A stretch of 63,043 nt of DNA, counting the filler, from Octopus bimaculoides (Eukaryota), in the NCBI RefSeq assembly GCF_001194135.2. It is 4 parts of 4 records of this genome, joined end to end, with 100 filler letters (N's around TTAATTAATTAA, not from the genome) between each part and the next. Parts side by side here need not be neighbours in the genome. Positions count along the whole stretch, not along the records: positions 50,040 to 63,043 come from NC_068989.1; 3 more parts are not named here. One strand, given 5' to 3'. The notes under the pieces are model-generated. The model ran no database searches and was not told the DNA's origin. It saw nothing but the letters and a program-made list of their open reading frames with translations. A program made the position numbers and the translations under genes. Positions 1 to 63,043 of the stretch are shown here, one piece after another. Position 1 is the first letter of the stretch; each line of letters starts with the position of its first letter.

Positions 1-42
<42 letters not shown>

Positions 43-2237
43 GTATATATATATATACAATTATAAATAAGGGCATGAGAAAAATCTCTATGCCAATATG
101 CTGAGAAATAGTCTTTAAATCGTCAATCACCACATACAATATATGTCATTATGAATATACGTTCTGCTGAAATCGAGGAAAGCAAGCCACTTGATGAAAT
201 TTTGGAAAAAAATGTTATCCTAAATTAGAAGTATGTATATATATATATATATATATATACATACACACTGCTTGCCTGTTAAATGTACAAGACCAGCCGG
301 CCATTATAGTGGAACAGTGACCGTAATCGTAATTATAGGAAAGACAGAGATCTCAGCAGTAATGCCTTCTGGACAATACTCAGTGAGGTTTCTCACACCT
401 AGTTGCGTGTTATATATTCTAACATAGCAGAAAAGAGCCAATTGGGTGTCAATGAACGTTATGCAGAATGTTATGGAGGAATGAAGGGCTGTGTGCTCTG
501 CATAAAAATAGGAGCTATTGTGTGTGGCTACATGAAAGTCATGAATAGATTGATATAGGAACGGAGTGGAATCTATCTTTTTTTTTATCGTTTTATGGTT
601 GCCTAAATGATCTGGTGTGGTTAAGCCTTGCAATTGGAACACCCGAGGCAGAGTTCCAGAAAACCACAAAATAAAATGTGTGTAGGTACCAATACTATAT
701 ACATTTATAGTCATTAGAACTTTTCTCTCTCTCTGTCCCTGTCTCGCTCTCACGCACACACGCGAACACGAACACACACATACACAAACACATACTCACA
801 CACACGCGCTCGTATAAAAAAATTATTTATATGTGTGTGTATATGTATATGACTGCATATATGCGTGTGTGCTATTGATGCGGGTGTTTGACAGATATAG
901 CTGAATGGGAAGTAGTGAATGAAGACAAAATTTAAATAAGAAATCCCTTATATATTACGAAAGGTGACATGTAACTTGCCTGCGTTGTCTCCATATGAAC
1001 AACTTAATCGGCATTTAGGTCAAAAGAAGTAGTAATTTATGGCCTAATGAAATACTAGTATATCAGTTTCGCGAATAGTATTGAAGTTGTAAACGCGTAA
1101 GCAACTGATACACGCATGCTTGTAAATAGCAGATAAATTTAAGCTAGGCATGGCTATATTTTTATTCATGCGTCAATTCTAACAAAATAGACCTAAAAGG
1201 GAGGTCTGATTCAACCAAAAACTTTCCTTGAAAGTCTGATATTAACACAGGCGCACTCAGACACACACAATCATATATACACGCACTCACAGACACTTAC
1301 TAGTAAAGAGTATGAATTTTTTATACCTCTCTTATATCATCTCGCGCGGCATCTCATATCTGCTTGTAATTAAATGCATATCAGTGTGTATATAAATGTG
1401 GTGATTAGATAAGTACTGGCTTATGCTATGCCCTGAAGACTTTGTTGTAGGTTCGTATAGCCACCTCGAGTTTCGTTGTAATTTTCTGGCTTCAGATATT
1501 ATAATTCTGGTAATAGGTACTGGATCTTTCCTTTCATTTATAGTCATTAGAACTATTTATTAACGTATAAACTTCAATGATCTAACTGGAACACAGTATA
1601 AGAGCTGCTAAACGCAAATACCATACTGATGCTCGGAAACAGTCCTATTTACATAATCACCAAACAAGAAATCTGATTTCTTAATGTGATCAAAGGTAGT
1701 CTATCTTTGATCAGTGCACTCATAATAATATTATAGTTTCTACAATATAGAAAGGACCGTGTTATTGAATGTAGAAAACTACCAATTCCAAAATTTGGGT
1801 TTGTAATTTAGAGATATGAACTTTGAAGATTTCTTACGAAGCTTTTAATAACACCAACTACTGCAATATATACATATGGAAATATGTACACAGTGCCAAT
1901 GAAAGTAATCAATACGAGGATGTTGGTTCTATTTAAATATTGGCGCAGGTATGTTAAGACGAATGTGTGAGTCGGAGGTGAAAAAGGAAACCAAGAACAC
2001 AGTACATGGTAGGATAGAAGTGGAAAATGGCTTAGCTATATTTACATAAATGGTGCAAATATTATTGGAAAGATAAACTTTAGTGACTGAGAAACGGTTT
2101 TATCACGTAGAAACAAGATTATACAAACATGATAGTAAAAATACACAGGAGCGCTGAATTATCTCCATGACTAGAGAAATGGCAATATATGAATATATGT
2201 AAGTATACATATATGTATATGTAATCATAGATTTGTA

Positions 2238-2287
<50 letters not shown>

Positions 2288-2424
2288 TATCTAAGCATCT
2301 CTCTCAATATATATGTTTATATGTTTATAATCCTTTACGTACGTAGCTACCTACATATTTATCACATGTATATGTATGTATATATTTATATATATATCTT
2401 ATATATATATATATATACCCACGG

Positions 2425-2463
<39 letters not shown>

Positions 2464-2882
2464 TATATACACTCGTTGTAGCAGTATAATTACTCTCTAA
2501 ATACTAAGTTTTCTTTAGCAAATGCCACTCATCATGTTTTCGTATACACTGTACACCCCTTTTGAATACATTCCTAATTTAATAGTCGAAATAATCAGGA
2601 GAGCACAACACTCCCACCCATTAATGCAGATGTCAACACGCACACATGTATATATATATGTATATTTGCATATGTGTGAATGTCAGTATATTTGTTTTTA
2701 AAATGCTTATATGGAAATATGAATATTTTATTCATGAATATTTGCATATATGTATTCATGAATATATATTCATGAATGTGTTTTAAATCACATAAAATAG
2801 TGCGGAAAGTAACAAGCTGAATTCTCCCAAATTTTTACTTCAGTTGTAATTTCACGAAGATTTCACGTACGATTCTTTTAAT

Positions 2883-3256
2883 TGTTGTTGTTGGCACTCC
2901 GTTGCTTACGACGTCGAGGGTTCCAGTTGATCCGATCAACGGAACAGCCTGCTCGTGAAATTAACGTGCAAGTGGCTGAGCACTCCACAGACACGTGTAC
3001 CCTTAACGTAGTTCTCGGGGATATTCAGCGTGACACAGTGTGACAAGGCTGACCCTTTGAATTACAGGCGCAACAGAAACAGGAAGTAAGAGTGAGAGAA
3101 AGAATACATCAGGGTTCACCACCATACTCTGCCGGAGCTTCATGGAGCTTTCGGTGTTTTCGCTCAATAAACACTCACAACGCCCGGTCTGGGAATCGAA
3201 ACCGTGATTCTATGACCGTGAGTTCGCTGCCCTAACCACTGGGTCATTGCGCCTCC
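2883..3256 (-). mobile_element. tRNA-derived SINE with RTE-like 3' tail and (CAA)n end
   Basis: Minus strand has an A-box-like TGACCCAGTGGTTAGGGCAGCG, a B-box GGTTTCGATTCC and a (CAA)n tail. A 14-bp target-site duplication ACGATTCTTTTAAT flanks it at 2869-2882 and 3257-3270. The RTE-like tail call is from recall. Confidence 0.9.
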
Positions 3257-3312
3257 ACGATTCTTTTAATAAATAGAATTAAATTGTAGAACAACTCAGT
3301 TAATATTTACGT

Positions 3313-3529
3313 AAGGCGGTGAGCTGGCAGAAACGTTAGCACGCTGGGCGAAATGCTTAGCGTTACGTTCTGAGTTCAAATTCCGTCGAGGTCGACTTTG
3401 CATTTTATCCTCTCGGAGTGATTAAATAAGTACCAGTTATACACTGAGGTCGATGTAATGGACTTAATCCCTGTGCTCGTCCTTATTTGTCCTCTCTATG
3501 TTTAGCCCCCTGTGGGTAATAAAGACATA
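3313..3529 (+). mobile_element. tRNA-like SINE, AAGGCGGYGAGCTGGCAGAA family
   Basis: Head AAGGCGGTGAGCTGGCAGAA, box GAGTTCAAATTCC and a central TTT(C/T)ATCCT...AAATAAGTACCAG domain shared with more than 8 other copies in the window. 12-bp TSD AATATTTAC(G/A)TA at 3302-3313 and 3530-3541. Confidence 0.9.
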
Positions 3530-4780
3530 AATATTTACATATCCCTGTTTAGGGTTCAGCATCGTCTAGAATAAATTACATAGTTTAAACGGTCTTAGAA
3601 TCGATTCATTCTCACACCAATATTACTCGGCAATCTTCTCGTTAACCTTTTTCAGTATTCATAAAAGAATGATTGATCTGGTAAAAGCATGTCTTCATTC
3701 TGTTTTCCAGTTATCCTATTTAAGCATAAAGAATCGCACTATGACATTGTTGCACCTTAGCAGAGTACATTAAATCTCTCAAACACTAAAAGGAAATTAT
3801 TTAAAGCAATCTATTTACAGTTACTGGATGAACCAACTTTATTTCGCTTTTTGAATAGAAATGCTCAATTAATCAAGTGAGCATTTTTTAAAATATATAG
3901 CACGTATGTATATCCTTATGTTTAGCTACAATCAAATGATCCCTCTGTATCGTTAGAAAGAAGAACAGTATGGACATTCTTTGCTAACACTAGTCCTTTC
4001 ATTTAAACGGAAAGATGGATGACACCGCATCTTGTGCTTAGGGACACTGAAACAGCTAATGTATTGAATTTTATCTTTAAAACCGCTATTGAAATGTTCC
4101 TCATTATGCTAATGATGTGTGCTTAGGAACATGGCTTAATCACAATACTAGAAATGTATGTTTATTAATGTTAAGATTTATAAATGTGGAGGATTAGAAT
4201 TTTATTAATACGATGCATATTTTCATTGAAGTCATTGTTACATAACACTGATGATATTCAATATTTCAATTGTATATATGCGACTTATTTTCATTCCAAT
4301 GTTTAAGTACTCAACACACACTTTTCCATCGCTTTCAAAGTTTTAAATATGAAGTTTTCTTTTAATTTAAAATATTATGCTTTTCTTTATTTCATTGCAT
4401 TTGCATCATTTGCAATCTTTCTTCCTTTATGTCAACTGCTCGCCTTTTTATGCGTTTTCTATATCTTTCATAGACTTATACCTACTTATATATATAGATA
4501 TATAAGTATATATATNNNNNNNNNNNNNNNNNNNNNNNNNNNNNNNNNNNNNNNNNNNNNNNNNNNNNNNNNNNNNNNNNNNNNNNNNNNNNNNNNNNNN
4601 NNNNNNNNNNNNNNNNNNNNNNNNNNNNNNNNNNNNNNNNNNNNNNNNNNNNNNNNNNNNNNNNNNNNNNNNNNNNNNNNNNNNNNNNNNNNNNNNNNNN
4701 NNNNNNNNNNNNNNNNNNNNNNNNNNNNNNNNNNNNNNNNNNNNNNNNNNNNNNNNNNNNNNNNNNNNNNNNNNNNNNNN

Positions 4781-4818
<38 letters not shown>

Positions 4819-4856
4819 ACATATATATATGTAAAAATATGTGACACTTATTCGGT

Positions 4857-4915
4857 GGCCATGATAAAACTCCGAGTTTCGGATGCCCACGCCAACATCT
4901 CTTCAATTATCCGAG
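4857..4915 (-). ncRNA. Decayed type I hammerhead ribozyme motif
   Basis: Minus strand reads GATAA-TTGAAGA-GATGTT..GGCATC-c-GAAA-CTCGGAG-T-T-TTATC. Stem I GATAA/TTATC, stem II 6 bp, near-palindromic stem III ACTC-G-GAGT, GUU triplet. Defects are C3U and one extra nucleotide in stem II. AATAAA and (TA)n follow in the sense direction. Confidence 0.55.
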
Positions 4916-5109
4916 CATTGAAAATTCCTGTGAAAAATTCCCGTTAAATATAGGAAATTACTGTATGGTTGACAAAAGACAAAAGAGCTAATAGACCGCT
5001 AAGTAAGTGGAGGGGGTAAAATTAAGGGAGTTGAGAAATCGATAGGTTCGCATAAGCGCATCAATCCGTACATTCGCCTATATCTATATACTAAACCACC
5101 CTCGATTTA

Positions 5110-5209
5110 AACACACACATGCTCACCCACATACACGCGAAAAACTATACATATATGTAAACACACACATGCTCACTCACATACTCGCCAAAAACTATAC
5201 ATGTATGTA
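5110..5209. repeat. 50-bp tandem duplication (2 copies)
   Basis: AAACACACACATGCTCAC...AAAAACTATACAT(A/G)TATGT occurs twice head to tail. Confidence 0.75.
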
Positions 5210-5612
5210 CATATGCATATATATATACACGCATACACACCCACACTCACTCGCACATAAACAAACCCGCACCCATACACACGCACGCAAAATAATTTTT
5301 TTATAGGGCTAAAAGCAGAAAACAATGTGTGAGAGCTATAATGTTAAAACGCGTCTTAACTGTGCATATTTTCGCATGCACGCAGATACATCTATATACT
5401 TAGCTACCCGCACACACGCATACATTCACAAGCGCGCGATAAGGTTCCATGTACGTGTATAGACACACAGGAAAAGAAAACAGGGTGGAGAAGAGAAAAC
5501 AGAAAAATATGTGTGGAAAAAATACAAAACATTAACTCTACAATTATGTAAAAAATATTTAAAAAATAATAAAAATGAAAATATATATAACAATATAAAT
5601 ATTCCAAGTAAA

Positions 5613-5784
5613 AAGTATAGAAGGGTAAAAAGCTTATACATAGACATAATATAGAAAGCAAATCCTATCAGTACATTACCATCAGCAAGTCCTATCAGTA
5701 AAAATATTTTAAAAAATTATAAGAAGTATAGAGAGATAAAAAGCTTATACACAGACACAATATAGAAAGCAAGTCCTATCAGTA
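5613..5784. repeat. Degenerate direct repeat, offset about 111 bp
   Basis: AAGTATAG...AAAAGCTTATACA.AGACA.AATATAGAAAGCAA.TCCTATCAGTA at 5613-5673 and 5724-5784. Confidence 0.7.
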
Positions 5785-7273
5785 AACTCTGGGGGACCAA
5801 AAAACGTAAGCAAATATTTGGCCACATGTGGACATGATCCGAAAAGTTGAATTTAGACACGTGGCGGGGTCTAAGCTGCCTTTGCAGATGAGCCATGTTT
5901 CCATATCACATAGACGGCACCTTCCGCTGCCGCTGGTGTAAGGTTTACACTTGGCTAAGATATTCCAATGGATGTTGTAAATGACACCTTTATCTTTTAA
6001 AAATAAGGTGTACAGGTGTGTGTTTAGGTCTGCATGGGTGTTTTATTTTTGCATTTAATTGACTGATTATGTCCAATTCTCCATTATCACTCAGCCTGAT
6101 TCCTATATATCTCCGATTAATACCAAGTTGTATTGATGATGAAACATAAAGAAAAATGTACGAATGAACTAGAAATTACAAGGCATAAATTAGGTTGTGT
6201 CGCAATAATCTAATAAAAGAAGAACAAATATTTGCGCGTCTGTGAGCGCCTGTTACTGCATTAATTCTGTTAAAGTATAATTTGCTAGCATCAGCAACCA
6301 AGTTTCCAACAAATATACAATATACAATTCCAAAAGAGTAAGAACACATTTTATAATATAGTTTTGGAGTATGTAGCCAGAAAATTTAAATGTAAAGAGT
6401 AAAAGCTGACAGGCATGACATGGCCTTACCTGGGGCTAAGCAACGACGATAATTAGCGAAAATACAGCATGCTATATAATGCGCCGTGTAGAGATGAAAC
6501 GGGTTTGAGTTTCATTAACCGATTTTACGAAAATTTCTTTTATTTAACTGACATGCAGTTAGTTCCTCAAATTTTGGTACCTGACATTTCAAATGTTAGG
6601 CTATACAAGGTGTTTGGCAGAATATATACGTATCAAGGTTAACGCACTTCATAATTCATTGACCGCACTTTATAATTCATTCACTGTTATTGATCCCATG
6701 TTATATATTTGAGAAATGATACTTGCAGAAAACCAGTCACTATTTTTTGTTATTCTCAAAAGAAATATGATTGCATGAACCTTATTAAGACAGTATTTTA
6801 TACTAGTTCTGAAACATTTTTATTGGAAAAAAATATGTACCAGCAATTTCAGGCAAACTCTCAGCCTATCGAACCTGCAATAACAACAGCATTAAGATCA
6901 TGATTATTTCATATCACTTTACAAATGTGGATTATGCTTTATGGCAAACATAATTTCCCAGTCTATTCCCTTTCGGGAAAAGATAATAGTACCGCGCTAA
7001 TTCGATGTTAGTGAAAAAATATTTCTCACTATTTAAATATAGGCGCTATTTACTTCGATAGAATTTTATTCAGTAATGTATTCCGTGCATATTATAAATG
7101 TAATTTAATCACACGTTACTTGTTTGGAATAGATACACGAGAGAATTAGTGTGTGAGTAGGTGTTGAAATATACATATATAGCATTCCCCACAAAATGTG
7201 TGCGTGTGTGCACGCGCATCTGTACGTATATGTACGCATGTGTGTATGCATATATGTGTATGTTTAAACATAT

Positions 7274-7376
<103 letters not shown>

Positions 7377-8065
7377 TATGTGTGTGTTACTACGTGCGTG
7401 TCTAGATATGTGAGGCAGTGTGTGTATGCGTGTGTCCACAAATAAATGTATTTGTATGCAAACATATATACTGTCTTACTAAATTACACCGAAATTCATT
7501 CTCGTAGATAATATGTCACAACGCTGCACTTCCCCTGAGCACAAAATGTCTTTTATTAAAACTACATAAAATTTCAATAAAAAGATATGCAATTTTAAAA
7601 TTCTGGTCAATCGAACAGAAAACGAATTCTTCCAAAAATTGGCTGGTTTCAAATTAAATTAATCAGATTTAATCATGTTTTTGAATTATTCGTAATTTTA
7701 TAGTTTCATTTCACTTACTTTTCATTGGCATATTAAAAAAATGCAAAAAAAAGAATCATTTCCGCTATGTTGAATCTACACTAAGATATGTTCCACAATT
7801 TATAAATTGAAATGGAAAGCTTTGACTGCAGATTCAATCAGCTGAATTATCTAAACAGTTCATTTCGTATGTAAAGAAATACGACATCCCTCTCTACCAC
7901 TCACATTTTACCAGTTTTTTTTCTTATATTTTCTAATTCTCATTGAGACACAAACTCACACAAGCACGTACTGTTCATCTTTGTTTCTCTCTTTTTGCTT
8001 GCGTGTATGCGTGCGCGGGTGTATTTCTCTCTTCAACCTCTCTACCTCTCTCACTCTCACTGCGT

Positions 8066-8103
<38 letters not shown>

Positions 8104-8768
8104 CGAGAGAGAAGAGGGGAAACATAAATGTTGGGCAATTGGTAAGGAAATAGACTGCGTGTTATATATACGGCTGAGATAGATATATTATTTACTGAAT
8201 AGTCATACTTTCACACTTTCTCATTGCATCATGTATATATATATATATATTCGAACATGTGTATGTGTGCTAATGTGCGCATGTGTGTGTGTATGTATGT
8301 ATGTGAGTGTGTGCCAATATAAATAAAACTGTTAAGCATAATTTCCCCCCTTTCTCTGTGTATCTGAGAGGATATTCAATTACCAATGGTCTGTTTGGTT
8401 AAAGGGTGACTCTCCATGATTACTGAGGTCAAAACACCAGTCTACGTGAAATGTAATCAATCGTCCAAATGATAAAGTAAACTCAAATTCAATTTTATTT
8501 CATTTGTTTTTATGTTCGATTCGTGTATCGTTTTCTTTTTGCACGGACTATTGATATCAATATTAATGTATTTATAGTTCATCAATTAGTTATAAACAAT
8601 TACAAAACCTATCAATTCAAAATTCGGAAGTGTATACTTAAGTATATACATAACTCATAAATACTTACCCATACACATATGTATGTGCGCATATACATAT
8701 ATGCAAACATATATGCGTACAAATACACCCGCGCGCACACACACACACACACAATCACACACACACAA

Positions 8769-8837
<69 letters not shown>

Positions 8838-9740
8838 ATTCTAGATAAACATATGCACACAAACGGTTATATTTGTGCATGTTTACACGTATCATAAATA
8901 TATTTTGTGTAAACTTAGAGATGATCCGGTCAAAATTGGTCTAAACCATATCTAACTTGATAGCAGCACATAACATAATTTGTTACATCATTCTTAATTT
9001 AACTTTTTTTAGTATCATGGTCCATCTAACTATTTCCTTGTAGTTTGCTGACAAATCTTCATGTAATGTTGGCTCCCTGGTAAACACAGAAGAAATTTGT
9101 CCACATATCTCGTTCCCTGTTACTTTGTTTTGAAGTAATGTTAAATAGAGTTGGGACTGTTGTGGAAGCATATACATATCATGATCCCGAACTGCGTAGT
9201 GGGTGTATAGCATAGTCCCAGCTTGGATGAATTGTGAAATCGTTAACATCATATAGACAATGCTGGCGTTATATTCTTCACGACATGGAAATGATGCGGC
9301 GCTCAGGGCAGAAATACGGCGTGCAGCCTCATTCCCCGTGGATATCAGCAGCCACGAATTTCCATCGAGATCATATGCTATTGTTTGTAACCGGCTTGTT
9401 TCAAAATCAAAGGTCAAAAGAGAGGCTAACCTGTCAAACGAGAACACATGTAGATAGTTCTGTTTGACAAATCACTACACATGTCTTTCTGCGGGCAAAC
9501 TCGAAATCAGTTCTCTTTGCACCACTATAGAAGAAGGTGCGAGATAAGCGTTGTGGTCTTCATTTACGAACATAGAACTATATCCCCAATAAAGAGATAG
9601 CTTTTGTCATACTCCCGATAAGCACGAACTCCATCCCCTACTAAATCTCCCAACAGTAGCTTGGTAGACAATATCCACAAGTTTTACTTTACTATCTCCC
9701 TCCTTGTACACTACCCATATATATATATATAAACAACACT

Positions 9741-10452
9741 GATGGAGATTGTGAAAACCTACAAGAATCCTATGTGAGGGAAAGAGCAGACAAAGAAGCC
9801 TGGGTTATAAAAAACATCGAGTCAAACCCACAGGCCTTTTTTCATTATGCCAAAGAAACAACATCTGTACGCTGCAAAATAGGACCCCTCTTCCAAGAGG
9901 ATGGCTCCTTCACAGATAGTCCGAACAGGATCAGTGAGGTACTGAATAACCAATTCGAAAATGTCTTTACCACCCCATTAGAACACATAGAATTGAACGA
10001 ACTAGTGGATTCCTTTGCCACCTCATCTATAGCCAGCGAGGCAGTTATGATGGAATACATCGACATTAGTGAAGAAGATATACTTCTAGCCAGATAAGGC
10101 TCATCTGCAATCCTCCTCGAATCGTGTATGCGTGCCCTAGCGAAACCTTTACAGATTCTCCTCCAGAGTTTTCTTGCAAATGACAGGCTGCCAAACAAAC
10201 TGAAGGAGGGAATAATATGTCCAATCCATAAAGAAGAAGCAGAGCACATGCCAAAAACTATAGGCCTATCAGTCTGACTTCACACATCAGCAAAGTCATG
10301 GAACGGATAGTCAGAGAGAAACTAATCGCATTCCTTGAAGATAACAACTTGCTTAGCGATAGCCGATTTAACTTTCGACCAGGTAGGAGATAAAGTGGAT
10401 CATGGTATGATATGTCACAAACTGCGTCATCTTGGCATAGCTAGAAAACTGC
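9741..10452 (+). mobile_element. CR1-group LINE ORF2 fragment (EN-RT linker and start of RT), pseudogenised
   Basis: Translation gives KNIESNPQAFFHYAK...SEVLNNQFENVFT...GIICPIHK / KNYRPISLTSHISKVMERIVREKL...FNFRPGR / DKVDHGMICHKLRHLGI. These are typical CR1/L2-group RT motifs, with a stop, a frameshift and deletions. Confidence 0.9.
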
Positions 10453-11564
10453 TGTATCTGACTTGGCTCTAATGATTATCGCCCCATTATTTGCCATAGA
10501 TATTTTCTGCTGATCGGGCGAAATGCTTTAGTAGCAGGGTATGTTTCCACAAGATTTACACGATGCTGTCATCATCATTCTGCATAAGAACAGGGTAGAT
10601 GAATCTGAGTGCTCTAAGCACAGTAGAAACCTATCCAGAGGATATGACAACATGGTAAAAGAAAACCTCCCAAGATTCCAGTAGTGGCTGAGGAGGTACC
10701 TGGATCACCACTGACACCATGGACATGATATATATATATAATATGTTTGTGTGTATGAAACAGTCTAATATATTTTATATAAAGTTTAGGTTTTTCGTTG
10801 CGCATTATTATTGAAAGTAAATTCTCACCGTTTCAATTTTGTAATCGCTAACAAGAAATTATTTCAGCGTACAAGCCAAACATATAATTACTTAATCTAG
10901 AAATTTTCCCTATTTAAGAAGAATTATTAATTCTAATTTTCCATCTGCCTCCAATCACATTCGAGACCAGAGAACCGAGTGTATATATGGAATGCATAAA
11001 TCTATTAATTACGGTAGAAGAGTGCCAGTTGGTGCGGAAATCAAAGCATTGTTTTCGTTCTCTAATTAGCTGTTTTCAGTGTAATATCTGAGCCGAGTTG
11101 TCTATTTCATAAATTATAACATCCCATGAAATATTAAAGAATTTACTTTTGCGACAAAACGCACCACGCCATTTGTTCTAATGTTATCTGAAAATGTTAT
11201 AATTGTTATTAATTGATTATGCAAAAATATTATTTCTAATAGTGCTTTTTAATGAACAAAATTTCTTTGAAACACCATGGTTTCTTATCAAATTATTCAT
11301 AGATACTAATACGACAAAATTTAAACAGCCAAATAGTCCAGAACGATATGTGTCTGTGAGTATATGAGTGTATGTGCGTATATAAATTGTATATGTAATA
11401 TTATGAATGCATGGATGCATAATTCAAAAGAAATTATAACCATTTGTACCAACGTCACTCTGAGAATCTTTTTAGAACATTCAACAAGAGTATTTACTGC
11501 AAGTGTATGTAGAGGAATTTATTTGCGACGTATGAAAACTGCGAATTTAAAAACCAACGCTATT

Positions 11565-11565
<1 letters not shown>

Positions 11566-11612
<47 letters not shown>
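11566..11612. repeat. (TAA)n microsatellite
   Basis: Direct reading. Confidence 0.95.
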
Positions 11613-11616
<4 letters not shown>

Positions 11617-11636
11617 CAATACAATACCAATACCAA

Positions 11637-11982
11637 TACCGACTAAAACAATACCTATTGTCATAGGTGCCCTGGGAATGACAGCAAAACGGGCTGATTA
11701 CTACCTAGATCAGATACCAGGAAACCTCAAAATGGCTGAAGTTCAAAAGATAGTGCCCATGGGAACTGCCCATATCCTACGTAAAATACTGTCTATGTGA
11801 TCACAAATTTTAAAACAAACACATAATTTTCTTATGGTTTCTTAAACATTCTCTAGAACAACACTATGTACAAATCCAAATATATGGTACCCTAGGCATA
11901 ACACCATAACAACTTCTAACTTGTTGTCTCTTGAGGTCTCTGGGTGAGACTTGTACAAATGCAAAACAAAAGTCAAACATAA

Positions 11983-11983
<1 letters not shown>
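11637..11983 (+). mobile_element. 5'-truncated R4/Dong-type non-LTR retrotransposon (RLE C-terminus plus 3' UTR) inside (TAA)n
   Basis: 11642-11800 translates TKTIPIVIGALGMTAKRADYYLDQIPGNLKMAEVQKIVPMGTAHILRKILSM*, the typical PIVIGALG...GTAHILR terminus of R4-clade elements. Both sides are (TAA)n, the known Dong target. Confidence 0.85.
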
Positions 11984-12038
<55 letters not shown>

Positions 12039-12083
12039 TAGTAGTAGTAGTAATAGTAATAATAATAATAATGATGATAATGA
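11984..12083. repeat. (TAA)n/(TAG)n/(TGA)n compound microsatellite
   Basis: Direct reading. Confidence 0.95.
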
Positions 12084-13255
12084 TTTTATTTAGTTGCCAC
12101 GAGGGCGAAAGAGGAGATGGACAGTACAGTGATAGACATAAAGTGTGTGAGTTTCATATAATAATGAAATGATAAATAGTAAAAAAAAAAGTATACACGG
12201 TATCCACTGGGAAACAGGAGATATGCATGGCATACAGAATAAAATAAAATGGGGAGGGGGGTGATAGAGATGTGATCCTCCTGATGGAGGAGCGCCTGTA
12301 GGGATAATCGAGGAACCTCACCGTCCAAAGTTTTCCTAAAACTCTATGAGCAAGTGCCCTCTCCAATTCTTTCTCTCCGACTCACAGGTCTACACTTAGA
12401 GAAGTACCATCCACTCTTGCGATTTTCGCAACTCTCACCCACCATTCGATTCATTCACTCGAGGACAGCACTCCCCTCTCCACTCTCAATTTCCTTTTCA
12501 AGTGAAACATGAAAAAGTAAATGAGAGCTCTACTAATGAGGAATATATCTGTCCTCATGCTTTTCAACCTTGTCCATCAAACAACCTCTTTTGTCACAAC
12601 TACCTGCCTGCCCGATTGAAGGAGCAAACATCACTACAGACACGGCTGACAGACGCATCCGTCTGACACGTGACAGTAGCTGTTCAACATAACCTCACAA
12701 GTCTGCAATGCCCGGAAACTAAAGGAGGGCGTGCAGAAAGGTTTCGTCACTATGCGTGCACCTTAGAAAAGTCGGTCTGACAGCGCAATGTGTGTCTATA
12801 GAGCTTGTCTCGAACCGGTAAGCGCTCCCCGGTAACACTGCCAAGCCAGGGCATCTAAAAATTATCCATATTTCTCAACCGCAAAGTCCTCCGGAACAGA
12901 CTAGCCGTTCGTTCTCGTCGGAGCCCAAAGTCCAGTACCATCGTCGACCTATCCCCCTCTCCAAACAGCCGCGCGAAGTATTGCTGAAAAGCGGCACACA
13001 TCTGCGCAGAGCCGCGTAGCATGCACTCATCACGATCCGTCACAGACCTTATTGTGTTTTTGTTTTCACGTCGCGTCTCTACCGTTCGAGCCCATCAGGC
13101 AGCTTTAGCTCCTTCCTGTTTGAATGCACGAGCCTTTGCTCTAGTAGCGCAACCATCGTGTTTCGCTTCGAAGAAATGATCAAGGATCATCCAGTCTGTT
13201 AACACATCGGTCGCAATGCACTTTTGATGCCTCTTCTAATTTGCTGTTTACCAGC
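12084..13255 (-). mobile_element. Tx1/L1-type LINE remnant with most of the RT deleted
   Basis: Minus translation LDHFFEAKHDGCATRAKARAFKQEG...TIRSVTDRDE...MCAAFQQYFARLF (EN-RT linker) joins almost directly to LPVRDKLYRH and a decayed C-terminal Cys/His region. It ends in a T-rich 3' UTR with AATAAA at the (ATT)n array. Confidence 0.75.
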
Positions 13256-14214
13256 ATTTATATAGCCTATTTAACCCCTTGACTATATTTCGGCTTGTTA
13301 GAACAACTAATTAACAATTGATTTTCAGAATTTCATTAATATCACTTTTGGTTGTGGGTTTTATCTTTCCATCCAAATCATATTTCACTTAAAAGTGTTT
13401 TCAATAATATTAATAAGGTATTATATATAATATCTTAAACATAAATGACTAGAATGTCACTACACACACGCGCGCATGCACTAGCTCACACACACTCATA
13501 CACGCACAAACAACATAGAATTCTATTAAATTGCTAATGATATGTATATTTTTGTATACATAATTGTAGCGTTTGTTTGATGTATACCTATACGCCTATA
13601 TATATTTAACTGTATATATATATATACTATCAATAGTGTATATATACATATATTGATATGTATATATATATGTAATATATACATATGTACATATATACAT
13701 ATAGACATGCATAAAAATTACACATATATGCATATATATATATATGNNNNNNNNNNNNNNNNNNNNNNNNNNNNNNNNNNNNNNNNNNNNNNNNNNNNNN
13801 NNNNNNNNNNNNNNNNNNNNNNNNNNNNNNNNNNNNNNNNNNNNNNNNNNNNNNNNNNNNNNNNNNNNNNNNNNNNNNNNNNNNNNNNNNNNNNNNNNNN
13901 NNNNNNNNNNNNNNNNNNNNNNNNNNNNNNNNNNNNNNNNNNNNNNNNNNNNNNNNNNNNNNNNNNNNNNNNNNNNNNNNNNNNNNNNNNNNNNNNNNNN
14001 NNNNNNNNNNNNNNNNNNNNNNNNNNNNNNNNNNNNNNNNNNNNNNNNNNNNNNNNNNNNNNNNNNNNNNNNNNNNNNNNNNNNNNNNNNNNNNNNNNNN
14101 NNNNNNNNNNNNNNNNNNNNNNNNNNNNNNNNNNNNNNNNNNNNNNNNNNNNNNNNNNTTGACTTACTCTCTAACTTTTGCCGATGATATATATACATAT
14201 TACATATATGTGTA

Positions 14215-14425
14215 AAAATCTCATCACGCAATCGAACCAATGAAAGAGCCTCTACCTGGTCGCTCGATACGCTAAAAATAGCAGCCAAAGAACCCCTACC
14301 TAAATCACATGCCCATTGTATGTAATGTCGTACGTTATCCCTAAAAAGACGGTTTGCTGAAGGCTGGAATGTTTTCGATGATAGGTTTGCTGTATCGGGG
14401 TTGATTTGAGGCTAAATAACAGCAA
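14215..14425 (+). mobile_element. SINE 3' tail fragment
   Basis: CTGGTCGCTCG...AATAGCAGCCAAA...GGCTGGAATG...GGGTTGATTTGAGGCTAAATAACAGCAA. The terminal GGGGCTAA-CAA motif recurs at about 6430 and 33200. Confidence 0.55.
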
Positions 14426-15502
14426 TATTATGGTAAATGTTTATATTAACACCCACACGATTTTCACCAAGTAAAAAGAAATTGATTTTTTGCGTCGAAT
14501 CAAGTACCTTGACCTCCTAATATGCTGCAAATACTTTATTTTGGTTCGGAAAAAAATTATTCCCGGAATCATTAGGAATTTTATTCCGTTGAAAGAATTC
14601 CTGTGACCCAATATTGCAAAAGTAGGCTACTTAAGGTGAGTCTGGTTATTGATGGTCTTGGGGTCTTGTTGTTTGTAACTTTTGGTGAGTCATAGTGCAA
14701 CCAACAGCATGGTAAAAATCCCTGCCTTTAATTTGATGTGGGTGAGTATTATCAATTAATTCAATCACAGCATATATTTAAATTAAACATGAAAACAATT
14801 GTAATATTATCATTACTTACATGGAAAAATTGAAATATTATCTTTCAGTAATTTATAAGGTAAAATCTTAAATTATTAATTGACACATTATTAATAATCT
14901 CATAGCAGCAATGCCTGGAAAAATCGTGGATTACATGGAAAAAGGCGAGCATGAAAAATCATATTCTTACGATTATAAATCTGGAAAAGTATAGGACAAG
15001 CTATTGCTTCTAGTAAAGAATAAGAAGTGTTTACTTGAAATATTGGAGCTAAAATTAAAATTTGAATATTAAAACTTGTTTTATTATAGTTTACAAATAA
15101 TAATATACTTATTGAAGAACAATTTGGTTAATTTAGTACCTTAAATACAGAAAAAAGTGACTAATTAGACAAACTTACAAATTAGCTGAACAGTTTTGTA
15201 CAATAAATTTAAAAGATGAGAACTGTAAAGGGATAAATTAGAAGAACTGGCATTCTTTGCTGTAATATTGTAAGTAAAAAGTTTCTTATTCTTTATTTAC
15301 TAGAAATAATAGCTTGTCCTACACTTATACAGGTGTAATAATTTGTCCTGTACTTTTCCAGATTTATAATCTTAAGTATATTTCTTTTCATGCTAGCATT
15401 TTGCAATGTAATCTATAAATATATATGTTAGCGTTAAACTAATACATCTGTTTGTTGTCTATACCACCTGTCTTCGTCTTCTGTTTCTTTTTGTGAATTC
15501 GC

Positions 15503-15560
<58 letters not shown>

Positions 15561-16146
15561 GTGTGCGTCCATAGAACCAAAGTTAAGCGGCACCTCTAAA
15601 CATAAATATTTTTTCTCCATAACCAAAACCTTAACAACATTGTAGAATGGCAACCTTGTCCTTATTCTGTAACTCGGTGCTGTCTATCTGTGTTACAGGA
15701 TAACTCTACTTATCAGTAACTCTCTATAGAAATAACCAGACATAACACAATAATCATCCATTCTTTAATAGTTCCAGTGAAGCAAACATCTGACATAATA
15801 AGTTCATATATCAGCCTTTTGGGGTAAAATACCTCAGAGTGCGCTCGTAAAAGCGGCTATGCACATTGTTACCACCTATTACTTCCATCTTCCAGAGTAA
15901 TTCTATGGGATGTTTTTGCATGCGGAACATCTATTCATGGAGTTACATACTCTTTACAGCTTAGGCTAAATGGAATGTAAGTGCCCAAGGAATTATATAC
16001 ATATAATGGAAGCATACGCAAGGTTTTGTTATTATATTCTACATGTATGAAAATATACTGAAGAATAAAGATGTAGGCTACAAAATCGTATGTCGCAAAA
16101 CATTAATAACGTTTTAAAATTTCCATACAGTCTTTTTGGTTATTAC

Positions 16147-16184
<38 letters not shown>

Positions 16185-16282
16185 CCCCACACACACACAC
16201 ACACCTATACACACAGGCACAAGCACACACGTATATTTACATATATATGTATATATATTTATATGTATGAATATACGTATAT

Positions 16283-16300
16283 GTGTATATCTATCTATCC

Positions 16301-16354
<54 letters not shown>

Positions 16355-16792
16355 ACACACACTTCACACANNNNNNNNNNNNNNNNNNNNNNNNNNNNNN
16401 NNNNNNNNNNNNNNNNNNNNNNNNNNNNNNNNNNNNNNNNNNNNNNNNNNNNNNNNNNNNNNNNNNNNNNNNNNNNNNNNNNNNNNNNNNNNNNNNNNNN
16501 NNNNNNNNNNNNNNNNNNNNNNNNNNNNNNNNNNNNNNNNNNNNNNNNNNNNNNNNNNNNNNNNNNNNNNNNNNNNNNNNNNNNNNNNNNNNNNNNNNNN
16601 NNNNNNNNNNNNNNNNNNNNNNNNNNNNNNNNNNNNNNNNNNNNNNNNNNNNNNNNNNNNNNNNNNNNNNNNNNNNNNNNNNNNNNNNNNNNNNNNNNNN
16701 NNNNNNNNNNNNNNNNNNNNNNNNNNNNNNNNNNNNNNNNNNNNNNNNNNNNNNNNNNNNNNNNNNNNNNNNNNGTGTATATCTATCTATCC

Positions 16793-16846
<54 letters not shown>

Positions 16847-16862
16847 ACACACACTTCACACA
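16283..16862. other. Identical 88-bp sequence on both sides of an N-gap (probable assembly overlap artefact)
   Basis: 16283-16370 equals 16775-16862, including the (CTAT)n tract. Confidence 0.85.
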
Positions 16863-17294
16863 CACACACATCCCGAAATGCAACAATATCGGTTTCAACA
16901 CACGATTTTTTTCATCAGGAATCTTGCAACACAAATTAATAACCACACACACACACGCTCATATATATATATATTCATACCAATCTCCCACACTATTTAT
17001 TTGAATTTATTTCTCTAGGCTCTTGGTGTTGAACATTGTTTTGTTAATCATTTACTTTTTACACGAAAATGTTGCCACTTTAATCACATACATTAGTTGG
17101 GTTTCACTTTAATTTTGTTATTAATTGATTCAATAATTAATTTATCAGTTATAAATTAATGAATAATCATTTTCTTTTTTTCACATCTTGTAAACACATC
17201 TACAATCAGACAGTTCTTCCATGCTTATATTTCTTTCTTCTCCCTCTTTCCTGAATGTCCAGATCGTTGCATCTGAAGTTTAATTTTGATTATG

Positions 17295-17337
<43 letters not shown>

Positions 17338-17703
17338 TTTGCGATTATGCATAATATCTGTATGGTAATGTTAATGTGTGAATTTTAACAAAATAATGTC
17401 GAAAATGGGTAGTGCTTTTATTGCATGAGAAATAGTTCTTCATTTCAATCATAATTATCCATGTGAGCAGTCATACGTACATACATACATACATACATAC
17501 ATAAATACATACATGTATACATACATACATACATGGAGTATGCTCCTCTCTCACTAAATATATATATACGTTTGTGTGCGTGTGTGCATTAGCGCGTCCT
17601 TCTTGTGATTAATGATATCTTTCTGTCCTCTCTTTTGTGATTACACATTTGTTTTCTCTATCCATTTTGTAGTTTCGGGTTCTAAAACTGAGGAATTGTG
17701 AAG

Positions 17704-17803
17704 NNNNNNNNNNNNNNNNNNNNNNNNNNNNNNNNNNNNNNNNNNNNTTAATTAATTAANNNNNNNNNNNNNNNNNNNNNNNNNNNNNNNNNNNNNNNNN
17801 NNN
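17704..17803. other. Artificial scaffold-joining spacer
   Basis: 44 N + TTAATTAATTAA (stops in all six frames) + 44 N. Confidence 0.95.
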
Positions 17804-20253
17804 AGCGAAGTGTTTTTCTGAGCGCCATCTGTGTGTAGAACACATTGATGTCTATAGAGGCCCCACGTAGCGCTGCAGACCGCCACCGTTACACCACCAT
17901 TCGACCGTCCCTATCAGCCCCTTTAAAAAAAACTCCCCCCCCCCGCCTACCCCTTAAAAGTTATCTCTGTTAACCAATCACGTCCTAGTCTTTTTCTCTC
18001 CCTTATTTCATATACACCCTCCACCGTCACACACACACTATGCCTCTTTTCTCTCCCCTCCCCTTCTCCCCCCTCTCTTTCTCCTCTCACTCAGCCGTCT
18101 TTTCACTTTTTCTCTATCGGTTTCTTTAAATGTACCTTTCTCTTTCTCCCTCTCTCTCTTTCTGATTATCTCCTTATCTTTTTCTTTCGCTCTCCCCTCT
18201 CTCCCTCAATATTTCATTCATCACTTTCTACTTTCAGTCACTCATTCCCTTCCTCTCCTTTCAAATACTCTCCCTTACTCTCTTTCAGTCGCTCATACTT
18301 TCTTCTTTCTACCTCTTAGAGACACCTCACTCTCACTTCCTCTCTCTCTCTCTCTCTCTCTCTGATATTCGTGGTGTTTTATCACTTTTAACGGAAGTCA
18401 TCACAATTGACAGATTTAACTGGCAACCATTTTCTATTTCTGATTTTTCTCTTGATTTTTCTATCTTCCTCTTCCATTTTCTCATTGTTTCCCTATTATT
18501 ATTATTATTATTATTGTTGTTGTTAATTATTGTTGCTGTTGTTTTTGATATTGTGGTGGTTGTTGTCTTTTCGCCGTCAGCAATTCAGCGTTAAATCAGT
18601 CAAATAAATAAATATTTTAAAAAATCAAACAAATAAATAAATAAACGCGTGAAGATAAGGACGAAAGCAACATTATCAGCAGCAGCAACAACAACAGCAA
18701 GACCATCGGCAAAATCCTAAAATGACTGACCAAATCATTGAACTGACACTCACCTACGATTCTCTCCCTAACTTCATCATTTACGAAAAATAATTGAATA
18801 AATAGAAATGGCCGGGGTGGGGAGAGTGGGAGACTTCACTCTCCTACAATAATAGCAGATTTTCTCTTACGTCATCAGTTTGAATAAGATGATGATGATG
18901 ATGGCTTTTGATAAAGGCAGAAAACCAACAATTTTTGGAGAAGGACAAATGAAGCACTTGACTGGTGCTTTACTTCATCAACTCCCACCCCAACACAACA
19001 TAAAGGAAGATAAATCTGTTGATCTGATTGCAAAATCCCTCGGCAGGATATTTTTCTCAAATATTTTAACAGAGCAAGAAGATGGAAGAAATTCATGTTG
19101 TCGCTATTGTAGCGAAGAATAGACTACACTTCTAAGAAATGCATGAAGCCTATTGGGGTCACAGTGTTGTAAGGGATTGTAATTCATTTTTAATTCATTT
19201 AAATTCTACTTTGAATAAAGGACAAGAGTGAGTTGACAGCTGATGGCTAGGTATAGTCATAAATATCCATCATAAGTACCCCTTTTCTTCAGGGAGGAAA
19301 GAAAATATTAGTAATAAATTAGATATAAGTAACTGTCTATAAAAAGAGGCAGAGTAGGGGAAGACTTTAAATCATGATGTTAATTACCAGTTAAAGGGGC
19401 AAGACGCAAAGAAACCTAAGATGTTAACACAGGAAATTTTATGTTGGGTTCATTATGGGTGACTGTTTATAAACAATCCAGAAAAATAGGTAATTTAAAA
19501 AAAAATTTCTCTACAAATACGTTTTAGATGTTGTAGATTCTTATATTAGAATTTGTGGCGAAATAAAATTTCTTTATTCGAAGAGTGGAGAGAAGTTTTT
19601 CAGAAAATTCGCACAAGTCGGATTTATTTCCTCATAAGTTTCGGGATAATGGTTATTTTTGAATGAAATTTTCGACAAATCCCTCTACAGTATGTAGATA
19701 AAGATTATTTCGGAATTTAATTTGAAAATAAAAGCTGATGGGGTCGCTCACATACATACTGACACACGTCACATCTTTTTGCAGGAGAGGGGGGGGGGGA
19801 GAGTTCATTTCACAAATTCCGATATAATAGGAATCTACACCATCGATGGCAGTTATAGTTGATGTAATAGTGATGCTGGTGATTGGGGTAACAGTAGTGA
19901 GAGTGCGGTGGTGATGGTGGCGGATGAAATTTGGATAAAATTAACTGAAAATGGGCAGAGAAGAAGAAAAGTGTAGTTGGATGTGAGAGAAGACCATGAT
20001 TTAGTAAGAGAGAAGGCGGAGACGAACAAGGAGGGGGTGAGAGTAGTTAAGTGGTGGGAGGAGGCTAAGAGAAAGACAGAATGGAAGGAAGGAGGAGGAG
20101 CTTGATAGTAAAGACTACCTGTAGCTGAGAAAGCAAGGCGGAGTAAAAGTGGGCGTGGTTCGTTATTAATGAAAGTATAGTAAGCGATTGTTAAAGAGGG
20201 CGGTGACTGGTTTAGGTTCATACATACATAGACACACACGGGTATACATGCGT

Positions 20254-20299
<46 letters not shown>

Positions 20300-20394
20300 T
20301 CCCTTCGCCCTCGGAGAGTGAGAGAGAAATAAACCTTAGACAAAAATCTTAAGAGAAATAACGTGTGACAATGATTCAGAAATTGAGAAAGAAC

Positions 20395-20436
<42 letters not shown>

Positions 20437-20734
20437 TACAGAGGGGTTGGAGAGAATGAGACAAGGTAAGAAAAGGAGGTAGACAGATTAACATACAAAG
20501 AGAGAGAGAAAGAGAAGATTTCAAAAGAACGATAGTAAAGATGAAATAATAAGACTCGAGTTAATTATCAGAAAACAGGGAGCGAAAAGACAGGTAAAGT
20601 GAGTGAGAGAGGGAGGGAGAAGAAGAAGAGAGAGAGAGAGAGAGAGGGTGGAGACAAACTGAGGTTGATTAAATGAGTAGGCGGGGCTTAATATCTGACG
20701 AACTTCGAAAAAGAAGAGTGGTGACAGTGAGCGA

Positions 20735-20861
<127 letters not shown>

Positions 20862-21219
20862 GCGAGCGGAAGGCGAAAGAGAGGACGATGTGAAAAAGAG
20901 TGATTGGATGATACAAAGATGGTGAGAGTGGGAGGAAGCATATTGTGAAAGTTAGTGAGGGAGAGAAAGTGGGCGTGGAAGAAAAACTATGATCTTCCAG
21001 CCTTGTGTATATCGAGGAGTACATTCAACTAATGCGTCGTTCATCTTTAAAGCGGTAAGGTGTCATCTGAAGCATTTTTAGCTGCTATTTCCCCACGATG
21101 AGACCATGGAGACGGCGGCCCATTCTTGAACCATGTATATGACAGACAGACAGACAGACAGGATGTTTACTGTTCCGTTAAGGTATCAACAAAAAGAGAG
21201 TGTACTCCATCACTCTCTT

Positions 21220-21875
21220 TTTGCTTTACATCCTTTCGGGATCGATAAATTAAGTACCATTGAAACACTAGGTTCGACATACAGGTCGTCGTCGACTTAC
21301 GACCTATCCGTCTTACAACCGATCGACTTTACGACGATTGGCACGCCAGCTCCCGGCAGCAATAATAAATAGTCCAGTTGAAATCTAATGGGTTTAATTT
21401 CTTGGTAATTAACCCGTCTACGGATGATGTCAGATTACAAACGCTTCCCCTAGGTTTGCTTATCGGTCGCCCCTGGATGACTATCCTGTCGCGGAGACAT
21501 CGAGGAAACGTCGTTTATAAGACTTCATTTGTTTAGAAGACGACTACTTGAGACTCCGAAATGTTTGACTAACGCCACTATAAGAGCATAATACAGAATG
21601 CTGTGTGTGACTTTTACCTGAGAATGTACCTCAAGAATGTAAAAAATATAAAAGAAAGGTATGTAAACCGACTTACGACCATTCAGTCGGAACCATTTAT
21701 GGTCGTAAGTCGGCGACGACCTGTAATCGACTAAACCCAACCCCACAAAAANNNNNNNNNNNNNNNNNNNNNNNNNNNNNNNNNNNNNNNNNNNNNNNNN
21801 NNNNNNNNNNNNNNNNAAAAAAAAAAAAAAAAAAAAAATTCAGGGCTTGTGTTTATAATAGAAATTATTATTATC
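21220..21875 (+). mobile_element. SINE (GGCGAGCTGGCAGAA family) 3' half, interrupted by a MITE and a gap
   Basis: TTTACATCCTTTCGGGATCGATAAATTAAGTACCA...GGTTCGACATA | MITE | TAATCGACTAAACCC, with the tail resuming after the gap at about 21838. Confidence 0.75.
21282..21723. mobile_element. Tigger/pogo-like (Tc1/mariner superfamily) MITE
   Basis: TIRs CAGGTCGTCGTCGACTTACGACC and GGTCGTAAGTCGGCGACGACCTG, TA TSDs at 21280-21281 and 21724-21725, and an internal repeat CGACTTACGACC at about 21669. Confidence 0.9.
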
Positions 21876-21880
21876 ATTAT

Positions 21881-21955
21881 TAAGGCGGCGAGCTGCAGAA
21901 TCGACTAATCCCCTTCCCCTAAAATGTTCAAGGCCTTGTGCCTAGAGTAGAAATA
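21881..21955 (+). mobile_element. Internally deleted SINE (head fused to tail)
   Basis: TAAGGCGGCGAGCTGCAGAA joined to TCGACTAATCCCC...GGCCTTGTGCCTAGAGTAGAAA(TAA)n. Confidence 0.7.
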
Positions 21956-22002
21956 ATAATAATAATAATAATGATGATGAGGATGATGACGATGATGACG
22001 AT

Positions 22003-22210
22003 TTCAAACGTTTTCCGCAAGAGCATCTTGGGGAAGGGATTAAGTCGATTACATTGACCCCAGTGCGTAACTGGTACTTATTTAATCGACCCTGAAAGGA
22101 TGAAAGGCAAAATCGACCTCGGCGGAATTTGAACTCAGAACGTAGCAGCAGATGAATTACCGTAAAGCATTTCGCCCGGTGTGCTAACGATTCTGCCAGA
22201 ACACCGCCTT
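22003..22210 (-). mobile_element. SINE (GGCGAGCTGGCAGAA family)
   Basis: Reverse complement aligns along its length with the 3313 copy. Confidence 0.9.
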
Positions 22211-23227
22211 AATAATAATAACAAAAACAGCAATAACAACAACAACAACAATGATGATGATGATATTTCCTACGACTTGTATTCAGTTGCTTACTTAGCG
22301 ATTGGATTTGTGCGATAATCTAGAACCGCGGGTGAACCGGAGAACGAGAGTGTAAAATCGATAATGTTTGGAGTAGAGGGTATCTACTGATTGATTATGG
22401 CAACCCGCACCTGCCAGTCGCTACAATTAGTTTCCACGCAACCAGAAAAAAATAAAAAAGCTTGAAAGAAATTCAATAAGAATTAAAGAATACGTTTAAC
22501 CGCCAAGTTTTTCTTTGATAAAACAAACAATACAAAAAGTTGAGGTTTCAGTCGACAACTTATCAGTGACGAGTCATAAGAGTCCTTGAAATCAATCGTG
22601 TTTGTTTTATGTCTTTCACCTGTGTCGATCAGACTATTTCTTAACTATACGCTGGAGTAGGTGGGTTCAATACAGCGATAAAGGAATTACCAATTTCGCT
22701 TCATTAATAATTGAGAAGTTTTCTTCGGTGTGTGTGTGGGGGGGGGATAAACTTAATTTTGTCGATCCCTCTGTTTGTCTAAAGCGACATTTGTAATTAA
22801 TGATATTGTAGCCAGGACTAATTAGTTGACCAATTAATTTCAAAGTTTTATTCCTAGCTTTTTTTTTTGTTTTGTTTTTTTCTTTTTTTTTCATTTATCT
22901 CGTGTACAAACTTAGTTACTTTCTGCAATTTTGTTGGTAATCAATCAAAGAAAAAAAAATCTTATATTCATTGTGATCTAACAAAATAACAAAGCGAAAC
23001 AGCAGAGGCTTATGGGAAAATTAGAAGCAACAAAACAGAAACTAATAGACTGGCAAAATTCTAAGATTAAGGAATAAAAAGGTAAGTTTGAAGGAAACAT
23101 AGAATACTTTTTTTGGAATCGGTTGAATAAAGAGTGTCTGAAGAAGGCAAAGAACCAACCAACACTACAATCAATGTTCAGACAAAATTCTGCCATAGAA
23201 ACAGATTTATCATTTGTGAAAATGTAC

Positions 23228-23286
23228 GAGTCTGACCAAGAAACAAACGTTTTCCACTCTGCAATCTTCAGGTCTCGATTCAACTC
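23228..23286 (-). ncRNA. Decayed type I hammerhead ribozyme motif
   Basis: Minus strand reads GAGTTGA-atc-GAGAC-CTGAAGA-tTGCagaGTG-GAAA-ACGT-T-T-GTTTC-ttgg-TCAgACTC. Intact core, palindromic AACGTT stem III, two-part stem I. Stem II is weak and the triplet is UUU. Confidence 0.5.
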
Positions 23287-23297
23287 TTCACCTAACG

Positions 23298-23445
23298 CAG
23301 ATATGTGCAACCTTTTTCGAGAAGCCTGCCGCATGGAACACGGCTCACTATCAGGTGGGCCGCACAATTAAAAAAGAAATCAAGGTAATTTTTCGTTAGG
23401 CACGCTATCCAGAAAGTCCTGCGGGCTGCAGTCTACCAATCACTG
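23298..23445. mobile_element. hAT (Charlie/MER30-like) MITE
   Basis: CAG...CTG ends, internal GGGCCGCA motifs, and 8-bp TSD-like flanks ACCTAACG / ACTTAATG with central TA. Homologous to 52889-53033. Confidence 0.8.
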
Positions 23446-25084
23446 ACTTAATGTAACGACTTCAAGTTTCTCTAGAATAGTAGTCCTCATGAAGTAAAAA
23501 AACAAAACAAAGAAGCTTAAATGTGACATTGAAATCTAAACAGAGACATCCGATTGCTGATAGTTAAGGAGACGTGCTGAACGAGTAATTGGAGTGCCGG
23601 ATAAAAAATGCCTTGCACTATTTGTCCAGACTCGTTACGTTCTGAATTGATACCACACAGAGGTATCCACTTCTCTTTTGATCTTTCCGGTGCCAATCAA
23701 ATGAAATGTCAATCTAAGATGGAGAATTAATGAAATCGATAGAACATCAGAATAAATTCCTTGTTGTTCCTGTTACGGTTCTTTGCGTTCTGTGACGGTA
23801 CCGGGGCCAGGCAGTATTGGCCTTAACTTTTCCTTGGATTACATACATACATACATACATACATTATTATTATTTAATATACACAATTAAAAAGAGCTAC
23901 TAATAGTTTCAAGCTTCAAGATATTAAAATGGCAAATTCATATCACATGCCATCGTCTTAGCTCTTAATGCTTCGCACTGAACCTCTATGATTGACGTTG
24001 CAAGGTTCAACTTGAACATTAACCGTCTTAACTTCAAGTAACGTCCCTGCCTCCCCCCCTTCCCAACCCCATCTATCTCCCACCGCCACCACATCCACCA
24101 TCACTGTCACAGGCTGCAGTCGTAGTTGAAGGGGCAAAGGCTACGGGCAGCACCCTTTCCTTCAGAATCAATTGTAATTGTGTTTAAAGATCGTTTATTT
24201 CAAGTTGATCGAGAAGGGAAGGGGTGATGGAGGGGAGGCTGAAGAGGAGATGGAGGCATACTGCAGAGGCTGTGGTGGTGGCCATGGTGTATCGCGGGGG
24301 TTGTTCTGTTTGTGCGTGTGTGTGTGTGTGGGTGCGTGTGTGGGTGTCTGTGTCTGTGTGTATGGATGGGTGGACTTCTGATAGGAGAGTGACCTCAGTT
24401 AGCCATGTGTAAAATGGCTGTCGGTAAACAACCGGAAGTCGGATGTGGGTTGATACAAGACGGGTGGGGTGTGGAGTGAGGGGTAGAAATAGAAATTATA
24501 TAATAACAAAATATGGACAATGAAAAGCAATAAGCAAAAACCGTCTTTAACAAACAGCCCCCCCCCCCACGGCTCCCGACCCGCTTGATTCCTGTCTTTA
24601 AATATTCAACAAAAACCAAAAATTAAAAACAAAAAATAGCGAAATATTCCACAATCACACGAACCATCACCATTGATACAAATTTTCTTCTTCCTCCCCC
24701 CCTCTCTCTCTGTCAAGCCGCCTCCTACCGCTACCATTGCAACGTAACCCGTATCGGTGCCTCTCTGCAAGCCGCACCTCCACCGCCAACACTGGAACCC
24801 AACATCTCTCTCTCTCTCTAACCCCTCACCATCACACTCATAACACAATAACCACCGCCGCCGCCACAACAGAACCTCTACCCCCACCCCATCCTTCTCC
24901 TTAAACCATCAAAACCACCGCAGTATACAACTTCCCTCTCTCATCTCATCTTCCCCATACAGCCACCCCACCATCACCTCCATCGCCATCATAACCTTCT
25001 CTACTGGACCAACTAGAGAGGCTCTACATAAGTCACATCACCTGCTAGAAATAATAGAAATAATAGCCAATTCACCTTCTTCGA

Positions 25085-25210
25085 GAAGGAAACGAAAGGA
25101 CATGACACGATAAAAAAAAAACAAGTTGACCTCAGGGTCATTTGAACTCGAAGCAAAGGGTAGCGCAAAGCATTTTGCCCGACCCTCTAACGACTCAGCC
25201 AGTGGCTCCA
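25085..25210 (-). mobile_element. Decayed SINE head (GGCGAGCTGGCAGAA family)
   Basis: GTTGACCTCAGGGTCATTTGAACTC...GCATTTTGCCCGAC...CTAACGACTCAGCCAG matches the family in reverse. Confidence 0.6.
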
Positions 25211-25282
25211 GCTTCGTGTGTTATTACTGATGCTGTTGTTGTTGTTGTCGTCGTCAACTCTCCAAGTTTTTGTTTTTGTTTG

Positions 25283-25420
25283 TTGGCAGAATCGTGAACG
25301 CGTTCGACAAATTGCTTAGAGATATTTCTTCAAGGTTTTACGTTCTGGGTTCAAAGGCCGCCGAGGTCAGCATTGGGTTTCATCCTTTGAGAGGTCGATA
25401 AAATAAAGTACAGCTGTACT
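25283..25420 (+). mobile_element. SINE (GGCGAGCTGGCAGAA family), partial
   Basis: TGGCAGAATCGT...GGTTCAAAGGCCGCCGAGGTC...TTTCATCCTTTGAGAGGTCGATAAAATAA. Confidence 0.75.
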
Positions 25421-26349
25421 GAGCTGCCCACCCCTTCCCCTGAGCCTGGGCCAAAATTAAAAAGGCTTGATGTTGCGTGTCGTTGTTGTTGTTGTTGTTG
25501 TTTGCTGCTGTTGTTTTCGTTGTTGTTGTTACTTGTTCCAATAATTTTCCAGGCAACGGAGGAAAGAGGGAGCACACCTTGTCAACCGTCTCCTTTTCTA
25601 AGGTGCTTAGCGCGTCCGACTTGAACGCCATTTGGCTGCCATTTCTATTTTGCTATAATTGGTAGTTACTTACTCTTTGTTGTTGCAACAGTTTTCATTA
25701 TAACAGTTGTTGTTGTTGTTGTCATTGTTGCTGACTCCACAACCCCCACTTCCAATCATCACCGATCCAGCAAATCGCTAATCAAACCCACGCCAACCGT
25801 GATCATCCAGTTTTTTTCTTCCTTTCTAACATTGCTTCATGTGTTCTCCCTCTCTTCACACACAACAATATACTTTCAGGCTGCTATATCTAGCGGATTT
25901 GTGACTACGTAGTCTCCCTTATTGCCTCAATGATGATGATGATGACGATGATGATGACCACGGCGGCGGTGATGATGACGACGATGATGTTGTGATAGCA
26001 ATGATAACAACAGGAGCTAGTCCTCACCCCCCATTACCCCCAAACACCCTGTCCACCTTATCAAACTCGCCACCCCGCCGACACCGTATTTATAGCTAGC
26101 TTCCACCCGCATCTCACCCTTATGCTTTAGCACACATTTGTTTAACACTCCAATACGAACACTTTTCTCGTATCTGTAATCCACAACTGCAGCCCCACCA
26201 CAACCCTTCCAGCACAATATATCTCTCCCACACACACGGACGTGCGTGCGTGCGTGCGTGCGTGTATATATACGTTTATATATATATACACATGCATACA
26301 AATAATGTATGTAGACACTTCTGCTGATTATTAATAAAACAAATATATC

Positions 26350-26807
26350 CGAGGTGCATTCAAAAAGTAAACGACTATTTTTTTCCAGTCAAAACTAATG
26401 CTGCGCGAGCAAATCTTTTTGGTGGAAGGTGGCGCCGCTCTTCCTGCGCATGCGTGAAACTTTTCACACCAAAAGGCACTGATTCATTGTTATGGTGGAA
26501 TTCAAGAAATTCGAGATATTAAGAAGTTTAGATTTAATTAAACTTTTACTAATATTGCTCTTGATATTTCAAATATGGCGTTGTACGAGTTTCTCTTTTT
26601 AGCTGGGTTTTATTCGAAGGATTTCATTGAGATTTTATTGCGTCGGAATATAAATCAGTTTCCGGCTGTTACCCCCCCCCCCAAAGTACCCACGTGTCGT
26701 GCACGCTCGTTGGATTTTTCCTTTTCACCGAACGCATCGGATTTTGTTCATTCGGCATTAGTTTTGGCGGGAAAAGATAAAGTCGGATACTTCTTGAATT
26801 CAACTCG
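26350..26807. mobile_element. Non-autonomous mariner (MITE)
   Basis: Left CGAGGTGCATTCAAAAAGTAAACGAC matches the reverse complement of the right end CGAGTTGAATTCAAGAAGTATCCGAC at 21 of 26 positions. TA follows the right end. Mariner-type TIR. Confidence 0.75.
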
Positions 26808-27052
26808 TATATTCATGTCTTGACTTCTAGTTTCCTGTTTGCATCACAAAATAACAAGGAAAACAAACCGATAATAGAAGACAGTTTAACCCTTCATCAG
26901 CTATCAACCAAATACCACCAGATTTTCGACACTTATAATATTTTTTCAATTTGCTGTTATCAGTACTTCAGGTGTACACAGGAGCAGAGATGATAGACGA
27001 ATGCAGATAGAAAAAATTAGAGCGGTACATATACACGCGTGCACACACACAG

Positions 27053-27083
<31 letters not shown>

Positions 27084-27324
27084 GAGAATAAGCACAATAA
27101 AGACTAAATTTCACATGAAGTTCATACCTTCATGTGTTCGACAGCTGTTTCACTGAGATAATTATCTCCAAAAGTCTAATTACATACATATGCTACATAA
27201 TAAGTTCAAATTAAATTAATGTTGTGTTTATGCAAGTCACCATGAATATTATGTGTTATAATGTTGAGAAAACTATTAGTGGTTTAAATAGATACATACA
27301 CACACACACACACATGCATATGAT

Positions 27325-27360
<36 letters not shown>

Positions 27361-27628
27361 GCGCGCTGATCGTTCCCATGACCCTCCTCTCCTATGGTCT
27401 TTCCAGCATATTTCCGGTTTGTTTCCTTGGATTCTACATTCTCCTAAGACTGAAGCCCATCGGGTGTACCTGTACCCTATCTCAATGGTACCTCACTCAT
27501 AGGTGTCCCTATAATTAACATAAACATCACCAAACCAACAGACACGTGCATCAAAATACACATACACCCAAAGAATTCGCACATACACTTACACAAATAT
27601 ATATGCATATAAATATACATGCATATCA

Positions 27629-27670
<42 letters not shown>

Positions 27671-27914
27671 ACGTATGTATGTGTGTATGTATACACGCAC
27701 AGATATAAACTCATCTAAAAGCACATATAGACACACCGCGTCGGGATACGGGAATAAAATATGTAGAAGAGGACGATACAAACACAAAAACACAATGCAA
27801 TCCCCCCACCCCACCCCCAGACACACACACAAAAGAGAGACAAAATTATCCATATCTATCATTAACAAGCAATTAGTACTTGACAGAGGGAAGACTTGAC
27901 AGTCATTATGTGTG

Positions 27915-27964
<50 letters not shown>

Positions 27965-29168
27965 GAGAGGGATGAATGTATATATACATATGTAAATATG
28001 TGTGTTTGTGTATATATGTATGTATATATGCAAGTATAATATATATATAGATGTAATCCAGGTCCCTCTCTTCCCTGCCCTATTCTATTGTAATATGGCG
28101 AGCTCCCTTTTTTGTTATATTGGATGTGGCATGTGAAAATAAGGGCCACACAGAGAAAAGAGGCAGCACGGTTATTGCAGTCCAGTTGGTCAGTTTCCTA
28201 ATCTGTCCCACTGATTGTAGTTGGGTAATCCATCTTTATGTCGACATTTTTGCTGTTCCCGTTATTGTTGTTGATTTTCTTCAGTGTGTCTATGTACTGT
28301 GTATTTTTATGTATCTGTCTGTCTGTCTGTCTATCTATCTACTTACCTACCTACCTACCTGTCTGTCTGTCTGTCTGTGTCTATCTATCTATCTATCTGT
28401 CTGTCTGTGTGTCTTCATCCGTTTGTTTAGATCAGACATGAAAAGAATAATATTGTTTAGGATGGAATTTGAACTCAAAAACTCCTGGAATACAATTCCA
28501 GGCTTCGGTTATCGCAAATTATACAATATCCATACTAACATCGATAATTATTCGTAATCAATATTCGATTGGTAATTAACTTATCAACTCCGAAATGCTA
28601 AAAGCATATGGGGCCGTTGTGTGATCTGAACACAGTGCGTGTGTTAAAGCCCCTAACTAAATACTGCGAAGTCGTGTTGACGTTTACCACTGACCAGTTT
28701 TGGGTGAAGTTATTCACTTCGCGTATAATTTGATAAAGATTTCGCAGCAACATTTTTATTTTCAACGATTTTGTCCCGAATAAAGTTTAGAGTCACCGTT
28801 GCGTAAGGGACTACAAGAAGGAAAAGATGTCGGTTGATAGAAAGCTTAAAGGACTGGATATCATAGACTAGGGGAAAAGAAGACGCTGAGCAGCAGTTCG
28901 AGGAAAGAACTTATTAGAAGCGAAAGACTTAGGACTAGTTGGAAACTCAACAGAGAAACGATTCGCCTGGGAAGCGAAGTGGTCGACAGATTTAACGGTC
29001 AGGACCAAAACCAGAGATAGAAAACGTGGCCTTTCCCTTCTTGTTCGTTATTATGCCGGAATATAAAGGATTATGGTCAGTCTTCGGATTTTTGACATTC
29101 TGCTGGATTATGAAGTATCCGCCAGAATCTGAAGAATGAGTCGAATTATGGAGAATGTGTTGGATTAT

Positions 29169-29239
29169 AAGACTTTCCTGGATAATAAAGAACATGATTA
29201 TGAATATTCAGAATACGAGGAATGTGAAAAATATCTGCG

Positions 29240-29270
<31 letters not shown>

Positions 29271-29275
29271 CTTTC
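29169..29275 (+). mobile_element. Short polyadenylated retro-insertion
   Basis: AAGACTTTC (29169-29177), then about 60 nt containing AATAAA, then A29, then AAGACTTTC (29267-29275). Confidence 0.45.
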
Positions 29276-29529
29276 GAGGTGATATTTTTCAATTATCACT
29301 GTTGGTAAATTAGTCAGTGTTAATTTATGGTTGGGGGGGAGGTGGTTATGAAGGGCTAAGAAGAGGTTAACTAGAGGTTAAGTAGTGGGGATGGGGTTGG
29401 CGGCGTATAATAGATATACAAGGGGACAGATCGGATCATCTGTGTGTACAGCAACGACGTTAGATTTACACTGACGTCATTGCAAGATGTCTCCAATTGA
29501 GATGCATTTCGTTTATTCCTTATTCCAGC

Positions 29530-29788
29530 AATCCCTTCAGCTAAAATGCTAAGTTACGGGAACGTAAACACACCATCACCGGCTGCCAATCGTTGGGGTG
29601 AAAAAAAACAAACCATAAACACAGACACACACCACAAACTTCCACACAGTTTCCGTCTATGAAATTCACTCGCAAGGAATTGGATGATCCGGAGTTACAC
29701 TAAAAGACATTTGCTCACCAAGGTGCCGCGCAGTGGGTCCGAGCCGGAAACCACGTGGTTGCCAAGCGAGCTCCTTAACCACTCGGTC
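29530..29788 (-). mobile_element. tRNA-headed SINE with CORE-like domain, decayed
   Basis: Aligns in reverse with the 61870-62280 family (GCTAAGTTACGGGAACGTAAACACACC; CAGTTTCCGTCT; CCAAGGTGCCGCGCAGTGGG). Confidence 0.75.
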
Positions 29789-30697
29789 ACACACACACAC
29801 AACACACACACACACACACACACACGCGCGCAAATGGGTTTGTTGTTTGTCCTGTTCGAAACATAACGATAGACGAGACACGGATAACCGAGATGAAGTG
29901 AGGCGTCGGGTATCAATTTTCGGTGAAGGGGGTAGGAAGAANNNNNNNNNNNNNNNNNNNNNNNNNNNNNNTTGAACCTAATAACCGTTTATTTACTGAT
30001 AGGGGTCTGGTCATTGTGGGATCACACCCGGAGATACAAGGCATCCGTTAATGGGCTCACGTGGAATTACTACCTCGTTTGTCAGTAATGTGTCAAAGGG
30101 AGGGAGAGAGAGAGAGAGAGAGAGAGAGAAAGAAAGAGAGAGAGAGAGAGATAGGATGAGAGAGAATAAGTGGGGAGAATGATAGGGGTGCATTGACGAA
30201 AGCGTGAGATCATGTGTATCTGGGTAGATATGGAAGTGTAGAATGTGTATATATATGTACACTTCTATATGTGAAGGTGTTTGTGTGTGTGTGTGTGTAT
30301 GCATTGTGTGTGGTGTATAAGTACAATATGTTTCATAAGAATAAATTTATATTTATAAATATATATATTTTGCATAAAAACACTCAATTCTTGTAATATA
30401 ACTGAATATCTTACAAACACATACATATATACAAACGTGTGTGTATATATATATACATGTACATACACACACACACACACATATATATGTAGAGAGAGAG
30501 AGAAGTTTATATATCCTCGTGTATGTATATATGCTTGTATGTATGTTAAAATACTGGGACAGCGCGAATAGGTTGTAAATATGAGTGCATGTGTGTATAT
30601 ATACAAATATGTATATATATCTATATATATATATGCATATATTCATATATATATATACATTTATATATGTGAGTATGCATATACGTTTGTATATAAA

Positions 30698-30754
<57 letters not shown>

Positions 30755-32074
30755 ATGCATGCATACATGTATGTGTATTTATTTATATATGTAGATATAC
30801 ATATATTTCTATGTATGCATGTATATATACATATATATATATACATACACACAAATATATGAACATTACCCATATGGATATATGAAGGTGTGTATACGTG
30901 AAGTTAGTGGAAGATGAGCGCAGCAAACAATACTCCACCCCTTCCCCTTCCAACAACAACCCTCCGCCAACCCATGACACTGTTTTCCTCTCAAAGCTCG
31001 TCCCTCCCTCGAAGCACACACACGTCCCCTTCCCACCCCTTCCATCATCAGGGAGAGATGAAGAAGAGAGGAGGAGGAGGAGGAGGAGAAGCAGGAGGAA
31101 GAAAGAGGGGGAAGCTGCCGTCAGTCAGTGGAGCGGAACCATTGTGGACAAACGTTACCACTTTTGACATGGTTGATTCAATTCTCGTTGTGGTCAGGAT
31201 CACATAATTAGTTTCTCACAACAATGGACCTTTCTGTCAACCTCACCACCACCACCACCACCCTGCAGCCGCCACACCAGCATCATAGCACTATCATATC
31301 TACCACTACTACCACTACTACCATCGCCCCCACCATCATCACCTCCCTTATCAGTACCATCGCCATTAACAGCACCACCACCATCACCACCACCTCTTCT
31401 ATCATCATCACCGTTAGCACTACCATCATTACTATCGCCACAGTGACAACCATCCCCAGACCACCACCACTACCGCCGCCCCACCCACATTTGGAAACAA
31501 GAGAGGGGTTAAGGGCCACAGAAAATGTTTAGGCGTTAGGGTTAAGGAGTAAAGAGAGGATTTAAAATCAGAGAACGCGGATGGCAAGATGCGACGAAGT
31601 TCCTGTGAAAGGATTAGGGTCAGGGTTAGAGTTAAGATGTAGTCAAGGCAGGAAGGGGTTAGTTTCTGGTCAAGACCCTAGTTAAGTTGTGGTTAAGGGA
31701 TATTTGGAGGAGCAACACTTTGGGTATCGCTCCGGGACGCACATTTTCCAAGCTTTCTCAACCAACCTGCGACACATCTAATTAGGCACGGAAACGTGTT
31801 GCGGCACACTAACCGCGTTGATAAGAATTTTACTAACGCACACACACACACACACACACACATTAATGTTTGTGCGTGTTCAGTTATAATAAAAGCACTT
31901 TCATACATGATGGGTTACTCTATACTTTTGTAGAATACAAATTTATTATTCTTATACAAGAATGTTGTTGATAATGAAATCGAAGTTCCGGCCACCTAAG
32001 CCATCATCGGACGATGGCTTACTTAGCAGGCCAAAACTTCCAAGTCATTGTCAACAACATTTCTTGTTTAAGAA

Positions 32075-32118
<44 letters not shown>

Positions 32119-32119
32119 C

Positions 32120-32212
32120 ACCCCGGGAGCGCAGTAGGCAGCTCGTTAGTCTCACAATCAAAGCAAACGTAGAGCCATCTGACGGTCGTGAGTTCAATCC
32201 TCACCCAGGGCA
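32120..32212 (+). tRNA. Intron-containing elongator tRNA-Met-like gene, probably a pseudogene (anticodon reads CAC)
   Basis: ACCCCGG-GA-GCGC-AGTAGGCA-GCTC-G-TTAGT-CTCACA-[20-nt intron 32157-32176]-A-TCTGA-CGGTC-GTGAG-TTCAATC-CTCAC-CCAGGGC-A. Exons resemble eukaryotic tRNA-Met(e) and the intron is at canonical position 37/38. Two acceptor-stem mismatches, T8G and a D-stem mismatch indicate decay. Confidence 0.8.
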
Positions 32213-32221
32213 GTACTTTAT

Positions 32222-32349
32222 AGATGCAGGCGTGGCTGCGTGGTAAGAAGCTTGCTTCCCAGCCACATGGTTCCTTAGGCAAGTGTCTTCTACTAGAGAC
32301 GGTGCTGAGGCATGGTCGCAGTGAAATGAATGAAACAAGTGAATGAATA
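32222..32349 (+). mobile_element. Internally deleted CORE-like SINE
   Basis: Head GGCGTGGCTGCGTGGTAAGAAGCTTGC..GGCAAGTGTCTTCTACTA fused to tail GGTGCTGAGGCATGGTCGCAGT..GAAACAAGT. Confidence 0.75.
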
Positions 32350-33011
32350 ACAGAATAGAAATGTATAAATATATACAATGCAAGTGTTGAGATACAAAGG
32401 GTGTCCGAGCGCAGTAACGGAGAACATCGTCTTTGGGTTATACAGTTATGGTTAAGCTAAGTGTATGACACGGGTAGATGCAGGGGTTAAAGTTCTAGTT
32501 ATGGGGTGGTTGATACAGTTGATTAACTTTCGTTGTTGTTTGAGGTGTTACGGTTGGATTAGCGTTGGTTAAGGGTGTGTGGTTTTTTGTTGGCGGTTAT
32601 GTTTGTCGTAAAGGTCTGATACGGGTGTGTCGGGTAGGAATAGGGTTAGAGTTCGGCTTAGGGTGTGACTGGCCGAAATTTTAATGTTGCATTAGCTTTG
32701 GTTTAGGGTGAATCACGGGTATGTTATGCTGAGATACGGGTACATATGTGGAGTTAAGTTGTGGTTTGGATTGCGGTTAGGACGTGAGTTAAGAAGGAGC
32801 GCGCAAATAAGGGTGGAATGGAAGACAGGGAAAAAAGGAGAGGGATCGAGAAAGAGGAGGAGGAATGAGAAAGGAGAGTAGGCGAGTAGGAGAGAGGGGA
32901 AAGGAAGGGTGTGTAATTGTGTGTGCGTATATGTGTGTGTATTTAAATGTGTGTGTAAATTTAAATGTGTGTGTGTGTGCGTGCGTATAATATACTTAAG
33001 CAGAGTATGAG

Positions 33012-33225
33012 AAGGCGGGTGGCTTAGTGGTTAGGTTGTTCGGATCACCAATAAGAGTTCGATTCCCGGCGATGCGTTGTGTCCTTGAGTAAGACACTTT
33101 ATTTCATGTTGGTCCAGTCTCCTCAGCTGGCAAAAACTAGTGACTGGTTACTACTAGCATGTCATTGACCCTTAGTTTTCTGGATCAGGGCAGATCCGGG
33201 GCTAACCAATAGCAACGATAATGAA
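33012..33225 (+). mobile_element. tRNA-headed SINE (GTTGTGTCCTTGAG core), internally deleted
   Basis: A-box TGGCTTAGTGG, B-box GTTCGATTCC, GTTGTGTCCTTGAGTAAGACACTTTATTTCA, tail GGGGCTAACCAA. Confidence 0.75.
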
Positions 33226-33861
33226 GGGCAAAATACGAGATTAAAAGATGGAAGAATGTACAAGTAACCTTTCTTCGTTCAACGCTTCTCTCGACCGCCA
33301 CCACTCCTACTGTCACAACAACAACAACAACAACGCCATTGCCGAATACACTTGCCTAGCATCACCGTCACCTACATCCACCTATACTATGCTACAGTTA
33401 ACACTACCAGTACGACTGACGTTTTCTCTATAATCATTTCCGTGGTGGTGGTCAGATCGATGCTACATGCGCGCTAGCTACGGAGATACGGTCGTTGCAT
33501 CATGGTTACGGTGCGTGGCAGTTGGGGTGGTGACGATGGGGGTCATCGCGGTGGAATAATATGTGTTGATACAGGGAATGGAGATTAGGGTGTGTTCAAT
33601 TGTTCGACGTTGCAGGTAACACAGAAACACACACAAACATTGTTTTAAATTTATGTATGTAGGTTTTATATATATATATATATATATATACATTTGTTTA
33701 TTTGTATATATGTATGTACATATATCTATCTCTTTATATAATATTCACTAGCAGATGTATATGTATACAAACACACATCTACATATATATGCATATGTAT
33801 GTGTACAAATAAATAAATATATATATATATATACATACACACACATACGTATAGGAACGTA

Positions 33862-33921
<60 letters not shown>

Positions 33922-34152
33922 TGTGTGTGAGCGTGCAAGTGTGTGTGCATGTGTATGTGTGTGTGCATGTACCTGAATGTGTGCGTCTTAGGCGACATAA
34001 TTCTAAATAGAAAACGGAACGAATAAGACCTCCCCCCCTTCCCACCCCAAATCGGAACACAGATTGTGTTCCCATCAGATATTGAACCAGAATCTCCACA
34101 GTTCGCTGGCTCTAAATTGAAGCAGATAACATCGTCCACACTGTTTACTGAA

Positions 34153-34252
34153 NNNNNNNNNNNNNNNNNNNNNNNNNNNNNNNNNNNNNNNNNNNNTTAA
34201 TTAATTAANNNNNNNNNNNNNNNNNNNNNNNNNNNNNNNNNNNNNNNNNNNN
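34153..34252. other. Artificial scaffold-joining spacer
   Basis: 44 N + TTAATTAATTAA + 44 N. Confidence 0.95.
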
Positions 34253-34287
<35 letters not shown>

Positions 34288-34289
<2 letters not shown>

Positions 34290-34718
34290 AGTGAGCTAGC
34301 AGAATTGTTAGTATGCTGGACAAAACGCTTAGTGGCATTTATTCCATTTTTTAAGTCCTAAGTTCAAATTCCATCAAGGTTGACTTTGCCTTTTTTCCTT
34401 TAGGGGTTAATAGAATAAGTTCCAGTCTCACATTGGGGTTAGTCCTTACCTTGAATTTTCTGGCCTTGTGACAAAATTTGAAACCAATATTCTAGGGGAG
34501 GAGAGAGAGATAGCAATGAGCTGGCACCATTGTTAGCATGCTGAATAAAATGCTTAGCAGTATTTCTTCTGTCTCTAAATTCTGAGTTCAAATTCTGTTG
34601 AGGACAACTCTGCCTTTTATCTTTCAAGGTCGGTAAAATAAGTACCTGTTGATTGATGTAATTGGCTAGTACCCTTCTCCTAAATTTCAAGCCCTGTGCT
34701 TGAGATAGGATTATTATA
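34288..34718 (+). mobile_element. Two tandem decayed SINEs (GGCGAGCTGGCAGAA family), 34288-34490 and 34512-34718
   Basis: Both show GAGCT(A/G)GCA..TTGTTAG, AGTTCAAATTC and AATAAGT(T/A)CC, and are CpG-depleted. Confidence 0.75.
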
Positions 34719-35481
34719 TTAAAGTAGGAAGTGTTGTGTTGGATCGGAGACTGTATTGGAATAAGAAACTATGATAGAGAGAGAGAAGCAGGTGTCTTGC
34801 AGAGGAGGTGATTGCATGGCTTGTCCACCTGCAAAGTGATAGAAAGAAAGAGATGTGAGGTCTAGGTACAACGTGAATAAGACAGAATAGGATAAAAGAG
34901 CAGAAAATGTAGATTTGTAGGTAAATCTACTGAGTAAAAATAGTGTGATAGATGACTAGAGATAGGGAATGAGTTGGATGTAGAGGATATCAGTTCAGTG
35001 TAGGGTGAAGAGAAGAAAAGAGGGTAACATAGAAGATTGATGGAAGAGTAGGTGTCAGAAGATGAGGTGAACGGGAAGGGCATGACAGAACCGCAGTTCT
35101 GCTGAGATGGACAGGTTGTCTCAAGCACAGCTTAATGCCATTCGTCTTGGTTCCCGCCTCATCTCCTCTGAAGGGGCTCAACATCTTGAAGTCAGTCTTC
35201 TTTGTGAATTTCTTTTGCTAATTTCATATTGGAGAAAGATGTAAATGTTCAATTAAAAAACAACAACAACAACCAAATGCATGAGAACAAAAATATTTCG
35301 TAGGGTTTATTCTGTCTGAATTAAACAAATATTTCTTTGTCACTCTCACCATCAGAACTGCAGTGAATCAGTGTCTGACTGAATAGAAACCTCTAACTAG
35401 TAAATTAGTGACTGGCTCATTGGAAACCTGATTTTCCTGTGTTGCTGACACAAGATTCTCTTTCATTGTGTTTCAGAGATA

Positions 35482-36700
35482 CAAGGTGGTACCAACAAGT
35501 TCCTGGACTAGTTCTGTAGCACACCAACAGATGGCAGCACATGGTTACATGCACAGTGAGAGCTAGCAGTGACCTTCATGAGGCAGTGTGCTGGGTGACA
35601 TTGCTGTGTTTACTTCGCAAGTTGTGAAATTTGTGTTTTTGTGACACAGTGTTGTCATTCTAACCTTTAGCATGCTGTAGGTGCATCATGTGCATGCTGT
35701 AGTCTACAATTGTGTCATGGACAAGAACAAAGAGCCAATATGAAATTTTGCATTAAATTTGGAAGTCTGCTACAGAAACATTGAGGATGCTTTGGCAAGC
35801 TTACAGCAATGAGACAATGGGTTGTATGCAATGTTTCAAGTGACACAAGTGTTTCAAAAGCATAAGAACGTTCCTGGAAGATGATGAGCAAACTGGAAGA
35901 CCTACCATAAGTGTCACCCCTGGGAATGTGGAGAAAATTCATAAGTTTGTGCATGAGGATCATTGGAGGACAACCAACAATATTGCTGATATTGTTGGTC
36001 TGTGACATGGGTCCATACAGGCAATCCTAATGTCTGAAATGAACATGAAGCTTATCTCTGCCAAGTTTGTCCCCCACCTGCTGACCACTGAGCAGAAAGA
36101 ACATTGCGTCAAAGTCTGTCAAGATTTCCGTCAGTGTGCTACTGATAACCAATCCTTCGTGTTGAGGATCATCAACTGTGACAAGAATTAGATTTACAAG
36201 CATGACTCTGAGATGAGGCAGCAGCCATCACAATGGAAGAGCTCTTCATCTCCAAGACCAAAGAAGGCACAACAGAGTCGCAGCTCAATCAAGAGCATGC
36301 TCGTTGTTGTTTTTGACATCTGTGCAAGTGTGCATAAAGAATTTATCTCCCAGGGTCACACCATCAATCAAGAGTTTCACTGCGACATTTTGAAGCATTT
36401 GAGGGAGGACATTCGGTGAAAACAACTGGATCTTTGTGGTGTGCAAAGAATTGGATTCTTCATGACAACAATGCACCGTCACTGAGCTCTCCTCACTCAT
36501 GAGTTTCTTACCAAAGGCAAGATGGTATTGCTTCCGCACCCACCCTATTCACCAGATTTAGCACCTGTAAACTTCCATCTCTTCCACAAGATGAAAATGC
36601 AGCTCAAAGATAACTGTTTTAACACTGTTGTCAAGACCAAGAGTGAATCTCAGAAGGTCCTTGATTCCCAGAAAACTACTTCCAGGGCTGGATTGAACAT
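35482..36700 (+). mobile_element. Mariner transposon with disrupted DD34D transposase (ORF from about 35717)
   Basis: TA + CAAGGTGGTACCAACAAGTTCCTGGACT left end. Translation gives KEQRANMKFC, EDDEQTGRP, AKFVPHLLT, WKSSSSPRPKK, HDNNAPS and PHPPYSPDLAPVNF, with several stops and frameshifts. The right TIR was not found. Confidence 0.95.
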
Positions 36701-36779
36701 GGAACATCCATTTAACTGCTTCTTTATTTTACTGAGTTTGTTGTTCAAAGCAAAAGTCTATGTTGTCCCAGAGAAGCAT

Positions 36780-36933
36780 AGTGTTGTCATTCTAGCCTTC
36801 AGCATGCTGTAGGTGCATCATGTTGCCATACCAGTTTCTCCCTTCTCAATGCAACACAATGTACGTGAAGCTACAGGGGAGAAAACTTGTGCAGTGACAT
36901 GATGCACCTAAGCATGCTAAAAGTTAATGCACT
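36780..36933. repeat. About 154-bp fold-back (MITE-like)
   Basis: AGTG..CATT..TTCAGCATGCTGTAGGTGCATCATGT..AGTTTCTCCC is inverted at GGGAGAAAACT..ACATGATGCACCTAAGCATGCTAAAAGTTAATGCACT. One arm also occurs at 35648-35692. Confidence 0.7.
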
Positions 36934-37167
36934 TAAAGTATTTGTCTCTATATTTATTTGCTACATCAGAACCCATGTTGGTTATCAATTCTCTGAAAGA
37001 AGTTATTTATATTGATGGAGAGAAAGCAAAACACTGAGTCAGTATTGCATTCACCATAAGGGAAATAATCCCCAAAAAACACAACTATTATTATTGTGGT
37101 CCTTCAGCACTGGGTAAAATCCTATGATTCAAGCTATGACCAACCCACTTTCTTGTTTTTCTTTGTT

Positions 37168-37584
37168 CTTTACTCTCTTTTACTCTTTTACTTGTTTCAG
37201 TCATTTGACTGTAGCCATGCTGGAGCACCACCTTTAGTCGAGCAAATCGACTCCAGGACTTATTCCTTGTAAGCTTAGTACTTACTCTATCGGTCTCTTT
37301 TGCTGAACCGCAAAGTTACACGGACGTAAACACACCAGCATCGGTTGTCAAGCGATGTTGGGGGGACAAACACAGACACACACACATATACACACACACA
37401 TACATATATATACATATATACGATGGGCTTCTTTCAGTTTCCGTCTACCAAATCCACTCACAAGGCTTTGGTTGGCCCGAGGCTATAGTAGAAGACACTT
37501 GCCCAATGTGCCACACAGTGGGACTGAACCCAGAACCATGTGGTTGGTAAGCAAGCTACTTACCACACAGCCACTCCTACGCCT
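37168..37584 (-). mobile_element. Full-length tRNA-headed CORE-like SINE with internal microsatellite
   Basis: Co-linear with 61870-62280, with a (GAGTAAAA)n tail. Confidence 0.92.
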
Positions 37585-38201
37585 TTNNNNNNNNNNNNNN
37601 NNNNNNNNNNNNNNNNNNNNNNNNNNNNNNNNNNNNNNNNNNNNNNNNNNNNNNNNNNNNNNNNNNNNNNNNNNNNNNNNNNNNNNNNNNNNNNNNNNNN
37701 NNNNNNNNNNNNNNNNNNNNNNNNNNNNNNNNNNNNNNNNNNNNNNNNNNNNNNNNNNNNNNNNNNNNNNNNNNNNNNNNNNNNNNNNNNNNNNNNNNNN
37801 NNNNNNNNNNNNNNNNNNNNNNNNNNNNNNNNNNNNNNNNNNNNNNNNNNNNNNNNNNNNNNNNNNNNNNNNNNNNNNNNNNNNNNNNNNNNNNNNNNNN
37901 NNNNNNNNNNNNNNNNNNNNNNNNNNNNNNNNNNNNNNNNNNNNNNNNNNNNNNNNNNNNNNNNNNNNNNNNNNNNNNNNNNNNNNNNNNNNNNNNNNNN
38001 NNNNNNNNNNNNNNNNNNNNNNNNNNNNNNNNNNNNNNNNNNNNNNNNNNNNNNNNNNNNNNNNNNNNNNNNNNNNNNNNNNNNNNNNNNNNNNNNNNNN
38101 NNNNNNNNNNNNNNNNNNNNNNNNNNNNNNNNNNNNNNNNNNNNNNNNNNNNNNNNNNNNNNNNNNNNNNNNNNNNNNNNNNNNNNNNNNNNNNNNNNNN
38201 N

Positions 38202-38239
<38 letters not shown>

Positions 38240-38819
38240 ATGATTGCATGTGTGTATGTGTGTCCATAAAGGAATGAGAAACAGGAAAAGTATTCCTAAT
38301 GCAATAACAATCATACCATACACACACACACACACACACACACAGATAGCACTTACATACATGCCTGCGCACTACTTCCCCTTTCTTTTCCATACACAAC
38401 TTCCCTACACACATGCACAACCACCACCCTGCCCCTAAGGGCTTATATACTGTACTGAAACAACAGTTTTTCTATTATGTATTAAAAACATATGTTGGTT
38501 TTTTCGTTTTTATTTATTCATTTTTGCTTCATCAGCAAGAAACCCTTAAAAAGAATTTTAACATCTAATTCCATCTTTGTTAAAGAAAAAAAAAATAAAG
38601 GCTTTTACATTTGGATGCTCTTCTGCAGTAACCATTCAATTGTGAAGAATGAAACAAATAGGAAGGGGCACAATGAGATTGCTGTGGTATTAAGGCTTGA
38701 ATCACTAACCATACGGTTAGCAGTGTTGTACCCCAACTTCACAGCCATTGTTTTAAGAATGTGTGAAAGTAAATTTAGAAGACACATATGTTGTCCAAAT
38801 AAATGTCTTAGCTGTCATC

Positions 38820-39020
38820 ATTATCATCATCATCATCATCATCGTCATCATCGTTTTAATGTCCATTTTTCAATGCTTGTATTGGTTGGACAAAATTTGT
38901 TGAGTCAGATTTTTCTGCAGACGGATGGATGCCCTTCCTGTTGCCAACCCTGAACTGTTTCAAAGCAAGTTAACATTTCCTTGTGGCAAAACATGTTTCT
39001 GCAGAATATTGGAAGACATT
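38820..39020 (-). mobile_element. SINE/LINE 3' tail ending in (ATG)n
   Basis: (CAT)n-CGTTTTAATGTCCATTTTTC...GGATGCCCTTCCTGTTGCCAACC, a tail type recalled from other retroposons. Confidence 0.55.
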
Positions 39021-39091
39021 CATTTACAACAACAATACATTATCTGCACAAAAAGACAAAAGGAGACACATGTTCACACACACACGCACAT

Positions 39092-39125
<34 letters not shown>

Positions 39126-39148
39126 GCACACACACGCACACACACACA

Positions 39149-39183
<35 letters not shown>

Positions 39184-39249
39184 TTTGTGCAGGTTCTAAA
39201 GTGTTCCTCTATTTAAACTAAAGTTTTGGGAGTATAGTGCGATTGGCAC

Positions 39250-39277
39250 CTGATGAACGTACGCATGTACGGAAACT
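39250..39277 (+). ncRNA. Hammerhead ribozyme 5' half, truncated by an assembly gap
   Basis: CTGATGA-A-CGTAC-GCAT-GTACG-GAAA-CT followed by N. Perfect 5-bp stem II between intact core segments. Sequence after the gap (39658-39970) is T-rich and ends at (TA)n. Confidence 0.65.
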
Positions 39278-40334
39278 NNNNNNNNNNNNNNNNNNNNNNN
39301 NNNNNNNNNNNNNNNNNNNNNNNNNNNNNNNNNNNNNNNNNNNNNNNNNNNNNNNNNNNNNNNNNNNNNNNNNNNNNNNNNNNNNNNNNNNNNNNNNNNN
39401 NNNNNNNNNNNNNNNNNNNNNNNNNNNNNNNNNNNNNNNNNNNNNNNNNNNNNNNNNNNNNNNNNNNNNNNNNNNNNNNNNNNNNNNNNNNNNNNNNNNN
39501 NNNNNNNNNNNNNNNNNNNNNNNNNNNNNNNNNNNNNNNNNNNNNNNNNNNNNNNNNNNNNNNNNNNNNNNNNNNNNNNNNNNNNNNNNNNNNNNNNNNN
39601 NNNNNNNNNNNNNNNNNNNNNNNNNNNNNNNNNNNNNNNNNNNNNNNNNNNNNNNNNCTTCCTCACATTTGGTTTTTTATGTATTCTCTCTCCCACTTGG
39701 ATTTGAAATGTTGCCACATTTATAATATGTCTTTTCTACAGTCATTTTCTGCATTTTCGTGCAGCTGAAGATTGCTCTTCATATTGCATTTAATGTAATG
39801 CTCGCATTACTTAAATAAATTGGAGTAGCATGAAATGTGCGTACTACAATCACCTTTGAAATCCGTGTTGCTTATTTTTTGATTTTGATCACCTATCCTT
39901 TTGGGATACGATATTCGGGTGCCTACGCATAAGTACCATATTCAACCTTGAATCTATATCTAAACCGTCTATATATATATATATATTATGTTATGCTGTG
40001 AAGCAATGCACTTTAGCAGAATTTTTCTAATCAGTTCCAGTAGAACAAACAACTCGAAACCTGCATTAGAGAATCCTTGTAAATGAAGTAAGGACTGGCT
40101 AGCTTGTAACAGCTCTGAGTCATATAACTTTATTATTATTATTTTCATTTCAACTCTCATAGCTCTTTGATTTTACTTGCTCTGGTTAACTCTATAAGAG
40201 TGAACAGCAACCTGTTTACAAAGGTTTCATGGGGTTTCTTTCCATGATACTTAACACCCAAGAACTAACCTCAAAATTCTCACTGTCCCAAATAGAACAG
40301 TTTTCTGAGCATATTATTATTATTGTTATTATTA

Positions 40335-40405
40335 ATTTATACGGGCCTCTTTCAGTTTCCATCTTCCAAATTCACTCACAAGACTTTGGTTGGCCCAAGG
40401 TGCCA
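40335..40405 (-). mobile_element. CORE-like SINE internal fragment
   Basis: ACGGGCCTCTTTCAGTTTCC..AAATTCACTCACAAGACTTTGGTTGGCCC. Confidence 0.7.
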
Positions 40406-40647
40406 ACAAAGCTGTCAATAAACATAAGAGTGGTGAGAAGACGGAGTTGATGAGTGAATGAAGATGGTGAAGTTTTGTTTTAAATGTTTTACAGCATTTA
40501 GTTTTAGTTTTCTTCCTCTCCAGTTCAAATCACCGAAGATCAGCCATTTTATTTGATCCTTCAGAAGTTTGTAAAATAAGTCTCAGTATTATTATACATT
40601 GTTGCAATTGACTAGACTGCCTCCTCTCTTAAGCAAATTTGACCATA

Positions 40648-40772
40648 GAGGTTCAAGCATGGCTATGTGGTAAAGAAATTTGATTTGCAGCCATGTGGTT
40701 TCCTGTTCAGTTTCACTGCATGGTGCCTTGGGCAAATGTCTTTCTGCTATAGCCCCAGGCCAATCAATGGCT
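40648..40772 (+). mobile_element. CORE-like SINE head, decayed
   Basis: CATGGCTATGTGGTAAAG..GGTGCCTTGGGCAAATGTCTTTCTGCTATAGCC. Confidence 0.65.
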
Positions 40773-40774
40773 AA

Positions 40775-41704
40775 TGAAGGAATTCTGCCTGCTGGGTGTT
40801 ATTCTGTGTGTGTGTGTGTGTGTAGGTATGTTTGGTAGTAGAAGGTATCACCATTGCTGCAAGATATGATATGTATGTATGTATGTATGTATGTTGGTGG
40901 TGGGTAGGTATGTTNNNNNNNNNNNNNNNNNNNNNNNNNNNNNNNNNNNNNNNNNNNNNNNNNNNNNNNNNNNNNNNNNNNNNNNNNNNNNNNNNNNNNN
41001 NNNNNNNNNNNNNNNNNNNNNNNNNNNNNNNNNNNNNNNNNNNNNNNNNNNNNNNNNNNNNNNNNNNNNNNNNNNNNNNNNNNNNNNNNNNNNNNNNNNN
41101 NNNNNNNNNNNNNNNNNNNNNNNNNNNNNNNNNNNNNNNNNNNNNNNNNNNNNNNNNNNNNNNNNNNNNNNNNNNNNNNNNNNNNNNNNNNNNNNNNNNN
41201 NNNNNNNNNNNNNNNNNNNNNNNNNNNNNNNNNNNNNNNNNNNNNNNNNNNNNNNNNNNNNNNNNNNNNNNNNNNNNNNNNNNNNNNNNNNNNNNNNNNN
41301 NNNNNNNNNNNNNNNNNNNNNNNNNNNNNNNNNNNNNNNNNNNNNNNNNNNNNNNNNNNNNNNNNNNNNNNNNNNNNNNNNNNNNNNNNNNNNNNTTTTT
41401 TCTCTGTTCAACTTTTGCTCTTTTTTTCAGCTCCACCACTCCTTCAGTTCCACATAAGGAAGGAAGGGAGGGAGGGAAAGAGGGAGGAGGAGGGGTAGGG
41501 GTAGGGGGTCAAATCCCCTACTTCTTTCTTTTCCATCACACAGATATTGGGAAGCCACATCATGAACATACCTACCCACCACCAACATACATACATACAT
41601 ACATACATATCATATCTTGCAGCAATGGTGATACCTTCTACTACCAAACATACCTACACACACACACACACACAGAATAACACCCAGCAGGCAGAATTCC
41701 TTCA
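40775..41704. repeat. Perfect 140-bp inverted duplication around an N-gap
   Basis: 40775-40914 is the exact reverse complement of 41565-41704, including microsatellite lengths. Confidence 0.9.
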
Positions 41705-42311
41705 CTGTGTGCCTTCCTAGTGTTGGGATGCCATGAGCAAGGCAAGGCAGCAGGCTGTGCCAGCATTGGGTTGCCATCTTACTTTCACCTTCCTCCTGTG
41801 TTCCTCCTTCACTGGTTCTAAGGAGCTGCAAAAAGGAAACTAGGTTGTAAGATCTAGGCCAGGGGCGGGTCAGGCGGAGGTCAGTGTAATCTGGTTCCTT
41901 TACCCTAAAAACCTTGGACTGTTAAAGGCTGCATGCTCCCTACCTAACATATCAACCACTGGGGCAGAGACATGCAATGCTGAACTTCTTGTTTTAGAAG
42001 AAGTGAGCAATTAACTTTTGGAGGTGTATATGTATCTGCATGTGTGAGTGTTAGAAAGAGAGAGAAAGATAGTCTATATATCTGTGGGTGTATTTGTATG
42101 TCTTCAATACAAGCCAATAAAATATGTTATTGTATGGGGAAACAAAACTTCCCCAGTAGGTCAAGTTGCAGCATTGATTCATACATAGCATTAAAACGAC
42201 AAACCCCGTAACATATACTAAATACCTTAGAAAATGTAGGGATAATACACAGCATCAGAAAATAACAAGTAATTTCACATGACAATTATAATATCATTCA
42301 TGTAAATAATA

Positions 42312-42787
42312 TTTTAAAATTTTGGTACAAGTTCAGTAATTCTGGGTGAGGTATTAAGTTGGTTACATCGACACAAAGTGTTCAACTGGTATTTTATTTC
42401 AACAACCTCGGAAGGATGAAATGTAAAGTCAACCTTGGTGGAATTTGAACTCAGAACATAAAGACCAATGAAATGCTACTAAGCAGTTTGCCTGACATGT
42501 TGAGGATTCTGCCACCTCGTTGCCCTATACATGTATATATAATAATAATATAATAATATTAATAATAATAATAATACTTTCTACTAAAGGCATAAGGCCT
42601 GGAATTTGGAGGAGGGAACTAGTCGACTACATTACCCCAGTGTTTCACTGGTACTTAATTTATTGACCCCCAAAGGATGAAAAGCAAAGTTGACCTCAGC
42701 GTAATTTGAATTCAGAACGTAGGGATGGGTGAAATACCACTAAGCATTTCGTCCAACGTGCTAATGACTCTACCAGCTCACCGCCTT
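42312..42787 (-). mobile_element. Two tandem SINEs (GGCGAGCTGGCAGAA family), 42312-42527 and 42577-42787
   Basis: Each carries ACTGGTA(C/T)TT..GGATGAAA..AAAGT(C/T)(A/G)ACCT..ATTTGAA(C/T)TCAGAAC in reverse orientation, separated by (TAA)n. Confidence 0.85.
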
Positions 42788-42796
42788 ATGATAATA

Positions 42797-42852
<56 letters not shown>

Positions 42853-42853
<1 letters not shown>

Positions 42854-43260
42854 TGCTAGAGCATAACAGACCGGATCTAGTGGTGGCGGACAAGGTGCAC
42901 CACATATGCTATATAGTTGATGCTGTATGCCTCTTTGACGGTGAAAAGATAGATAGATACAATCCTCTTAAGTACGAAATAACCTGGCTATGGAAAATGT
43001 AGAAGGTGAAGATAGTGCCAATTATTGCTGGATCCTTGGGAACAGTATCGGAAGGCATCAAGAGGAATATAAAGGAAATTGGAACAGAGTGCCCAGTAGA
43101 ACTGTTACAAAAGGTTTGCCTCCTTGACACGACCAGAATAATCAGGAAAGTATTAGATTGCTGAAAAGAATGAATAGTATGGTACCGTAGGCCTCAGATA
43201 GTAAGCCCACTACATATGCAAGACTTCAGGAGCTCCAAAGAGAAAATAATTATAATAAAG
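42853..43260 (+). mobile_element. 5'-truncated R4/Dong-type element, RLE domain
   Basis: 42853-43164 translates VLEHNRPDLVVADKVHHICYIVDAVCLFDGEKIDRYNPLKYEITWLWKM*KVKIVPIIAGSLGTV...ELLQKVCLLDTTRIIRKVLDC* (RPD...D PD-(D/E)xK-type nuclease). It follows (TAA)n and has an A-rich tail. Confidence 0.88.
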
Positions 43261-43266
43261 AGAAAA

Positions 43267-43922
43267 TGGATCTCTTCAATTTGGCTCACAGATCTTTTAA
43301 TTATTCTTTTCTAACTAAACAGTTTGAAACTTTGTATATTGGTGTAATTTCTCACATTGAACATGGTTTACTTTCAACATTTTTGACAAAATTTCATATT
43401 TTAGAAGTTATTTTGTGTTAAAGTTGTCGTTTTTGGGTAATTTTAACCAATCAACGATGTGTACTCAGCTGAAGAAACCTACTGCAATAGTAATCAAAGA
43501 GCAACAACTTCCAGCTTACATGTGGATATAACACGGGCAAATGTACAAAGAGGTGATCGAAAAGCAAAAAAAAAAAAGCATGTAATATGCAGCACAGGCA
43601 GTAAACAAAAATAAAATAAAACAGAGTGGTGAAAATAATCACAGGCAGTAAGTAAAAATATCCACAGGTAAGCCAGATGTCGTTGCTCTTCGATTACTAT
43701 CACAGTAGGTTTCTTCAGCTGAATACATGTTGTTGATTGGTTAAAATTACCCAAATACAACAACTTCAACACAAAATAACTTCTAAAATACGTAACTTTT
43801 GTCAAAAATGCTGAAAGTAAACCATGTTCAGCGTGAGGAATTACACCAGTATACAAAGTTTCAAACTGTTGAGTTAAAAAAAGATAATTTTTAAAATTTG
43901 TGAGCCAAACTGAAGAGATCCA
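43267..43922. mobile_element. Long-TIR MITE / fold-back element, superfamily unassigned
   Basis: About 263-bp imperfect inverted arms (43267-43529 and 43658-43922) starting TGGATCTCTTCA, with AGAAAA directly repeated on both sides. Confidence 0.92.
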
Positions 43923-43967
43923 AGAAAATAATAAAGAGATAAAGAGAAAATAATAATAATAATGATA

Positions 43968-44161
43968 ATCCTTTCTGCTGGAAGCACAAGGCCTGAAATT
44001 TGGTGGTGGGGAGAGGGGCTAAATCAATTACATCGACCCAGTGTTCAACTGGTACTTATCTTATTGACACTGAAAGTTTAAAAGGCAAAGTCAGCTTCAA
44101 CAGCATTTGATCTCAGAAAGTAAAAAATGATGAAATGCTGTTAAGAATTTTGGCCAGCATG
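43968..44161 (-). mobile_element. SINE (GGCGAGCTGGCAGAA family), decayed
   Basis: CACAAGGCCTGAAATTT..ACATCGACCCAGTGTTCAACTGGTACTTAT..AAAGGCAAAGTC. Confidence 0.75.
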
Positions 44162-44261
44162 AAACATAATACACATGTATACAACAGCAAAAGATTGCAA
44201 TAAAATAACTACTCTGAAGTGCAAACATATGCTGATAAAACTTCGATGTTAAAAGCTAGAG

Positions 44262-44515
44262 TTCAATTGTGCAAGAGCCCTGGGGAAGAACTGTTTCTGA
44301 GCCTGGTTTGCTTGGCTGAAATATATCTACCAGATGTCAGCTAATGAATAGCCTATGGCTGAGATTTCTAATATGGTAGTTCTCTTTACACAATAAGACT
44401 GGAAGATCTTTTCCTTGAATATGAGTGAAATACCAATGATTTTGTAGCCATTTTTCACCATCCACAGAAGTTCCAACTGATGTGAAGTAGTTGCCATATC
44501 ATTGAAAACTTATTG
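44262..44515 (-). mobile_element. L2-type LINE 3' end, decayed
   Basis: Minus translation with a frameshift gives LTSGRYISAKQTRLRNS/FFPRALAQLN, resembling the L2 terminus LPSGRR..RT.RL.NSFFP.AIRLLN. Confidence 0.6.
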
Positions 44516-44527
44516 CACATTCACACA

Positions 44528-44586
<59 letters not shown>

Positions 44587-45314
44587 GAGTGCATGTGTGT
44601 TCTTCTATAATTATATTGGTTGCAGTCATTTTACTACAGGCATGTTAGGGCACCGCCTTCAAGGGCATATTGGCGCTACTACTAGATTGATACAGATTGT
44701 ACTCACCTCACTGATGTTGCAATTTCCCACCTAGCTGAATAAAAATCTGTTATGTGCAACAGAAGCAGCATTAGATTAAAATAAATATGTGTATCATACT
44801 TAATGTAAATATACTGCAGAAAAAGCAAATTACTGCAATATTCATCTGGAGATAATATCTCTTATGGATATGTTGTGTCTAAAGATTCAAATATTCCAGT
44901 AGCAGGTGAAAATCATCCAGCAGTAACAGAGGGAATGCTAGATGTGTATTTCAGTGTTGTTGAGCTTTGTCAATAACATGTACTCACTGCTAAATGCAGG
45001 TTATGACAATCTCCATTGCTATAGATATAGGAAAACAGTGGTAGTTTTGACTTTAAGAGTCCCTCATAATGTGAGGCATTTATGCATATTAATGCCCTTA
45101 ATATAAATAAATATATTTAAAGGGAATAATTATAATTTTTCCCTTATGAGGTTTTTTTCACGCTGACTACTTGATAAATTCTTATATAGATTTTATCCCA
45201 TTTTTAAATTATATATATATACCATTGGCTACTGGGGATGCAAGTAAATGGTGAGTGTGTGTGTGTGTCTATGTGTTTCTATGTGCCTGTGTATATCTAT
45301 ATGTCTGTTCATAT

Positions 45315-45525
45315 GTGTTTGTATTGGGTTTTGTCCTGCAACACTGCTTGACAACAGGAGTTTGTTTAGGTCCCCATAACTTAGCATTTCAGCAAAGAAA
45401 CAGACAGAATAAGTATCAAGCTTAAAAATAAGTACTGAGGCCAATTTGTTCAACTAAACCTTTCAAAGCAGTGCTCCAGCATGGCTGCAATCCAATTAAT
45501 GAAACTAGTAAAAGATAAAAGATAC
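45315..45525 (+). mobile_element. CORE-like SINE 3' half
   Basis: GCTTGACAAC..GTCCCCATAACTTAGC..GAATAAGTA..GTGCTCCAGCATGGCTGCA..GTAAAAGATAAAAGA. Confidence 0.75.
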
Positions 45526-46689
45526 GTATTTCAAAGAATTTCTTAGGCACACACTCTTGTATAATTCATGAATTTTGATACGTTTGTATGCCAATTTGGG
45601 AGAGAAGAGGAATCTGACATTTTGGATCTGATCCTTTCAGTAGGGGAAAAGAAATTTTTCAACTGTTGGAAATTTTCATTTTCTTTCCTTTCAGATGAAG
45701 GGTCAGTCCTAAAATGTCAAATTCCTTTTCTTCCTATGGCATACAAACAAACAAACACAAATTTATGAATTTCATTGAATAAATTTTGTGGATGCAGATC
45801 AATGTTACTAGTTGTCTTAGACTTTAGTATTCAAACATGATTTTTCCCACTTTCTTTTGCATTTATGTGCTTACTCATGTACATATATGTATGTAATGTA
45901 TGTATGTATGTATATCATTATTCAGTTTTATTTTAAGATTTCTTGCCAATAGAGAAAGAGCTGGTTTCTAACCTAGATTCAAAGCTCCCTCATTAGAATT
46001 GTAACAACATCAACAGGGTATTTTTGTATGTATATATGTGTATGTGCAGATTTGTATGCTTTGCTTTATGTATGTATTCTCATGCATATAGTTGCATATC
46101 TAAACATGCTTATATATACTTAAATTATAAACTTCTGGAAAATTTTTCAGATTTTACATTCTAGTGATGGATTAGATCTGTAGACTTCGAATCAGCTTTC
46201 TCCTTTCTGGTTTTGAGAAGCCTAATTTCTCAAGATTTTGGTATTTAGGCAGTGTTTTACAAATCTCAGTGCCCCAATATGGCTTCAGTCCAATGACTGA
46301 AACATGTAAAAGATAAAAGCAATAATATTTAGCAATGTAAGCAAGTGCACCGATGACTTCATTTTACAAATAGGAACTGAGAATATAGGCTGTCAATATG
46401 TCATTGTGTAAGTGATGTGAAGTGAAAAGTTTGCCATTCATTGACCGATTCATTTTCCCAGCAATTGTAAGTATGTATATATGTATACATGTATGTTTGT
46501 ATGAATCTATGTAATTTAAAAATATAAATAAAATAAGATTTAAATATAGATAATGTATTTCAAAAAATTTACAAAACGTTGGTTTTACCGTTACTGTTGT
46601 ATTCCTCTGATACATAGACATGTTATGAAAGACATCTCAAATTATTAGAACATTTACATCAAAAATGCCTTTGCTGCATTTTAAACATT

Positions 46690-47430
46690 AAATGGGGCGT
46701 TTTTACCCCAGACACAGATGTCTTTGCATCTGCAGGCATCGTTTCAATTAAATCAATGATTCTGAGAAACCAAATGAGATGGTCTGGCCATATTGTTTGA
46801 ATGGCAGATGAACACACAACCAAACAGTTGTTTCATGGTGAGCTTGCAGAGGAGAAATGCTATCGGTGTAAACTTAAAAAGAGGTTTAAGGACGGCATAA
46901 GGACTACCATGAAGTCACTTGGAATGCATCCAAAGGCCATAGAAATCCTTGCTTTAGATTGAGCTAGATGGCGAACAGAAAGTGTGGAGTGGAGTGAAAG
47001 CATTTGAGGAGGCTAGGATGACACATGCGAGACTCAAGAGAAATTTAAAGAGGAATGTTGTGACCGTGAAGGTGAATCTCTGACCTTTTTGTGCGCACAG
47101 TTTGTCACAGACCATGCCTTTCTTTTACTGGGTGCAAATCTGATTTGCAGACCCATGAAAAATGAACCTCTACCAACTACTCTGTCTATATATCTGTGCA
47201 CACCTTTCAATGTTGTGCAAATCTAACAGAGGACTCAAAAGATATTCTAAGATTCACAAAGATCAGAACTTAACTGCAGCTCTTGGTGGTTCAAATCAGA
47301 TATGCAATCTATGTGGGTGTCTTTTCAATATATTGTCTGGTTTAAAAAGTCACATCAGATGCCATGATGGATCTAAGGTGTAGATACAGGAGGTGGTCAA
47401 ACTCTGCATAAGGAGTAGACAACCACCATG
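46690..47430 (+). mobile_element. RTE-clade LINE 3' end with C-terminal C2H2-type fingers, pseudogenised
   Basis: Translation gives PDTDVFASAGIVSIKSMILRNQMRWSGHIV*MADEHTTKQLFHGEL..KKRFKDG, typical of RTE, followed by three finger-like units. The last is a canonical C-x2-C-x3-F-x5-L-x2-H-x3-H (47303-47365). It ends at (TATG)n. Confidence 0.9.
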
Positions 47431-47462
47431 TATGTATGTATGTATGTATGTATGTATGAGAT

Positions 47463-47620
47463 AGATTTCTTAAAGTTTCCCTCAACCAAATCTATTTACA
47501 AGGCTTTGGTCAGCCTGTGGTAACAGTAGAAGACACTTGCCCAAGGTTCCATGCAGTGGAACTGAACTCAAAACCATGTGGTTGAGAAGCAAACTTCTTG
47601 ACTACACACCCATTCCTGCA
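47463..47620 (-). mobile_element. CORE-like SINE 5' half
   Basis: AAGGCTTTGGTCAGCC..GTAGAAGACACTTGCCCAAGG..CAGTGGAACTGAAC..ACCATGTGGTTG. Confidence 0.8.
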
Positions 47621-47656
47621 CTTATATGTATTGTATATACTGAGGTACTGCCTTGT

Positions 47657-47990
47657 AGGTGCATGGCTCAGTGGTTAGAGTGTCGTGCTCATAATCATGA
47701 GGTAGTGAGTTTGATTCCCAGACCAGGCTGTGTGTTGTATTCTTGTGCAAAACATTCTATTTCACGTTATTCCAGTTCACTCAGCCGTAGAAATGAGTTA
47801 TGATGTCACTGGTGCCAAGCTGCATTGGCCTTTGTCTTTCTCTTGGTGACATGGAGAAGGGAGACTGGTATGCATGGGCAACTGCAGGGTTTTCCATTAA
47901 CAGCATTGCCCGGACTTGTGACCCAGGGGGTAACTTCCTAGGAGCAATCCCATGGTCATTCATGACCAAAGAGGGTCTTTACCCTTTTTA
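47657..47990 (+). mobile_element. tRNA-headed SINE (second family with GTTGT.TTCTTG core)
   Basis: A-box TGGCTCAGTGGTTAGAG, B-box-like GAGTTTGATTCC, CCAGTTCACTCAGC, (TTTACC)-type tail. Confidence 0.8.
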
Positions 47991-48329
47991 CACTTTAATA
48001 TTGCATGAAAATATTGTACATTGTCCTTGCAGAAACCATATATATAGACAGCTATGGAGACAGCTACACAACTGTAAGTAATAATGCTGCAGCTAATGTT
48101 GAATACATCTACATATTTCAATATGTGGAAATATTGACAGAATATTTTACTCATAATGCCTCTAAAAGAAAAATAATATTCATAAATTGCTGGGAAAAAT
48201 GTATAGGTCAATGAATGACAAACCTTTCATTTCACATCACTTACACAGAGACATATTGACAACCTATATTCTCATTTCCCATTTGTAAATGAAGTTGGTA
48301 CACTTGCTTACATTGCCTGATATTATTGC

Positions 48330-48540
48330 TTTTATCTTTTGCATGTTTTACTCATTGGACTGCAGCCATAGTGAGGTGCTGCCATTTTTTTTTTTTAAAG
48401 CCTAGTACTTATTCTCTTGGTCTCTTTTGCAAAACCACAGAGTTACGGGGACATAAACTCACCAACACCAGTTATCAAGTGGTGATGGGGGTACAGACGC
48501 AGACACAACAACTACACACAGATATATCTATATCTATCTA

Positions 48541-48582
<42 letters not shown>

Positions 48583-48735
48583 GGTTCTTTCAGTTTCTGT
48601 CTACCAAATCCACTCACAAGGCTTTGGTTGGCCTGAACTATAGTAGTAGACACTTTCCCAAGGTAACATGCAGTGGAACTGAACCCAGAACCATGTGATT
48701 GGTGGGCGGGGAGCTTCTTACCACACAACCATACC
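48330..48735 (-). mobile_element. CORE-like SINE, decayed full length
   Basis: Co-linear with 61870-62280, with CpG sites converted. Confidence 0.85.
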
Positions 48736-49145
48736 AAATAACAAGATAATGAATTTAGTATATCTTAATGACCAGTTACAAATGTTTTAGAACCACTTTG
48801 TTTTTAACTCCATTGCACGCTAAGTTCCGTGTGAAAAGTTACATAATATTTGAAGTTTTAAACACTACAGCAACACTTCAGGTTGCTGTCATAAGGTGAG
48901 CTCTTACATTGTGCATCTGTCAAGCATTGTATATTGCTTGTATCGAGAGGAAACAAGAAGAAATGTGAAATAAAAATAATATTGATGAAATGGCAGACAG
49001 GACTTACACAATTATAATACCAAATCAGATAAAGAAATATATGTTATACATATATATTTGTAAATATGTGTGAGTTTATGTGTGCACATGCACACATGTG
49101 TGAGTGTGTATTTATTCACATAAACATGTATATGTATGTATGAAT

Positions 49146-49290
49146 GTAGGTAGGTAGGTAGGTTGGTAGGTAGGTAGGTAGGTAGGTAGGTAGGTAGGTA
49201 GGTACATAGGTACGTAGGTAGGTAGGTAGGTACATAGGTACGTAGGTAGGTAGGTAGGTAGGCTGATAAGTTGGTAGGTTGATAGGTAGG
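49146..49290. repeat. (GTAG)n microsatellite
   Basis: Direct reading. Confidence 0.9.
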
Positions 49291-49420
49291 TAAATTCACA
49301 CGTATATTTACAAATAGAGGGACAGGTAAAAAGGTGAGAAAGATAGAGAGAGAGAGGGAGGAATGAGAGAAAGAGAGAGGGAGGAGAGACAGAGAAAGAG
49401 AAAGATATTTAGCTTGTTAG

Positions 49421-49478
<58 letters not shown>

Positions 49479-49939
49479 GTCTAGCTGGTTAGCTAATCAT
49501 GTCCATACTTATACATAAATATGCAAAACATACACCAACAAACACAAACATACACACACTCACACACACACACATATATACACATAGAGATGCATATGCA
49601 CACACACACACACACACATGCACACACCCATTAGTATGTTGAAGCTGCTTATATTCCCCCCCCCAAAAAAAAATATTTCCAACAAAAGTAAGAAAAGAGA
49701 TAAAAGTATAAATAGTTACACGAAGGACCCTCCTCCTGAAACCCCAACTCGTTCACCCCTTGTGGTGGTGGTGGTGGTGGGGGGGGGGCCTTCTTGACTC
49801 CCTCTACCACTTCAGACTAGTCACCAATGAAAAGAAAAACACAGTTGTCAAAAAGGACAACTTCCATCACCGTTTTGCAGAAGTTATCTATCCGCATGCA
49901 CCTTATAGCTACTTAGCTACTTAGTTTCACTGCACCGTC

Positions 49940-50039
49940 NNNNNNNNNNNNNNNNNNNNNNNNNNNNNNNNNNNNNNNNNNNNTTAATTAATTAANNNNN
50001 NNNNNNNNNNNNNNNNNNNNNNNNNNNNNNNNNNNNNNN
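49940..50039. other. Artificial scaffold-joining spacer
   Basis: 44 N + TTAATTAATTAA + 44 N. Confidence 0.95.
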
Positions 50040-50514
50040 GTGTGTGTGTGTGTGTGTGTGTGGGTGTGTGTGCATATATATATGTATATATTCATGTATA
50101 TACGTAATAATTTTATATTCAGGTATATACCTCGTTGTATACTGCTTAAAGTCCGTTCACAGTATTCGGTTATCTGATGTTAACAATAATGTGGAAGCAT
50201 ATGCCATTGAATTTAGCTCAGGAATTCGATTGCGTCCGTAAATTTTATAAGAAATGAGAAAAGAAATGGAATTCTCGAGCCTCGTGAATTTAATTTTCTT
50301 TGTCTTTAATTATATATGTATGTATGTGTGTGTGTGTGTGTGTGTGTGTGGATGAATGTATGTATGAGTCTGTGTGTTTGTACATGCATACACGCACAAA
50401 CACACACACACACACACACATACAATTATACATACATATATGTATACTGTCTGTCAATAAATTGTAACGGACATCATATATTCTTAAAATTGGGTAAATG
50501 TTCATCTGGTGAGC

Positions 50515-50558
50515 AATAGTAGTAGTAGTAGTAGATGTAGTAGTAGTAGTAGTAGTAA

Positions 50559-50620
<62 letters not shown>

Positions 50621-50640
50621 ATAGTGGTGGTGGTGGCGGC
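50515..50640. repeat. (AGT)n/(GGT)n microsatellite
   Basis: Direct reading. Confidence 0.95.
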
Positions 50641-51460
50641 TGTAGTTGTTTTTGCTATTGGCATGTCTTTTTTTATGCCTATTTTTTTGCGTTAGTTTTT
50701 GTCAGTTTTTTTATTATTATATATGTATAATTTAATTTTTTAAAAAATTTTTTTTTCCTGACAGAAGGTGTGAAATTACTCTGAAACTTTGTCACCGAAT
50801 AATTTCTGTTGAGGGATTTTAACTCTGAGATGCGTATATAAGATATAATATTATTCAAGAATATTTCTTTACATTCAAAGACAGGTATCCACAATAGTCA
50901 AACACGATATTCCACCTGAATACATTTTTCCTGCGGAAATATATTCTAGATATTAATATTTGTTCCGTTCTATTTTCGTATTTTTTTTAACGTTCACCTT
51001 TATTCCTGATATTTCTTAAAGAATCTTCCATGGGAGTGCGTCTTAATATTTTTTTTTGGTTTGAAAATTCCGACAAGATTCCTGGGAGATCTCACCTGAT
51101 GCAATTTTCATTGGATCTACTGAAATAATTTTTACGGACAGATTTTTGGCAAATATTTACATAAGACACGAAGAAAATCTTAATTTGTTTCCGTTCCTTA
51201 ATCTCTCAACGAATATTAGTGAAAATAGAAAAATTCGCATGGTCGAACTCACTCACAGACATGCGCACACATACGCAGCCCGCTGCCACATATTGATGCA
51301 CAAATAGACTTTCTCCTTACTTTTTCCTCTATTTCTCCTTCTATCACACTTACGCAAAGAGAGACTCACTTACGCGCACGAATACACCGCAAGAAGAGTT
51401 TCGACTGTACTGGCATGTAAACATGTGAGCATGCGTGTATATATGTATGCGCATGCGTGA

Positions 51461-51530
<70 letters not shown>

Positions 51531-51694
51531 AGGCGCAGGAGTGGCTGTATGGAAAGTAGGTTGCTTACCAGCCACATGGTTCCGGGTTCAATCCCACTGT
51601 GTGGTACCTTTGGCAAGTGTCTTCTGCAATAACCTCGGGTCGACCAAAGCCTTGTGAGTGGATTTGGAAGACGGAAACTGAAAGAAGCCTGTCG
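51531..51694 (+). mobile_element. CORE-like SINE 5' half (runs into gap)
   Basis: AGGCGCAGGAGTGGCTG..GGTTCAATCCCAC..GGCAAGTGTCTTCT..GACGGAAACTGAAAGAAGCC. Confidence 0.9.
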
Positions 51695-52888
51695 NNNNNN
51701 NNNNNNNNNNNNNNNNNNNNNNNNNNNNNNNNNNNNNNNNNNNNNNNNNNNNNNNNNNNNNNNNNNNNNNNNNNNNNNNNNNNNNNNNNNNNNNNNNNNN
51801 NNNNNNNNNNNNNNNNNNNNNNNNNNNNNNNNNNNNNNNNNNNNNNNNNNNNNNNNNNNNNNNNNNNNNNNNNNNNNNNNNNNNNNNNNNNNNNNNNNNN
51901 NNNNNNNNNNNNNNNNNNNNNNNNNNNNNNNNNNNNNNNNNNNNNNNNNNNNNNNNNNNNNNNNNNNNNNNNNNNNNNNNNNNNNNNNNNNNNNNNNNNN
52001 NNNNNNNNNNNNNNNNNNNNNNNNNNNNNNNNNNNNNNNNNNNNNNNNNNNNNNNNNNNNNNNNNNNNNNNNNNNNNNNNNNNNNNNNNNNNNNNNNNNN
52101 NNNNNNNNNNNNNNNNNNNNNNNNNNNNNNNNNNNNNNNNNNNNNNNNNNNNNNNNNNNNNNNNNNNNNNNNNNNNNNNNNNNNNNNNNNNNNNNNNNNN
52201 NNNNNNNNNNNNNNNNNNNNNNNNNNNNNNNNNNNNNNNNNNNNNNNNNNNNNNNNNNNNNNNNNNNNNNNNNNNNNNNNNNNNNNNNNNNNNNNNATAT
52301 ATATATATATATATATATAAAAGAATGTATACTCACACACACACATATACACACACACATATATATGTATATTTATATGCACTCGCATCCTTATCTGTAA
52401 ATTCTAAGCACGTACGTACACACACACACCTCGCATACACACACATATATTTTTGTGTGTAGGGTGGCAAGTTACATGTACATCCAGACGTTAATATAAA
52501 GATATTGCTGTACACAAAACTGTTTTCTAGTCGCAATAAAAAAAAAATTTTATGGCTGTATTGTCATAAAATTGTAAAGAAGTGGACTTTAGTGAATTCT
52601 ATCGGGGTCCAAGATGAGACCGCATTTTGACTTTGTACAATTAACTGCTATCTTTTGAACAGCTCTGAATACTGAACATTACATAAATATACACGATATG
52701 TACATGCACAGTTTTTCTCTCTCTCTTTCCCTCTCACTGTCTCTCACATTCTATTTCATTCCTCCCTCTCTTTTTCGCTCTTCCACAGTCGCTCTCTCTC
52801 TCTCTCTCTGTCTCTCTCTGTCTCTGCTGTTACTGTTTCTCTCAAACAATGACTACATCCATAGTTATTCAAACACCATTCGGAAAGC

Positions 52889-53033
52889 CAGGCACTGGCA
52901 ACCTTTATCGAGAAGCGGGCCGCATGAGACATTCTTCATCATAAAGCAGATCGCATTATTAAAACTATTCGTGGTAAATTTTTGTTGGTGTGCCATGCAA
53001 AAAGTCTCGCGGGCCGCAGTTTTCTAGTGACTG
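52889..53033. mobile_element. hAT (Charlie/MER30-like) MITE
   Basis: TIRs CAGGCACTGGCAACC / GTTTTCTAGTGACTG match at 11 of 15 positions, with GCGGGCCGCA subterminal motifs. Homologous to 23298-23445. Confidence 0.8.
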
Positions 53034-54084
53034 CTTTAAACTCTTGCCTTCCTGCGAATGTATGAATGTAGAGCTGCAAAATTTTCCTAAAGCAATAGCT
53101 ATTTATCACCAGCCAAAATTGGAGCGAAAGGTGAATCCTGCAGTCGCTAACTAAAAGATGCTGGAGATTTTATGCAAATATTGACTCTCACTGTTGTCAC
53201 AGGACATGGTTTCGTTTAGAGTTATCTCCCTTAGTTCTTAACTGTAATGGAAGCCTATTTCATGAGGCAAAGAAACCAGTGTAAGATACTGGCTTTTAAC
53301 TTCCTGACGCATTACTTAGGCCGATGTACACATAATACCAAGGAACTCTTGAGTGCTGCTGGTGACACGTAACGCAATACAACCATTCACGTGACCTTCT
53401 CGTACGTGACTAAACTGGAAACCTCACCAAGCTTGCTTAGTGAGGAGGGTGACTTTGTCACACTGCGGGATTAAAAACAAAACCCGCCACAAGGAGGTGG
53501 AATTCGTAGGAGTCAACGGCCATTAAGTAGAGAGTATATAGAGGAGTTAACCTCAATGGTAAAAAAATCCCCGACCCAGGGTCGCAGCGAAGTCGTGGGA
53601 AGCGGCATAGCAGATGTAAAAATGAGAGCATTGATTTTCATTCGGCAAAACTACACAACATAGGGTTGCACACACACACACACACACACNNNNNNNNNNN
53701 NNNNNNNNNNNNNNNNNNNNNNNNNNNNNNNNNNNNNNNNNNNNNNNNNNNNNNNNNNNNNNNNNNNNNNNNNNNNNNNNNNNNNNNNNNNNNNNNNNNN
53801 NNNNNNNNNNNNNNNNNNNNNNNNNNNNNNNNNNNNNNNNNNNNNNNNNNNNNNNNNNNNNNNNNNNNNNNNNNNNNNNNNNNNNNNNNNNNNNNNNNNN
53901 NNNNNNNNNNNNNNNNNNNNNNNNNNNNNNNNNNNNNNNNNNNNNNNNNNNNNNNNNNNNNNNNNNNNNNNNNNNNNNNNNNNNNNNNNNNNNNNNNNNN
54001 NNNNNNNNNNNNNNNNNNNNNNNNNNNNNNNNNNNNNNNNNNNNNNNNNNNNNNNNNNNNNNNNNNNNNNNNNNNNNNNNNNNN

Positions 54085-54141
<57 letters not shown>

Positions 54142-54154
54142 CACATATATATGT

Positions 54155-54300
54155 GACGGGTTTCTTTCAGTTTCCGTCTACCAAATCCATTCATAAGGCT
54201 ATAGTAAAAGACACTTGCCGAAGGTGCCACGCAGCGGGACTGAACCCGGAACTATGTGGATCGTAAGCATTCTACTTACCACACACCCACTCCTACGCCT
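54155..54300 (-). mobile_element. CORE-like SINE 5' half
   Basis: GACGGGTTTCTTTCAGTTTCCGTCTACC..GGTGCCACGCAGCGGGACTGAACCCGG..ACTCCTACGCCT. Confidence 0.9.
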
Positions 54301-54389
54301 ATTAATATATATTGTTGTCAAAACGCTGGTTCAATTCAATATCGAAAGCGATTGTCCCTTTATTTTGTTTGTTTGTTTGTTCCCTTCTT

Positions 54390-54442
54390 TCTTCCTCCCT
54401 TTCTTTCTTCCTCCCTTTCTTTCTTTCTGTCTTTCTTTATTA

Positions 54443-54501
<59 letters not shown>

Positions 54502-54590
54502 TTTTCTTTGTTTGTTTGTTTTTTTCTTCCTTTCTTTCTTTCCCGCTCTTTCTCTTTCACTCACTCACTCACTCACTCACTCACGCACTC
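54390..54590. repeat. (TTTC)n/(CACT)n low-complexity tract
   Basis: Direct reading. Confidence 0.9.
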
Positions 54591-54922
54591 TCTTTCCACT
54601 TTCTCCCCTCCCTCACCTGCTGCGGCTGTAAGAATTTCACAAGGGAGCGTTCACAGTACCGCCTTCCTCCAAGGCCCTCGATTGCACTCTATTGCAGTGG
54701 AAGAATGAGGTCTCCAAGTCTCTTAAGTGGTGTACGTGACATGCACGTCACCATCTTTTATCATTGTTTTATTTATATCATTAAGATATGTTATTTCTAG
54801 CAGCTCATCCCATGGCGTAAAGCATCTCGTTTTTTTTCTTCCATCTACACCACATTGAACGAAGTGCTAAACGTGTTACTGCGCATCATCAATTATATCA
54901 CTAGTTTTATCACACACGCAAT

Positions 54923-54958
<36 letters not shown>

Positions 54959-54984
54959 CATAAACATATGTATATATATGTGTG

Positions 54985-55093
<109 letters not shown>

Positions 55094-55325
55094 CTATATA
55101 CGTGTATGAATATAAATACATATACATGTATATATGTATGTATATAAATACATATATATTCAAAAAATTTGAAAACCCTACAAGACTAGGTGAAAGCACT
55201 AAGTTATAAAACATGTGACATATGATTAAAAATCTGTAAATGTACAACCAACCACACATCTGAGTACCTGATTATTTTTTCTAACGTATAATTCCTGTAC
55301 ATCACCTCCAAACCTTCCAATATAA

Positions 55326-55379
<54 letters not shown>

Positions 55380-56263
55380 GTATTTATATACATACACGTA
55401 TATAGACATACATTTGTATATCTACATGCATATATATAGTTATATATATACATACACACACACACACATGTATGTATATACACGCTAATGCTAAACTGTC
55501 ATAAAACAGATGGGCCCTAATAATTGCACTTTGTCAGAAAAGGGGATAAACTCTGATGGTATTCAGAAGCCTGTAAGCTATAAGTTTTCAAAAATATTCC
55601 TGTTACAACAGAACAGCAAATACAACCCGGCTAAGTCCTCCTTGATCTGTAACCCCATCTCTTTCCCTGACACACGCACAACTCCACACATTTGCATTCA
55701 CCTCTCATCTATCACGTGTTATCGCATTACAGTACAACACACAAATTAAGATACACAATAGACTAATACTACCTAAATATCTGAAGAAATCAAACCAATA
55801 CCAACCCTATGAAGTTAACGTACTCTGAATAAACTGAACTCTTCCTCTGATTGAGTTACTCTCTGCTACACCAGGATATACTCATCATTCTATTATTAAG
55901 AACAATGATAATGTATTCCCAAATGTGTCACAGACGCTGTAAAGCAGTGAGCCCAAGCCTGTATAAAATTTGGAATTGATATGTATTATGTTAGAGCAAT
56001 AAGTCTGTAAGGTGGATTAAACCATGTGATTAAACGTCTTGCACATAAATTTCATTAAACTAGATGCTATCCGTTTAAAATATGAACTCCGAGCTTGCTA
56101 TTAAAACCGACAATCACCTCACCTCATCATACAGTACATAGCTGTGGTGGTGCTCCCCTAGTAGGTGTGAAACAATAACATGCGCACGACAATTTTATAG
56201 TTGTATACACACACACACACACACAAAATCTTTATATACAGTGGCAGAGTGAGAGAGAGAGAG

Positions 56264-56315
<52 letters not shown>

Positions 56316-57307
56316 AAGAGAAAGTGAAGGTGCTCGGCATTGTGGCTAGGGCTGCCGCAATCACAATGTTGAGACCGTAGTTTGAATTCTCAAACCGTCT
56401 GTGCGTTGTATTCTTCAGTAAAAACTTCATGTCGCGTTGCTCGCTCCATATATATGTTTATATATATATATATATANNNNNNNNNNNNNNNNNNNNNNNN
56501 NNNNNNNNNNNNNNNNNNNNNNNNNNNNNNNNNNNNNNNNNNNNNNNNNNNNNNNNNNNNNNNNNNNNNNNNNNNNNNNNNNNNNNNNNNNNNNNNNNNN
56601 NNNNNNNNNNNNNNNNNNNNNNNNNNNNNNNNNNNNNNNNNNNNNNNNNNNNNNNNNNNNNNNNNNNNNNNNNNNNNNNNNNNNNNNNNNNNNNNNNNNN
56701 NNNNNNNNNNNNNNNNNNNNNNNNNNNNNNNNNNNNNNNNNNNNNNNNNNNNNNNNNNNNNNNNNNNNNNNNNNNNNNNNNNNNNNNNNNNNNNNNNNNN
56801 NNNNNNNNNNNNNNNNNNNNNNNNNNNNNNNNNNNNNNNNNNNNNNNNNNNNNNNNNNNNNNNNNNNNNNNNNNNNNNNNNNNNNNNNNNNNNNNNNNNN
56901 NNNNNNNNNNNNNNNNNNNNNNNNNNNNNNNNNNNNNNNNNNNNNNNNNNNNNNNNNNNNNNNNNNNNNNNNNNNNNNNNNNNNNNNNNNNNNNNNNNNN
57001 NNNNNNNNNNNNNNNNNNNNNNNNNNNNNNNNNNNNNNNNNNNNNNNNNNNNNNNNNNNNNNNNNNNNNNNNNNNNNNNNNNNNNNNNNNNNNNNNNNNN
57101 NNNNNNNNNNNNNNNNNNNNNNNNNNNNNNNNNNNNNNNNNNNNNNNNNNNNNNNNNNNNNNNNNNNNNNNNNNNNNNNNNNNNNNNNNNNNNNNNNNNN
57201 NNNNNNNNNNNNNNNNNNNNNNNNNNNNNNNNNNNNNNNNNNNNNNNNNNNNNNNNNNNNNNNNNNNNNNNNNNNNNNNNNNNNNNNNNNNNNNNNNNNN
57301 NNNNNNN

Positions 57308-57342
<35 letters not shown>

Positions 57343-58363
57343 TACACATGCATACACACACGTAGATATCTGTTGTCATGGTGAATAGGAATTGTTTACG
57401 AACTAAACAATTCAGTATCGCCATCTACAACATATACAGTAGTTAAGTAGTTTTCAACGAATTTCAAGTATGGAGCATCAAAAAGTTTAAGTAGGAAAAG
57501 AATATGTCACACTAGACAATGTATTGTTTTTATTCAATTTAAGTATTTCCAATGCTCCATGCTTTAAATATCTTATCGTCCACTTACCAACTCTGTATTA
57601 TGCGGCCACAATATCTTTTTAATGTTTAAACAATACGTTTTTTATAGGCCAATAAATGTACATGTTTATATATTTACTTATCGGTTCTTTCGCTATAACT
57701 TCGGCGATCTACAATGAGTTTATACGTCGTTGATGAAACCAAAATAATGTAGAAACATGTCTGGAATTTTCTATCATACATGTCGGAAAAATAAGAAAAA
57801 ATGTTAAGCACCATCTAATAGTGTTTTATTTTCTACTTTAACTTTTTAATGTTTTATGCATTGATATGCAGATATATTATTTATATAATGAAAGTAGTGT
57901 TTCGGAATAATTTAATCTTTAAAAGTGCCATTTGGTATTATAGACTGCTAAATTTATAAATCTATAAATAACAGACAATTTGGAAAATATGAACGAAATA
58001 CATAGACGGGTGATATAATATATGCATGTATGCATACATTCATACATGCATACATGTGTATATGCATATCTGTGTATATGTCTGTATATGATTTTTATAT
58101 ATATGCATATTAAAGAAATGGGTAGTCGTGTATATTCGCAAATGTAGTTAGAAAGGAAGACACATCGATAAAGATATGAGTAGTTATCTGTGTCTACACA
58201 TGCGTATATAAACGTGTGTATACAAATATTTAAATATAAATATAGATACGTATATACACGTAAATATTTATGTATACATACATAATATACATACGTTTAT
58301 GTATGAAAGTATATGCATAAGCATGCATGCACACGCACACACACACACACACATATCGGAGTA

Positions 58364-58401
<38 letters not shown>

Positions 58402-59114
58402 CAGTAGAGATTAATATAAACTGGGTCGATGTTTAATTTGGTTGGACAGACCGGACACATTACCAAATTTTAAGATAGTACTTTATACATTCACAAAAAT
58501 TCAAATTTCAGTAAACTTATTTAGGAATGTTCTAACCAGAATTAATAAAAGAGTCCCCAGTATACTGATTCACAAGCCTGAAACGGCATCAATAACAATA
58601 TAATAAAGAAGTAGAGAGCTCTCCATTTTAAATTTAATCCTGGAACTGAGAGGTAATCTGGTTAAATCGACAGTATAACAGGGAAGTCACGACAAACGTA
58701 TCCAGGAATTGTCTAGCTCCAGTAAGATAACATTTTCCGCTGACACACAAGTATAAAAAATCTTGTGCTACTCATAACTTTAAACAGTTAATCCTTCCTG
58801 GGTAGCATTGCACAAAGAACGCTTTAACTGCTGATTGACAGCTGTAGAAATTCCACAAGCGACCACTTGTAGGGTATAGGCTTTTCGAAGTAGCAACAAA
58901 CTGAGTATAAAGGCTGATGGGCGATGCAGACAGGAACTGCAAAAGATTCATTCCAGACATTTTCATAAGCCGTGACTATCTGTACAATTCTGCTAATCCA
59001 CTGTTACTAGAACTTTTTTAAGAGACACGAGAGGGTGATATGCATTTAGATTTGAACTCAGGGGGAAGAGAAGCGGAATATACACATCAAAGCTTTCTAT
59101 CGGGTTCTTAAGAA

Positions 59115-59189
<75 letters not shown>

Positions 59190-59292
59190 CTCTGTCTCTC
59201 TCTCTATCTATCTCTCTGTCTATCTATCTGTGTGTATGTGTGTGTGTTCATGTGTCTGTGTGTGTGTCTGTCTACATACATATATACATACA

Positions 59293-59348
<56 letters not shown>

Positions 59349-59448
59349 NNNNNNNNNNNNNNNNNNNNNNNNNNNNNNNNNNNNNNNNNNNNNNNNNNNN
59401 NNNNNNNNTACAAACATACATACATACATACACACATAATACATATAT

Positions 59449-59500
<52 letters not shown>

Positions 59501-60225
59501 ATCTATCTATCTATATATATATATATATACGCATACACATACATATGCAAACACATACAATGAAAAAGAGAAGAGAGAAGAGAGAAAGGGGAAGAGAAAG
59601 AAGGAGGGAACGAGGAGAATAGGAAAGGGGAGAGAGACAGAGATTATCTGTGTCTTTTATCAATTTGAGGTACATGGCTGTAGCAGTACTGGGGCATGTA
59701 TCGATTCATGGAAGGTAAAATAGATACGTCTCTATGTATGCATACATGGTTGTATGTGTGCATACGTATGTGTACGTATGCATGCATTATGTGTGTATGC
59801 ATATGTATCTATACATCTAGCTTTATCTCTCACATTTCATCTTACTCTTTCACTCATTTTTCTCGTTATATATATAAATACATATACACCCATTGTACAC
59901 GAAGTCATGAAATATAGACAAGCCAACAGACTGACAGATAAACGTCGATAGAAAGACAGACAAACCAACACTCATAACCTATCACTCTCTCATGCATGTA
60001 CACACGTAGTCATACACAGATATTATATATACCTAAACACACGCATACACTCATATATATATATATACACATATATGTATACGCACACTGAAAGATACAG
60101 GCAACGGACAGACAGACACAAAACATATATAAAAATATATACAATTCGATACTTGTATACAAGGGTAGAATAATATATATATATACAAAGATCTATAGAC
60201 AGATAAGGATGAATGAATATACATT

Positions 60226-60300
60226 GATGTATACGAGATGTATACATAGATGTATACATAGATGTATACATAGATGTATACATAGATGTATACATAGATG
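60226..60300. repeat. 12-bp minisatellite (GATGTATACATA)n
   Basis: About 6 tandem units. Confidence 0.9.
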
Positions 60301-60649
60301 AAGTAACTATAACAAAAAACCATATAGATACATAGATGTACAATCAGAAAGATACACAGACAGATAACAAACGAGAGATCATGTGATACATCTGTAGATT
60401 AACAGATGTATAGTTAGATTTTCTTATAGAACAATCGATGAAATTAGGTCTCATCGTTTCTGCTCATAGATTTTATTTTGTTTGGCATTCCTAATGTCAT
60501 TCGGTGCAAATATGCGTCCCACCTCAAAGGGATCACAAAGGAATGTCTGACATGACATGCGATCTGTGGTGGGCCTCACATACATCTGTTTAGAAACAGA
60601 CAAACGTATACGTATACGTAAATGCACATATGTGCACACACAATTACAA

Positions 60650-60781
<132 letters not shown>

Positions 60782-60896
60782 CACACTATACACCTCTGTA
60801 ATATATGTATCTATGATTGTATGAATGCATGTATGAACATAAACCAATACAGAGATGTACATATACATGCGTATATACATACACACAGATATACCA

Positions 60897-60935
<39 letters not shown>

Positions 60936-61033
60936 TACATTTTATAGTTATGTATAGGTAAATATGTATGTCTAGGAAAATATGTATATATATATACATG
61001 CATACATACATATGTCCATACATATATACATAC

Positions 61034-61095
<62 letters not shown>

Positions 61096-61101
61096 CTCTC
61101 A

Positions 61102-61140
<39 letters not shown>

Positions 61141-61768
61141 CCTATCTATTCTGTCTATTTATCTATATATATATGAATACACATCCAGTTTGTATGTAAA
61201 GAAGACGTAAACATTTGTATACCAACGTGCTTTCTGTTTTTGCAATTATATACATACATATGTACAACAACATATATTAGTGTGCATACATGCATACAAA
61301 CATACATACATACATACATACTCTAAACGTATATCTATATGCATTCACAGCTCCATACCCTTCCCCGCACATACATACATGCGTACATACAGACAATCCG
61401 AACATTCATTCGTATGCTACACACTAGATCAATATTATCGCTGTCAACAATCTGTTTTTTTTTATCTGTTGTTATCTCTTTACTTCCAACTTCGAAAAAA
61501 ATAAAACAACAAAAATTTCATTTTCTTATTTTCTATTTTTTGCTTTTTGTTTTTTTCCAAATAGTCACCTCTTTCGTGGCTTATCTCCACCCGTTCCTTG
61601 ACGGTTCTTTCGCATCTCTTTTTTTAAGCATACTCATCATCGTTCTTTGAGTGACGACTCACTCATCTCAAAGTATCTTTCCTTCTTTCTCTGCCTATCG
61701 CTTTCTTTATTTCTTTCTTTCATTCCTTCTTTCTTTCTTGCTCATTCTCTTTCTGTTTGCCCACTCTG

Positions 61769-61803
<35 letters not shown>

Positions 61804-61816
61804 GTCCACATGCCTG

Positions 61817-61869
<53 letters not shown>

Positions 61870-61873
<4 letters not shown>

Positions 61874-62280
61874 ACTCTTTACTCTTTACTCTTTCACTTG
61901 TTTCAGTCAGTTGACTGCGGCCATGCTGGAGCACCGCATTTAGTCGAGCAAATCGACCCCATGACTTATTCTTTGTAAGCCTAGTACTTATTCTATCGGT
62001 CTCTTTTGCCGAACCGCTAAGTTATGGGGACGTAAACACACCAGCATCGGTTGTCAAGCGATGTTGGGGGGACAAACACAGACACACAAACACACATATA
62101 TACATATACATATATACGACGGGCTTCTTTCAGTTTCGGTCTACCAAATTCACTCACAAGGCTTTGGTCGGCTCGAGGCTATAGTAGAAGACACTTGCCC
62201 AAGGTGCCACGCAGTGGGACTGAACCCGGAACCATGTGGTTGGTAAGCAAGCTACTTACCACACAGCCACTACTGCGCCT
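61870..62280 (-). mobile_element. Full-length, young tRNA-headed CORE-like SINE
   Basis: Minus strand AGGCGCAGTAGTGGCTGTGTGGTAAG..GGTTCAGTCCCAC..TTGGGCAAGTGTCTTC (MIR-CORE-like), internal (TA/TG) microsatellite, (GAGTAAA)n tail, CpGs retained. Confidence 0.93.
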
Positions 62281-62294
62281 ATATATCTATATAG

Positions 62295-63043
62295 TTATAT
62301 AGATAGGGTGATAAATTGAATATTAATTCAATTTAAAACCAAGTGGCCTAGCATATAAAAAACATGAACATTCAGAAAAAATTTATTACACGTGTATAAG
62401 GGATGACCACTAGGTGGACATCCAATATGCTAGAAAGAGATCATCAACGACTCAACCACAAAGAAAAATAATGTTCTCCAGAAAAATTTAGCGAAACACC
62501 AGAACAGGACAAAATGAGAAATATAAAATAAAGAATTAGCTGTGTACTTCAGTTTCGAACATTAACGTATTACTTACGTAACGACATCCCTGTTCTCGTC
62601 AGCACAACCGTTCTAGAATCAATATAATTTGCAGAACTATACACGAATTGTCTTCATGAAATAAGACTTGCACATAGTTCTAACGATTACACTGAGATTA
62701 TTTTTCAAAATGCCCTAGCTCTGGCGCGCCAAATTCCGGAAACAATTCTGCAGAGAATAATTCACTGCAGTATATGGTGCCGGCTGGAGAACATAACTAT
62801 TTAAATTATTATTTATATAGATAGGGTGATAAATTGAATATTAATTCAATTTAAAACGAAGTGGCCTAGCATATAAAAAAATCTGAAAATTCAGAAAAAA
62901 TTGTATTACACGTGTATAAGGGATGACCACTATGTGGACATCCAATATGCTAGAAAGAGGTCATCAACGACCCAACCGCAAAGAAAAAGTCTTCTGGAGA
63001 AGATTATTTTTCTTTGTGGTTGGGTCGTTGATGACCACTTTCT
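62295..63043. mobile_element. Penelope-like pLTR / retrozyme-type non-coding repeat: full 518-bp unit, partial tandem copy and inverted copy
   Basis: 62295-62470 recurs at 62813-62988 (offset 518). 62952-62988 is the reverse complement of 63007-63043 at 35 of 37 positions. The unit carries a hammerhead, then a T-rich segment and AATAAA, and ends at a TA-rich tract. Confidence 0.75.
62532..62614 (-). ncRNA. Type I hammerhead ribozyme with complete catalytic core
   Basis: Minus strand reads AGAA-c-GGTTGTG-CTGACGA-GAACA-(29 nt, inner TTAC-GTAA-GTAA)-TGTTC-GAAA-CT-GA-AG-T-A-CACAGCT-aa-TTCT. All core nucleotides are present with G10.1-C11.1, a GUA triplet and a 7+4 bp stem I. Predicted cleavage is between 62545 and 62544. 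Confidence 0.88.

What the first reader, a model, noticed from the sequence alone, without database searches (positions are those of the whole stretch)
62532..62614. Intact type I hammerhead ribozyme with a minimal, dimer-competent stem III
Seen in sequence: every conserved core residue is present on the minus strand (C3 U4 G5 A6 C7 G8 A9; G12 A13 A14 A15.1; U16.1 A17). Stem I is 7 bp plus 4 bp across a small internal loop, and stem II is GAACA/UGUUC extended by an irregular helix ending in a GUAA tetraloop. Stem III is only 3 bp with a 2-nt GA loop (ACU-GA-AGU). Established: Penelope-like elements, newt satellite 2 and metazoan retrozymes carry type I hammerheads with such short stem IIIs and cleave as dimers. 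Inference: two copies of ACUGAAGU can pair antiparallel as 3 bp + tandem G.A/A.G + 3 bp, so a transcript spanning tandem units could form a double hammerhead and release unit-length (about 518 nt) RNA, possibly circular. I do not recognise this family as described, but I cannot search to confirm that.
Basis: partly seen in the sequence, partly recalled or inferred. Interest (0 to 1): 0.85.

Follow-up and report, generated by a model that had tools for sequence, protein, structure and literature searches.

The report
Hammerhead ribozyme in a retrozyme-like repeat
A real, sequence-intact self-cleaving hammerhead RNA motif sits in a roughly 518-base non-coding mobile repeat of an animal (probably octopus) genome; it is a new example of a well-known kind of element, and this copy alone cannot release a unit-length RNA.

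Summary
A core-plus-stems descriptor finds only this site in the 13-kb piece and nothing in 2000 dinucleotide shuffles. Rfam's hammerhead models miss it, most likely because stem II is 39 nt long.

The motif lies in a 518-nt, 34% GC, ORF-free unit. Folded as a circle, this unit is unusually self-paired (z = -8.2; four control segments give -1.4 to +1.4).

The locus is not a tandem array. It holds 1.36 units, cut short at the 5' end and joined head-to-head to an inverted fragment of the same unit. This is the insertion pattern published for Penelope-like elements. Only one hammerhead is visible, so this locus cannot release a unit-length RNA.

Stem III is unstable as a hairpin (+1.9 kcal/mol). 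As a two-copy duplex with tandem G.A pairs it is stable (-4.8 kcal/mol), so a double hammerhead is plausible for the family.

This is a new member of a known kind: a metazoan non-LTR retrozyme, or an element dependent on Penelope-like elements. I could retrieve no other copies, so conservation, activity and expression are untested.

The parts
62532..62614 (-). Type I hammerhead ribozyme: stem I (4 bp + C/AA internal loop + 7 bp), core, extended stem II, stem III
   Evidence: Sequence. Sole descriptor hit in the piece and 0 of 2000 shuffles. The hammerhead fold is -18.6 kcal/mol against an MFE of -20.6 kcal/mol, and stems I and II are in the MFE.
62596..62602 (-). Core strand C3 U4 G5 A6 C7 G8 A9 (CUGACGA)
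   Evidence: Sequence
62557..62595 (-). Stem II, 39 nt: G10.1-C11.1 closing pair, 5 bp, GG/AA internal loop, 5 bp, bulged C, 5 bp, GUAA tetraloop
   Evidence: Folding (-11.8 kcal/mol on its own). The 30-nt excess over the models explains the weak covariance-model scores.
62545..62556 (-). G12 A13 A14, then stem III segment A15.1-CUGAAG-U16.1, then A17. The predicted cut is 3' of 62545 (between 62545 and 62544).
   Evidence: Sequence. Hairpin +1.9 kcal/mol against two-copy duplex -4.8 kcal/mol.
62295..62812 (-). One complete 518-nt period of the non-coding repeat unit (34% GC, no ORF longer than 58 codons)
   Evidence: Repeat spacing 518-520. ORF lists. Circular fold -150.5 kcal/mol, z = -8.2, against controls of -1.4 to +1.4.
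62295..62480 (-). Downstream copy (B) of the repeated segment, unit positions about 65-250. The 3' end of the element is at about 62295-62279, next to TA-rich sequence and a SINE.
   Evidence: BLAST and alignment
62813..62993 (-). Upstream partial copy (A), 5'-truncated at unit position about 68, 91-94% identical to B. It lacks a hammerhead of its own.
62995..63043 (+). Inverted fragment of the same unit (positions about 65-113), joined head-to-head to copy A. It forms a palindrome with 62952-62993 and runs into the end of the piece.
   Evidence: Self-BLAST 62952-63043 against its own reverse complement, 87%. Alignment.

Best explanation
The site is a sequence-intact type I hammerhead ribozyme. 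It belongs to a non-coding, AT-rich, strongly self-complementary repeat of about 518 nt, of the metazoan non-LTR retrozyme type. That type is a non-autonomous retroelement thought to be mobilised by Penelope-like elements.

Inferred life cycle for the family, taken from the published model:
1. Longer-than-unit transcripts are cut 3' of GUA by the hammerhead.
2. The cut happens most efficiently when two neighbouring copies share an extended stem III (a double hammerhead). It leaves a 5'-OH and a 2',3'-cyclic phosphate.
3. A host tRNA ligase closes the unit into a circle.
4. A Penelope-type reverse transcriptase/endonuclease copies more than one unit's length back into TA-rich DNA.

This locus is the footprint of one such event. 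It holds 1.36 head-to-tail units, cut short at the 5' end and joined to an inverted 5'-truncated fragment.

Shown here: the motif, its non-random nature, the repeat architecture, the strong self-pairing of the unit, and the energetics of stem III.
Inferred: cleavage, circularisation, the mobilising enzyme and the host species. The host is probably an octopus, judged from SINEs I recognise from memory.

With one hammerhead in view, this copy can at most be cut once. It is probably an old, inert insertion.
For: - Motif: the core and all three helices are present. It is the only descriptor hit in the piece, with 0 hits in 2000 shuffles.
- Fold: stems I and II are part of the MFE of the 83-mer, and also of the whole circular unit.
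- Stem III: the hairpin is +1.9 kcal/mol, and the duplex between two copies is -4.8 kcal/mol and is the cofold minimum.
- Repeat: the direct repeat has a 518-520 period. There is no ORF and no Pfam domain in the piece. GC is 34%.
- Self-pairing: the circular unit folds at -150.5 kcal/mol, against -102 +/- 5.9 for shuffles (z = -8.2). Four control segments on both strands give z from -1.4 to +1.4.
- Insertion pattern: the partial tandem plus inverted 5'-truncated fragment matches the pattern described for Penelope-like elements (PMC8557442).
- Published class features match: type I hammerhead, short tandem units, low GC, no LTR/PBS/PPT, highly self-paired circular RNA (PMC7229834).
- Unit length is within published ranges: about 500 bp for pDo500, and 51-972 bp.
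- Penelope elements are reported in cephalopod genomes.
Against: - No second copy of the hammerhead could be found anywhere, so there is no conservation or covariation evidence.
- Rfam hammerhead models do not hit. A small model built from four experimentally active retrozyme hammerheads gives only 7.2 bits, E about 2.4.
- The 83-mer fold is not significantly more stable than its shuffles (z = -1.7).
- The canonical loop 1-loop 2 tertiary-contact nucleotides are not evident.
- Copies A and B differ by 6-9%, and the changes mostly break predicted pairs rather than compensate. This fits an old, decaying insertion.
- The antisense strand is also strongly structured (z = -5.8), so self-pairing alone does not identify the functional strand.
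- Only 1.36 units are seen. A rearranged satellite cannot be excluded.
Confidence: 0.7

Rival explanations
1. It is a fragment of a hammerhead-bearing satellite DNA, like newt satellite 2, Schistosoma Sm-alpha or cricket pDo500. Such arrays are amplified by unequal crossing-over, and this one was later broken by an inversion and a SINE. It would not be a retrotransposed insertion.
For: Head-to-tail repetition with a period of about 518 nt. The pDo500 units are about 500 bp and carry a type I hammerhead. The piece ends at 63043, so more sequence may lie beyond it.
Against: Only 1.36 units are present, not an array. The upstream copy and the inverted fragment are both cut at the same unit position (about 65-68) and joined head-to-head. 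That is the published Penelope-type insertion pattern, not a product of unequal crossing-over. The literature now treats such satellites as retrozymes.
Confidence: 0.15
2. It is the pseudo-LTR of an autonomous Penelope-like element. The reverse transcriptase/GIY-YIG gene would lie beyond the end of the piece.
For: Penelope-like elements carry type I hammerheads in their flanking repeats and insert as partial tandems with inverted truncated copies.
Against: The repeat period is 518 nt with nothing coding between the repeated segments. No protein domain is found in the 13-kb piece. Hammerheads of metazoan Penelope-like elements are mostly 'minimal' variants without a stem III, whereas this one has a stem III and a long stem I.
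Confidence: 0.07
3. It is a chance resemblance to a hammerhead in AT-rich repetitive DNA, with no catalytic meaning.
For: No Rfam hit. The 83-mer fold has z of only -1.7. There is no comparative support.
Against: 0 descriptor hits in 2000 shuffles of the piece. The motif sits in exactly the genomic context known for such ribozymes: a repeat unit with extreme self-pairing and a Penelope-type architecture.
Confidence: 0.03

Closest known systems
Metazoan non-LTR retrozymes (Cervera & de la Pena 2020, PMC7229834): coral, mussel and axolotl elements
   Same: - Type I hammerhead once per unit.
- Non-coding unit with low GC.
- Head-to-tail repetition.
- Strongly self-paired predicted circular RNA.
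- An 8-nt A15.1-to-U16.1 segment of the same design as mussel (ACGCGCGU) and axolotl (ACACGUGU) in the paper's constructs.
- The GUA cut triplet, as in axolotl Ax353.
   Different: - The unit is 518 nt, against 170-400 nt in that paper, although 51-972 bp is reported in the 2026 preprint.
- Stem II is 39 nt and 15 bp, instead of about 4 bp plus a loop.
- The stem III segment is not a Watson-Crick palindrome, so the dimer helix has a central tandem G.A/A.G.
- The canonical loop-loop contact nucleotides are not evident.
- Only 1.36 units are present here.
- Expression and cleavage are untested.
Hammerheads in pseudo-LTRs of Penelope-like elements (Cervera & de la Pena 2014, PMC4209133; Craig et al. 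2021, PMC8557442)
   Same: Type I topology. A longer-than-usual helix II. Proposed action as a dimer. The insertion architecture: a partial tandem with an inverted 5'-truncated copy next to TA-rich sequence.
   Different: There is no RT/GIY-YIG ORF within the repeat. Most metazoan Penelope-type hammerheads lack stem III and have a short helix I (4-5 bp), whereas this one has a 2-3 bp stem III and a 7+4 bp helix I.
pDo500 satellite of Dolichopoda cave crickets (PMC2837043)
   Same: A repeat unit of about 500 bp with one type I hammerhead. Both single and double hammerhead forms have been proposed.
   Different: pDo500 is a large satellite array (about 5% of a genome) with shown processing of multimers into monomers. 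Here there is a short, rearranged copy and no expression data. I did not test sequence similarity to it.
Newt satellite 2 / axolotl HHR_Amex1
   Same: A stem III too weak to fold alone, with a stable extended stem III in a double hammerhead.
   Different: The amphibian stem III is 1 bp plus a palindromic tetraloop, and the loop 1-loop 2 contacts are conserved. Here there are 2-3 bp, a non-palindromic centre and a much longer stem II.

Membership tests
Hammerhead ribozyme, type I | Conserved core CUGANGA ... GAAA ... UH, with H17 not G | tested here: met
   CUGACGA (62602-62596), GAAA (62556-62553), U16.1 A17 (62546-62545). Sole hit in the piece and 0 of 2000 shuffles.
Hammerhead ribozyme, type I | Three helices around the core, with the G10.1-C11.1 and A15.1-U16.1 closing pairs. 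Helix I is open; helices II and III are closed. | tested here: met
   Pair list. Stems I and II are in the MFE. Stem III is only 2-3 bp.
Hammerhead ribozyme, type I | Match to curated covariance models (Rfam Hammerhead_1, HH9, HH10 and others) | tested here: not met
   No hit at gathering score or at E<=10 on 251 nt. The likely cause is the 30-nt excess in stem II, as seen in the model alignment.
Hammerhead ribozyme, type I | Similarity to experimentally active retrozyme hammerheads under a sequence-plus-structure model | tested here: inconclusive
   A model built from 4 validated sequences aligns core to core but scores 7.2 bits, E about 2.4. Four seed sequences make a narrow model.
Hammerhead ribozyme, type I | Conserved core and compensatory stem changes across copies | not testable with these tools
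   No other copy was found. The collections on hand hold no cephalopod genome.
Hammerhead ribozyme, type I | Mg2+-dependent self-cleavage at the predicted site | not testable with these tools
   Needs an experiment.
Metazoan non-LTR retrozyme | Head-to-tail tandem units of a few hundred bp, each with a type I hammerhead | tested here: inconclusive
   The period of 518-520 is confirmed, but only 1.36 units and one hammerhead are present. The piece ends at 63043.
Metazoan non-LTR retrozyme | Non-coding, low GC (<45-50%), no LTR/PBS/PPT | tested here: met
   GC is 34%. The longest stop-free stretch is 58 codons. No Pfam hit. No database relatives for any reading frame. PBS and PPT were not looked for specifically.
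Metazoan non-LTR retrozyme | Unit RNA predicted to be highly self-paired | tested here: met
   z = -8.2 with 68% of bases paired. Controls range from -1.4 to +1.4. The antisense strand also scores -5.8.
Metazoan non-LTR retrozyme | Accumulates as linear and circular unit-length RNA | not testable with these tools
   No transcriptome data are on hand.
Metazoan non-LTR retrozyme | Autonomous Penelope-like elements present in the same genome | not testable with these tools
   The literature reports Penelope elements in cephalopods, but the species of this piece is only inferred.
Penelope-like element pseudo-LTR hammerhead | Hammerhead in repeats that flank an RT + GIY-YIG ORF | tested here: not met
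   No ORF between the repeated segments and no domain in the piece.
Penelope-like element pseudo-LTR hammerhead | Insertion as a partial tandem with an adjacent inverted 5'-truncated copy | tested here: met
   compared with the description in PMC8557442.

The most novel reading that the evidence does not exclude
This is the first glimpse of an undescribed cephalopod retrozyme family that current Rfam models cannot see. On this reading its unit of about 518 nt is expressed as abundant circular RNA. Its hammerhead uses an extended stem II, with an internal loop taking the place of loop 2. A G.A-containing double-hammerhead stem III acts as the switch between cutting in multimers and staying intact as a monomeric circle.
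Probability: 0.3. Interest if true: 0.45.

Novelty: new member of a known kind. Interest (0 to 1): 0.3.

Why it matters
If the family is active, it adds cephalopods to the animals that make ribozyme-processed circular RNAs. It would also be a natural hammerhead with an unusually long stem II and a non-Watson-Crick dimer helix, which is useful for testing how stem III strength gates cleavage. The Rfam miss shows that model-based surveys undercount such variants; the giant-squid genome paper, for example, counted 235 Hammerhead_1 hits. It does not change the current picture of hammerheads or retrozymes.

Tried and rejected
- Rfam scans at gathering score and at E<=10 gave no hammerhead. All the sub-threshold 'miRNA' hits sit on microsatellites.
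- My first pattern search found nothing because its 30-nt gap limit is shorter than the 39-nt stem II. That was my error, not evidence.
- Attempts to fetch other copies or the neighbouring genome all failed:
  - Exact-protein look-ups of three nearby ORFs.
  - A 746-aa query joining every stop-free frame of the unit.
  - The SINE ORF.
  - Two metagenome scans and one viral scan.
- The bacterial/archaeal genome scan gave 8 matches. About 7 are expected by chance, by my own estimate from the collection size in the tool's description, and the flanks of the 8 matches, read by eye, show no obvious helix I or III. I rejected them.
- A covariance model built from four validated retrozyme hammerheads was too narrow to be decisive.
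- Comparing copies A and B for compensatory changes showed none.
- A Pfam scan of ten non-repetitive stop-free translated fragments from the piece (eight flanking, two from the repeat unit) found nothing.
- A literature search for the SINE sequence found nothing, and ARAGORN found no tRNA.
- I considered a Pol III B-box-like reading of UGUUCGAAAC and dropped it. The match follows from the hammerhead core itself.

Full report
**What is there.** The minus strand from 62614 to 62532 reads AGAAC GGUUGUG CUGACGA [GAACA GG GAUGU C GUUAC GUAA GUAAU ACGUU AA UGUUC] GAA ACUGAAGU A CACAGCU AA UUCU. This is the full hammerhead consensus:
- C3-A9 is CUGACGA (62602-62596).
- G10.1 and C11.1 close stem II.
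- G12 A13 A14 lie at 62556-62554.
- A15.1 and U16.1 close stem III (62553 and 62546).
- A17 is at 62545, followed by C1.1 at 62544.

Stem I is open, so the motif is type I. It has 7 bp (two of them G.U), a C/AA internal loop and 4 more bp. Stem II is 39 nt and has 15 bp in three blocks. Stem III is ACU-GA-AGU. Since a 2-nt loop is not sterically realistic, the monomer really has 2 bp closed by UGAA.

**Is it more than chance?** I wrote a descriptor requiring the core, stem I of at least 5 bp, stem II of at least 4 bp and stem III of at least 2 bp. It finds this site and nothing else on either strand of the piece, and it finds nothing in 2000 dinucleotide-preserving shuffles of the piece. The 83-mer's folding energy is unremarkable on its own (z = -1.7). 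Its minimum-energy structure does contain stems I and II, and the full hammerhead secondary structure lies 2 kcal/mol above the minimum.

**Database models.**
- Rfam 15 reports no hammerhead family at gathering score, nor at E<=10 in a 251-nt search.
- I built a small covariance model from the four retrozyme hammerheads that Cervera and de la Pena cloned and showed to cleave (supplement of PMC7229834).
- That model aligns core to core with the site but has to skip 30 nt inside stem II. It scores only 7.2 bits, E about 2.4.
- The likely cause of the misses is therefore the long stem II, not a defective core.
- The formal test 'recognised by a curated model' is still not met.

**Stem III and the dimer idea.** With nearest-neighbour energies, the monomeric stem III hairpin costs +1.9 kcal/mol. 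Two copies of GAAACUGAAGUAC pair as 3 bp, a tandem G.A/A.G and 3 bp at -4.8 kcal/mol, and this is the predicted cofold minimum. The validated mussel and axolotl hammerheads have an 8-nt segment of the same design, but fully palindromic (ACGCGCGU and ACACGUGU). The G.A centre is a modest variation on that design. Published invertebrate retrozyme hammerheads with 2 bp and a tetraloop cleave as monomers, so a need for dimers is plausible but not established.

**Context.** The piece is draft eukaryotic sequence. It has four N gaps, many microsatellites and 34% GC. It also holds three copies of a tRNA-derived SINE-like repeat. I recognise this repeat from memory as the abundant octopus SINE. Octopus genomes are reported to be SINE-rich and to carry Penelope elements. 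I could not confirm the species.

**Repeat architecture.**
- Segments 62292-62468 and 62810-62988 are 94% identical direct repeats, 518-520 nt apart. The hammerhead lies in the stretch between them.
- Numbering the unit from the cut site, the downstream copy (B) covers positions about 65-250 and ends at about 62295-62279, against TA-rich sequence and a SINE.
- The upstream copy (A) begins only at position about 68.
- Copy A is fused at about 62995 to an inverted fragment of the same unit, which also starts at position about 65 and runs into the end of the piece.
- The locus is therefore 1.36 head-to-tail units, 5'-truncated, with an inverted 5'-truncated partner.
- This is the arrangement Craig et al. 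describe for insertions of Penelope-like elements.
- It is also what reverse transcription of a longer-than-unit or circular template would leave, as proposed by Cervera and de la Pena.
- It means there is no second hammerhead directly upstream, so this locus cannot yield a unit-length RNA.

**The unit as RNA.**
- A composite full unit (62544->62295 plus 62812->62545; 518 nt, 34% GC) folds as a circle at -150.5 kcal/mol.
- Dinucleotide shuffles of it average -102 +/- 5.9 kcal/mol (z = -8.2). In the fold, 68% of bases are paired and hammerhead stems I and II are kept.
- Four 518-nt control segments from the same piece, on both strands, give z between -1.4 and +1.4.
- The antisense strand is also structured (z = -5.8). 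The unit is therefore self-complementary at the DNA level, and the sense strand gains further from 19 G.U pairs.
- The unit has no ORF longer than 58 codons. No Pfam domain was found in the ten non-repetitive stop-free fragments tested from the piece.
- Copies A and B differ by 6-9%, and the differences mostly break predicted pairs. The insertion looks old and there is no sign of selection at this locus.

**Relatives.** I could not obtain any other copy. Exact-protein look-ups of nearby ORFs, a query joining all stop-free frames of the unit, the SINE ORF, two metagenome scans and a viral scan all returned nothing. Eight bacterial matches to a relaxed pattern are about the number I estimate by chance, and their flanks, read by eye, show no obvious helix I or III.

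**Comparison with what is known.** The closest class is the metazoan non-LTR retrozyme. Its published features are a type I hammerhead, short non-coding low-GC tandem units, highly self-paired circular RNAs, cleavage by the hammerhead and ligation by a tRNA ligase (PMC7229834). A 2026 preprint argues that these elements are non-autonomous derivatives of Penelope-like elements. The unit length of 518 nt exceeds the 170-400 nt of the 2020 paper. It is within the 51-972 bp of the preprint and close to the ~500-bp pDo500 satellite. It is not a Penelope pseudo-LTR in the strict sense, because no ORF lies between the repeats. I found no paper describing a cephalopod retrozyme. The giant-squid genome paper merely counts 235 Rfam Hammerhead_1 hits.

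**Verdict.** This is a genuine, intact type I hammerhead in a retrozyme-like element: a new member of a known kind.
- Shown: the motif, that it is not a chance match, the architecture and the structural propensity.
- Inferred by analogy: cleavage, dimer dependence, circularisation and mobilisation by Penelope-type enzymes.
- This particular copy is most likely an inert relic.
- Interest is modest (0.3). The mildly unusual points are the long stem II, the G.A-centred dimer helix and invisibility to Rfam.

Noticed in passing
window 61880-62285 (-), 51526-51694 (+), 54131-54315 (-): Three copies (80-89% identical) of a tRNA-derived SINE-like repeat. One abuts the 3' end of the hammerhead unit. 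I recall it as the abundant octopus SINE, which would place the piece in an octopus genome. ARAGORN calls no tRNA there.
   Followed up: partly
window 62952-63043: A near-perfect palindrome (87% over 92-94 nt) centred at about 62997. It is formed by copy A of the unit and an inverted fragment, and it reaches the end of the piece. A read-through transcript would form a hairpin with arms of about 45 nt (87% complementary). The palindrome may also be why the assembly or piece ends here.
   Followed up: partly
window 57724-57767 (+): The best hit of my 4-sequence retrozyme-hammerhead model (18.1 bits, E about 0.001): ACGUCG UUGAUGA AACC..UGUA GAAAC AUGUC UGGAAU. It has U in place of C3 and an unpaired stem II, so it is not an intact ribozyme. 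It is either chance in AT-rich DNA or a decayed canonical type I hammerhead.
   Followed up: partly
window 50040-63043, e.g. 50310-50443, 54924-54997, 60965-61035: Dozens of sub-threshold Rfam 'miRNA' matches (mir-297, mir-466, mir-3149 and others). All lie on (TG)n, (TA)n or (CA)n microsatellites, so they are artefacts of simple repeats.
   Followed up: yes
window 51695-52296, 53690-54084, 56477-57307, 59349-59408: Four runs of N (60-831 nt). The piece is a gapped draft scaffold, and two SINE copies are cut by gaps.
   Followed up: no
L001-L008 (bacterial genome contigs): Eight matches to CTGANGAGAACA..TGTTCGAAAC in bacterial genomes and MAGs. The number roughly equals my estimate of chance matches, and their flanks, read by eye, show no obvious helix I or III.
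   Followed up: yes
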